DNA of 64,000 nucleotides, taken from assembly GCA_010093815.1 (NCBI GenBank), contig ML996579.1. One strand, written 5' to 3'. The first letter of the stretch is position 1. Each line of letters opens with the position of its first letter. A program made the translations under genes and the position numbers. The DNA comes from Pseudovirgaria hyperparasitica (lineage: Eukaryota). Positions 1-64,000 of the stretch are shown here, piece after piece. The notes under the pieces are model-generated. The model worked only from the letters and a program-made list of their open reading frames with translations, had not been told where the DNA came from and did no database searches.

Positions 1-52
1 TCACCATTGCCGTTACCGGACATGTAGGATTAACATGGAGGTGTGTCTGCAG

Positions 53-1143
53 TTGACCGGCCTTACACAACCTACCCCAGAAGACTTGCGCAAGGAGATC
101 CGCAGGTGTCGCGGCATGACCAAGAACCCGTTCGGCGTCAACCTCACCCTTCTCCCATCCATCAACCCGCCAGACTACAACGCGTATGCACAGGTCATCG
201 TGGACGAGGGCGTCAAGATTGTCGAGACGGCGGGCAACAGCCCAGGCCCGATCATCAAGAAGCTAAAGGGAGCAGGCTGCATCGTCCTACACAAGTGCAC
301 ATCCATCCGTCACGCAAAGTCGGCGGTCAAGCTGGGCGTCGACTTCCTCTCCATCGACGGCTTCGAATGCGCCGGACACGTTGGCGAGACGGACATTACG
401 AACCTGATTCTGCTGAGCAAGGCACGTCAGGTGCTCGGAGTCCCGTTCATTGCGTCGGGAGGCTTCTGCGACGGGAACGGGCTGGCTGCGGCCATGAGCC
501 TGGGCGCAGCGGGTATCAACATGGGCACGCGCTTCATGTGCACCGTGGAGGCGCCCATCCACGAGAACATCAAAAAGGCGATTGTCGACGCTGAGGAGAC
601 AGACACAGAGCTCGTGCTGCGACGGTGGCGCAATACGTCGAGGTTGTTTGGAAACAAGGTTGCCAAGGAGGCGGTCAAGATCGAGCGCGAGAGCACGACG
701 GGCGAGTTCAAGGAGGTGCAGCCATACGTTGCTGGCGCGCGAGGTCGGCAAGTTTTCCTGAATGGCGACCCGGATTTTGGCGTAAGTTTTATTTTTATTT
801 TTTACTTTTTTTGGGAGGGGGCACATTCTTGCTTCCTCGTCACTTACTCGTTCACTCACTCACTCACTCACTCACTCTAATGCGACTGCGGCGCGCGTGG
901 TGATGATGGAGCTAGACAACGGAGGCATGTGAAATGAGATGAACACGAGAGTATATGCAATACCGGGTACCTTGCTAACACGACATTCGTACGTAGGTGT
1001 GGACGGCAGGACAAGTCATCGGACTGATCCACGACATTCCAACGTGCGCAGATCTCTTGAGTCGAATTGAGCGCGAGGCCGTGGATGCACTGGCTCGCAG
1101 CGCCACGCTGTATGTGGACGACACGGGCAAGAGTAAGCTGTAG
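53..1143 (+). CDS. Nitronate monooxygenase / 2-nitropropane dioxygenase family (5' part outside window); exons 53-781, 997-1143; C-terminal SKL (PTS1)
   Basis: PFGVNLTLLP, DGFECAGH, IASGG and GINMGTRF motifs. GT-AG intron 782-996 with a GCTAAC branch site. The last exon reads VWTAGQVIGLIHDIPTC...GKSKL*. Confidence 0.9.
851..877. repeat. (CACT)n microsatellite in intron
   Basis: ttcactcactcactcactcactcactc. Confidence 0.85.
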
Positions 1144-2360
1144 ACCGTAGAATTCAGTTTGATGGTAATTTAGACGTAAGCAGGTGCGATAGATTTTCCA
1201 TCTATATCTATATACAGCAGCTGTTGGCAAGGAAGGACTAACTATTATTACTTCGTATTGTTGCTACTGAGTGTTGGTGTTGCACTAAGCACTAATGTAG
1301 CATGCTCGTCTGTCTGCATCTGCTATTCTCATCCCAGGCATATTATTATTCATCGTGCGCACTACCTACCTTCTTACTGCCAGTGTAAGGCTGTAAGCAT
1401 GTAGTAGTCCCACGCTACGTATAGGACATACTTGACACTGCTGCACACTGCACACACTACAGACTGCACAGCCCGGCTCCGCCCTAGGAGATTGTTCGAT
1501 GAGGAAGATGGAGAAAACGATGCGCGTGCGCGATTATATTAATGGGGAAACCTTTTTTCGGAGGGAAGAGCAAGGATATGATTTGTTTCATTGGAGCGTG
1601 GTGTGCGCTGTCGGAATGCGAGCTGAGTGGCTGAGTCTGAATTTCTGATGAAGGATGTGTGTCGTGTGTTTGATTCTGATGGGGCGTTTGACAGGCTACC
1701 TCTCTACCTATGGCTATATGGACCCACCACACACGAAAGTACGTACTGGAGTCCAAGGCCAACAGCGGCCAGCCGTCGGCGAACCCGCGCCCACACGCTA
1801 CAACTTTTGGCTTTTTGGGGGAAGACCGGCCGGGTGGTGGTGCCTGGACGCTGGGCTCGCTGGGCTGTCTGAGCTGCGGCGTGGCCTACAGTTTCCCACT
1901 TTCCCAGTGTTCCAGTGTTCCAGTTTTTCCAGCCGGGGTGGGCCTTAACCCCCCCCTCTCCCCCACTAAAATGCTGCTTCAACAGGGCGGGCAAGGCAGC
2001 CGATTCGATGAACGCGGCGTTTTGATTTGGCGCTGTCTCCTTGTCTCGTGTCTCTTGTCAGGCAACTTCAGGTACCCGCAGCCGCCCGGTCCCACTACTG
2101 CAGTGAGGTGTTCCTGTTCCTGTCGATTATGTCAGCCACTCCCTCCGCGAGCTGTTGGTCCACTACCTACACCTTTACCCTCTTCTCTCCACTGTCGGAA
2201 CCTTCAGAGTTTTTTCCCCATTGCCACACATTTCCAACTCGTCCTCGTTTCTTCTTAACCCACGCTCTCTGCACCCACATTCATTCACTCTTTATTCATC
2301 TTTTGCTTTGCCTACAATTTCATCCTCTCTCTTTACCACCCACCCGGTCTTCAGATCTCA

Positions 2361-2366
2361 TATATA
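2361..2366 (+). promoter_or_regulatory. Putative TATA box of the expansin-like gene
   Basis: TATATA followed by a CT-rich tract, about 320 bp upstream of ATG 2686. Confidence 0.3.
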
Positions 2367-2685
2367 GAGCTTCCCTAGTCTCTATTCACCCTCACACACT
2401 CCTTGTTCAATAGGTACTTCCTATTGTTCACCACTTCACAACTCACTGTCATTGCTGCAAAAGTTTTTGAACAACGTCCGCAACTGTCGTTACTAAAACA
2501 GTTCTATCGCCGACATCGACTTGCTCTTCGACATAAAGCTCAAAGTCATTCCTTCACCCTCACCTTGACGCTCTCCACGCTGCTGATCAGCCTCATTCAT
2601 TCCTTACCAAACTCAAAAGAACTGCCTATCCGGTTTCATTCTTACGCAGGACGCGCCCACTCGCCTTGACGGCCCCTGAGTCATT

Positions 2686-3831
2686 ATGCCCTCTTACACC
2701 CAAATTGTGCTCGCGCTGGTCGCTTCCGTCCACGCTACCCATCTCACTCTCAACGACTACACTGTTCTCAAGAATGCTGTCAACAACCCGCCAGCCTGTG
2801 GCATCGGCTACCAGCACCTTGACGTGAACAAGATCACTGCCATCGCAGGAATCGGCGGCAACTACGACTCCAAATGCGGCTCTTGTGTCCAGGTCTGTGG
2901 AAGCTCAAGCTGCGGTTACCTTCTCGTCGTTGATGGATGCGCTGGCTCTGACCATATTGACATCTCCACTGTCGCTGGGCCATCAATTGTCGGATCTGAT
3001 ACCGGCAACCATGATGTTACCATGAAGTTTGTCGACTCGTCTAACTGTGGCGGCATCTGGGATGGACAAGGCATGGACGTTGCCTTTCCCGACGGTGGTG
3101 CGCCTGCGAACTGGGCCAAGCTGAACAGCGGTGGTGGTGGTGATGGTGGCTACCAGGCGCCGGCGACAAGTCCATCTAGCGTAGCTGTCCAGAACGTCGC
3201 GCCGGCTCCTAGTGCCGCCCCAGCTCCTAGCACCGCCCCAGAAGTTCCATCACCATATGTCGCCCCTGAGCCTGAGGTTCAGCAGACTCCCAGCGTCCAG
3301 CAGCCTCCCAGCGTAGAGCAAGAGCCTGTTCCATCATCCACCGCTGAAGTCGCGCCGCCGGAGACACCATACCCTGCCGTGCAACAGCCACAGCCGACGC
3401 CATCAGCTGCCGCGCCGTCGTCGTTCACCACCGTCACAACCAAGACGGTACCTACCCCTAGCCCCGCTGCTCCGGCAGAATATTATGAAGAACCCAGTGC
3501 TCGTAAGTCCATTGACACCATTTTTATCAAATCGTATAGCATACTCATTGTCACAGCCACTACAGCATCGATCGAGACCCCTGTAGATTCTGTGCATATC
3601 CCAACTCCCAGTGGCGGCGCCTTCTACGAGGCCAGCCCCACTTCAGTGCCTACTCCATCATCAGTCGCAGTGGGCACAGCGACATATGTTGTACCCACTG
3701 CCAACACTTCGCATTTCACACCGAGCCCGTCCCCCGCTGTTCCGCTCTTTACAGGCGCCGCATCCAAGAACACCGCGATGCCAGTCGTCGCGGGCTCGCT
3801 CTTGGCCGGGTTCATGGCTCTCCTTTTCTAG
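2686..3831 (+). CDS. Secreted expansin-like/RlpA (DPBB, barwin-like) protein with P/S/T-rich stalk and probable GPI anchor; likely 54-nt intron 3503-3556
   Basis: Signal peptide; ACG...CGSCVQV...VVDGC...HIDIS pattern; long PST region; hydrophobic C-terminus after FTGAAS. Confidence 0.7.
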   Translation: MPSYTQIVLALVASVHATHLTLNDYTVLKNAVNNPPACGIGYQHLDVNKITAIAGIGGNYDSKCGSCVQVCGSSSCGYLLVVDGCAGSDHIDISTVAGPSIVGSDTGNHDVTMKFVDSSNCGGIWDGQGMDVAFPDGGAPANWAKLNSGGGGDGGYQAPATSPSSVAVQNVAPAPSAAPAPSTAPEVPSPYVAPEPEVQQTPSVQQPPSVEQEPVPSSTAEVAPPETPYPAVQQPQPTPSAAAPSSFTTVTTKTVPTPSPAAPAEYYEEPSARKSIDTIFIKSYSILIVTATTASIETPVDSVHIPTPSGGAFYEASPTSVPTPSSVAVGTATYVVPTANTSHFTPSPSPAVPLFTGAASKNTAMPVVAGSLLAGFMALLF

Positions 3832-5178
3832 ATACCGCAAGCCAGCCTTGAAGTCTTCTGTGAAGACTCGGCTTGATGCGTACATACATACCCCCACCTA
3901 TGGATTAGGTATGGCGTTATATGGTTCTTACGAGATACGGGGGCGATTGGACAAAAATAAGGATTGGATTACGATTTCATGATGGATGGGTGGATTGCCT
4001 TCGCACACCGCGGATGGCGTTTTTCTTTTGCTCATATACGATTTTTCTTCTCCTCCAACATCCTCACACTCTTCATACGAGGGAATATTTCGTTTATACC
4101 CTTCTTGTCACTCGTTTAGACAATTTTTCCAATGGTGGGAAAGTGATGAGGCTTCTCAGGCTTGCGACTAGCTACTATTTGTTTGCTAGTCTAGTTTTTT
4201 ATAACACATTATGAAAATGAAAAGAACTTTAGAGATATACGTTACTATTAGTTTGGTTGAAGATGATTTAATTGGCGCCTTTTTCAAGACATCATTAAAA
4301 CTAGGTAATTATTACGTGGCTGGTAGGTCTGGTTTGGTCTGGTCTGGCTAGGCTAACCTCTATAGGCGCGGGGTACTTAATCAGTGCAACGAATAATTAG
4401 ATGTCATATCAGGTTAATAGGATGATAGGTAGACAGCCTTATAGGAGGAGCTGTCTCGTCAATTTCTTATTCTCACGACCTGACCTGTGTGTTTTCGCAT
4501 TCTGCCCACGGCGACGTCGGACGCTTGGAAGTTACAGTACTGTACTGTACCACCCGGCCCTGAACATCCCGTCTCCGAGTTCATTTCTCCGATACCTGTC
4601 CTCCGGTGCCTATGCTCCGGTGCCTATCCTTCTAGCTTGAGGTACCTGCTAGGCTTATTATCATTCCAGCGTATGCTTCATGTGCAGACAAGCAAGATGA
4701 TATGCGCGCAGGCCTATGTGAGATGCTGTTTTCCCCACCAATTTCCAAAACAGGTGTATATATATGTATATGTTATCCAAAACATACAAGCCGGAATGCA
4801 GACTAGGTAGATAAATAGACAGACAGACAGATAGATCAAAAAAAGAATCCCCACACACCCTGTTGAGAGGCTCTGCAGCCATACATGTCTAGATGTATGT
4901 ATATATATGCCAGCAAGTAAGTGGTGATTCTGATGTACATAGCCGAAAACAAAAATCTTGGAAACCGCCTCCGGGCTGGGGTGGTGGATGAGCACCTCCC
5001 ACCTACCTACCTACCAATCAATGCTTTATTTCTGGTATCATTTATTTCCTCTCTCCCCCTCTCCCCCCGAGAAACGCCGTCCGTTTTTTTGCTCCTGAAC
5101 GCCTGCCCGGAAAACAGGCCAATACATACGCACACACACATACACATAAACACATATACACTCACGGAAAAAAGGGCA

Positions 5179-6346
5179 TCATCTGCGATTGATCAGGGTC
5201 ATGAACTCCTCGCGCGTCTTGGCGGTGGACCGCATGCGGCCCAGCATACAGCTGGTCGTCGTTGTCGCGCCGGTCTTCTGCACGCCGCGCATGACCATGC
5301 AGAAGTGGCTCGACTCCATGACGACGGCGACGCCTTGCGGCTGGAGGACCTCGGAGAGGGCGAGGGCGACTTGCTTGGTGAGTCTTTCCTGCACCTGCAG
5401 GCGGCGGGCGAACATCTCGGCGATGCGGGCGAGCTTGGACAGGCCGAGGACGCGCTTGTTGGGGATGTAGCCGATGTGCATCTGTATTTTGAAGTGAGGT
5501 TTGTCAGCTGGAGATCTCATTCCCGGAAGTTTGCACTTTTGAGCTGAGAACTTAGCTAACCTTGCCGGTGAAGGGGACGAGATGGTGCTCGCAGAGGGAG
5601 AAGATGTCGATGTCCTTGACGATGACTAGCTCGTCGTGGTCTTCGTGGAAGACGGCCCCGTTGACGATGTCGTAGAGGTTTTCTTCGTAGCCCTTTGTGA
5701 AGAATAGCATTGCCTTTGCGTAGCGCTCGGGCGTGGCGCGCAGGCCTTCGCGGTCGACGTCCTCGCCCAGACATTCGAGGACGGTCTTGAGTGCGCCGGA
5801 GAGCTTTGTGAGACGCTGTTCCTTCTCTTCCTCGGATGCTTCCTTGCGTTCCCGCGTTCCCAGGCCTGTCTTTGGTATTAGCGATTGTTTTCAAATTTTT
5901 GGTTTTTGTTTTCCCCCTCCCTGGAGAGGTTCTGCTAAGGACAACGTACTCGGCCAGCTCAGACCATCGAAATCAATGGTCGGGTGCTGCGTGAAGGGGC
6001 TCTGCGATCGACTTGTCCCGAGAGGCGTGGGAGGGGACGCTCGGCGTCTGGACGGGATTGCGTCTGTGAACTCATGCGCCATGGATTCTTCGTCTAGCGT
6101 GCTCAGAGGCGCGGTGTTATGCGACCCAACAGTGGTACCATTGGAGGTATGTCCGTTCGCAGAATAGCCATTCGGTGCGTCAAATACCAGGGCGGTGCGT
6201 TGTCGGCTGTTTGAAGCTTCGATTGAAGCAAACAGGTTTTCTCGTTCCTTGCGGTCCCTCATCTCGGCTGGGGCGCGAAGCGGGGAGCTCCCGTTGGAGA
6301 GATGAGATGGTACGGCAGATATAGGTCTGAGGGGAGGAGAGTCCAT
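5179..6346 (-). CDS. FOL2: GTP cyclohydrolase I; exons 6346-5950, 5865-5561, 5481-5179
   Basis: [49 protein letters not shown] and [11 protein letters not shown] motifs; canonical splice sites. Confidence 0.96.
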
Positions 6347-8630
6347 TGTAGTAGTGTTGCAAGTTGGAGATCAGAGAGAGGAGTGAGTGCTCGTGGGTAA
6401 GGAGGGTACTAAGCTTAATTACGTGCTCGGCAAGTGAAAAAAAAAGGGACGGAGAACTGCTCTCTTGTAAGTTTGGGATTGGCAAAGCAATTTGTTCAGG
6501 GGATAGAAATCATGATTGTCCAAGATTGTGGTACAGCGTCCTCAGCGCAGAGAAGTAGTAGTGATTGTCGGCAGAGGAGAGTTCTTGTATCCCGTCTGAT
6601 TAAAATCTCATCGCCCCGGTGGTCCCGGCGTTCCTCGGGGGCGGGACAATTGCGCGCAAACGTCCCTTGCAGATGAGATGACGGTAACGGTCACGGTCTC
6701 CGGGTTCTGCGGGGTTCTTTGCCGAGGATTCTCCGTGCATCCGCCTATGCTCGCGCCCAAGCCCGAACCTCGAACCGTCGACGTCCCAAATTGCTCCGAC
6801 TACAGTTGATTATTGCAACTGTCTATCCAAAAGCCATCACTCCCACCGTCTCTGGCGACGGAGACAACATCTCACGACGCCTCTACAGAGCTGCATGGCT
6901 CCCTGCATGGCTCTTCCAGCCTTCACCCATCCGAAAAGCGACATGTCTCCCCTCGACTTCACACAGCGATCTGTACACGTCTGGCCCTTAACCACACCCG
7001 CTGCACTTCGCTCAAATATCGTGACTATGTTGGGGATAGAATGGGCATCACTTTAAGTGTATCCGAGGCCATCATACAGACCTAGCAGTCGTCCGTCAAG
7101 CTCGATGTACCTAGCGTCTACATCTGAAGTTTCATCCTACAGGCGCAGTCATGGAGCATGATTCACAAACAAGGGCATGGAAGCAACTAAGCATGCGTCT
7201 GGCTGGGTTTACTGTCGTATTGGTATTGAGAAATTCGTTCGTTACTGCCCATCATATCACAAACGAAACCAAGTCCTAGGCAGAACATGCCTTGAAGTCT
7301 ATCGCTCAGTAAGATGGCGTCCAAGGGAGCCCTCATAATCCCGGAGCAAAGGCAGCATGATGCTAAAATGAGCGTTCATCGCTGGCGGTATCTGCTGTAT
7401 GCTGGCCATGCAGCATGTCATGATCTTCTGCACTATCAAAGGGTTACAGACTTGTGACAGCACTGGAAAGGTGAACCTATCCTCCTTCTCCAGGTCCCTG
7501 CCCGTGGTAATGCTCACCAGAATCTAGCCCCAAGACAGGGAACCCCACATTTATTGCTTTTCATGAAGACCAGGTTCTAATGAAGGTAAGGATGAACATC
7601 ATCGCCCGACTCAAAACAACAAGATGCTGTTCGCACGATTGAAAGACCGTCCTACCTTGATATCACTTCTAGGGACTCCAAAGATAGTCACCCAGCCCGC
7701 TTGTCGAGGTACGTTTGCGTGTCATGTCACGCAATATGTGTGGTAATCTCACTCGCATTCGTTGTCGCAGAAGACTAGGTCGTAATACAATTACTGCCTG
7801 TACAAGTAGATAGCTCTGCATGGAGGTCATGGAGACGTGAAGGGGACAAGCCTCTGATAAGGTGAGGCACAAGCTAGTGACCTCCCGGGCTTGGGTTGTG
7901 CGAAGCACAGCGTATCGAAAGCCGTCGCCCTGCTCGAAAATTTGGCCGTTGGGGAGAAGTCACTGCAGCCTCGTGCAGCGGCCCAATGGACGGACTCGAC
8001 CATTTAGATCAACTTGATATGATGGGTTGACGCTGGAGCGACTCATGATTTGCCTTCTGGAACACCCAAGACAGGACGGAAGGCAGCGTAAGCCCAATCG
8101 CGCATCTCTAGAAAGTCAAGCTTAGGCACGGATGAATCTCACAAACGTGATGCGGCTATGCGGCAGGCAAAGCGCCCCTACCGACAAGCAGCACTGGGAA
8201 TTATCTCGTCCAACGAGCATAAAATACTAATCAGAGGTGGCCTGCGTTGGAGGCAGATGTGCGATGCCTCATATTTTGTTGGATATATCGCCATCTCCAA
8301 CGGGGACGGCGGGATTTCGGCTAAGTTGAAGACGTCGATGTCTTGACGCAACCACAAAAAACCGAGTCGGACTGGCGAGTCCGACACTTCCTACAGTCTG
8401 CGGAAAGTGCCAAGTGACAAACGAAGATTTGCGCTCTAGTTGCTTATCCTGCCCAGAACTTTTTTTCTTATATCGTCCAGCTTGAAGGGTTCTTTGCAGG
8501 TTGTGTGTTGGAGGCGGCTCCGGATTCTTTTCCTACTAACTACTGCTGCTTGGCTTTGACTTTCCTCGCGTAACGCAGGCCAAACCTCAGCACCTTGCAC
8601 TTCGGCCCATACACATGTCTTGACGTCTAC

Positions 8631-11600
8631 ATGGCCGGCTCGCAACGAGGGCCGTTGATAGATCAGTGGAGACCAGAGGATCCAAAATCATCAACACACC
8701 GCCCTCGAGAACGTCCCAGGCTGGAGCGCAGCCGTTCAAGGGACATTCGCGGCCGCTCGCCTGCATCACCGCGGCGTCTGCACCGCAACTCCATTGATCA
8801 CACCAAGCACAGCTCTCGAGCAGTCTCCCGACACACGAGAGACCGATCAGCGACACGCCGCCGAAGTCGTAGTCGAAGTAGGCCTCGTCATCGGGACATA
8901 GCCTCCACACCAGCGCGTCAAGACGAGCGTGACGATCTGTATCGGCCATCACGCAACAGGCAACCCAGCTCAGAACGTCCGCACCGTCATCGCGAACGCT
9001 CGTCCGTAGCAGCCAAACGCCGTCGAAGCATCTCACGCTCGCGATCTCGCGACTCGGCAAGGCTAACGAAGAGGCGTAGAAGTCGGAGTGCCGTCCGTTC
9101 GCCATCACGATCCCGTGGTTTAGACGCAACGCGCAGGCCCCTCGATCGAGCCTTTTCCCCTCGAGACACACGTCCCCCACGGCGAATAAGCCCTGACTCC
9201 TATATACCATCTCGTCGCCGCTCAAGATCACCGGAGTCCTCACGATATCGTCCCAGTTCACGATCACGTCGAAGATCACCGGCGCCTGACCGTCGTCTGT
9301 CAACGCAGCGTGTCGGCTCACCAAACCCCGCTTCATCGTATAGACACAAGGAAAGGCGCTCACCATCGGTTGAACACAAGAAAGAGAAGCCAAAAGACCT
9401 ATTTCAGTCTCGCCTGCGGTCTGACACGAATCTTAGCGAGCGTATCAGGAAAGAACAACCCCTCTCTTCATTGACGAAGGGCAAACGGACCCGCTCTCCG
9501 TCACCCCGTAGGAGACCATCCTCTCCAGCTACAAATCAACGTAAAAGACGATCAAGAAGCCGTAGTCGTGCTTCACTGCACCGACGCCGTTCTCGCACTC
9601 CCGTTCGACTGAGAAGTCCGCGTAGCTCGAGACCCACATCTCCTGACCGAGCCGTAAAGGCTACTCGTCATAGCTCTGTAGAGCGACAATCAAAGGACGA
9701 GAGCACCATGAGGGGTTCATTCGTACATGGTCGACCCTCGCGGTCTCAGGTCGACACACGAAATTATTCTGACTCTCCGCCCTACAATGCACCAAATCAA
9801 ATGATATCTCATGCACAGTCGCCATACAACGGACGCGGGGGTCAAAACCAGTACGGTAGTCATCAAGGGTAAGTCCTTCCCCTCTCCACTGACTGATACC
9901 AGCTCATATCAGTAGATCACCCGTACAAGGCTATTCGCCACATCAGTCTCCATACGGCCATCAGTCTCCGAATCAGGCCCAGTATTATCAGAATCAACAA
10001 TACAACACCCAGGGAGGTAGCATGACTCCAGGCTACAATTCCCCATCATATCGTGGTGCACATACGCCAACGAGAGGTAGTCGATTCCCTTCAGGCCCAT
10101 CTGCTCAGAATTATGCGGCACCTTCTGGCAGAGGACGAGGTGCACACTTCAGCAACCTGTCATGGACACCTGCAACTGGCAGTCGTGGAGGGAAGGCTCC
10201 GATAGATAAAACCCGTGCCATCATGGCACCGATCGCAGCCCAGTCAATGGCGCATGCCGCAGCAGCCCAAGCTGGAACCAGTTTGATATCTTCGAAAGAA
10301 GAAGATACAGATAACCCATTCAGACCATCGGCTGATATGCGTGCTGAAAATATTCAGGAAGAGACCGATAATCCGTTCCGTCCCTCGCTGGATTTGCGCG
10401 TAGAAGATTCAAGCACAGATATAAAAACATCTATGCCCCCGCCTAGCAAACCTAGCGCAGGAAGCATGTCACCAGCTGGGCCTAAGATAAGCTTTGCTCT
10501 CAAGACGAAACCAGCTACACAGCCCGTTACAACACCAAAGGCCGATTTAGGACAAAAGGCTCGCGAGGCTTTGAGCACATCCAAGACGAAGTCAACTTCG
10601 CCATCTTCAACTAGGCGTGATTTAGATGGTCGGTATGATAGAAGATATGAGTCGTACGACAGCCATCGAAGAAGCGACTATCGTAAGGATGACCGGCGAG
10701 AAGACCGACGAGAAGACCGACGAGAAGACCGGCGAGAAGACCGGCGGGACCGTCGCGATGAACGATACGACAGCCGCGATCGAAGTCGTGACCTTTTGGA
10801 CGATGCTCGTGCATCTCGCCGCGACGAACGGAGAGAAGACTGGAGCGAGCATGCTCGATATGCTGACGGTCGTCGCCGTGCGCCTGAGTCAAGGCCTGAG
10901 TCAAGGCCTGAGACTCGTCCAGAACGTCGCCCTGATAAGTCATCAGGACCACCGCTCGTACAGAAAAAGATCATGAAACGTCCGAAACCACGACCGACAC
11001 TCCCGCCAGATTTCGCCACGTCCGATTCAGTCTATTACCGGAAACCTGGTAATGAATCTGTAATAGGATCTGGTACCTATGGCAAAGTCTTTAAAGGTGT
11101 GCATGTCTATACCAAAGACATGGTCGCGTTGAAAAAAATACGGATGGAGGGCGAGCGCGATGGAGTAAGTTGGAACAATGCATTGAGAATATTTTGATGC
11201 AAAACTAATTTCTTCCTATAGTTCCCTGTTACCGCAATTCGCGAGATTAAGCTGTTACAATCACTCAACCACGACAACGTTGTCAAGCTTCAAGAGGTCA
11301 TGGTGGAGAAGAACGATTGCTTCATGGTGTTCGAATATCTTTCCCACGACTTGACTGGGTTGCTCAACCATCCTACATTTACCCTCGACCACTCACAGAA
11401 GAAAGATCTGGCCAAGCAGTTGTTTGACGGACTGAACTATCTTCACACCCGTGGCGTTCTGCATCGAGACATCAAAGCGGCAAACATCCTTGTCAGCAAT
11501 ACCGGGGTGTTAAAACTCGCCGACTTTGGACTTGCTCGATTCTATGCCAAGCGCGGCAAGCTTGACTACACGAATCGTGTCATCACAATCTGGTATCGCA

Positions 11601-12205
11601 GCCCGGAACTTCTCCTCGGTGAAACACAGTATGGACCCGCTGTGGACATCTGGTCTGCAGCCTGTGTACTGGTCGAGATCTTCACGAAGCATGCCATTTT
11701 CCCAGGTGATGGGGGTGAGATCAATCAGCTTGACAAGATTTACAACGTCCTTGGTACGCCTACTCGCTCTGAATGGCCTGGAATCGTTGAGATGCAATGG
11801 TTTGAGCTTCTTCGCCCTACGGAGCGCAAATACTCGACGTTTGCAGAAAAATACAAGGACCGCGTCACGCCCGCAGCCTTCGAGCTGTTATGTGCCATGT
11901 TTCAGTACGACCCTATCAATCGACCGAGCGCCTCTGACGTTCTCGAACATCCGTACTTCGCATCGGAAGAGCCGATGCCACGCCGTGCAGTCGAGCTCGC
12001 TGAGTTAAAGGGTGACTGGCACGAGTTTGAGAGCAAGGCCCTAAGAAGGGAGAAAGAGCGGGCCGACCGTGAAGCACGGCATAAGCAGCGTGAGTTGGAT
12101 ACAGGAGGAGAGGCTGTCGGTAAGGTCGAAGCGGAGAAGCGCAGGGCAGAAGCACCGCCCAATGAACCTGATGCGAAACGCCTAAAGGCTGATGGGGCTT
12201 CATGA
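8631..12205 (+). CDS. CTK1: RNA Pol II CTD kinase catalytic subunit (CDK12/13, Lsk1-like) with long RS-rich N-terminus; exons 8631-9868, 9916-11164, 11222-12205
   Basis: GSGTYGKV, VALKKIRME-GERDG-FPVTAIREIK, HRDIKAAN, DFGLAR, DYTNRVITIWYR and GDWHEFESK motifs; RS-dipeptide-rich N-terminus. Confidence 0.93.
10690..10748 (+). repeat. 12-bp coding tandem repeat (REDR) in CTK1
   Basis: GACCG(G/A)CGAGAA repeated about 4 times. Confidence 0.8.
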
Positions 12206-12675
12206 GCAAGTCCGCCTCCTTTCGTTCTTGGGGAGGAGTTGGGAGCCTTCTAATTCACGGCAAGGCTGGCATGAGTGATTACCCAAACTTTTCAAACGTC
12301 ATCAGCTTGCGAATTCGCACCTAGTCTGTCTGCATTTGCATCATAAAAACCTGCCACAGGCGACGAAGGTCCGTGAGGTATGCTGAGCATGAAACAGCGA
12401 TAATGTTGTAACTGTTGTAACATGTTGATACAAAATATTGGCGGTATTTTGAACTGTATAGATAAGACGAGGCAGTACATGTTTGGTAAAAGAGACCGAA
12501 TAATTGGCCAGGTTAGGACCAGCACGGCATTATGATCAATCAAAAGGCATATGATTGGTTATAGCACATATCAATGAAAATCATAAAACGGACAATTTTG
12601 CCACAATTCCATTGCCGATCGTATACTTCTTACTGGTCACTCTCCATCCAACCAGCAAAAACAGGTATTATAAAG

Positions 12676-14223
12676 TCAGTGGGATTGGTCCCTCCGCATA
12701 AGAGAACCACGGAACATGTTGTCGAGCTTATAGCCTTTCTCGAACAGCAACACAAGCAAGCCAAAGTACGCATAATTCTCCGCATTTTTGAGCCCATCCT
12801 CATACGGGTTGTTAAGGACATTCACCCACCCATACGCCGGTTCTATATCTAACATGTCATACGGAATCGTATGCATGAGCTCGTGGAGCAAGAGACGGCT
12901 TGTTATATATTCCATTTCAAAGAGATATAGCTGCTCGTCTTTCACGTTGTTCTTTATCAATGCCGCAACCGATTCCACATCACTAAAGCTGGGCTCACAT
13001 AACGTCATGGATGACCGGTCCGTATGCAGGGATGTGGGGATTCGGCGGTGCAGTACATAGGTGCAGGCCACAATTCTATGGCAGCTCGGCGGTCTTGCTT
13101 CCCACATCTGGCTCTTGAGGTCTTCGTAGATAGGATCCTGGTGCCATTCTGTGTTCTGGTTCAAGGTCCAGCGTCTCTCGTCGTCGCAGTAGATGTGGAC
13201 TGATGCTTCGTTGATGGAAGTCGTGCGTTGCATCGATGCTATGCCGTGCATCACATTTCTCACTGTCTCGATGGCGTTCCTGTGTTCGTCTGGGATTTTG
13301 GGGCTGAAGATGGATTCGAAGACGGTTTGCAGGTCCGGGGGTAGTCCCTTTTCTAGATATGTCGCGCTCAGGCGGGCCATTTCCATCGCCTCTTCCATGC
13401 CTTTTGTCACAAAGTCGCTTTTTGGTTTTTCATGGCATGATTCATCGTCATACCATTTTCTGACCTCGAAAGGTCTGGGTAGCACCGATGCAGGTGCCTC
13501 CGAATTCTGTAGACTAGGTGCCTTTAAATTTTGCAGACTAGGTGCCGTTGAATTTTGCAGACTAGGTGCAGTTGAATTTTGCAGACTTGGTGCCTCTGGA
13601 CTCTGCAGACTTGGCGCCTCTGGATTCTGCAGACTTGGTGCCTCTGGATTATGTGGACTTGGTATCTCTGGACTCTGCAGACTTGGTGCCTCTGGATTCT
13701 GCAAACTTGGTGCCTTCGAACTCTGTAGACTTGGTGCCTCTGGGTTATGTGAGCTTGGTACCTCTGGACTCTGCAGACTTGATGCCTCTGGATTATGTAG
13801 ACTTGGTGCCTTCGAACTCTGTAGACTTGGTGCCTCTGGATTCTGCAGACTTGGTGCCTCTGGATTATGTGGACTTGGTACCTCTGGACTCTGCAGACTT
13901 GGTGCCTCTGGATTCTGCAGACTTGGTGCCTTCGAACTCTGTAGACTTGGTGCTTCTAAACTCTGTAGACTTGGTGCCTCTGGACTCTGCAGATTCGGTG
14001 CCTTCGAGTCCTGCAAAGTTGGTGCCTCTAGATTCTGCAGACTTGGTGTGTTGGGGTTGGCCATATTTGACGCCTCCCCCACACTTTCTTGGATTTGGCC
14101 GTGTGCTGCTGGAAGGTCCAGGCATGTTCCATCGGCTTCACATGTCGAGGCCGCAGAAGCAGTGGACAGCAGCAATGCTCCGAGCAGTAGCGCCGCCGCC
14201 TTAGAGAGGTGGAAACATAACAT
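12676..14223 (-). CDS. Secreted HExxH metalloprotease (M35/aspzincin-like) with N-terminal 8-aa tandem repeat region
   Basis: Signal peptide MLCFHLSKAAALLLGALLL; HELMH...D..AYG...NAENYAYF; intronless 515-aa ORF. Confidence 0.8.
   Translation of the reverse strand: MLCFHLSKAAALLLGALLLSTASAASTCEADGTCLDLPAAHGQIQESVGEASNMANPNTPSLQNLEAPTLQDSKAPNLQSPEAPSLQSLEAPSLQSSKAPSLQNPEAPSLQSPEVPSPHNPEAPSLQNPEAPSLQSSKAPSLHNPEASSLQSPEVPSSHNPEAPSLQSSKAPSLQNPEAPSLQSPEIPSPHNPEAPSLQNPEAPSLQSPEAPSLQNSTAPSLQNSTAPSLQNLKAPSLQNSEAPASVLPRPFEVRKWYDDESCHEKPKSDFVTKGMEEAMEMARLSATYLEKGLPPDLQTVFESIFSPKIPDEHRNAIETVRNVMHGIASMQRTTSINEASVHIYCDDERRWTLNQNTEWHQDPIYEDLKSQMWEARPPSCHRIVACTYVLHRRIPTSLHTDRSSMTLCEPSFSDVESVAALIKNNVKDEQLYLFEMEYITSRLLLHELMHTIPYDMLDIEPAYGWVNVLNNPYEDGLKNAENYAYFGLLVLLFEKGYKLDNMFRGSLMRRDQSH
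13498..14049 (-). repeat. 24-bp coding minisatellite, about 23 units (consensus APSLQ[N/S]PE)
   Basis: On the + strand ctctggactctgcagacttggtgc-like units recur with period 24; I counted 23 octapeptide units in the translation. Confidence 0.95.
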
Positions 14224-15972
14224 GGAGGAAACGAAAAACTATCCGTTGCGTGATGGGCAGCAGTATCGGTCGACAGAGGATCCATCACAACGAAGCAGAC
14301 CTCCTTGTCATGTACTCAACCACAGGGCACAATTTCTCGGATGCTTTTCTCACCACCACGAAGGTCTTTTCTTACTCGAAACGCGCCCGGACCAGAGTGC
14401 ATGACACAGCTTTGGCATCTTGGTGACCCAACCACACATCCACCATAATCCGAACTATTAGAGCTTGTTTCCAAAAACAAATCACTCTCTCCGCACTCAG
14501 AACGCGTTCCGAGCAAGGTGTCTGGTAACAGTTCAAAAACGACTTCGAGGAACTTTTCCAAGTGGCCAATGACGGTTGACCAAAGTAATCTTGGCGTAGA
14601 GCTTACTTTGAGTTGCGGCGCGGGCCCGGTGGAGCGTGGCACGCACGTTTTTAATGTCTCGTAAAACTCCAGACCCTGGTCCAGCCCTATCAATGCGCCC
14701 AGGACTGTCTATCGGATTGTAGAGTCGGTCTACAGACGACATTTCGCAGGGATACCCTGAAAAAGGGTTCATCTATAAGTGAAAGTAGAAAGGAAAAAAT
14801 TAGATCCACATGGGAGAACTGCAGCCCCGACTGTCTATGAGAAGACTCAGAGTCTCCAACACTCATCATATAACAAACACATTTCGGCAGCTAACCTATC
14901 TATCTATTATTTAATTTATTTTACCCGCTGCAAAACAAATATCTACAATCCCCCAGCAACATTGAACAAGTACCGCTTTAGCTATAGATGGTTCACACCG
15001 TACCTATAGACTTCTGTTAGACGAGGATGCCCCCCCCAAAAAAAATACCAAGAACACAGACACACTCGTGTGACACCCACTAAAACAAGCTAGTGTGTTC
15101 CTCCCTCCTGTCCCTTCCTCTCTCTCATTGGCCGACTGACAGCCTCATTCAAGTGATGGTTACAACAAACTTCTCGAAAGGGAAAAGCTAACTTGGAGTA
15201 AGTAGTAATACACCCACCCATCAAGGGGGAAAACCATTTGTTACTCTAGAGCATGACTACAAACTGGACAACAACACTGGATGCCACAAGGTCAGTCCAT
15301 ACAACGTCGACAGTCGCGCGACCAGAAAAAAGGTTTGAAACGAAGGAAGCAACCGTGCACGCATGAAATGGAACCGTGCACACCCAATATTCCTTCTGGA
15401 ATTGTATCATGATGCTGAAACTGAAATCATGCATGGCATTGATACTATATATACCACGACCAGTTATCTAGCGAGGACCTCCATTTTCAAGCTGGAAATA
15501 TAAACTTTTTAGGAAGGGATCTATGTGATAGATAGACGAAGCGGAGTATCGAATAAGCCTCCTAAAGCGTGCATACCAGCCGGCTACTCCAGGGGCAATG
15601 GATGAAAATTTATCTATGTATTTTGGTTGAGTTATTGCCTTCGGTCACATAAGTTTTGCGTGCTTGCTATCCTCCCGTGGCGAGTTGCATCATGGGGACG
15701 AAATACGGTGCGTCGTCTGCAAAAGAAAAAGGAAGGTGCATGCGTAGACAACATGGGTGTTAGGCAATGAGGAGTTACTACATAGTGGTGATGGCTGTAT
15801 GTATTCTGATGTGTTTCTCTAAGATGGACAAGACACGGTCATAGTGCGTCAAGAGACGTAACAACTCACTCAGCACTCATCGGGCTACACACTACACACT
15901 CTACGTCATATACCACAGGGCTTCGTGAAAAACCTTAGCTTCTACAGACTCGTATTATAGTGCTCTCATTCC

Positions 15973-18900
15973 TCAGAGCTTCGACCCAAAATCCTCGAAC
16001 TCGCTTAGATCCTGCACAGGACTCAGGCCACGACTCACGCTCAGCCCAGCCTTCCACGCGTGTACGTCCTCAATGATGATTTTCTGAGTCTTCTTGTCCT
16101 TCTCCAACTCCTTTTCTCCTTCCGTTGAACTAGCTCCGACAACGGCCTTAGCCTTCTCGACGATAGATTCGACTTGAGCTTTGACAGCTGAGACAGCGCC
16201 TGTGGATGACTCGGACAAAGGTTCTGCATCTGCGATCTCTGGTGTTGGAATCGATGCAGTAGCGTCGTCGTCTGAGAGTGGTGATGCCTGGGCGCGAAGG
16301 TTTACGGTGAGTTTAGAGCGTAGGGGAGATGACGGTGAGATGTACGTGTCAAAGAAGGCTTGCATAGCGTCTTTGGTGAGAGCGGCGATATGTTCGACGT
16401 CATGATCGGCTATGCTTATTAGTGCTGTTCCACAAACGTACGAACTTGAGGGCATTGACTGCAGAATATACCTTGTAAAAAGTCATATCGCTCATTACAT
16501 ATATGTCCCCAAAACCTCGAACTCTCTTGGGTCAAGTTCTTCAATTTCTCCTTACGCTTATTGATCAGACTACGCTTATGTTTTTCGAACGCCGGCTCAT
16601 CCATTTGATTCAGTGTTTTCGAGAACCCCTTCAGAAACTCCTCGACTCGACCTTCAAGGTACTCTGGCGTCTTCTCAGACTGGATCAAGACACGGTACCC
16701 AGCCCACATATTTTGGATACGAGCACCACTGAATACAACATAGCCGAGCTGTTCCTTGGTGCGAAGTGTATCAAAAACAGGCTCCTCGGTCATCTGCGCA
16801 AAAAGTAACAGTTTGGCACGCTGCGAACGTTCGGATGGCGAGCCGACGTAGAGTAGATATTCGATGCAATGGTTGACATTGGCAGGATCTTTGAGTGGAC
16901 GCGTATAGGAGAAATCGGCGCCTGATGGGTAGACCATTGAGCGTCTGATGGGCCACTGCGCAGGCGGGAGCGATCGGGTTCGAAGTATCTTCTCGGCGAG
17001 ATCAGTCATTTTGAGAACTTCTTCTTTATATAGATTACCATGGGCGAGGACTTCGACATGGACTTGACTAAGAAGCTGCGGATGGAAGGCGCGGACGTCG
17101 TCGGGGGTGAGGTGAGGCAGTTCTACGAGATATTGCTCATTGATCCAACTACGCTCGGTGTTGAGCCAGCCGGTGTACGTGCCAACTTGGAAATATGGCT
17201 GCTGATAGTCCCAATTGCGGAAGCCGCGTACAACGCGCTCTTGTACGATGTTGAACCTCTCGTCTTTGATCTCGAAGTCGCGGACGGATGTCAATACTTT
17301 CTCCAGGAGAACAGGCATCTTGTCGTTGTAGCCAGAGAGGGTGATGTCAATACCGACCGCATGCGTACTGATTGAGTAGTCGACACCAGCGATCTCAGCA
17401 TCGTATGAATACTCCACCAATGCGTCACTGACCAGTTCTTTCAGCATATGAGCCAAAGCACTATTTCGTGGCGTCATGCTGATAAGTGGTGTCCGTAGGG
17501 TTATCATAACATTGGCCTTGGGTACCCAGAACCTATCGTCTTTTTTGTACCAGATGCGTATCTTTTCATCATTGCGAATGAGTTTAGGAACCTTAGTAGG
17601 CTCCATGATCTCCTTCTTTTCCACGTCCAGCCTTGTCGGAATAAACTCGTTCTTATGCGGGAGATGCAACTCAGCGGGGCGCTCTTCTGACTTGCTATTG
17701 GTTGCCGTTCTCAAATCCTTGAGAAAATTGCTCTCCATTGGCTCATATTTGTATTCGGTGCCGTACCATTTCTCCTTTTGGTTCCACCCCCCTGGGAAGT
17801 CTTGGCTGACCACGGTAAGGCGAAAGTTGTCTGGATTGAGGAGTCCTAGACCACTGGAAATGGCTTCTGGGTTAAACTTCCTGATCAGAGCAGGACCACT
17901 CAGGAGCCACTCACGTGGATAGGGCTTCTGCATGATACCACTGAGGGAGCTGGTAGTCCGACTGGCTGGTGACTTTTGCTTGAAACGGAAATCGACTTCA
18001 CTCATACGCTTCAATTCATCGTATATCCATTCTTGCGGGGGGGTCTCACGCATCATTGCAATGTATTGAAATACAACCTTCGTCACTTCCTTGTATTGCT
18101 TGAGACCCTCCTGTGTCAGTTTGATTGAAATACTGAAGAAGGATGATCCTGGACAAACAGGAACGGACCCTGCTCCAAGTCCATTAGCCCAGCCTTTGGC
18201 TTTGAGATAAGCCAAAATACTGCCAGGACCTTCGTGACCTATGAGATGACTGAGGTATCTGTTTGGTTGAGACTCGAAAAGATGTTCCTCGTCTTGGTAA
18301 GGAAAATAGAGATCCATAGACCGCATCTCAGTTACAGGCTTTGTAAATATCTGCATCCCCAATTCGTTCTTCGTGTAAGGTGAAACATGATCCCACCGAT
18401 TTCTCGGCAGATTCTTGTTTGGGACAGTTGAGAAAAGTTCCTCCACCCACTGCTCAAGGGTGTCTAACGATTCACGGCCCAGTACAACGAGTTTCATCCG
18501 GTTGGCGGAATAGTGCTTCTCATAGAACTTGATGAATTCATCGCGAATCTGAACGCCACGTGCCAATGGCTCATCGTGGAGTGTCTTGAAATTACCAGTG
18601 GAGAAATGGCAATATGGATGCTCGGGGTTGGAAAGAGTTTTATTGAGCTGGTTTAGTCTCCAGTTATCGCTCTGGAGATTCTTCTTATTCTCTGAGTCGA
18701 CAGCTCTCAATTCTCGGCCTACCGTATCAGCAAGAAAAAGAGGCTCAACGAAGAACTGAGAGAATCTATCCAATGCTCCATATAGAGGAGACTCCTCTTG
18801 CGCTGCGACAGGTATGTCCGTCTCTGTAGTCGATTTACTGGTTGTAGGCTCTGACTCGGCAGCGACCTCGAAGAAGTAGTTTGTTGATGTCGAAGCTGTA

Positions 18901-19552
18901 AAGGCATTTGAATAACCAGAGTGGGCCGAGAGATATTGGTTGTACGCATTCTCTACTGGAAACTACGCAGATCATAGTTAGCTCGTTCATTCTCTGCGTT
19001 CCTGTGCCAAGTGCTAACCTTCTTTGTGCCCATGAAAAGTAAATGTTCCACGGCATGCGCCATACCGGGCATGTCATCTGCATCGCTGAAGCTGCCCACA
19101 TTCACATCTAGTGCTGCACTAACTTTATCTGTGTCCGGATCGTGTACCAGTAACGCTTCTAGCTCGTTTTTGAGCTTAATAACTCTATACGTCCTGGTAT
19201 CCAGTATCGGTCTCTCCAAATCTTCTGCAACTCTTTCAGGTGGCGGTGCGACATGACTGTTCAATGGCTCCATTTCTGAGACGGATGAAAGCCCTCGACG
19301 AGAGGTGACGATGACTGAGGCGCAAGTGAGTGAGGCGACAGTAGAGCTAGCGGGACAGCCGGAAGGAAGACAGGAGCGAAGTCGATTGTAAGACGAAGAT
19401 GTGGTGAAAGGGCGGTGGGAGAGAGGGACGGCAAAAGATGTAGAGATATGGAAGCGGCGAAGCAGTGGTGGTCTAGAATTGATATTAATTGGGGTTTGTA
19501 AGATGAACCGGGCCTGCTCCAAGCTCCCTGCTGGCAACGTGAACCTGCGCAT
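15973..19552 (-). CDS. STE23: Insulysin / a-factor processing metalloprotease (M16A); exons 19552(or 19273)-19019, 18962-16472, 16409-15973; C-terminal SKL
   Basis: Inverted zinc motif HAVEHLLFMGT; NAFT; ELRAVDSE; HLIGHEGPGS; LRTKEQLGYVVFS; canonical introns. Confidence 0.93.
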
Positions 19553-20332
19553 TCACACACCACAGTGAATGTAGGGATCCAGGAATCTAGGCACGTGTAA
19601 TGTTTGCCGAAGATCGGACAGTGCCTTGTCACAAATGCAGCCAAGAATGCCGCGCTGTCGTGGAAGAATGCAGGGACAAAGGTAGACGCCTGGCCAATCC
19701 ACCGAGGAATTGGAAATACGATAGCGCAAGGAGCCGTGCCAGAGGAGAGAGATTTTCCAGTAGGCGCAACGTATGAGACGCGCTACTTCGTTTTCGTTGT
19801 CGTTGTAAAGCGAGGCTTCCCAATGGACGAAGGTTGTCGGATGTGATGTGCATGTCCGGCCGGCCATCACGGTATCTTTGATCGTGAGCTCATCCGCATC
19901 ATCCATGGATTGAGTCAATATTTTAACTAGGCTATGTTGAGACTAGCGTGGGTAGAGGTCCGACCTTAAATCAATCTCGGCCGCCGAACTTCCTCTATTG
20001 TTATGGCAGAGGTATCATCTAATCGTAGGCATCATCCTTTTCATAATTCTTGGCCTCTCAGAGGCATATTATAGTCGCTACGCTTTCAACAGATCGCCTA
20101 CCAGTAAGTCTCATATCACTTGTTCTACAGAAGATTGTATCCTGTACAACAGAGCACACTGCACGATAACTACTAGTGATGCCGCGTCATTGTCGTGCAT
20201 ATTGGTGACTTTGTCATCTGTGTCATATTTGGCGTGTTGGGCAACCTTCCTTATTCTTTAACATCCAACTAACGTGTCGTTCGAGAAGGCTACTGACTGT
20301 TGGCTTAAGAATCCCCTGTACAGAAGCGCCTA

Positions 20333-22909
20333 TCACATATCTCTCAATCCTTTCGGTGGCCCTCCTGTACTCAAACTTGGTGGGAGGTCATCGTAGCGGG
20401 TGCCCCAGTCACTCTCCGTTGCTCCCAGGGTAAGCTCTAGCGTCTTTCCTTCCGTGAAAAAACCATGGTCCATCCAGTTCTTCGTGTACGGCTCTCCATC
20501 CATGGTCGCACTCTGGATATAAATGGCATTGTATGTTGGGTCGAAGTTGATGTTACGGATTGTCGCAGTCTTTCCGGTGACACCGTTCTTAAGCTTCACT
20601 TCCGCAAAGAATGGCGGCGTGATAAAGTAAACGTTCTGTCCAGGATTCGGGAACGTGCCCATCATGGCCAAAGTTGAGAACGAGCCCATGGCACCAGAAT
20701 CGTCGTTTCCTGGGATGCCGTTGAGAGAAGTATTGAATTGCGACGGTATATATGAATGAGCACGTTTTGCTGAGAGCGCTGGTCGACCTGCAAAGTGATA
20801 CAAGAAAACAGTAAGAAAAGAAGGCTCATTCCCCATATATATGATGGGGTATTCGTGGAAGTAGTCCAGTCGGTTCACAAACACATCAGGTCCGCCAAGA
20901 GTGTCTATGAGTGTCGCCATATCTCCAGGAACGAACCACGTGTAAAGCCATGACGGAGATTCGTACGTCTCGCCTCCGTTAGGATTGAGGTAACAGCTGG
21001 TGAAGTTCAGGAGCTCGGAACAGAAGATTGGATCTTCAAAACCCCAGGTCATGTTCATGAACCGAGGCTGGAGAAAGCCAACGAAGCCCGTGTCGGTACC
21101 ATTAATTGCAGAAGTCTGATCCGCCTTGAACATATTCTTCCACCCATGAGAACGTGCGAAGTACTTGCCGATATCGTCTGACTTGCCCATACCCCGCGCC
21201 ATCTCGGCGATACAGAAGTCGTCATACGCATACTCTACTGTTCTTGAAATACTCCTAGTGTGAGCTCCAACACCCACGTAGTCGAAATCGTCTGTTGGAA
21301 TAAATCCATATTCGTGCCAACTGTGCAGACTGCCCCGGCCTTCGACACTCCATATTGGAGGCTCCTCTTCAGCATCGGAGATAACAGCCTCATATGCCTT
21401 CTCCCAGTCGATATCGCCGGTAAGATTCTTGAGCCAGGCATCAGCAAGAACGATATCAGCATTGGAACCACCCTGTGTGAAACCTTTGTCGAACGTCATG
21501 CGACAATCTGGCAGCTTCCCAACATGATTATAGATGTCAATCAAGCTTGCAACCATCTCAGTCTGCGCCACTGGATCGACTAGCGTTATCAGTGGATGAA
21601 TGCTCCGGAAGCTAACATCGCATCAGATATCATACAAAGACAGATGTTTGAGACCCTTACCTATCCCATATACAGTAAAATGAGTCGTAGTACTTGAGAC
21701 CACTGTCCCAATATGGATTTTCTCCAGTATAGTCTTGAGGGCTGATCAGAGTCCTGTAGAGTCCAGACCAGAAGACAGTTTGTAGCTCTTCATCTACAGC
21801 ACTGGCATCCACCTCCACAGAAGAGAGCTTCAGGTCCCACGACTTCTCGACTGACTCCACAGTCCCATCGAAATCAAAGTCTGGTAACTCCTTCTCCGCA
21901 TTACTGCATGCTTGCTCTACACTAATGAAGCTAACTCCAACACGAGCAAGGATCTGTCCGTTAGCTGGCGCTTCGAAACGAGACCAGGCACCTGCTGGTA
22001 TCCCACTAGGATTGACACCATCTGGAAAGACGTCGACGTGATCGATTCCTGGACCAGGCCGTATATTTACAAAAATTCCCGTGTCACGGATGCTAGCTCC
22101 TGAGAAGTCTGTGCAAAAGAAAGCGTTGTACGTGCCTATACCGAAAGAAGGACCAAAGTTGCCACTTCCAATGATCCTCCCGGTAACATTATCGACATGG
22201 ATAGATGCATTACTCCTGGACTCCGATAGATCTGTAAGGTCGGCGAGGATAAGAGGACTTGATTTCACATTGGTCAACGCCTGAGGAAAGTTGAATCGAT
22301 ACAAAGCGGCATGCTCCGCAACAGTCATCTCCGCACGAACGCTGTTATTGAGCGTGATGGCGAAATAGCCGACACGGGCTTCTATGGTCTCATTGAGTGG
22401 TGCTGCAGCTCTACCAGACTTTGTGAATTTGCATTGCTCAATGTCATCAGAAGGGCACCCAGCATGAGCGAACAGCGGGAAAAATCCCATGGATGCACCC
22501 TATGTGTCTATCAGTCGTATCTCGATTCAGAGCCTGAGCTACTCACACCGCCAGTGCCATCATCGTGCATATGTGAGAACCCAGTCACGTCACTGCCTTC
22601 GGACGACCAGCCAGCTTGATTCTCTTTAGTCACATCAGCAACGGCCTTGGCCATGCCTACGTGTTGACCGTTAGATCCTGATCTCGTATTCTAGAGCATT
22701 GTACTGACTGAAAGGGCGCGTAGCCCCCGCAAACACATGTCCTACCGCTAAGTGTTAGCTCTGTGAAATTAATTCGTTCAGTGCCCAGTGCTACCTCCAT
22801 TGGTGGTACCGATGAGTGGATCGATGAAGCGAAGAATATTTTGCGTAGCGATAGCATGGCCCAGTAGGCACATGTATAGCCAGACTAGATACCTCGGCGA
22901 GGTAGACAT
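20333..22909 (-). CDS. Secreted GH92 alpha-1,2-mannosidase (multi-exon)
   Basis: Signal peptide then FIDPLIGTTNGG|HVFAGATRPF; GFSHMHDDGTGG; YYDSFYCIWD; TQGGSNAD; SRTVEYAYDD; GNEPSF; PGNDDSGAMGS. Confidence 0.93.
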
Positions 22910-23724
22910 AACGATTGTTTTGCTGGAATACGATCATGTCAGGTCGAGATACCTCACCTAGCTACCCAGGGCATGGAGAAGTACTTGAGGAAGCATTCTC
23001 ACGTAACATTACGCCCAGGAGCACCCCGCTCAAGTGATGTCAGTGGGTAGCATAGTGCCGCGATCAGGCCGGGTAGGAGCACTGTTCCCTTTCCCATTCC
23101 AGCTGCCGGACAGAGAGATGAAGCTAGCAAATGCAACTTAAACTCACACCGGTGTGTGCATAAATTGATTAGGTGATTATGTTTGCATAGACGTCTTTGT
23201 TACTTGTAGCCCCATGGCTACATATATCTTCCGATTCCGTGTGCAAAAGAAGTGACCGAAGGCTATCTCTACGTCAAGTCTAACACATATGCACGAAGGT
23301 GCTCGCAAAAGGACTTGCTGACGACGTTCTAGGTTGTTGACTCCGAGTTGTTGTTGTGTTTGCCGAGAGGCTCAAAGTGCCGCTTTCCCTTCTTGTATTA
23401 GCGTGGATTTCCTGGGATGCGGGGAGCTTGGCGCGGCAGTAATATGAGGCCTCAGGCATCAAAACATCAAACTATGTTTGCAACATTCAAGTCACATTCT
23501 CATGCCCCTGTGAGACTTCTCAATGTTGAAACATACCGGCATTAAAACAGTACAGCGATGTCTGTGTCGTCTTACTGGAGGCACCGAAGAGTTTCATGGT
23601 CGCTTGGGTGTAGTAGCATCATGCTGTTAGAGTCTTTCCAATTACTGGACTGTTGCTGGCACTGGAAACGAACACCAGGACATCAGCAAAAGCGTAGTCC
23701 CTAACTACTGGCTACGTTTATGAT

Positions 23725-24812
23725 CTATTTAAGCTCTCTCGCAGCTACATGCTCCTCTTCTCCCCGCGTGGCGGACTTCGCACCCCATTCAGCCCACGCT
23801 GATGCTCGAGAGCCAGCATATGCTGCCTCGGTGGCAAGTTCACGTATGAGCGCCAAGTCAATAGATCCGCCGTTGGAAAATCGCTCCTTCAGAGTGCTGC
23901 GCAGAAGTGCTAACATACCATCATCATTTGCATATTCTCCTATCACCAAGACGGCTCCGATAGTATCATTTGAGTCCGGCTTGCCAAGCATCTGGAGCAG
24001 CGCCGTCTTGAAACCCTCGTTGCAGACTTTGACGTCCTTTTCATTTCTCCTGCACGACTCTAGTCCATCGTGGCCGAGTTCGGGTGTATGAAGCGCGCTG
24101 CGTTGCGATAAGACGCCGCATTCCTCATCCCAGAATGCGGCCGCCAACGACTGACGGGTGTAGTCAAGTGTCAGTATTACTTGCGCTGGATCTGCGTGGT
24201 ATCTGGGATCCTCTGGTAGGATGTAGGGATCAGAACATCGGCCTTGGAGATCGAGTGCTGGGACGAGCTGATGCGCGACGTGGTCAAGGCGCTTCCAGTT
24301 GAAGACACGGACTTTGCTGAGCGCCGCTTGAACGTCGCGAAGTGCCACTTCGTGGTTGATAGTTTTCAGATCGGATGCAGATACGGCTATGGAGTTTATG
24401 CTGCTGTCGAGTGTGGACCCAGCTGCAGCTACGAGCGCTTGAATTATGGGTGCCAGAGCGCTTTGTGGCTTGGTAACACGCTTCAAGGGCCAGTACTTCT
24501 GGCAAATTTGTTGTGAAAATAGACAGTACTTTGATGAAATGATGTCGCCGGTTGGCTCTTCATTTTGACCAAGCATGTATGTTTTGTATCTCTCACTACC
24601 TTCAATCTTGGCAATGTCAAGATACGCTCCATCTCTGAGACGTGCGCTGATAGTCCTGATATTGCAGTCAGTTCACATGAATGGTGCGACTAAGGAATGT
24701 CTTACGCATAGCCGCTCGACAGAGAGATGCCAAGACCCGTATCAAAATCCATTGCAGCAAGGCCACCGCCTAACACACTTGAAAGCAAAAGCGAGTGATA
24801 GCAGATCCTCAT
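23725..24812 (-). CDS. Secreted fungal hypothetical protein; exons 24812-24706, 24655-23725
   Basis: Exon 1 MRICYHSLLLSSVLGGGLAAMDFDTGLGISLSSGYA (signal peptide) splices in frame through GTAAG...CAG to TISARLRDGAYLDIAKIEGS and into the 283-aa ORF. Confidence 0.7.
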
Positions 24813-25755
24813 CTTCAGAGAGTTTCAGTGAAAACTGTGCTGAACGAAGTAAAGCCAAGACTAGGACTTCGAGCGGGAAAATGTATTTCAATACTTTGTT
24901 TGCTGTCTAGGCGCCAGGGCTGGAGGAACATATGTGTTGGGATCCACGCCCTGAATGGTCTGCGCCTTTCGGCCTCATCACGCTAACCACACTAAGACTA
25001 GAGCATGTCCACAACAATTCGCTTCGAAATCCGAAACCTCCAGGAACCCGCCCGACTCTTAACCATCATTACTCCATCGTTATGTCAATTAGCATCGAAT
25101 CGGATTAAAATAGACCATTGCCGCCGCTTCTCCGAAGCCATTGGTGCAGCCAACATGTTTCGGGCCCAGTCACGCACGCGATTGGCGGATACAATGGAGC
25201 TGCTGACGCCGTCCTGTTATTACTTATGCCTTTCTAATTGTACGAATCATGCAGAGCAGGCAGTCGTTTCACAATATGAGCTTGACAAAGATCGGCTAGA
25301 ACTTAGCGTCTCTGCGCAGCCACAAAATCTCAGATTTAGTTCTTACAAGACGCACTATATCGGCCCCATCCTTTAGCGAAGATCTCCACTACCGATCAGT
25401 AGTGGAGCCATCTAGAAATAGTTTCATAGGAACTTGCCGGTCGTTACATAAATCGTAGTAGCAAAGTTGTACTACGCCCTCTTTTGGATGAGCGAGCCTA
25501 TCCCCAACATGTTACTTGCAAACAATGCTTCGATGTGGCTGAAACTTGATCTGGATATAGAAGTTGTCGAAGTTGGGTGGGTCCTTATGCATCCTCATGC
25601 AAACAATTTTGGAGGCTTTGGAGAGTTGGAATCCTGCATTCGAACGAGATGACTGGCGCATGGACACTTCGACGAATAACATAAAGGCTCTGCTGTAGCT
25701 GATATTTCTTTCTGCTCAACATCATCATCAATCATCTCTGTCATTCATTCTTTCA

Positions 25756-27793
25756 ATGTATCGCTTCTTATTTCAATCGTTGACGTCCTTTGCCATTGTG
25801 ACCTATGGGTTGCCTCAGGCGGCGCCCATTGATCCAGCAGATCCGAATGCATCAGATCCGACTACAGTTCCTGGTCAGGACTTTGCTCTTCCGGATGCCA
25901 GAACTCCTGAACCTCCAGCAATCAAGGAGCTTCCGGATGGATGTGATCCCACCAATTTCTCGCAGGACTGCATCACTACACTGGACAATGATGAACAAGG
26001 AGCCTACCTTTGGTTTGAAAAGGGCCATGGTATGTTACACTCTATTGATCTCGGGTCAATGAGAGCTGAAAGTTCTAATGTCGTTACAGGATGTACCGAC
26101 GATGAGCAGAAGAAGCTAAAATATGGTAAGCAAATCTGCATGCCTTGATATCCTAGTCCAAATCTCATATCGCGCAGGGCTGTGGGATGCCCAAGACATG
26201 CTGAAATATGCTGCCAAATGGGGTGTTGAGCGATCGTCTCGAGATGTTGTCTCAGCAGACTACTGGATGGGACCCAACTGGAGAGAGTACCAAAGTCGGA
26301 TCAAAGGAAATTTAGGTAGAGCGAGCGAGTTCATCAACAACAAAAGCAACAAAAAGAATTACATCACCATCACCTGCAAAGACCCCAAGGGATACTGCAA
26401 GCGAGGCAGCGTTGAAGGTGGTAAGGTCATCGGTGGCTATGCATGGGACTACAACGGCTGGTTCGGTTACTATGGACATATCAACATGTGTAGTCCGTAC
26501 TACGACATGAAAGACATTTCTGGCAAGATCGATGACCTCAATCAGTACAGAAAAGATGGTCAGATTGAAAGGCTTCAGGACATGCGATACTTCCAAACTT
26601 ACGGTCAATTCTTGGCTCACGAGATGATGCACTTACGCAGCACCTACAACCCTGAACCTAAAATCGAGGACAAGTATCTATGGGGAGCAACAGGCGACTT
26701 CAAGAATGATGTGCGCGCATACGGCCCTAAACGCGTCCACCAACTGGCCAAAGGCGACGCAACTGGCTCCGAAGATCAAAGCGGAGGCAAAGTATCCACC
26801 ATCAATGCCGACAGTTATGCCCTTCTCATGAATTCTATTTTCTGGTGGGACGTCACGCAGTACTTTCCTGGCGTCCCCGGCCGACCAGAAGGCTCCCCTC
26901 CCCCTGGCCTACCACCACCACTTCTCGTCTTCCCCTCCGTCTCACTCGGGGATATTACCGACACGGTATCCATCACCAGCGCAGAAGACCAACTCGACAA
27001 AGCCATCGACTCCTACCTGGTCAGCGACGACATCGAACCGGCAACCCCAGTTTCTACTAGCACGCCATCACCCACCACCGCACCCCCCGTCCCAGACAAG
27101 AATGAATGCCATGGCATCAGCGGCGACTACTGGGTGATGTCCCGCGATATTGCCGTGTCATCTGCCACCGAGTTTTGCGCCCAGTCCGAGCACACAAAGA
27201 AATACAACGTTGGCTCCGTCAACGAGCTCGAGCTCTCCGTGCGTAACCTGGCCGACGATAGCAAAGCACCCACCGATGCTCCCGACTGCGCTGCACGGTT
27301 CCAGAACGCTGTCATCGATGGCTGCGACGGCAACGACGCCGTTAATAACCCGCACAACTACAAGTTCGGCGGCACGTTGACCACCGGCGATGGCTGGGAG
27401 TACAAGATGACGCCGCTCAGCCAGCAGGTCAACGAGGTCGCCTGCGACGTCTCATACAAATTTTTCTACGACGGTTTCGAGATCCGCGGGAAGAACCTGC
27501 CTGATGCCAAGTTTGGCGCGGAGGGAGAGGGGTTGAAGGACCAGGTTGCCGGTTGTGGCGCAATCACGAAGTGGAACTTTGAGCGGACGCCTAACGATTG
27601 CTGCTTCCAGTGGTATGCGTCTGGGCAGCTACCGATTGGGACGAAAGCTTGTGTTGGTAGAGCGCTCATGTCGGCCGGGGGAAGTGGGGTAGGAAATTGT
27701 CATGGATCTGGAAAGAGAGGAGTCGATTATATTGATACTTGGCCTGGGTATGGTGACGAGGGAAGACATGTATTTGGGAACAGTACGGCGTAG
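25756..27793 (+). CDS. Secreted multidomain protein: HExxH aspzincin-like protease, P/T linker, Cys-rich C-terminal (lectin-like) modules; exons 25756-26029, 26090-26125, 26178-27793
   Basis: Signal peptide; HEMMH...AYG...NADSYA; PT linker; FC...DGCDGND..NPHNYKFGG and GCGAITKW..WYASGQLPIG..CVGRA modules. Confidence 0.78.
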
Positions 27794-28153
27794 GATTGGT
27801 ATTGACTCAGTAGTGGAGTTGGCGTTTGATATGACTGATCCCTTTTGATTATAGAATTCAGGGTTCTGACAAAGTGAAAAAGAATTCCGTCCTTATGTGG
27901 TCATTGAATTTCTGACTAAAACTGGGAAATCTTCCAGGTGTAGCAATCGAACTGGCTTTCAAGTACCTCGCTCTTGCTTCTAGATGTGACTAATCGTCAT
28001 ATTGCGCTACTCTGACAGAGAATGCACAAGACGATTCGAGGTCTTGAATATCTGCCAGATCTTATTATCTGTTACGTCTCTGTATGCGTTCCAGTTCTGT
28101 ATAATTAGCAATCCATATAGCTGGCTCAGCGCAAACTCCATTGCAAAATAACT

Positions 28154-31100
28154 CTACTTCCTTGCGCACAACTTCACGATATCCACAAGCCCACATGCAC
28201 TCGCCACATCAATTGCACTTCTTCCCTTTCCATCCTCTCTCAGTGGATCCCCTACCTTCCCTATGAAGAACTGAAACGATTTCTTATCATGTTTAAGAGC
28301 ATGCATCAAGGCTCAAGCCATGTCTTCTCCTGGTGGCGATGTGGGAAGCTGTTTCGCCTGCGTTATTGACAGCTTGGACATCAGCTTCACTGTCAGTCGT
28401 AAATAGTTGCGCAAAAGCATTCACATGGCACGGCTTATCGCCGTATTCGCGCTTGTACGCACCAAACTCTTTCTCGCACGCTGTGACGTTTTTTCCCGTG
28501 TCATTTGCTCTCGACGCTACATATGCGAGTAGCGGAGTGTTGCCCTCGTTGTCCCGGACATCGATCGATCTGCCTGGAAGCAGGTACTGATTCCAAAGCA
28601 GTAGACTTGAGCGGATAGGTTCGCTGGTTGCTTGATATCTGATACGGGACGTCGAAAGACATGTGTCGGCAATATAGTGAAGTGCAGTGCGGCCATATGG
28701 GTCTGGCTCTAGCAGGTCAGCACCCTTGAATATTAGTAGATCGCACAAGCGCATTATATCGAGCACTGTCGTAGTCGAAACATCCACGTCAGCTTCCAGT
28801 AGAGGTTTAGCAAAGGACTTTACATTATGTGGTTTCTTAGATTTTCTTTCACAACCATGTTGTGATTTGTACCAAGGGTTGACATCTGAGGACCGGGCAA
28901 TTAGGTCAGGTCCAAACTGCATCATTGGATACTCACCCATCAACTGGGGATCGTCATTAAAGTTGCTCCATATTACATGCTCTCTGGTTGTTTCCGCACG
29001 GGCATGAATTGCAGTTCGAGCTCGAGCGTCGACGAGTGATACCTCTGCGCCGTACCGGAGTAATGCTGCCACAGACTCCAAATCACTCGCTGAACAAGCA
29101 TTGTGTAGCGGTGTCCGACCAGCACTGTCTTTCTGGTTGAGGAGACATGATCCAGTTTTGCTGAGGAGTAAGCGGACAATATTGGAGTAACGAGCACGGC
29201 AGGCAAGGTGCAAGGCATTGTGTTTGTCTTTTGTCACAAGCATAGCATTGGCTCCGGCAGACAGTATCTCTGCTGTGAAGCGGTCCGACTTGAGAGCAGC
29301 TAGATGCAGAGGCGCAAAACCAAAGACATCTTGTGAACCGAGCTGAACCATCTCTGACACGCCTGAGGTTTCGAGGAATGTGATCTGATGCTTCGTAAAA
29401 TTGTTGTGATACTCGTCACTCCTCTGGAGGAATACATGCAGTGGAGTCATCCTGTCGTTGCTCTGTGCATTCACAGATATACCGAAACCAATCATGCGTT
29501 GGGATCTCCTATAGAATTCGTCGTTTCCATTGTATTGAGATGAAAGGTGATGCAGGAGGGTATTGTCATGACGATTCACGCTGAGCGGGTCGAGTCCACG
29601 AGAGAGGAATTCGTCAAAGAGATTTCCTCTATGGAATGCGGTCGATAGTATATGGAGAGCATTGTTTCCGGTATAGTCAACTACATTACTCCTCGCTCCG
29701 TACTCATCAAGTACTCGAATCAACTCTTTGTTGTTTAGACCGCACAAAAGTAAGGTCTTGCCATCAGCGCAACGCGTTTCTAGGTCTGTATTTTCATCTA
29801 GCAAGATGGATACAAGCTCTTATAAATTTGCATAATCATATTTCGTGGCCAATGCAAACCAACAATGTCTCTCGACATTAATATTGGCACATTGAGCAAG
29901 AATGGATTCGAACAGTGGCGTGCTTACAGACATAACTTCTTCTACTACACTGAAGCCTCCGTCCGTGTCTTTGTTGAGATCTCCGCCATGTCGCAAGAGA
30001 CATTTGACAATCTCTTCTATATGCTCGATATTCCACAGTCGTGCAGCTTTTTGGAGCCAAGGCTCTTCGCAGAGGGGAATATCTGTACGCTCATTGCTCA
30101 TTGGGATCACATCCAGACTCAATGAGAAGCCGAACGAGGGCTGGTTAATAATGGAGGCGAAGAACGCGCTGTGATGTTCCGGCTCCTTCCGTATCTTTCG
30201 CATTCATATTTGCGCGTATAAGAGCTTCCAGTACATTTCTGTTGTGTTCTGATCCTCGGTCGCGGTGATCCTGAGCGCTGATTAGGAGAGGTGTATCGCC
30301 ACGTCTATTCGGCTTCTCGAGATCAGCGCCCGCTTTAAGGAGTGCCCGGAAGATATCACTGTAGGTATCAAAGTTCGGCCCTCGCCATTTGTTAACTAGG
30401 TTATGTAAGGGTAAAGTTTCGGGGTCTGGTTAACAATTTCCGCCCATTATCGCCTGTCGTGGTGTCCAGATGGAAGGCTTCATAACGTCAGCTCCTCTTT
30501 CGATGAGTGCTAATGCAATATTTGCATTGCAGTACCACACGCAAGGTACAATGCGTCGCGCCACAATACTGCGCGTCCAGAATAGCTAGAGCGACGTCTG
30601 TTCTGCTGTATCTACAACTCTCACACATGAGTTGCTCTAATACCGTCGATTCGCAGTATGGTATCATAGCAATGGCTTTTTCACTATGTCCGTTCCGACT
30701 GACATAGAAGATTGAGCACTCTCCTCTGGTGGTCGTCTCACCATCGATCAGTTCACCCGCATGATTCTCTGTTGTTTTGACCGTGGCTGGGTCAACGCCA
30801 GCCTTGAGCAGTATAGACACAGTTCAAGCATGGTTTTTGATAGCCGCTAGGTGGATTGGTTTATAAGCCTGAGCATCGGCTTTCGTCGGCTGTTCAACCG
30901 TAGCCCAGGAGCAGTCGTGTCGATTCAGCATAGCCATTGTTGGCCGCTCAGTGTATCTGCGTGCGAATCTGTGCATTATATTCTGGGCCCGAAGCAGCGC
31001 TCTCGATTATATATCGGACAAGATAAGTCATTCCACAAAACGCCGCAACATGAAAGCTGCTGGGTACACCGTCGTTGGTATCTTTTGTCTTAGAGATAGC

Positions 31101-31879
31101 AGTCCATACTAGCGAATAGAAACAAGCTATTGACCGTTTCAAACCATATCCACAATCTGATGCAGGTTTCCTCGGTCTAGCTTCATCATATCGATAGCGT
31201 CATGTAGTCGGTGTTTCATATAAGTCGAAATGCCTGCATTAACGAGCTTCTGCAGCAGGCTGATGTGAAGGATGGATGAGGCTTTAAACGCACTTTGAAG
31301 ATACTGCTTAGGTCTACTAGTCATCACAAGCTTAAAGATGCGGGGAAATAGATCGCAAGACTGTTAAGCTTCTTCAAGAAAAAGCTGTCCTCGGAGGCCA
31401 TTTCGTCCAGTGCATGAATTCTGAATGAGGGAGAAGCTGAGCCAACAAGTCCTGCAACAAGGAACGTGGCGAGAAGTTGGCTGCGACAATGTTTCGAAAG
31501 AAAATGAACGAGACCGGAACATCTTCAGTAGTACGCAAGTGCTGTACTAGGGACGCAGCGATGACGGGTTTACCTAGTTCTGGTTAGGTGGCAGTCGATG
31601 TGGCATGCATAAGGTCCGTACCAGCCCCTAGCACTCCCTTGATCCACAAACTCCCATGATCCGGTGCATCGTGCCACCGTCGATATTGGTCCGTCTCGCA
31701 GATCCATAGACCAGTTACATGGGCTTGCGATGATAAATGACGACGAAACTCGCTGGAGTCTGCAAGTTAATCAGTTGGGCTCAACAGTTCCGAATATCAT
31801 CTATGACATCTTATTCCAAGAAGGTCTCGTTATGGTTAATGATGTCATATTCGTCTATGGTTATGGCTGATCTTGGCAT
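28154..31879 (-). pseudogene. NACHT + ankyrin-repeat NLR-like pseudogene
   Basis: LSPTD*LADSSEFRRHLSSQ..TGLWICET..WHDAPDHGSLWIKGVLGAG|KPVIAA (Walker A split by intron 31574-31621); ALDEM (Walker B); MTSRPKQYLQ; many ankyrin repeats (GRTPLHNAC, APLHLAA); multiple stops, frameshifts and deletions. Confidence 0.88.
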
Positions 31880-32223
31880 TATCGGAAAAGCTGGTAAGAA
31901 AGTGAGGGAATAACACAATCACTGAGGGTCGAAGCGAAGCTTTATATATGTGGATCCTTGGAAGAAAATCCTTAAGAGTCCATGCTAAGAGACTTCGGTG
32001 TGTTAGGTAATTGAGTATCCTTGACACAGCCAGGCTGCACTGCACAAAAGGAAAAAAAGGCCAATGAATCACTTTCAAGTCGCAAGAGGCCTTGCGGCCC
32101 CTGTTCTCGGCGCATTCCGGTGTGTGCTTCAGTCACCTAGGATTGAAATCGTCTCTTATGGTTTATCGCTGGTTGCGAAAGGATCTGCTCACGATTCTGC
32201 AACGATGAAACAAAGCGTAGCAC

Positions 32224-33360
32224 ATGGACCTTGAACAAGAAGGTCTCTCATTGGGCCTGAGTATGGCTGAAGCTACGTAGCAAAGAGCTGGGGGAGCTGA
32301 GACTCGAGAGCAGCTATTTTATAAAGTTCGTGCAAGGCTCAAGCTTATCAGCGAGGAATTCTTTTGTTTCCCGACAATGCAAACTCACGGATGACGCCCT
32401 ATTTCTGGGGTCTCCATAAGGATTCTCAAGGACCATCTACATAGATTTGGTCAACTCACCTATCCTCATCTCATTCGAGGTTGTGCCAAACAAGAAGCTA
32501 CAGTCAGGCTCATGGAAAGACAGCTTTAGCAGCTGCTCGACTAGGTCTCCAACCTTCTCTGAGCACGACTTTCTCACACCATGACTGAAGCTGAGCAATA
32601 ATCCTAGATAGACGGAGTCACCGCCGACCTCGTGTATGCGTGATTCATTGAACTTCAGTGGTCTTCTTTCCTCTGGTGGGCGCAAATTACAAGCTTGACT
32701 GGCCATCAGCGGGTGTGAAGTCTGCCAGACTAACATCGTTTCTAATACAGCAGTCTGGAAATGTTTCCACACGTTTCCACTCAGGTAGATATATGCTTGT
32801 ATAATCTTCAAGCCTGACTTAACCAGAGAATGCTAAGTCTCCCGTCCCTGCGGATCGTTTCGTAAGATTACACTGAAGGCAGCCTCGAAGAGACTATTGC
32901 CTGAAGAGCTCTGAGCTATAGATAAGGCATCATGCCAAGCACAGAAGGGACTACGCCTCTTAACAACGATGTCAGTTGCCACCAACAGTGCGAATAGTAG
33001 GTACATACCTACAGACTGCAGAATCGCAAAGAAAACATCACCCTGTAAAGGTACGACGAGTATGGTTGACTGAGTACTCTTCTTGCTCTTGCACAGGGGC
33101 CGCTATCTGGATATCCCTCATAATTTTTTTTAGAGGGCGTTCTTGGAGCAATCTGCGTCGCCGTGGCTTTGCTGGCGATAAATTTGAGCTATTGATCGTC
33201 GGACTCTGTATATCTTGATTGATGTTCGTAAGTGGACGCTTAATTTTCGTTTGATACTATTATATCTTACGGTACTGCCCTTAGAAATGTTATCAAGAGT
33301 TTTACATCCAAGACTGTGATCCATAAGCCTCGCCTAGGCTCAGCAGTTATGATCGTTGCT
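32224..33360 (+). pseudogene. Possible degenerate (RIP-like) gene relic of unknown family
   Basis: Protein-like frame from ATG 32224 interrupted by TAG/TGA/TAA, an open antisense frame at 32437-32811, and intron-like GT..CTAAC..CAG segments. Stop density is not clearly below random. Confidence 0.3.
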
Positions 33361-34093
33361 AATTAGTGCGACTCTCAGCTGAAGTAGCAGAGGAATCAAT
33401 GGCGTTAAAGACACCGATCTGAATCCTCACCTTCACTCATTGTATGCTCCTTAAAGACGATAGAAAAAGTCCTAGAAGGGAGTACTGCTACTAGGCCTCG
33501 GCGTTGATTCACTATTAAATAAGCGTAACCACTATTGTTCCTTCATAAGTTATTTTGTTTCATCAACCGCTGCCCAAGGATGCGGAAACAGTGGACAGAA
33601 GAAATGAGGCTAAGTGTCTAGGTGTACCCCTTTTTCTGAGGCTGATAACTGCTAGACAATCAAACACCGAGATAGATTATACTCATATGCACCTTCGACG
33701 CTTGTTGTGTGGCTCTGAATTATGTAACCCGAACCATACGGCTCTTCTAGACTGAACGTAAACCTAATCTAGCTGAGTTTATAGAGCATGAAATGCAAGA
33801 GACTTTAGGATCGGGTACCATGAGTCTAAAGTCCGTAAATACAAGGGAGCTCGTAAGGTATCTGAGAGCTCTTCGCTTCCCATCTGCTTGACCCATGTAC
33901 GTTGCTTGAAATAGCCGACAGATCGTGATACGACGTAGTGATATCCGCCGACACCATGCTAATGAAATTTGTTCCCGTGTTGAAACTCCAAGTGATGTTG
34001 ATTCCAGTCAGTCTTGCTATCGGAATTAACATAGGAAAATTTCATATATCTTGTATGCATCTATATCATACTGGAGTCTGACAATGCATGTCA

Positions 34094-35419
34094 CTAGATA
34101 CGCCGTCTTTTACGTGTTGGTTTGGTCCTCCTCACATCAGCACACTCTTGAGTATGAGGCCGCGATCGTTTTCGCTCCGGCTCCTGTGCCGAGTCTGTTG
34201 TTGGATTCATGACCACCGAGCATTTCATTGCGGCTATCCTTTTGCTGCGTCTTGGGGCTGAAGGCGTATGTTTGGAGATGACTGTGTGCTCTTGGTCATG
34301 TTCAATGCGCGATTCGCTGATCTGTGCCACGGTTGGGAGATGTTCCCCTTCTCTGGAACGTTTTCTTGGCCCCCTTTTACCCTTCCCCTCTGCTTTGGAC
34401 TGTGGTCCGCTTCTACTGGCGGCCGCGGGCTGAACTTTATCAGTGCCAGCATCAACTTTCGGGTGACCTGATCCATCACTTGGGCCTGAAGCCGAGTCAA
34501 CGCTATCTCTGATGGAGTTTGGATCTATGGTTGTCGGTTCAGTCTCAGTTGTTGGCGGATGCTTCGTTGTAGATGCACTGGAGGTTTCGACAAGGGGAAC
34601 AGGTGGTTGTATGATCCCCCATGTGGTATCTAACTGATCTGCATGCATCCAGGACATACCTGGGTACTCAGACCAGTCAGGGTTCCATATCTCGAGTTCA
34701 GTCCATTCTGCTTTAATAGTCTCGTAGGCTTTTTGTTCGAGGTCGCTTGCAGTAAGAGACGTCCCTCGTAAAGAAAGCGCTTCGTCTTGGATCCATTTCT
34801 GTTCTGCACCTACCTGAAACTTGAACTGATATAGTGGCCGAGACGCGTCTATGTCCACCTCTTCCCTATCGGGCTTGTCTTCTCCGTCTAATTCGACCTC
34901 GTGACCCCAGCGAGCTCTTTCGGGAACCCATGGACCTTTCCTTGAATGCAGTATATCTTGTCGCCATCCACTTCTTGCACTTGGTGGCCAAGCAGGACCC
35001 CAACTAGACTTCCATATCTTCTGCTCAACCCAACGTGCTCTTACGATGTTTTCTGCATTTATGATAAGATCTTGCGTGTCATCGATTCGATGGGTTGGGC
35101 GTCGGATTGTTTCGATGGTTCTCTGTTTAATTATTTGTTCATGGATTTTTTTGACTTGTTGCATGAATTGCTTGCGAGGGGTAGATCTCTCGAGAACCAT
35201 GGCTCTGGCCTCCCATTCATCCTCGTCGATCTCCAGCTCGGGTGGCTCATCTTGGTTCGAACCAGCTACAAGACCAAATAGATACTGGTAGTCTGGTTCA
35301 GGGCCTGTCGACTCGCGACTCTGATATGGAGGTGGTGGGCTACTGGAACGATTTGCGAGGGTTTCAAAGGGTGCTAGACCAGCATGCGGTGGATTGGTGC
35401 GCGCGTCGAGTAAAGCCAT
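34094..35419 (-). CDS. Uncharacterised Trp-rich protein with two internal repeats (A..(V/I)...W.E..IW...W...P...W.H) and basic, NLS-like tail
   Basis: Intact 441-aa ORF; AENIVRARWVEQKIWKSSW...RWGHE and AYETIKAEWTELEIWNPDW..PGMSWMH; SRPLYQF; PRRSKR and RKRRR. Confidence 0.8.
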   Translation of the reverse strand: MALLDARTNPPHAGLAPFETLANRSSSPPPPYQSRESTGPEPDYQYLFGLVAGSNQDEPPELEIDEDEWEARAMVLERSTPRKQFMQQVKKIHEQIIKQRTIETIRRPTHRIDDTQDLIINAENIVRARWVEQKIWKSSWGPAWPPSARSGWRQDILHSRKGPWVPERARWGHEVELDGEDKPDREEVDIDASRPLYQFKFQVGAEQKWIQDEALSLRGTSLTASDLEQKAYETIKAEWTELEIWNPDWSEYPGMSWMHADQLDTTWGIIQPPVPLVETSSASTTKHPPTTETEPTTIDPNSIRDSVDSASGPSDGSGHPKVDAGTDKVQPAAASRSGPQSKAEGKGKRGPRKRSREGEHLPTVAQISESRIEHDQEHTVISKHTPSAPRRSKRIAAMKCSVVMNPTTDSAQEPERKRSRPHTQECADVRRTKPTRKRRRI

Positions 35420-35951
35420 AGTGAGGAGATAAAGTAGGAAAGATGTCGATGGAATGAGCGGTGCAGGAGAAGGAGAGCCTTATGCGCAATACAATGTTGA
35501 ATATTGAATATGCAGTGGGGTCATGAACGTCGTCGTATCAAAGCGCACGGACCTTCGCAACGTCGACGCGCGCGCCTGGCTTTAAGCGCTGTAACTATTT
35601 TCGGTGAACCATGATGGTTGCCTTAATTAGCTATTGTCCGTGCCTGATCCACCTTTTAGCAAAGCAACTGTACTTGATATAATCCATGCATCAACCTATT
35701 AAATGTGGACACCGACCACCTAAAGGTGTAAGACAGGCGTTTAAAGCGGCACAGTCACGTTCTAATTATGTCTTCGGTCGCTCGGGATGCTTCGACTGGA
35801 CGTAATTCACTCTTATCGCGTCGACTAGGTAGTATCAAACATGGCACAGTTTAGGAACTTTGTTTCATGCCCATATTGATTGTTTCAAGCTGTCGCCTCC
35901 TGGCGCTTACCAGTAGCAATGAGAAAGCTAAAAGGACCCCATCCCTAGACA

Positions 35952-37752
35952 ATGGTGTTGTTTGGCAAGCCATCTACCATGTTTCCTTTACAGCCTCCGC
36001 CAAATACTATCATCTCCTTAATTCCTACGAACGATGATGCGAAGAGCCTACTGCACCATGAGCATAATAGACATCTAGTGTCAGAAGTGCCACAGGCCAA
36101 AACTGACAGAAAAGGATGTGTTCGTCTCGGATTCAACCTTTCTTTCGCCCTCTCGACAGAGGCACGAACTACATTGGTCACAATTGGCAAAGACAAGACG
36201 CGATGCCAGATCTTTGCAGACGGTTCCTCGATAGGGAAGGTACACTGTACCATTGAGATACGAGAAGGTACAACAGATGTGTTCATAATGAAGCGCACAA
36301 ACAAAGGTTCAATCGGATTCTTTAATAATTCTCCCACCCCTTTGAACAAGCAAGGCCTTGCGCCCTTGGGTCCTGAGACGAATACCATCTTCGGCATCGG
36401 ACATCGGAAAGGCGATCTTTACGTATTCGCGGTATATTGGCACAGGGATCTGGAATGGCAAGCCCTCGCAAACCGACAGCACCTGTTGTCTCAGACGAGA
36501 AGTACCGAGATTGAAATGGAGCCACACGAAATATCTCAGGGCGAAGCAAGAAGAGTTCTGCGAATCCATACCACACGGACACCTGCAGGCAAACTACGCA
36601 TGAATTACAAGACCATCAATGAACTCGGGTCAGGAACTTATGGAACAGTGACCAAGGTCCAAGATGTGGACAGTGGTAACTTGTATGCATGTAAGAAAGT
36701 GCGGCTACCTGATGTCCACAACGACTACACGAGCTTTGCGAAGACAAAAAGGGAGGTCGAGATACCGTTCAAATTCAGTCACGTATGTCTTTTCATATTC
36801 TTACACAGAAAGCTACTGATCAAACCAATAGCCTCATATTATCAAGTATGTCTTTGCTCAACGAATGGACCAGAAGGGCATTGCATACTTCGAGATCTTC
36901 ACAGAATTAAAAGATGGCAGTATCGAGGACTTGATTAGGAATGGGGAGATGTTTGTGAAGCATAAATCTCTCGGCATACAAGTCTTGTTGAGCATGCTAC
37001 GAGCCTTGGAATATATCGCTGATCAAGGCTTCATCCACCGCGATATAAAGCCCGCCAATATTCTCTATAACAAACTCCACAACGGCCAGTTTGAGTTCTG
37101 CCTTGCCGATTTTGGTCTCGTCAACATATCATCGAATGCGCGGACCATAGCAGGAACACCTGTATTCTACGCCCCAGAAATATTGATGGACGCTGGTGCA
37201 CTGCAAACCCCCAAAGTCGATATCTGGTCCCTCTTCGTCACGTACGCCTTCATGATCAATGCCAACGGATTGAGGAACAAACTCACGGATAGATTTGAGG
37301 AGAACATAAAAGCAGTGCGGGAGGCTGTAGACAACGAACGTTGCACCGATCTGGAGCCGATGACTCGTGTTTATCCAGCACACCGCGCTAGCGCACGGCA
37401 GATGCTGCAAATACTCAACAACGGGGTCGGTGCTGCAGAGGGCAAGACACAGACAATGGAACGTACGAGGATTGCTGCGCCGCTAGCGCAGTCCAAAGCC
37501 CTTAAAAGGATCGAAATGGTCGGCCCATCAAATCCACCGAATCCAGCTGACCGCAAGGAGGTCAAAGACCGAGGAATGTTCGTGCTTCAGACACGCCAGC
37601 CATCTCAGCCTATGAGTTCAAAGGGCTCGAGTGGTTTGATGTCATTGGATATACCACCATCGAAGCTTTCCCAGGAGAAAGAGAAGAGCAAAAGGTTCTG
37701 GGGACCCCCCCGGAGAACTAGTTCTGGCATGTCGGGAATCGAGTATGAGTGA
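35952..37752 (+). CDS. FHA-like domain + Ser/Thr protein kinase; exons 35952-36782, 36832-37752
   Basis: TIGK...SSIGKVHCTIE (FHA-like); GSGTYGTV, ACKK, HRDIKPAN, DFG, GTPVFYAPE, DIWSL; 49-nt GTATGT..CTGAT..TAG intron. Confidence 0.88.
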
Positions 37753-38639
37753 GTGGGATATACTGTATGGTTACTTTATGGGACTGGAGTACTGTGTCGT
37801 AAAGCGCGTTTTTACTCTAAATTGATTGTGTTATCGTATGCTATTTAGACCAAAGTGTTCAAGCTAAGCAAAGAGTCTATTCTTTTGATAATTAGTGAAG
37901 TTTTAACGTTCAAGCCCCATAACGAGCTAGAATTATGTTCCCTCCTCAAGAGCAAAGAGATAATACCATGATCTAAAACAGCCATGAGACACATGCATCT
38001 TTTGACCACAAGCCCCACTGATCCCTCTCGATTACCAAATTTCATCTGCGGTAGGGCCTAGCGAATAGGAAGAAGGTTTTATGAAGTTCGCGTCTCATTC
38101 TTTTAGTGCGCGTTCCACCTTCTTCCCTTCCAGTTGCCCGCAGCTGTGAAAGTGCTTCTTGATTTATCACATATCACTGCTTGAGAAGCGGTTCAAAATG
38201 CTCTCAGTCTCTTCATAGACTAGGGACTCATCAGCGTCTCAAAATTGCTCGTTGGGCTGTATGATGGTGGTCCCACGCACGCTTTGCCTGAAATCAGGTA
38301 AAGCATCGTCCTAAGGAGACAGATACCGCTCTCTATATCCTAGCTGTGAAGAGGTTACTTTATCTTCTTGGGCCGCCCCCGTCCCGCCCCCCACGGCAAA
38401 GTGTTTCTGTTGCTTCGACTTGATTGATCTCGTTTGTGCCTTTGTGCTCCAAGGGCTGTATCTCCTCTACCATTGACTATAGAAGCTCCGAGTGGTGCAT
38501 GATGTCGAGGTTCGAACGTTTTCTCAGAGTAGCAGCTTCTCTGCGTCCACATGAAGATAGGATTCGATAGAACGGTCATACCCATTATCAGTATTTTTTA
38601 TGGTGAAGACAAGGAAACTGTCATGACTTACTCTGTAAC

Positions 38640-38860
38640 CCTTAGATGTGCTAAACTAAAGTTATAATTTCTGTCTGTATACTCATTATTCAGCTTGTAA
38701 GAGGAACATTAGTTTTACATTGTAGATTTAGCTTTATTTAGTAAGAGTACTACCTAAGGTAGGTATTCTAGTAACTCTGTAATACTACATTCTGTCTCAT
38801 ACTAGAGGGTACTAGCATACTATACTCTAATGGCTTTTAGCATTGCAAGGTAATTCTTGA
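38640..38860. repeat. AT/TpA-rich, RIP-like degenerate sequence
   Basis: Dense TA, CTA and TAG content (e.g. tactacctaaggtaggtattctagtaac), few CpA/TpG. Confidence 0.5.
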
Positions 38861-38934
38861 TAACCCGAGCAGTGAGCCCACAGAAGGTCCAGTCCCTTGA
38901 ATACCCATCCTACATCTTGGCATTTAGATCAGTC

Positions 38935-39816
38935 TCAGGACCTGAACTGCTCGCAATCGAGATAGTTCATCTCGATAAACGCAAAATCCGCCTTCAGTCC
39001 ATATACCTCCTCCCACTTGCTGCTCTCTGGAAGCGCGGGCTTTCCAATCTCAACATACGCTTTAATTGGTACGGGCGCATACTCTCCTGTTGTAACAGCA
39101 GAATCAAAGATGGTAGTGAAGTTATCGCAAAGCTTGCCGTTTGTGATGATTTGATTCGACGTGTTGCGGTATAACTCTATGCTATATGGCTGGCTCTTTA
39201 CAGGCGAAAAGCGAGTCTTGAACAGCGGACTGTCGTGCGGGTGGAGGATAGAATAAGCGTCGAAGAGTAGCTCTCCAGGGGATGAAGCGTCGGAGCGATA
39301 CGCATCACATGGCGGATCGAAGCTCGCAACAATCGGACTCGGCGGCGTGTAATACGGTTGGGCGCCCGCAATGGCAAGAATGTTTTCACTGATTACTAGA
39401 CTCTGCGCATACCGGAAAATCGTCTGGCTATCGCCGAAGATGTCAACGAACGGCAGATTGACCTCAACCCGCGAAAAATCCGGGATCAAATTCAGGCCGG
39501 AGGCTCGGATGTCGTGGTCGTAGACTCCTTGGACGAGGAGAGGGAATTAATCGCGTGGAAAGTCTGGTTGCAGGCTGTAGAGTTGATCGAGAAGGATGCG
39601 GGCGCCAGCGGGGACAAGGGATTGTGCGTAGGATAGGGAAATGGGGATTATGAGAGTTGTGCCATTTGCGGTGCCCGTGGCAAGGTTGGGGTACTGTAAA
39701 GCAATAGGATTCGGTTGCGACTGAGTGGTGCAGCCAATTGGGCCGACAAGAGCAGAGGCGGAGAGGGCCAGGAGAGTAGTGCAGGCGAGATAAGGGGTTG
39801 TGTCAAGGGTTTTCAT
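38935..39816 (-). pseudogene. Secreted hypothetical protein interrupted by a single in-frame TAA (39547-39549)
   Basis: ORFs 39547-39816 and 38935-39489 share a frame and read QPDFPRD*FPLLVQGVYDHDIRASG..PDFSRVEVNLPFVD; signal peptide at the N-terminus. Confidence 0.7.
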
Positions 39817-40310
39817 CGTTGGATATGGATTTTTGCATGTATTGGACCAAGTTGGTGTTGATTTCAGACCTGTTTCTCATGCCCTGCTTCCAGATATACA
39901 GGTTCGAAAAAGCTTAATCTGCACCCCCAGATTTGGCCCCAGGATGACGATCTATACTTTCCGTATTGGTACAAGTGGGACTCACCTAGGACAACTAAGT
40001 GGACACTTTCGGAGGGGACCGAGCTCATTTAGATCGGATAGCACATTTTCCGTGTTGCACCACCACCGCAGTAGAGACGTAGCCGATGAAAACGCCAACA
40101 GACGAAGCTGTAACAATTGCAAGTCAAAGTGAATTTTATTTTACCAGGTCATCTAATGTGTCCTCCACCAGTTCGAGCCGACGCATCAGTAGACGTTTAC
40201 TGTTATGCTGATCAGTGTGATGCAAACCGAATACGCCGCGCAATGCTCAACATGGAGTACATTTGGAAGTTGCATACGACAGTTAGCTTATTCAAGAAGA
40301 AGTGATATTT

Positions 40311-42500
40311 CTAGCGCATCATATAGGAAAAATCTGGTAGATCCATAAGGACAGATCGAATGACATTCTGGGACTCTTGCTCGTCTGCTAGCGCAAGTGA
40401 TGCACTGGATGGTGTTCGAGTATGAGCTGCTGGAATTGACTTAGATGGAGTAGGCGAGGATGGCCGTGTCTGGACCGCTGGGACCGCTGCGTCAAATGGA
40501 CGAGAATCATGGATCTGCAGTGTAGCTTCGAGAGATCGTGTTGGGGTGGGATTAAGAACGGTCAAGTCGGCGTCAGCCCAGGTATCATCATTAGCAGTCT
40601 GACATGCAGGATAAAGCAGTAGTGAGGGATTAGATGGTTCGGTGGGAACTCGATCATGTTGAGTTTGCGCAAAAAGCTGTGTCGTTGTATGTTCCGAGCT
40701 TGCACGGCGCTCAGAGGCAAAAGCCGCTCTTGACCCGAATGAATCTACTCCTTGCTCTATGGTCGTACCAGAGGGTTTCATATCACGCCATTCGTCTTCA
40801 TCACTTATTCCAGTTTCGACGCTAGGCTTGCCCATCGTGGTAGCATCTCGCCATGGGTCCGTACCATCCTGCAACGGCCATTGAAGAGAGTCTGGCGACA
40901 CAGGTACCTTTTCGGCAGGCACCATTGGAGAAATTTTCATGTCTTTTTGCGCGACACTGTGCATGAGATCGTCGATGGCTGGGCGGAGCGCTTGGTTCTT
41001 CGGGCCACTGACGCTCTGAGAACCCCTTGTGTGTTTGTAATGAGACATCTGGATAGATAAATCTGTTGACATGGGTCGGATCTTTGATAGTGCTTGAACA
41101 GCGAATGATACCTTTGCCTTTTTCGGGGAATCTTGAGCTAACTCTTTCGTCAAATTGTCTTTCAGGTCTGAATTATCTTCTCTCGACGCCGTGGAACTCC
41201 ATCCAAATTGTGCGAATGAAGACTCAGAAGCTTTACTTTCACTGTTCGACTGCAGATCTTCGGTGGATTGTGAACGCTCAGTGATTGTTGATGATGGTGC
41301 CTGCAACCTCGTCGGCGCAGTACGCTGAGCAGGATGCTGTGGCTGGTCCCAACCGAATGCAGCGCCAGGTCTTCCAAGGCTCGGCTTGCCTGTAGCACGA
41401 TCTTCGACCATCCATCGAATGACCACTTCATTCACATTTTTTCTGACTTGGGAGTCACGCCATGCGACACGGACATAGTTGTTATTGTCTTTCCCGGTGT
41501 CAAATTCTCGCATAGTCTCCTGCCTAGTGAGCCGATACCAAGCCTTTCTGGAGGATGTTGAGGTCAACATATCATCAATTGGCTGTCCCAGGGACTTTGA
41601 CTCAGGGGTTTCGCCTAACAAGTCTTCCACGATCGAAGTGTCAATTACGAAAGATGGGATAGGTGCTGGACTGTTCCTTCGACCGACGGTAGTACTTATT
41701 TCATCTTCGCTTGATGTGCCATCCTCAGTCACAGCCGCCTGCTTTTGATGGATGGCGAACTGATCATTATCATCATGAGTTCCACGTTTGGGTATTTTGG
41801 CAAGCTGGTCAACATCTTCAGTCCCTGGCGAAGGCTCTGCTTTTTCGAGGTGTCTTATATCGTGGTGCTCGTCCTCGACCGAGGTTCGTGGGGATCCTGA
41901 GCTTTCTTTGATGCTACTGGTCTCTGTATGCGACGTTGATGGTCTTGTAGAGTCTTCTCCAGTATATTGGTATGCGTATTCCTCTCCATCGATGAGTCTT
42001 GACGGATGCTGAAATACGGCATTGTTTTGCGGAAGACCTTGACCGTGCTCTCCCATTTCACTTGCGGTTTCGGGAAGTATGTCAATCGTGGAGAGGGGCG
42101 GGCTAGCAATGAATGTAGAAGTAGGTGATGAAGATGAGATGTGAGAGGCCGTGCTATTCGAAGCCTCATCCTCAAGCTCGTCTTCTAGTCGGTCTGCACG
42201 AAGTGTATCTGGGCTTATTTGAGGCGTCTGCGACGTTGCCTGCATTTGGTCCGACGCGCTTCCGACCCCGGAGTCTTCGGCATGGAAGTCGCCATCGACT
42301 TCCAGTTCATCTGCTTTTCCATTCCACGGATCTTCAAAGGCGCCCCAGTCGTTATCATCATCTCCTTCGTTGGCCCAGCCGGGCGCGTCGTTCCATATTG
42401 GCAGAGCTGCAGAGCTTCTAGGAGTAGCGGATGTATTCACATCCAACAGTGGAGGTGTTTGGTTTGCATTGTCGGCCCAAGGGTCGCCCCAATTGTCCAT
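40311..42500 (-). CDS. Conserved, largely disordered hypothetical protein (DPWAD/W-acidic motifs; C-terminal LPDFSYMMR)
   Basis: 729-aa intronless ORF; SRKAWYRLTR and NYVRVAW block. Confidence 0.8.
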   Translation of the reverse strand: MDNWGDPWADNANQTPPLLDVNTSATPRSSAALPIWNDAPGWANEGDDDNDWGAFEDPWNGKADELEVDGDFHAEDSGVGSASDQMQATSQTPQISPDTLRADRLEDELEDEASNSTASHISSSSPTSTFIASPPLSTIDILPETASEMGEHGQGLPQNNAVFQHPSRLIDGEEYAYQYTGEDSTRPSTSHTETSSIKESSGSPRTSVEDEHHDIRHLEKAEPSPGTEDVDQLAKIPKRGTHDDNDQFAIHQKQAAVTEDGTSSEDEISTTVGRRNSPAPIPSFVIDTSIVEDLLGETPESKSLGQPIDDMLTSTSSRKAWYRLTRQETMREFDTGKDNNNYVRVAWRDSQVRKNVNEVVIRWMVEDRATGKPSLGRPGAAFGWDQPQHPAQRTAPTRLQAPSSTITERSQSTEDLQSNSESKASESSFAQFGWSSTASREDNSDLKDNLTKELAQDSPKKAKVSFAVQALSKIRPMSTDLSIQMSHYKHTRGSQSVSGPKNQALRPAIDDLMHSVAQKDMKISPMVPAEKVPVSPDSLQWPLQDGTDPWRDATTMGKPSVETGISDEDEWRDMKPSGTTIEQGVDSFGSRAAFASERRASSEHTTTQLFAQTQHDRVPTEPSNPSLLLYPACQTANDDTWADADLTVLNPTPTRSLEATLQIHDSRPFDAAVPAVQTRPSSPTPSKSIPAAHTRTPSSASLALADEQESQNVIRSVLMDLPDFSYMMR

Positions 42501-42843
42501 ACTCGCGTCATAGTGTGAGGGAGGCGCTCAACATAGTCAAAATATGTCCCCTGGCAGGCAGAGAAGCCTGCATTCAGGAAAGACGGAGGAATCTCGTTTC
42601 CGTTCTCAACCCCAGGCGCTCGGATCACCGGAATATCCGCGCGTCACGTCTAGCTGCCGATGCGTCCGCCGACGTCAGACTGTCAACATCTCCGCCATCC
42701 GTTCATCCAAAGCTAACGGCTAATGTTGACCGAGGATTACCATGATGCAGCCAGCAGAGCATCATACTCTCGTTCTGATACGTAAGAATCACCAGCAGTC
42801 TGATAGTTGTGATTGAATGAGTTGTGGTCAACAATTGCCCACC

Positions 42844-44557
42844 ATGCCCCAGCACTCCCCATTCAAGATCGAGATCCCCGCAAAAGACATCCTAAGTTAT
42901 CTATTCCCAGAGAACAAAGAATCTTCAGACCAGCCAATATGGATAGATGCTGCTGAGCCAGATAGAAGTCTGTCTCCCAAGCAGCTATTGCAATGGTCCA
43001 AGCGACTTGGAGTGGGCCTACAGAAGCTGGGAATGCACGAGGGTGATGTTGTTATGACCTTCGCAACCAACCATATATTTGTCCCTGTAGCGTATCTGGG
43101 TGTATCTGCTAGTGGGTGTATATTTTCAGGATGTAATCCAGCTTATAGTGTCTCGGGTACGTTCGGGCCAAGTGTTGTATGGCATCAACTAATGGTGTCC
43201 AGAGATCGTGTATCAAGTCGAGAATACAGGCGCGAAGGTCATTCTCGTGGATCCGGCCTTACTTGGTTCCGCTCTACCAGCAATTGATAAAGCTAGATTT
43301 CCACGAGACAAAGTCTTCCTGTTCAATGACGTCGAATGTCAAACTACTCAGGGTATTCGGGATTGGAGATCCATGATTGGATCTCCCGACGAAGCAAAGC
43401 ACTGGACCTGGAGAGCCATCAATGGCGACGCATGCGCAACAACAACTGCAGTCATTAACTACTCTTCGGGTACTACTGGTCTCCCTAAAGGTGTGATGAT
43501 TTCCCATCAAAATGTTATCGCAAATATCGAGCAATCAATATACATGCGAGACCTCGAACAAGATTATACGCCCAAGACCAAACCCACAGAGCGCTGGCTA
43601 GGCTTCCTCCCGCTATATCATGCTTATGGCCAGCTATGGTCCATTGGCGCCGCCTGTAAATTGCTCACGCCTTGTTTCTTCATGCGGACTTTCTCCTTCT
43701 CTTCATTTCTATGCCACATCCAGACTCACCGTATAACGCACATCCAGACCGCGCCCCCTGTCCTTGTCATGCTCGCAAAACGCCCCGAAACCGTATCCTA
43801 CGACATATCCTCCCTCGTGAACATCCTCTGTGGCGCAGCCCCGCTCTCTGCCGAACTCCAGAACGAAGTCTCAACGAAATGTAACGTTCAAGTCGTGCAG
43901 ACGTGGGGTATGACAGAGCTCACATGCTCCATGCTCCACGTGCCTGGCGGTCTAGACGACCGCAGCGGCAGTGTCGGCCACATCGACCCGAACGCGTCCG
44001 TGAAGTTGATTTCTGATGATGGTCGCGAAGTCGGCGTGGGTGAGCGTGGCGAAGTACTTGTCAAAGGCCCGAACGTGTGTCTGGGCTACTGGCGCAATGC
44101 GCAAGCAACACGAGAACTATTTGATGATGATGGCTACATGCGCACTGGCGATGTTGCCGTACGCAATGAACGCGGCTGGTACTGGATCGTCGACCGCAAG
44201 AAAGAACTTATCAAGGTCAAGGGCTTTCAAGTTGCTCCTGCAGAGCTCGAGGCTCTACTGCTTGAACACCCTGATGTCGCAGACGCTGCTGTGTGCGCGT
44301 TGCAACTTGATCACGAGGAGCTGCCGCGTGGGTATCTTGTTTTACAAGAGAATGTGAAGGGCAGGATGACAGAGGAGGACATACATACATGGCTCAATCA
44401 GAGGGTTGCAAAGCACAAGCGCCTCTTGGGTGGAATCCAGTTTATTAATGAAGTGCCAAAGAGTCCGAGTGGGAAGATACAACGGAAGGTGTTGAAGGAA
44501 TGGGCCGCGAAGGATGCGCATGATTTCGTGAGGACGAGAGCAAGGGCAAAGCTTTGA
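42844..44557 (+). CDS. 4-coumarate-CoA-ligase-like acyl-CoA synthetase, peroxisomal (AKL); exons 42844-43156, 43203-44557
   Basis: YSSGTTGLPKGV, LPLYHAYG, WGMTE, RTGD, DRKKELIKVKGFQVAPAELE and PKSPSGKI motifs. Confidence 0.93.
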
Positions 44558-44871
44558 GTCCGCACTGCATATAGAACAAAAGCTGTAATTACCGAAGTAA
44601 AACAGTGAGATAAAAGTTTCGCCTCGATACAATCGGCTACGATTGCTTTTGATCTTGAGGAGTTTGTGCATAGAAACTCCAATCTTCAGGGCGAACATAC
44701 GTATGATCGTTAATAGCGTTAGTCGACTGTGAGTATTAAATCACTGAGGGCGCTGGCCGCGATCTTAGACGTGAATACAATAAGTGAAATCTCTATCCCA
44801 CGAGCGTCCGCATACACGCGCAACATGTTCCGTTGCAACATGATATACTATTCTTGAGCCTAATATCTCCC

Positions 44872-46377
44872 CTAATACCAGCCGTCCCCTTCTTCGCCCT
44901 TCTTCACATTCTTTGGATTCAGACTCAATAACCTCATCGCCGGCACCTGGCCGCTAACCTTACTCTCAAAAACGCCACCGACAGCCCTGCGGCCATAATG
45001 CGAGAAACTATCAAAGCGCTCCTGGCTCTCTAGCCCATTTATGGCAACCCACTCCGGACTCGTATACGGACTACGCCCATCGCCTAGATCACTCCAGCGC
45101 GTGACGACAATCGCATGCTTGAATTTCTGCACGGGATCACTCGGATCCTCGACCATATTGATCTCGACCAGGTACTCGGTGGGACACTCAGGACATCTCC
45201 GTGCAGGGCGACAGGTATCACAGCCACGCACGATCAAGCCCGGATTAGCGCGCTCGCGCGAGAACGTGGGCGCCTTCTGTAGCTGCTGGTAGATGCTCTC
45301 AGGCGGAGCGGGGACATGCGACATCATACATTTACACGTGGGCATGAGCAGGCCGTCGCGCCAGTGGGCGCACACGCTGAAGAAGGGCATGTACTCCTCG
45401 CGGTCGTACAGGATGTGCCGCATGCTGGTCTCGGTCATGTCGCGCGCCGGGAGTGTGAATGCGCGGCTGATGACGCGCATCAGGAGGCGGCCGTCGTGGA
45501 TTAGGAAGCGCGTGCGGTGCGTCCAGCCGGCATGACGCCAGCGCTTTGAGAGTGCGTCGATGGAGATGCCGTAGGATGGTGTGTGTTTTGCGGCGCGAAG
45601 GACAAGTTGGATGTATGCGTAGGGCAGCTCGCGGGCGTGCGTGAGCCGCATGCGAGGCAGGACAGAGGAGTTTATGTTCGGGCAGGCGAAGATAGGGTTG
45701 TTGACGTATTCGATTTTGAGCGTTTCCTTGCCTGGGTGCAGGCGTTTGTGGTACTTGCTGCAGGGGAAGCAAAGCAGATGGCCCGGGTATTGCTCATCGA
45801 GGGCGTGTAGGAAGGCATGTTTGAAGTGACGGTGTTCTATGGAGTTGAACATTTCGAAAGGCATCAGGCCAAGTTTTGTGTAGAGGGTTTTGTTGGATAT
45901 GGCGAGATTGACAGCGTCGATGGGGTTGAGGAAAAGTGCAATACGCTTCCAAACCTCTGGTGGGAGAGACGCAATGCGTTTTTCGTGCTCTGGGGATACG
46001 AGCATACCTTGACGCTTCCGCCGTCGAGCGTTTGGCGAGAAGTGGTCCTTGGGAGGGGGTTCATCATCATCGTCATGAAGAAAGTCGCGATGTGCGAGCC
46101 CATGCATTACATCACCAGAGTCTTTAATTTGAGGGCGAGAATACTCATTTGATGGGTTATCGTTGAATATCGCATATTCGTGTCGTTCTCCGAGATCATT
46201 TGCTTGACTCGACACTGGCGCCGGCAGGTTCTTCTTGCGCAGTTTGCCGCTTTGAGATTGGCCTCCGGGATCTTTCGCAGAGTGTTTATCTGACTTGAAA
46301 ATCCTGCGTAGACTGAAAGATGACTTTTTGGACTGCAAGATGGACTGTTCCGACATGTTAGAATGCATGGTGAGCAT
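44872..46377 (-). CDS. F-box-like domain protein
   Basis: ASLPPEVWKRIALFL F-box-like motif; LLCFPC..YH, VCAH and RRCPECPTEY..RWSDLG motifs typical of this fungal family. Confidence 0.75.
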   Translation of the reverse strand: MLTMHSNMSEQSILQSKKSSFSLRRIFKSDKHSAKDPGGQSQSGKLRKKNLPAPVSSQANDLGERHEYAIFNDNPSNEYSRPQIKDSGDVMHGLAHRDFLHDDDDEPPPKDHFSPNARRRKRQGMLVSPEHEKRIASLPPEVWKRIALFLNPIDAVNLAISNKTLYTKLGLMPFEMFNSIEHRHFKHAFLHALDEQYPGHLLCFPCSKYHKRLHPGKETLKIEYVNNPIFACPNINSSVLPRMRLTHARELPYAYIQLVLRAAKHTPSYGISIDALSKRWRHAGWTHRTRFLIHDGRLLMRVISRAFTLPARDMTETSMRHILYDREEYMPFFSVCAHWRDGLLMPTCKCMMSHVPAPPESIYQQLQKAPTFSRERANPGLIVRGCDTCRPARRCPECPTEYLVEINMVEDPSDPVQKFKHAIVVTRWSDLGDGRSPYTSPEWVAINGLESQERFDSFSHYGRRAVGGVFESKVSGQVPAMRLLSLNPKNVKKGEEGDGWY

Positions 46378-46878
46378 GGTGGATACGATATGTGATAATG
46401 TAGGTCGACCCGAAGATCAAGTCTTCGCCCTCCAAATTGAATGAAGTTGGACAACCATTGAGTCGGATTTGTATCGAATACTCAATGCGCCGTGGTCTCT
46501 TATAGATTGACTGGAGTTTGAATTTGGTGGCCAGATCGCTTCAAAGGAAGCCCCAATGCGCGATGTGTGTCATGCCGAGCGCATCCGGTGCTATTGAGCC
46601 TCAGGCAGCAAGTACTTGGCCTTGACTTCTGTATGGACAATCCTGCTAAAGACGCTGTTTAACAAATCTATGGATTGATTTAAGCGCATAAATAGATAGA
46701 ATAACTGAGTATGACATATCAAAAGGTATGAGGACCCCTGTCCTAGCTCATGTAAACTCAAGCTATAAACTTATCATTGCTACATGTACAGTGAGATCCA
46801 GTATCCTCATATGACGTTCACAGGGTCGTGGTCCTCTCAGAACCTGACATATTTACTCAATCTCCCTTGAAACTACAG

Positions 46879-48210
46879 TCAAATGTTGTCATAGATCGCT
46901 TTCTCGCACCCAAACCATGTGCCCAAAACACTCATATCCCCAAATGGCATGATCTGACTCGCAATCATGCCTGCCACACCTTTCTCCCTGTCCACCCAGT
47001 AGAACAAATTACTAATTCCGGCCCACCATCCTGTATTTCTTCCCCTACCGGTAACACCTGGTTCAATCGTCATGAAGAAACTCAAACCCCATCCTTGCGG
47101 CGGATTTCCGTCCTGAGGATACATGTCTGGGATCGGGTTCGTCATGTCGGGTTTAGCGCCAGGCAGACCGTCGTGGCCAAAGTTAGGGAATTGTGGGATT
47201 TGATTTTTAAACATCTCATCCACAGTTTTGGATGACAGGATAGGGTAGCCGGTGCTCGGGGATGTGCCATCGTTGAGGAGGGCGGCTAGGACCTCTGCTG
47301 CTAGTCAATCTTTGCAGGGCGACGGACGACACAAAGTACGCACGGATATATTCTGTGGGTTTGGAGAAACAGCCCGCGCCACCGCTGTTGAAGATACGAT
47401 CCTGCTCCTCTGGAGTGGTTGAAAAGAGGGAACGGCGGAGGAGGTGGTCGCGCTCGACGAGTTTCCCGTCAGGGTATTTCTGGTGCATAGCGGCGAGCTG
47501 GGCTTTCATTTCAGTTGAAGGAAACATAGTGGTGTTCGTGAGGCCGAGTGGCTTGCAGATACCATCTTGCATGAGCTCATTCAATTTCTTACCACCAGCA
47601 CGTTCGGCGGCGAGGCCTGCCCAATCGATGTTAATCTATAGGACTGTTAGACAAGGGTAATAAAGGGAAGTTTGCTACTTACGCCGTACTCCCACTTCGT
47701 ACCAGGCTCGTTGACGAGTGGCATCTGCAGGATCTCCCATGCGTCGCCATGGAAGACATCGTAACCAGCTGGGCGGGCGTAGTCTCGAAGTTTCTCGTTG
47801 AAGAACTCGTAGCCAAAGCCGGCAGTGTGTGTGAGGAGCATGCGAAGCGTGATATCGTGCTGCTTCGGTCTAAGCGTGAGGTCATCTTGAAGAACCTGTA
47901 CTTTCTCCAGCTCTGGACAAAGCTTATACAAGCTCTTGTGGTCATCCAAGCTCAGCTTTCCTTGCTCTACAAGCTGCAGACAGACGATAGTAGTCAGTAA
48001 CTTCGTACAGCTGAAAATACAAAATATTGTGTCAACATCCATGGCTTTATTCGTGTTGACGCCTCTCTTCCCAGAAGCATTAGTCTGAATGATCTCGCCC
48101 TTCTTGTTGATGGAGGCAAACACTAGTCCAGAAACCCCTTTCTTTGGATCCGATGTGCATGCATCAAGTGCCTGCTGTACGGCGGTCGAGGCTTTTGGAT
48201 AGGAAGACAT
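46879..48210 (-). CDS. Beta-lactamase-fold serine hydrolase/transesterase (LovD-like); exons 48210-47683, 47635-47344, 47294-46879
   Basis: SCTK (SxxK), LLTHTAGFGY, EPGTKWEYG|INIDWAG, SGGAGCF and WWAGISNLFYW motifs. Confidence 0.9.
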
Positions 48211-49247
48211 TGTAACGCAGGTGGGTACGGAGATGTGGAACTTTGACAATGTGTTCGTCGTCTGGAAACTGGAAAGCGATGACTCCTTTCAACGGACACA
48301 AGGAGAGCTAGGTATACTTGTAGCCGTGGTCAGAATGAGGGGTCTCCCATTGCACCCACACGCGGGGCTGGACCTATCTATAGGAGACCCCTCATGTTGT
48401 GCACAATAGCCTCTCACCCCATATAGCATCAGCCAGGTAACCGCCATGAGACATTTTCTAGTCATGCCCATGCATAGTGCCTGTATCGACCACAATACTG
48501 CCTAAGGAGTAATCTCGCCTAGACGGCGATGAAGAGCTTTGATTCGAATGTGCGGCCTTGCGGAGAACAAGATCAGCATCATGGTATTCAGTCGATCGTT
48601 CGATTAAGTAGCCGGGCGAAAGGGGGTTCAGACCTGTGGCGAACGGAGGCCGGTCATGCTAAAGAGACTATCCACCAGTCATTCTGTGCGACACAGATTT
48701 GAGAGCAATAGACGTGAAGGCCGAGGCGAATGCGGAGTGCGGAGAAGCATTCACTGATCGGCCCGTGCATTCATGCGGGCTAAGCAAATTAGTCGTTTGC
48801 CTAGAACCTAACTTTCTTAGCACTCGTGCCCGCGTGTTCTTGTCTCTATTTTCCTATCAAGTTCTTGATTATCGCGATAAATCGATAAGTCTTTCAATTT
48901 GCTATCTATATGCATGGGGAGAAGTATATGCAATCTTTGCTATCATAATCCGACAGAAGATGTCAAGCTACATGACCCTGGCTCATGAATGTAGCCGTGA
49001 AGAGGAGGTGATCTGATCATGTCTCATTGCTTTCCTTACATACAAGACACATGTAGACTGAGTATGCCTCACATGTATATATAGGTATAAGTAGTTGCGA
49101 ATGGCGTTCAGACCCTGCCAAGACATTTTGCGGATCCAACCCTCGATTCGTATGGCCCAGTGCCGTTGCAACGACCCTGGCTACGAAATTTGACTTTTTA
49201 ACCTCACTCTCTCACGTCACTTCGACGCCGAAGGCACACTTCTCATC

Positions 49248-49787
49248 ATGAATACCGTACGCTTTCAGTCCTTTGAATCTTTAGCTGCTGATCATTCTAG
49301 ATCCGATCAGTAGGGTACGTGATCACGGTACCAGCTCGTGTGCCTATCGGAGCTTCCGATACCAAAGCTAACACTTCATGACACTCGCAGCTACGGCTGG
49401 GGCGTCCTTATCCTAGGTCCGTAGACTCCATCCTTTTTTCTTTCCTATCATGACATACGCCTATAAAGCACTCGCTCTTACAACCGCTGATTTATTCTAG
49501 CCGGCGGCGGCGCATACTATTTTGCAAAGAAAGAAATCAACGCAGACCGAGAAGTACGCGCCGAAGCCGACCGCAAGAAACGTGCATTTCAAGATCGCAT
49601 GCGCTCCGAAGAGTATAGAAACCGACTGTCTGCGTCTGAAGATAGCGCAAATGCAAACCTTGAAGTTAGTCAAGATCCAGCGCTCACGAGACATGCACCT
49701 GAAGCGATGAGACAGAAGACAGTAGAGAAGAGCAAGTACGAGCCCAGTGAGCCATGGCAGAGTCCAAAAGGGAATCGTTTTAGTTAG
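49248..49787 (+). CDS. Small single-TM protein, DUF4748-like; exons 49248-49256, 49301-49314, 49391-49416, 49501-49787
   Basis: Spliced product MNTIRSVGYGWGVLILAGGGAYYFAKKEINADR...DPALTRHAP...KSKYEPSEPWQSPKGNRFS; three GT-AG introns restore the frame. Confidence 0.85.
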
Positions 49788-50169
49788 CGGAACCTCCCGT
49801 AAGAGGAAGTGCTCAGTCCCTGTGCTTAGCAAGAGGCTTCTAGCGTTTCTGAGGCTCTACGCAATATGCTATGTACTATCGCGACGTATCTCGGCCTACG
49901 CCCAGAGCGACCTAATAATAGTATGGATACACGATACTCTCGACAAGGGGATCACTATAACAATCTTTAATATCCTTACTCTCATGTAAAATTCCCGCAT
50001 GTCCCAGACAGGTACTCAACCCTTGTACGAGGAATATCCTAGCTATGCGTGCGCACGATCTTGGCGACGCCATACGCTATTAGTGAAAGACCAGGTGTGT
50101 AGGGCCGAGGAGTAAGTGTTTACCATGATGCGAGCGCTACTTGGAAGTCATTCAAATTTTCAAGGCCTC

Positions 50170-50175
50170 TATAAA
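50170..50175 (+). promoter_or_regulatory. Putative TATA box
   Basis: TATAAA about 65 bp upstream of ATG 50239. Confidence 0.35.
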
Positions 50176-50238
50176 TTTTCTACTTTCAATAAATTTTACT
50201 TCTACTTCTTACACCATTCCAGTTTTCATTTCACAAAA

Positions 50239-51192
50239 ATGCTCCCATGGTGTATACTCCTCATGGCAGTCGTTCCTGTCGTTGCCGATCCGTTGGCCAC
50301 GACTTATGCCATCCATTCATCTTGTTCTCCATACCCAGCAGTTTTGCAAGCTGTCACTGAAGCTATCAAGATGGCTTCTCTAGCTAGCCAGCACCTGGAA
50401 GCCGAAGATGACTGGGAGAAATACGACACATTCGGCCTTGGAGCTGCCTTCAGGCTTGTCTGGAACATTGCTGATCGTGACGATTACGAAGTTGCACTTG
50501 ACCAAGTGAGCACAATCTTTGGAAGTATTGCCGAAACCCGTCCGGGAGATTCGTTCTCCGGCGCAGATATTCACATTTACTGCGACAATGATGAGCGATG
50601 GAAACTCGCCAAAGATCGAACAGCCCTAGGCCCGCTCATGCAAGGAGACCCTGCGCCCCTGCCCAATTCCAGAGAACATCCAGACCAACAGATCTGGGTC
50701 GACAACACAAGTGGTGTTTACCATATCGGCATACCTGCATGTTTCTACGACACAACCGCAGTAACATATACGAAGGCTATACGCTCGCCGTTCCACTCCA
50801 GGCCACCTGCCCGGCGCGCCGCAATCACAATCTGCAATGATGGGTTGAAGCGATACTCAACGCTCGATGGGTACATTGATATAAAGACAGGTATTGACCT
50901 CTCTAAAATCGGTGTGGGCGCCGTCTCTGTGTTTCTAAGCCACACAATCCTACACGAGCTGACGCATACACTACCATATGAAGTCAATGATGACGAGGAC
51001 AACCCGTATGGGTGGGAACACTCGATTCAGAAGCACACGGATGCGGCGCTCGACAATGCAGATAACTATGCGTATTTCGGAGCGCTGGCGCTGTTGTTTG
51101 AGAAAGGATATATGCTCACACCGGATGCCATAGGGGCGGAGATGGGCGTCTTGGTTCAGAGGCCACGCGAAAGAAATCTGTCACCGGTTTAG
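50239..51192 (+). CDS. Secreted HExxH metalloprotease (M35/aspzincin-like), paralog of 12676-14223
   Basis: Signal peptide MLPWCILLMAVVPVVA; HIYCDNDERW; HELTHTLPY..YGW..NADNYAYFGALALLFEKGY. Confidence 0.82.
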   Translation: MLPWCILLMAVVPVVADPLATTYAIHSSCSPYPAVLQAVTEAIKMASLASQHLEAEDDWEKYDTFGLGAAFRLVWNIADRDDYEVALDQVSTIFGSIAETRPGDSFSGADIHIYCDNDERWKLAKDRTALGPLMQGDPAPLPNSREHPDQQIWVDNTSGVYHIGIPACFYDTTAVTYTKAIRSPFHSRPPARRAAITICNDGLKRYSTLDGYIDIKTGIDLSKIGVGAVSVFLSHTILHELTHTLPYEVNDDEDNPYGWEHSIQKHTDAALDNADNYAYFGALALLFEKGYMLTPDAIGAEMGVLVQRPRERNLSPV

Positions 51193-51356
51193 ACTTAATT
51201 GTACGGGTTGCCACTTTTGTATGTTCCATCAATGATCCATAGTAGAATCATGGTATGGAGGAGTGTGTCACGAATGGGGCTCGCCTTGTGACAGGGCTGA
51301 GGCTGATCCGGACTGTCGGACACGCCCAGGACACGCTCCGGTGCCAACTAAATTCG

Positions 51357-51776
51357 GAGGGTTCCCTCAAGCGTCCAGCGTATTTTAGTATTCTAAACGT
51401 TCGAAACAAAGATTTACTGAGTAATCATGTAGTTATTAGTTTAGCCGAAGTAATCTCCGGTACCCTTCTATCCGCCTCTTATTCTTCTCTCTTTCTCTCT
51501 CCCTCTCTTCCTCCCCCCCTCTCTTATTATTATATATAATTTTAGACCTCGCACGCTTTGAAACAACACTTGTACACGTGTTTTTAACTGATTTTGACTG
51601 AGTTAATCTCGTAGGCTTCAAAATAACACTGATTACACGTGTTTTTGACTTATAGACTACGGATATATACGTGCTTGAAGCTTATTCTATATTACTTAGT
51701 AAGATGGCTTAGATATATCGTATAATAGCCGACTCGTATAGTATACATAATATAGCTGGACGCTTGAGTAACCCTC
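51357..51776. mobile_element. Non-autonomous MITE, Mutator (MULE)-like
   Basis: Left end GAGGGTTCCCTCAAGCGTCCAGC; reverse complement of right end GAGGGTTACTCAAGCGTCCAGC; 9-bp flanks CTAAATTCG (51348-51356) and CTAAATTTG (51777-51785); AT-rich interior. Confidence 0.85.
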
Positions 51777-51953
51777 CTAAATTTGTCCAGGGATGGATTG
51801 TTTTATGCTGATGGCCCAAGCTTCTGACATCCATTCATGAAACGTCATTTATTTCGTGCGCCATTAAAACTTCGTTAATGGCTGCAACACGCTCAGCAAC
51901 CTTCGTATCAGTACTGGCGTATCTCCCTTTTGAGAAATGCCATTGCGATCACG

Positions 51954-52850
51954 ATGAAACAGCTCCGATCACTCAATTTCACCAGAGCCTTGCGCGAGCG
52001 CTTCGGCCACACCTCTTCGCAACGTAGCCCAGCACTCTGCAACACTTCAATTCACCATCCGACTCTCGTACGACCACACCCATACTCCTCCTCTGCATAT
52101 ACTTCTATCGACCCAAACGAAGTAACACACTTCACTGCCCTCGCCAGTAGCTGGTGGGACCCCCATGGCCCCTCGCGCCTGCTCCACCTCATGAATCCGC
52201 TCCGGCACACATTTATCGCCCGCTGCCTCCTCACTTCGCACCCCGACCCTGCGCCCGCAAGCCTCCACTACCTCGACATCGGCTGCGGCGGTGGTATCTT
52301 TGCCGAGTCTGCCGCCCGCCTACCCACCACTGCCAGCGTCACGGGTATTGATCCGACGCCCGACGTTCTCCATGTTGCGCAACGGCACCGACGGACAGAC
52401 CCAAAACTGCTTACACCCGGCCGGCTGACATATCTGAACAAGTCCGTCGAGCAATTACCACTGCCCGCGCGCGCTGATGCACTGTTCGACGTTGTGTCTT
52501 CGTTCGAGGTCATTGAGCACGTGGCCAAGCCTGCGCAGTTCCTCGAGGCAATATTCCCTCATGTCAAGCCTGGCGGATGGGTTGTACTGAGTACGATTGC
52601 GCGCACGTGGACGAGTTGGTTGACGACAAAGCTTGTGGCGGAGGATATGCTGCGTATTGTGCCGCGCGGCACGCATGAATGGAATAAGTACATAAACGAG
52701 GCGGAACTGAGGGAGTGGTTTGCCAGGCAGGTGGGCTGGGAGGATGTGCGATGTATGGGATGTATGTATGTGCCGGGAGTAGGCTGGAAGGAGGTTCAAG
52801 GAGGAGAGAAGATTGGGAACTATTTCTTTGCGGCACGGAAGAGGTTGTAA
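51954..52850 (+). CDS. COQ3: Ubiquinone biosynthesis O-methyltransferase, mitochondrial
   Basis: Presequence-like N-terminus; WWDPHGPSRLLHLMNPLR, LDIGCGGG, FEVIEHV and VPRGTHEW motifs. Confidence 0.95.
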   Translation: MKQLRSLNFTRALRERFGHTSSQRSPALCNTSIHHPTLVRPHPYSSSAYTSIDPNEVTHFTALASSWWDPHGPSRLLHLMNPLRHTFIARCLLTSHPDPAPASLHYLDIGCGGGIFAESAARLPTTASVTGIDPTPDVLHVAQRHRRTDPKLLTPGRLTYLNKSVEQLPLPARADALFDVVSSFEVIEHVAKPAQFLEAIFPHVKPGGWVVLSTIARTWTSWLTTKLVAEDMLRIVPRGTHEWNKYINEAELREWFARQVGWEDVRCMGCMYVPGVGWKEVQGGEKIGNYFFAARKRL

Positions 52851-53100
52851 GGAGGCTTCCGTGGAATGTTTCTTGTTGTATAGGTTGTATATGTGCATAC
52901 CTTTGCACAACAGCTTTTAACTACGAGCATAGTTCTCCAGATCCATACACGAGCATTATAATTAAAGTAGTGTCCAAAGGAATGAGCCACTAGCTGTATC
53001 AATATCGATTTAGACGCCAGCCAATGCCTGTTGATGCCAACTAACGCCCCGCTAGAAAACAATGATATTGCATGCAGCCTTGCCGTCTTGACTGGGCCTT

Positions 53101-53898
53101 CTATTTGCGCTTGTGCGAGTAGTCCCTCAAGATACCCGCCATATGTGTATTGGTCTGTCTCCCACTCTTTCTCGCTGCCTTCTTCTTCCTTTCCTTTACC
53201 TTCGGCCCAGTCAGCCCTTCCCTCGGCGCACTAGTCGGCTTCAAGCCCGCCGCTTCCAGCTTACTCCTCAACTCATCCGGATTTGCCGGCAGCGCAATCG
53301 TGTGCCACTGGTCGCAGAACTTCGCATCGATCTTCGCAGAAAGCGTCGGGTCATTCTGCCACACATATTTGGGCGTATTCTCTTTCTTGTTGCGGATGAC
53401 CAGTAAATCGCCTTTCTTGTCGAGCTCGTTAATGGCGTCCCATGCGCCAGGCCAGCCTTCCTTAAGCTCCTTTGCGTTCAGCCCGAGGGACACCTTCTGC
53501 TTTTGAAAATACGCCTTGAGGTCTTCGCCCGAGCGCACGTTGTGTTTCGGCCGGAAGCGATACGAGCCCGCGCCATTGAAGCCCTTCGGGTTGAACTCGA
53601 TCTGGTCATGACGTGGGAGGGCGTAGCGTAAGCGCTCTTGAAAACCGGGGTCTGAAATTGACAGGTAGTCGATAAGGTCTTGGAAGCTGACGGCTTTGTC
53701 GGTGGATTTGAGGCGGGTGACGGCGAAGTGTACCTGGGCTTTAAGTTGCGCGGCGCCTTCGGAGAGATGTGGGCCACCCCCATTACCAAGATTAGAATGG
53801 ATGGAGGCGGCAGGGGCAGGTCGTTTACGTTTCTGGCCGGTGCTGGATGCGTTTGAGGGTGTAGGTGATGCGGTTGCGTTGGGTGCGAGAAAAGACAT
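53101..53898 (-). CDS. TFA2: Transcription initiation factor TFIIE beta subunit
   Basis: AVTRLK, YRFRPKHNVRS, ELKEGWP, FCDQW and RQTNTHMAGILRDYS motifs. Confidence 0.9.
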   Translation of the reverse strand: MSFLAPNATASPTPSNASSTGQKRKRPAPAASIHSNLGNGGGPHLSEGAAQLKAQVHFAVTRLKSTDKAVSFQDLIDYLSISDPGFQERLRYALPRHDQIEFNPKGFNGAGSYRFRPKHNVRSGEDLKAYFQKQKVSLGLNAKELKEGWPGAWDAINELDKKGDLLVIRNKKENTPKYVWQNDPTLSAKIDAKFCDQWHTIALPANPDELRSKLEAAGLKPTSAPREGLTGPKVKERKKKAARKSGRQTNTHMAGILRDYSHKRK

Positions 53899-54310
53899 TG
53901 TTGTATACCTGTCGAGGACGATGTGGTGCCTCGAGAAAGACAACAACGCTGTATCAAAGAATCGAGTAGCTGACGATTTTGGGGGCGAGGTTTGCTGTAT
54001 GTACGTGGCATGTATTGAGTAGATAAGGTATTGATGAATCTCTGAAATCACAAGCGCAACGACGTCACGGGATATCAATTACAGCTCCGCTAGCGGATTG
54101 TGGAATAGCGGTTAATGCCTAGCGTTGCCGCCTTGGTATGCAGGCAGAACCGATCCACAACAGTGAACTGAACTGGTGCGTCGACCTATCCACAAGACTT
54201 CCGAACAGCACAACCATCTGTTTGATACTTTTCCTTGGGCCAACTATTCAAATAGGGAGTCTGAGTAGAATGCTACGCGTCACCTGAAGCTTCTTTCCCC
54301 GCGTCGCAAT

Positions 54311-57300
54311 ATGGCCGCGGCAACTGTAGACGTAGCATACCTTGCTGCGTCCTACACAATACCGCAGCCAACGCTCCAAACGCTTCTAGACGAACCTACG
54401 AAAGAGCTTGTTCAAGATCTCCTTGCGCAGATCGAGGTGAAGGCACGTGAGTTCGACGATCTGAAGGCAGACAAACTCCGTACTGAGGTCGAACTTCAAA
54501 CTGCGAAGCATATTGGTGATACGCGTGCAAAATCACTCAAGGCGACAGTCGACAACAGCTTGAAAGAGATTGAAGAATTGCGCAAAAAGCTCAATGATGA
54601 AGGTAGGTATCGTAACCACTCCCTTTGCGCAGGTTGTCGCTATGCTAATATGGACTTGCAGAGAATCGGCGTCAATCTGTGGAGACCGAGCTGCAAAACC
54701 TCAAAGCAACTACTTCAACTGCCTCGTCCGAAACGCAATCGCTCCAGAACCGCATAAACAGCCTCGAAGCCTCAAATCGCGAAACAGTAGCTCTGCTCGA
54801 AGCCAAATCTACCACACACGACAAGCTCGCGGAAGAGCTTGCCCAACAACACCAAAAGATCCTGGTACTACGTAAAGAAGTTTCAGAACTCGAAGAGAAG
54901 AACCAAACACTTGAGAACGCGGCGTTGGGAAGCAAATTCAAGGATCAGACGCAACAGCAAGAAATCGAACGCCTGAAGAAAGATGTTGAGTGGCATCAGG
55001 CTGAACTTCAGACTCGCGGTGCAGAATACTCTAGGTTCAGGAAAGAGAAAGGTGCCAGGATCATTGAGCTCCAGCGTGCCAATGAAGACTCTACCAGCAC
55101 GATTGAATCACAGAAAAGGACGGAAACCATTTTGCGCAACCGCATTGAAGAGTTGACACAAGCAACAGAGGATGCACTTTCCAAGACACAAAAATTACAA
55201 GAGGAAGCTGCACGCTCCGAAGAATCGTTCCGCTTGGATCTCAATAATGCACAAAGACTGGCAGAGCTCCAGAAGCAGAGCTCCGACACGAACCGGGCAC
55301 GATTGAAGGAAGTGCAGCAATCGTTGGATACTGTGAGAGACGAGGCTGCTTTGGAAATCGGTCAGCTCCAGGCTGAAGTTGAAACTGAGCGCAATCTCAA
55401 AGAGGCTGCTGAGAACAAACTAGCTGAGCTTGAGTCACACATCGAGAAGATCGAAACTTCGCTCGCTGCTGAGCAAGCTCGCGCTGTAGCTTCAACGCCG
55501 AGACGTGGTCAGAATGGCTTCGGCACTCCAGGTCGACCAGGATCTCCATTCACACCTGGTTCGTCGCGCTTCAAGTCCAGCAACTCCGTCACCAATACAC
55601 AGCTGTACGCCGAAAATGCCGATCTCAAAGCAGAAGTCGCTGCCCAGAGAAGACGATGCGCGCAGTTGACAGAGACTCTCGATACCTTTGTGCAAGACCT
55701 GGAGTCTAAACAACCAGAAATCGAAGAACTGAAGGCCGAACAGGATCGTTTGACCTCTGAAGTGACAGAAATCTCGGCTCTTCTCGAAGAAGCCACCCGC
55801 GATCGCGAAGTTGCCGCTCGAGAGGCTCGCAAGTGGCACAGTCAGGTCGAAGGAAGCGCCCGCGAGTCGAGCATTTTACGACAACAGCTGCGCGACCTCA
55901 GCGCGCAGATGAGAGTGTTACTCGTTGAACTACAGGCTAGAGAGAGTGGCCTTGATAGTCTTAACGGCGAACAGCGACAAATCTTCCAGCGCATCGCTAA
56001 TGGTGAGCTGGACGAGGCTGAGCTCAGCGAATTGAGTCCGGTCAATCAATTAATATCCCAACGCCTAGTCATCTTCCGCACTGTGAGCGAGCTCCAGGAA
56101 CGCAACACTGAGCTCCTTGAGGCGACTCGCAATTTCGCACAGCGAATGGAGGGAGAAGAAGCCAAAGCCAAGGCCGAGCAGCAAGAGAAGGAACTGAAAG
56201 AACTTGAACAACTACGGGACCGATGTGCATCGTATGAGGACGAAGTAAAATCGCTTAAAACTCGTTCTCAAAGCTACATTAAAGAGAGGGACATGTACCG
56301 TCGGATGCTCACTCACCGCGGTCAACTACCTCCGGCGGACGACCTTGCATCCCAGTTCGGACAATCTGTCGATGGCCGAGCGTCACAAGTGGGAGGAGAG
56401 GCGACCCATGAGCCACTCCAATCAAAGGATATCGCGGATTACGCAAAGATCATCAAGGACATGCAAGCTCACCTTGACGCGATGAAGAATGAAGCCGATA
56501 CTGACCATGCCATTCTGAAGCAGCAACGTGATCAGTTGGCTAAAGAGAGAGGCACCTTACAAAGTGAGAATGCCAAATTCAGTAGCCAGCTCTCCCTTGA
56601 GCACCAACGCTATGAACTGCTAAATTCGACTTTGTCATCAATGAAAGCTGAAAATGCCGAGCTGAGGCAAAGAACCGATACTCTGAGGGAAGCTGCTGCC
56701 AAGCAGGACCTTAGAACTCAGCAGGTAGCTGAGGATCTGATCGAGGCCAAGACATTGGCAGACAGTACTAGGAATGAGGTCAACAACCTGAAACAGCTCA
56801 ACGAGATGCTCAAGAGATCCGAAAATAGACTAACAGAGGACAACAAAACGCTACTGGAAGAGAGAGGGCGACTGAACAAGCTTGTCAGCGACCTACAAAC
56901 TCTTCAAAATGAGCGGGAGCTGTCTGAGTCTGAGAATCGACGCCGTCTTCAAACCAAATCCGACGCTCTTGAGTCCGAACTAAGCACCATCAAGCGCAAG
57001 CTAGATGAAGAGGTAGAAGAGTCTAAGAAAGCAGCTCTCAGACGGGAGTACGAACAAGAGAACAGCAGAGCGCAGATTGACGACCTTCAGAAGAGCCGGC
57101 AGAATATCAAGGAGGACCTGGTAGCTGCTCAGACATCGCGAGATCTTCTCCAAGCACGGGTGGAGGAGTTGAAGATCGAATTGAAGAATGCGGAGGCCCG
57201 CGCCGACGCATTGCAGCCGCGTCCCTCGACCCGCCCGGATATCGCGTCCGCCGAAGATGATATGAACGCCCTCAGCCGTGAGCAAGAACTTGCTGTTGAA

Positions 57301-60300
57301 GTAGCTGATCTAAAACGTGATCTTGAGCTCACTAAAGCTGAGGTTGAATCTGCAAATGTCCACGTCGAGAACTACAAGAACATTGCCCAAGATGCCGAAG
57401 AACAACTAGCAAGCATCACCGCCATGAGTGACCAATACTCAGAAGAGACTGATGCCCTGATCAAGGAGAAGGATGCCAAGATTTCTGATCTAGGAAAGCG
57501 TGTTGACGAAATTACGTCTGAACTTGCATCTACAAGCACGGAACTTACTGATCTGCAAGCAATTCAAGCCGAAGCCGACTCCAAATTCAACGACCAGAAG
57601 TCCGCCCTAGAAGCAGACATTTCTCGCTTGAAGGATGAATGTGAAAGATGGCAGGAAACGGCCAACTTCCATCAAGAAGACAAAAAGACGCAGGCTGAGA
57701 TTGCGCAGCACGCGCAGCAGAGCTATGAGAACGAACTTGTGAAGCACGCAGAAGCCACAACAGCTCTTCAAAAGATTCGAGGTGAATACAACGAGCTCAG
57801 AACGGAGGTTGCTAGTATCAAGGCCGAGGCCGAGACTGCAAAGACTGCCCTGGCCCAGAACGAAAAGACTTGGTCCGAAACCAAGGACCGATACGAGCGT
57901 GAAGTGACGAATCTCAAGATGAGGCGCGAGGAGATTGACAATCAGAATAAGCTGCTCCATCAACAGCTTGATAATGTCAGCTCCCAGATCACGGCGCTGA
58001 AACAATCACGAACGAACGGGGCTACTGATAACGAGGCGTCGGTCGCATCTCCAGGTCCAGGCGGAGACAGTGTTCAAGAAGTAATTCGCTACCTTCGACG
58101 CGAGAAAGAGATCGTCGATGTGCAATATGAAATGTCGATCCAGGAACAGAAGCGTCTGCGTCAGCAACTTGAATACACTCAAACACAACTCGAGCAGACT
58201 CGCGAAAAGCTGAGCCACGAGCGCCAATCGCAGCTCGACAAGGAACAGAATGCACTAAGCCACACCCAACTCATAGACACCATCAACGAACTCAATGTCT
58301 TCAGGGAGAGTAGTACGACTCTTCGTCACGAGGCCAGACAGGCCCAGAAGCAGCTTGCAGACAAGGTAGCTGAAGTCGAAAATCTCGTTAGCCGTATACA
58401 ACCTCTTGAGGCCAGAGTACAGGAGCTTGAAAATGAACTTGAGAACAAGAATGACAACATAGGTCTGCTAGAAAAACTGCGCGACGAGCTGCAGCAGCGC
58501 AATCAGAACATCCTGTCGAAGTACAACCGCATCGATCCTGCCGAGCACGACAGTCTGAAAGAGCAAGTTGCCACCTTGCAGACCGAACTTGAGCAAGCTG
58601 TGGCCGAAAAACAACCCCTGCAAGAAAGATTGGACGGCCATGTGGAGGAGATGCGTCTGGCATTAGAACAACAACTGACCACCTTCAATGAGCGTAGAAC
58701 GAAGCTTGTAGAGCAATCGAAGGCTCATGACGCAAAGCGACTCCAGAGAATCACTGCTCTTCAGACAGAAAAGAACGAAGTCGCCAGCCAACTTGAAGCC
58801 ACCAAGCTCGAGCTCGAGTCTACTAAAACTGCACGAGATGATGCGCTTGCAGCCGCTGAACAACGAGATACGGAGATGGGTGAGGGCGCGGAGAGTGGCG
58901 AGGTGGATGAGACCAAGGCAGCGCTCGAGGCTCAGGTTGCAGAAGCAGAGGCTCGTGCAACTGCAGCGGAGACGAAGGCAGCAGAAGAATTGTCCAAATC
59001 GAATGCTCTTGACGCCAGCATTGAGAGCCTGCGGGCAAGGGTCTACGAATTAGAGCAACAAATTGTGAGTCCATTATAGAAGCTAGGCAGATACTCAAGG
59101 TACTAATTCAGATAGAACACATTGCAACATCAGCTCGAATCCAGCAAAGCAGAGCTCACCACGCTCCAAGAATGTCATTCTGAGGGTCAGATTCCAGATA
59201 CCTCTACCGAGCTCGAAGGACTTCAAGCAGAGCTAGCCAGCATTAAGCAAGAGAACGAGGCTCTTCGCGCCTCTGTCATCACGAATGGAGGACCGGCAAC
59301 GGACGAGGCAGAGAATGACGAGCGATTGTCCGCAGAGCAAATCACAGAGCAGGTCAATACCATCAAGGCTGAACTTGAAGCGAAACATGCGGACAGAATG
59401 GCAACCCTAGAAGAAACGTTCAAGAAAAGGTCTGAGAATATGAAAAATCAGCTTAACACGAAGTTAAGGGAAAAGAACGAAGCTTTGGCACAGATGAAGA
59501 CGGAGCATGAGGAGGCGGTCAATCGTCTTAAATCCGAGCACTCTGAAGAATTGTCAAGAATTAGCTCTGAACATGCAGATGAGGTTGCACGCCTGAACTC
59601 CGAATTCACGAATCGATCTCAAGTGTCGTCAACGGTTGAAGAGTCCCAGCCTAAGGCAGCTCCGACTGTGAAGGCCGAGGAGAGTGGGTCGAAGCCCGCA
59701 CCGACTCCTGCGATGAACGGAGGTGCAAATTCGACCATGAGTCGCGACGAAGTTCTTAAATCTTTGACCGACCCCGAGGTCAAAGATCTAGTCGCTAAAA
59801 ATGCTACCATCAATGGAATTATCAAACGTAATATTCAAACCAAGTTGGCCCTGGAGAAGGATACATTCACCAAGAGCTTAAACGCCGAGCACGAGAAGGC
59901 GCTCGAGGCTGTGAAGTCCGAGGCAGCTACTACGATTGCAAAAGGTGATGCTAAAGTCAAAAATGCAGAGATGATGTTACAAAAACGTTACCAGATAAAG
60001 ATAAGCTCCCTCGAAAACCAGCGGAATTTGGCACAAATGAAGGTCGGCATGGTGGAAAGCGCAGCGAACGAGACACCTCAGAAGCCCGTCATTGAGGTCT
60101 GGATAACTATCAAAGACGTGAAGCTCACAAAAGCTGTACCGGCACCGACTCCAGCGGTCCCATCGACTCCAACTACAGCATCTCAAGCAAATGCACCACA
60201 AACCCAGCAGCCACCTCCATCTGCTCTCCCGCATTCTTCTTTTGTTACCAACACGCAGCAACAGAACACGTCTACACCTGCAATTGCATCGAGCATGGCA

Positions 60301-60849
60301 CAGCCTCGACCAGGAATGTTCAGTGTTCAACCAGGCGGCCAAACGAGTACAAACCAGGCCCGACAGAACGCGGGGGCTTCCAACACAACATCAGGAACGT
60401 TCGGAACGCCGACACCAGCCTTCCAGTCGTCGTTACCAGGTCAAGGGCAATCGCAAGGCCTTCCTCAAAATCCTAATGCAGGACGAGGCAACTTCGGCAG
60501 AGGCACCTTTAGTGCCCGTGGTGGCATCAGCATGCCTCGAGGAGGTCCTGGTGGTGTTGCTCAACAAGCAGCTCAAATCACCAGCCAGGTTCCGCAGCCG
60601 GGAAGTGGCATTCCTCGTGGAGGAGGCGGCATTCCTCGCGGACGTGGACGCGGCGCCCGAGGAGGAGGAGGAGCTCCAACAAACCTCGCCGCAAATTCAA
60701 CAACAAGCAGCGACCAACCAGGCTCGCCCATGAACCCAGGTGCACAACACTTCGTACCTCGCGGCGGCGGCGCGCAGAAGCGAGGTCGGGACGACAGCGG
60801 CAGCGACCAAGCCCAGAAAAGGGCCAAGTCGAACGAAGCTGGATCATGA
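54311..60849 (+). CDS. MLP1: Nuclear basket coiled-coil nucleoporin (TPR/Mlp1/Nup211); exons 54311-54602, 54662-59064, 59116-60849
   Basis: About 2100-aa coiled coil; LVIFRTVSELQERN, AQQSYENELVKHAE, YLRREKEI and ELNVFRESSTTLR; RGG-rich tail. Confidence 0.9.
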
Positions 60850-61403
60850 TCTGGGGGCTCGATGTTTGTTTCAGGGAGGGAAGCTATTCAATACTGCATA
60901 TTCAGGGGGCCTATATTCCTTTTGCTTTGTTACAGGGTGAATCTTCACAAAGATGGCAAACAGAATCATGGTGTGTATATGTACAATATGCGAGCGTCGA
61001 ATCAGGGGTATCGAGTCCGCGTAACCAATGCGAACAAGAGGAAGCGAACAGAAGTGTTTTCGGATGTGTATCATAAACAGTCGCATTGGGTGGGGGCTCT
61101 CCAAGTAACCTGTACAGATGGGGGAGGAGAATCGTTATTCTCGTTCCCTTGTTGGGAAGCTAATCGAAAGCAATTTACATTCTGTTGTATAGAAGATACA
61201 CCATCTGTCACCCGAAACCAGACCAATGAAGTAAGACGAGAAGTACTTGGAAGGCTAAATGGGAAAGCACACCAAATGCATATACGCTAAGAATAGCCTT
61301 GACACTCATAATTATATACTACTTCAACAATTAAAAGTAAGATGAGCTTTGTATTCTTCGAATAGATTGATAAACATTTCAATCAGCCACTAATAACAGT
61401 TAT

Positions 61404-63285
61404 CTACTCTGCAAGGCACGCTTTCTCTATGGGTATACCATCCGCTTTGGATCGTCCGCCCTTTTGGGATTTCTCTTTCTTAGGCCCGTCTTTTTTGAGT
61501 CCCTGTTTTCCAAACGTATCTCTCCATTGCGATGCTTTCGTAGGATCAAGTCGTCGAAAGAGAAGAGCCGCAGTGCCCACCGTATGTCCGGGTGAAACTG
61601 CCTTGGTATCCCAGACATCAGGTATGAGATCTGGCTTTGTCTTAAGTTGATTCTGTATTGATTGTGCAGTATCCGGCATATACGGAGCCAGAAGCGCCGC
61701 AATGAGGTGTGCAAGGTTTACGGCGTACCCGATAATAGCTGCACATTTTAATGGCTGGCTCATGGCCAGCTTGTTGTCTAGACCTTCGGATTGAAGGAAA
61801 ACATTACCGCGCTGTGAGATGCGGAGGATAGTGTTGAGGGCGGCGCGCAGCTTGACTCCGTCTAACTCTTGAATGTACTGTGTCAGGAGAGCATTGATAT
61901 CTTCCTCTAAAACGTCAAGGGATGCCTCTTTGTGCGAAGTGTACTCGGGGACGACACCCTCATAATGCGACCCGTTTAAGAATTTGAGCACACGATTGAT
62001 GAAGTTTCCGAGGTTTTTGAGCAGCAAGTTGTTATTACCACTAATCAACGCATCCCAATTGAATTCGCTGTCCCCGCTCTCTGGACGATGAGCGAGTAGA
62101 TAGAAGCGCCAGATATCAGCAGGAATACCAGTGTTCCTAGCCGTGTCCCCAAACACGCCTATGCCGCGGGATTTTGAAAACTTACCACCCTCGTATGTGA
62201 GATACTCAGTACTTGAAAGGTGGTGGAGCTTCGTCCAATCGTCCTGTGATCCAAGCTGCGAGCCTGGAAAGATTACCGAATGATATGAGACGTTATCTTT
62301 ACCAAGAAATTGATAGAGTTGCACATCGTCCGGGCTATGCCACCAGCGCCTCCATTCAGGTGTATACTGTGCCGTGATAGAGATATATCCGATACAAGCG
62401 TCAAACCATGAGTAGATGACCTTATCTTCGTATTGCGCGATAGGTACCGCTATACCCCATTTTAGATCGCGAGTAATACTCCGTGGAATAAGGCCCTCTT
62501 TCAACCAGGCTTCGGTGATACGCTTGCCATTTTCGGACCACGCGCCTTTCTTGGCGGACTGGCGATAGAAAGCATCGATTTTAGGTTGCAGCTTGTCTAA
62601 CCTTAGAAACATGTGTTTAGTTTCCTGTACGACTGGTGTAGAGCCATCAACTTTGCATCGAGGATTTTTGAGATCAAGAGTGTCTAAAATCTTCCCGCAT
62701 CCATCGCACTGGTCTCCTCGAGCATCTGGGTAGCTACAAGCATTGCATTCACCCTCAACAAAGCGATCCGCTAGAAAGGAGAGATGTTGTTGGCAATACA
62801 GTTGATTTGTCCAGCGTTCCTCGAGGAACCCATTGTTCTGCAACTTTAAGAAGACATCTTGGGTAGTTTGACTATGTAGCTCATGCGTTGTACGTCCGAA
62901 GATATCGAAGCTGATGTTGAACCAGCGGTAGATGTCGGCGTGGATAGCGAAATATCGATCGCAGAGCTCTTTCGGTGTGCAATTCTCTGCAAGGGCTTTC
63001 ACTTCCGCCGTCGTTCCATATTCATCAGTGCCTGTAAGCAACGAATGAGAATCCTTTGTCATCGACGATCTTGGCTGAGATAGAGAAACACTAACCACAA
63101 ACGTAGAGCGTTCTGAGTCCACGGCCTCTGCAGTAACGGGCAAAGACGTCCGCAGACAACACTGACCCTATGATATTGCCCAGGTGAGGCACATTGTTGA
63201 CGTACGGCAATGCACTCGTAATGAGGATATTGCGTTCCCCTGGTTCAGGGAGAATGGTCTGTTGTACGCCTGAATGTAGCGACAT
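61404..63285 (-). CDS. MES1: Cytosolic-type methionyl-tRNA synthetase; exons 63285-63096, 63031-61404
   Basis: [23 protein letters not shown], zinc knuckle [17 protein letters not shown] and KFSKS motifs. Confidence 0.9.
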
Positions 63286-63727
63286 ACTGGGAGAGGTAAT
63301 GAAGTTTTAGGGAGCTGTTTCGCTACCGCTTATAGAGACTTGTATTACTGGCAAAGGATAAAGGTATTGAAACGAGCTGTTTCGTAGTTGCATGTATAAT
63401 GGATGCTCGTGTCTCGTCATAGAATGAAGTTATGTTGTGGTGGCTCATGGCGCAGACTATTTGATATGACTGCAATAACAGATGCGTCAGAGGGAGGGAT
63501 GACTCTTAGATCTATTCAGTTGTACAGCGGGCGGCGCGGGAGGACCCAAATGCTCCGGCCAAGTTCAAGGCTAAGGCGACAAGGCGCCACTCTCAAGACA
63601 ACCTTGTTCTATATAATATGATTATATGTATGAACTTAGTAACCTATAATTGATATACAGTACATCCATGGATGTCTATATATAGTCGAGCTCACGCAGC
63701 TTAACTAAGTTAGCGTATATTTTACAT

Positions 63728-64000
63728 CTAGCCCCAGCCACGCTGTGGGTCTAGCTTCGACGATTCCTCGTTTACGCTCGACCGCGACTGGCCTACAGCC
63801 TCAGTGGGCTCTGGCTGCACAGCCAATGCCTTTCGCAGTCCAACACCAACTGTTGAACTATTTGTTTCCTCCCTTGAATCTGCCTTCCCGTATACATTCC
63901 TTGCTTCTTCCAGCGTCGCTCTTTGTACCTTATTGCTCCCGTTTATCACTCTCATCTGTTTCCGGCCTCGAATTGTCGCCCTCACACGGACTGGAGAATC
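63728..64000 (-). CDS. Possible 3' end of a gene extending beyond the window
   Basis: Frame open from the window edge to the stop at 63728; no recognisable motif. Confidence 0.35.
   Translation of the reverse strand, partial: DSPVRVRATIRGRKQMRVINGSNKVQRATLEEARNVYGKADSREETNSSTVGVGLRKALAVQPEPTEAVGQSRSSVNEESSKLDPQRGWG

Follow-up and report, generated by a model that had tools for sequence, protein, structure and literature searches.

The FHA-kinases Rad53, Chk2, Dun1 and Mek1 of the CAMK group place an FHA domain directly N-terminal to the kinase domain and operate with dedicated partners, Rad9, Mrc1 and Hop1 being their phospho-adaptors; those of the Rad53/Chk2 type also have an SQ/TQ cluster domain ahead of the FHA. 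A gene with an apparently similar arrangement, a predicted FHA-like beta-sandwich followed at once by a CAMK-like kinase domain, occurs in the 64,000-nucleotide stretch of Pseudovirgaria hyperparasitica DNA analysed here (the window). This gene (K) lies head to head with a second gene (W), and we propose that its product, like the kinases named above, would work with a dedicated partner.

The Spok spore-killer genes of Podospora, a toxin/antidote system whose kinase domain is needed for resistance, also join such a domain to a second activity within a patchy fungal element (PMC12693581, Spok-related passages). Spok consists of one gene with a killing domain that resembles a nuclease, whereas W–K consists of two genes in which no nuclease- or toxin-like domain was found, and the Spok-related passages of PMC12693581 contain nothing on the W–K pair or the W family. 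Conserved divergent eukaryotic gene pairs, as treated in the passages of PMC2871058 drawn on here, likewise stand head to head over a short common upstream region and are kept across distant taxa while synteny is lost; those passages mention neither W–K nor its W family. W–K resembles such conserved bidirectional pairs in that the same two families diverge from a short spacer in distant taxa, but differs in that no common promoter element was found among its spacers. The literature searched, which did not extend to subscription journals, yielded no description of the pair or of the W family, and the W–K unit looks previously undescribed. We posit, as a slightly better than even proposition, that W and K form a conserved, co-inherited and divergently transcribed module of the Pezizomycotina, in which a kinase and its dedicated partner would be co-expressed from a common promoter.

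Structure of the locus

The pair and its damaged neighbours occupy a stretch of ~12 kb with core genes on both sides (GH92, an M16 peptidase, TFIIE-beta, a Met-tRNA ligase and an Mlp1-like protein). The genes and their immediate neighbours are as follows.

28293..33333, (-): broken NLR with ankyrin repeats and NPHP3_N (NACHT-like) pieces, interrupted by in-frame stops and by shifts between frames
34094..35419, (-): W gene, CDS in a single exon and one open frame, 441 aa, stop codon included
35420..35951, no strand: shared upstream region, 532 bp from ATG to ATG, with W and K head to head
35952..36782, (+): K exon 1, residues 1-277, comprising an N-terminal extension, the FHA-like domain and the first part of the kinase domain
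36783..36831, (+): K intron, 49 nt, GTATGT...CAATAG, GT..AG
36832..37752, (+): K exon 2, residues 278-583, stop codon included, comprising the remaining kinase domain, which ends near residue 475 (nt 37425), and then a disordered tail
38935..39816, (-): stop-interrupted ORF with one in-frame TAA at 39547-39549, no Pfam family

An earlier reading, made from the sequence only, had described two intact genes diverging from a common upstream region of ~530 bp, and the gene models agree with it: W is uninterrupted, and the two exons of K give a spliced product of 583 aa in which the Lys, HRD, DFG and APE motifs expected of an intact FHA-like Ser/Thr kinase are all present. K has 100% identity to the public model P0153, and the public model P0001 has 100% identity to W across 85% of the length of W. 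Assembled contigs of X1 and X2 (runs of unstated kind) cover both genes, spanning 33900-35441 without a joint, and skip exactly the kinase intron; the loss of these 49 nt from the contigs suggests that K is expressed and spliced. Positions 35445-35783 had no contig coverage, a gap to which no meaning is attached.

The sequence-only reading had also placed the pair in a decaying island, which stands in so far as both neighbours are damaged. The left neighbour is an NLR pseudogene, in which an in-frame stop (31584-31586) separates NPHP3_N profile positions that are contiguous, and no intron signals were found around the TAA of the right-hand ORF. The 'TpA-rich relics' of that reading proved weak, being limited to two spacers (TpA/ApT of 0.95 and 1.10, (CpA+TpG)/(ApC+GpT) of 1.08-1.09, GC of 0.43). 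DNA degraded by RIP has high TpA/ApT, low (CpA+TpG)/(ApC+GpT) and low GC. The dinucleotide indices gave no RIP signature, neither the NLR relic (0.77 and 1.31, against window means of 0.71 and 1.24) nor the two genes being RIP-like.

An FHA-like kinase

The whole K protein matches the Pfam family Pkinase (PF00069) with 125.3 bits against a cut-off of 31.7, and exon 2 matches with an E-value of 4e-23. The catalytic residues K248, H346-R347-D348, N353, D370-F371-G372 and A391-P392-E393 are invariant in 14 family members, and E268 is nearly so. One further domain precedes the kinase.

36009..36446, (+): FHA-like beta-sandwich of K, residues ~20-165, from a sub-threshold Pfam FHA match, AF2 and Foldseek

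At 19.8 bits (E 0.0011) the Pfam FHA match of the window copy falls just below the cut-off of 20.7, a point of difference from Rad53/Chk2; matches at E<=0.1 were obtained for nine of the 14 K-family members, the best at 8e-4. The AF2 model has an all-beta N-terminus with strands only in 43-163, and pLDDT drops below 35 beyond residue 476. Foldseek placed Rad53 1-466 as the top match to this model (E 7e-18, 481 columns), with CHK2 aligned over 505 columns and TM values of 0.3-0.5, and the PDB sequence matches of K include CHK2 and CaMK. Judged on these likenesses, K is an active-looking CAMK-like Ser/Thr kinase with an apparent FHA-like domain ahead of its catalytic domain, as in the Rad53/Chk2 layout.

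True Chk2/Dun1-like fungal proteins are distant matches to K (E ~1e-16, 27-30% identity across 35-45% of the query). Matches with the name Chk2, Dun1 or rad53 were found only at E ~1e-13 to 1e-17, with 33-47% of the query covered, and rank behind a distinct group of full-length relatives (E 1e-43 to 1e-84). K differs from Rad53/Chk2 in having no SQ/TQ cluster, the first 80 residues containing no [ST]Q in 10 of 13 K members, including P0153, and one or two in the other three. The K family is also set apart from the core checkpoint kinases by its patchy occurrence, its fast evolution and its physical linkage to the gene of a partner, and the ranking of the matches does not support orthology of K to them.

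Canonical FHA domains bind phospho-threonine with a Gly-Arg, a Ser-x-x-His and an Asn. Most K relatives keep the Arg and the Ser. Phospho-threonine binding by the FHA-like domain of the window copy appears doubtful, because GK and G-K-V-H here replace the GR and S-K-I-Q of the family consensus.

A tryptophan-rich protein of an apparently undescribed family

The following features were recognised in W.

34610..35242, (-): all-alpha, Trp-rich conserved domain, residues ~60-270, from the AF2 model and near-invariant residues
35000..35032, (-): repeat motif copy 1, WVEQKIWKSSW, residues 130-140, from regex and shuffle test
34673..34705, (-): repeat motif copy 2, WTELEIWNPDW, residues 239-249, then ..PG..W.H, from regex and shuffle test
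35324..35335, (-): PPPY (PPxY-type) motif, residues 29-32
34097..34387, (-): basic disordered tail, residues ~345-441, carrying KRGPRKR and PRRSKRIAA and ending in KRRRI

AF2, run with the 99-row alignment A2, predicts eight helices in a confident fold, with pLDDT in ten-residue blocks across residues 61-260 mostly at 85-98 and at 58-81 over 151-190. Twelve of the 14 Trp residues of W lie within residues 120-260, and the near-invariant positions of the family are W130, W136, W140, W171, H173, W239, W245, W249 and W257. The duplicated Trp motif of the sequence-only reading is present in two copies, beginning at residues 130 and 239, although its spelling as W..E..IW was one residue off and the correct form is W.E..IW...W. 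This pattern occurred at least once in only 6 of 100000 shuffled versions of the W protein, and the family consensus around the first copy is RW[VI]EQGIW. The NLS-like basic tail noted earlier was likewise found; it ends in KPTRKRRRI, is modelled with pLDDT below 55, and [RK]RSxR[IVL] is found in 55 of the 99 W-family members.

Pfam has no family for W, and no kinase and no recurrent Pfam domain was detected among the 99 members. A profile search of the PDB returned no matches at E<=5, and comparison of the W model with known structures gave no usable lead, either by Foldseek against the PDB (best E 2.4) or by VIA-align wide (best Z 3.8). Atlas look-ups retrieved only unnamed Ascomycota clusters, and the family comprises 506 clusters at 50% identity. 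Within these searches the W domain appears, on its predicted structure, to be an undescribed two-repeat, Trp-rich, all-helical domain without a Pfam family, a PDB sequence relative or a fold match.

PPxY motifs are a link to Rsp5/Nedd4-type ubiquitin ligases. The PPPY of W is conserved in both main clades of W loci, its four columns in A2 reading P, P, P and Y in 65, 73, 58 and 65 of the 99 rows, respectively. A candidate phospho-site, R-x-x-T109-x-x-hydrophobic (T in 78 rows of the 99, R in 70), was rejected as a general mechanism; it is conserved in one subfamily of paired W only, and the other main clade of W genes linked to a kinase lacks it. No linear motif tying W to the kinase was found to be common to both clades.

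Linkage and co-divergence of W and K

The best matches of W (P0002, PVH93670.1) and of K (P0159, PVH93669.1) bear consecutive accessions and lie on one 50,284-bp scaffold of Periconia macrospinosa. A scan of metagenome contigs with W patterns only, taken from the smaller alignment A3 and thus blind to the kinase, recovered 37 loci, 30 of them distinct; six distinct loci without upstream DNA were left out, and the remaining 24 are informative, though not independent samples. A K-family gene stands head to head with W in 18 of the 24, on the opposite strand and with matches starting at residue 1-2, while two loci have a partial kinase and four have none. Every K-family match in the metagenome loci abuts a W gene, the sole exception being an additional kinase ORF that lies downstream of W in loci L015/L016. 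The flanking genes are unrelated from locus to locus, ordinary neighbours at most of them, indicating that the pair alone stays together and does not belong to a block of conserved synteny. Such variable flanks fit mobility of the pair but do not prove it.

Fungi with the pair include lichen-forming, saprotrophic and mycoparasitic ones as well as relatives of human pathogens, and both families are patchy, fast evolving and, in some genomes, multi-copy. In further named genomes, the W members and the K members recovered belong to different species, as in the genus Gyalolechia. Candidates for a third gene of the module were also considered. A family of ~320-aa ORFs without a Pfam match was rejected, as it occurs in only five of the 30 distinct loci and in varying positions, and so was an NLR, which adjoins W both in the window and in locus L001 without sequence similarity between the two.

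Distances between W proteins and between K proteins are strongly correlated (Mantel r 0.83, reached in 0 of 5000 permutations) across 18 pairs, namely 16 loci, the window and Periconia, a correlation also expected from shared descent alone. Maximum likelihood trees of the two genes have their main clades in common. The same 10-locus clade appears in both (support 100/99 for W and 92/92 for K), as do the groupings of L001 with Periconia (100/100 and 91/44) and of L004 with L005 (100/100 and 99/98), and the window copy sits on a long branch in each.

Several expectations of the sequence-only reading can be set against these results. Frequent adjacency of the two families, as stated there, is borne out by the Periconia scaffold and by the 18 of 24 loci; their patchy distribution in Pezizomycotina, stated there too, agrees with the scatter of named genomes that have the pair; and co-inheritance across distant Pezizomycotina gains support from the linkage, the congruent trees and the correlated distances. 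The proposed mutual dependence of W and K is weakened. Four of the 24 informative loci contain an intact W with no kinase within 2.8-10 kb, and W can therefore exist without a linked K.

Possible function of the pair

If W and K form the module posited above, W would be the dedicated partner of K, whether as adaptor, regulator or main substrate, and the two proteins would interact. The common promoter of ~0.5 kb would keep them in step, as in other conserved head-to-head pairs with jointly acting products. The FHA-like domain or the kinase of K may act on W, the PPxY of W could connect it to a Rsp5/Nedd4-type ubiquitin ligase, and W may be nuclear.

Other explanations of the linkage differ in how much is asked of the proteins. 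Adjacency by chance, or the ordinary synteny of two single-copy core genes, would accord with the position of the locus among core genes, but is very improbable given the head-to-head arrangement in most informative loci, the Periconia scaffold and the unrelated flanks, which contradict both unlinked homologues and single-copy syntenic core genes, and given that both families are patchy, fast evolving and partly multi-copy. A common bidirectional promoter and co-regulation might by themselves hold the genes together, the proteins not acting on each other. Head-to-head order and a short spacer are indeed the conserved features, W is evidently viable without a linked K at some loci, and the two clades share no linear motif that would connect W with the kinase. 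We nevertheless think this unlikely, since the spacers, which measure ~246-1111 bp at the 18 related loci, reveal little in common. A shared promoter motif was rejected as a feature of the module, the best 8-mers occurring in six of the 19 spacers, where shuffling reached at most five; TGA[CG]TCA occurs in seven of the 19 but not in that of the window, which contains none of the candidate promoter words, and a conserved regulatory element is thus not evident. That the window copy has a long branch in the W tree and the K tree alike, and that rates are matched, further suggests a joint constraint on the proteins.

It is also possible, with a little more likelihood than the promoter explanation but still well short of probable, that the pair serves in conflict, as a toxin/antidote, allorecognition, meiotic-drive or immune-like system, in which one product is harmful or a sensor and the other restrains it, and which persists as a selfish element or under diversifying selection. 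Both partners diverge fast (mean p-distance 0.55 for W and 0.52 for K), and presence is patchy among named genomes. K identity within Ajellomycetaceae (Histoplasma, Emergomyces, Emmonsia, Blastomyces parvus) is 38-60%, and the K gene tree does not follow the species, because Histoplasma K is nearer that of Periconia (52%) than that of B. parvus (42%). Copies vary or decay, as seen in a truncated K in L035, a partial K in L015, a tandem W in L030, the W-only loci and a 158-aa paralogue fragment on the window's own contig; the flanks are variable, an NLR stands beside W at two loci, and L023 contains DUF3435 fragments. Against this, no toxin-like, nuclease, pore-forming or HET domain was found in W or K, the two NLR neighbours are dissimilar in sequence amid the ordinary neighbours of most loci, and fast evolution also fits a lineage-specific signalling pair. 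A bolder version, which we offer as speculative and slightly less likely than a conflict system in general, is that W–K represents a new fungal two-gene conflict or immune-like class, in which the FHA-kinase, evolving fast, would act as guard or licensing factor for an effector with an unseen Trp-rich fold, the unit travelling between genomic sites and perhaps between lineages, with a logic like that of Spok or het but with unrelated sequence.

Should the reading of W–K as a kinase and its dedicated partner be correct, a two-gene unit without a name in any annotation resource would be widespread, though patchy, in the Pezizomycotina. Its kinase would repeat the domain order of the DNA-damage checkpoint kinases yet be hard-wired to a partner of its own, whose domain has neither a sequence nor a fold relative. 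The pair would provide a defined case of kinase–partner co-evolution in fungi and may point to a new signalling branch or a new conflict system, whose role would be approachable in several of the lifestyles in which it occurs.

Gene structure and expression of the pair

The Trp-rich protein gene (W) and the FHA-like kinase gene (K) lie head to head with 532 bp between their start codons, and each protein matches a public Pseudovirgaria hyperparasitica (Dothideomycetes) model with 100% identity; these models carry consecutive accessions.

28293-33333 (end ~33300), minus strand: broken NLR, ankyrin repeats and NPHP3_N (NACHT-like) fragments
34094-35419, minus strand: W, single open frame, 441 aa (PPPY at residues 29-32)
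35952-36782 and 36832-37752, plus strand: K, 583 aa, identical to public record P0153
36783-36831, plus strand: K intron, 49 nt, GT..AG
38935-39816, minus strand: interrupted ORF right of the pair, one in-frame TAA at 39547-39549

The open frame, gene structure, motifs and catalytic residues bear out the intact pair described in the sequence-only reading. W ends in a basic tail and contains W.E..IW...W twice (residues 130 and 239), a motif for which at least one match arose in only 6 of 100,000 shuffles of W; the duplication noted earlier thus stands, although its spelling was one residue off. K retains all family-invariant catalytic residues, and its N-terminal stretch falls just below the Pfam FHA threshold (19.8 bits against a cut-off of 20.7).

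Assembled contigs from two runs of one sample, which give no transcript ends or levels, cover W continuously (33900 to 35441/35444, no joints) and K from 35978/35982 to 37830/37877 with 36783-36831 exactly skipped. Such spliced contigs are most simply RNA-derived and therefore support the K intron and the expression of both genes, which are apparently expressed. In the public W model (P0001, 393 aa), a C-terminal intron is spliced out. This model is probably wrong at the W 3' end (window 34094-34290), as evidenced by the unspliced contigs through the ORF and by alignment of the full 441-aa frame with the PRRSKRIAA motif of relatives.

Surroundings of the pair

The stretch left of the pair is an NLR pseudogene, in which NPHP3_N fragments, cut by in-frame stops and frame changes (one stop falling between contiguous profile positions), come before a 508-aa ankyrin ORF. 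To the right, no intron signals were found around the in-frame TAA of the interrupted ORF, which matched no Pfam family and has a hydrophobic, signal-peptide-like N-terminus. The "decaying island" proposed earlier therefore amounts to two broken genes close together rather than a RIP-degraded region, since RIP indices are ordinary save for two AT-richer spacers and core genes lie on either side. A second protein kinase gene occurs at 9893-12205 (plus strand), its Pkinase domain spread over two ORFs, presumably split by an intron; it shares only generic similarity with K (34% over 110 residues).

Linkage and co-inheritance of W and K

Periconia macrospinosa is the source of the best match for both proteins, and its W (PVH93670.1) and K (PVH93669.1) are consecutive accessions on the same 50,284-bp scaffold. 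Two peptide patterns based on W alone, scanned against metagenome contigs, gave 259 pattern matches and 37 confirmed loci, 30 of them distinct at 95% identity, in which kinases were sought by tblastn with 14 K-family proteins.

Kinase detection in the 30 distinct W loci
K from residue 1-2, opposite strand, directly upstream: 18/30 (L001, L004-L007, L009, L012, L013, L017, L020, L023, L026, L027, L028, L031, L034, L035, L037)
Partial or odd kinase pieces: 2/30 (L010, L015)
No kinase, even at E<=1, with 2.8-10 kb upstream: 4/30 (L002, L019, L025, L030)
Upstream DNA too short to judge: 6/30 (L008, L014, L024, L029, L032, L036)

Together with the Periconia accessions, these head-to-head arrangements substantiate the adjacency proposed in the sequence-only reading. 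Spacers measure ~246-1111 bp; K is truncated in L035 (residues 1-112) and cut at the contig end in L028, L034 and L037. L001 proteins are 90-93% identical to those of Periconia, with the head-to-head order visible at the DNA level. Strict mutual dependence of the two genes is contradicted by W-only loci: the W of L002, which shares 72% identity with the kinase-linked Periconia W, has no kinase nearby, and L030 holds two tandem W copies, likewise with no kinase nearby. These loci (L002/L003, L019, L025, L030) look like cases of K loss or relocation.

W and K distances across 16 loci, the window and Periconia (partial L035 and L037 excluded) were correlated (r 0.83; none of 5000 permutations as high), which shows co-inheritance and not interaction, as shared descent alone also gives correlation. 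Both ML trees share a 10-locus clade (support 100/99 for W, 92/92 for K) and the pairings of L001 with Periconia (100/100 for W, 91/44 for K) and of L004 with L005 (100/100 and 99/98), and in both trees the window copy has a long branch (2.6 and ~3.5 changes per site). The co-inheritance proposed in the sequence-only reading is thus upheld.

Neighbouring genes are unrelated between loci (84 of 93 flank ORFs analysed with Pfam): housekeeping genes (carbamoyl-phosphate synthase, APC1, actin, Pet127) and metabolic enzymes occur, as do an NLR and DUF3435 fragments. The NLR of L001, apparently intact with NPHP3_N and Ank, is likewise found downstream of W, oriented as in the window, and has no detectable similarity to the broken window NLR. 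Two fragments of DUF3435, a domain of tyrosine-recombinase-like mobile elements, are located 2-6 kb past the kinase gene in L023 (L023:2958-5810). Overlapping-frame artefacts and one ~320-aa family aside, W and K were the sole recurrent families in all-against-all ORF clustering; the module is two genes. The ~320-aa family (48-73% identical among members; no Pfam match) was rejected as a member, occurring at 5 of the 30 distinct loci at distances of 0.2-3 kb, on the K side of the pair in some and on the W side in others. The window lacks it; its positions are:

L009:6504-7475
L026:5729-6697
L020:2321-3283
L014:2564-3604
L013:7415-8323

The W and K protein families

W matches no Pfam family. 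When 1.84 billion representatives were searched in full with HMMER, 506 proteins matched at E<=1e-3 (165 at E<=1e-10), the named ones all hypothetical proteins of Pezizomycotina: Dothideomycetes (Periconia, Kalmusia, Melanomma, Trematosphaeria), Sordariomycetes (Fusarium nematophilum, Ilyonectria), Eurotiomycetes (a Chaetothyriales species) and Lecanoromycetes (Gyalolechia). Pfam detected neither a kinase nor a recurrent domain in 99 members. An AF2 model (99 rows) predicts eight helices at residues ~60-270, most ten-residue blocks having pLDDT 85-98. No relative of this fold was found by Foldseek (best E 2.4) or VIA-align (best Z 3.8; 48,161 chains), nor did a profile search of the PDB give any hits; as modelled, the W domain is folded and appears novel.

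In a word-based search the close K family proved small, with 13 further proteins (E 1e-43 to 1e-84, 66-96% of query covered), the named ones from Dothideomycetes (Periconia, a Phaeosphaeriaceae species), Eurotiomycetes (Onygenales: Histoplasma, Emergomyces, Emmonsia, Blastomyces parvus), Lecanoromycetes (Usnochroma, Gyalolechia) and Sordariomycetes (Xylariales: Ustulina, Xylaria), followed by generic CAMK and Chk2-like kinases at ~1e-16. The AF2 model of K indicates a probable FHA-plus-kinase layout, as Foldseek ranks Rad53 1-466 first for it (E 7e-18, 481 columns) and aligns 505 columns with CHK2. K lacks the SQ/TQ cluster, the Pfam FHA domain is subthreshold in 9 and undetected in 5 of 14 family members, and the window copy deviates from the family (GK and G-K-V-H in place of GR and S-K-I-Q); a core checkpoint kinase was therefore rejected.

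Evolutionary behaviour and possible function

Within the Ajellomycetaceae, the K proteins of the close relatives Histoplasma, Emergomyces, Emmonsia and Blastomyces parvus share only 38-60% identity in the K-family alignment, where Histoplasma K is closer to Pleosporales copies (52% to Periconia against 42% to Blastomyces parvus). Such a pattern points to ancient paralogy followed by differential loss, or to transfer. P0005 (158 aa; same species and contig, outside the window, 15 accession numbers ahead of W) shares 58% identity with W residues 1-166 and may be a decayed or split W paralogue, as possibly may P0031 (a 191-aa representative, 46% identical to the W tail 255-433). Low K identities, W-only loci, tandem W (L030), truncated K (L035) and the 158-aa fragment give W and K the profile of an accessory, fast-turnover family. 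Such behaviour would be consistent with a conflict system, but a toxin-like domain is absent.

The pair is a conserved head-to-head unit with an intact kinase active site and a PPxY motif of W kept in both main clades. A phospho-site at T109 read by the FHA-like domain was rejected as a general rule, the motif being missing in one clade. No shared promoter word emerged among 19 W-K spacers. ATGA[CG]TCA, an AP-1/Gcn4-type site, occurs in 6 of 19, barely above shuffles, and the shorter TGA[CG]TCA in 7 of 19, the addition being one site of L009 (spacers with this type of word: L009, L013, L017, L028, L034, L037); neither was found in the window spacer.

No description of the W-K pair was found in the literature searched, which covered sources other than subscription journals. 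Independent linkage evidence supports the core proposal of an undescribed co-inherited two-gene module, in which W would be a dedicated partner of K, as adaptor, regulator or substrate, and the two may be co-expressed from a shared promoter.
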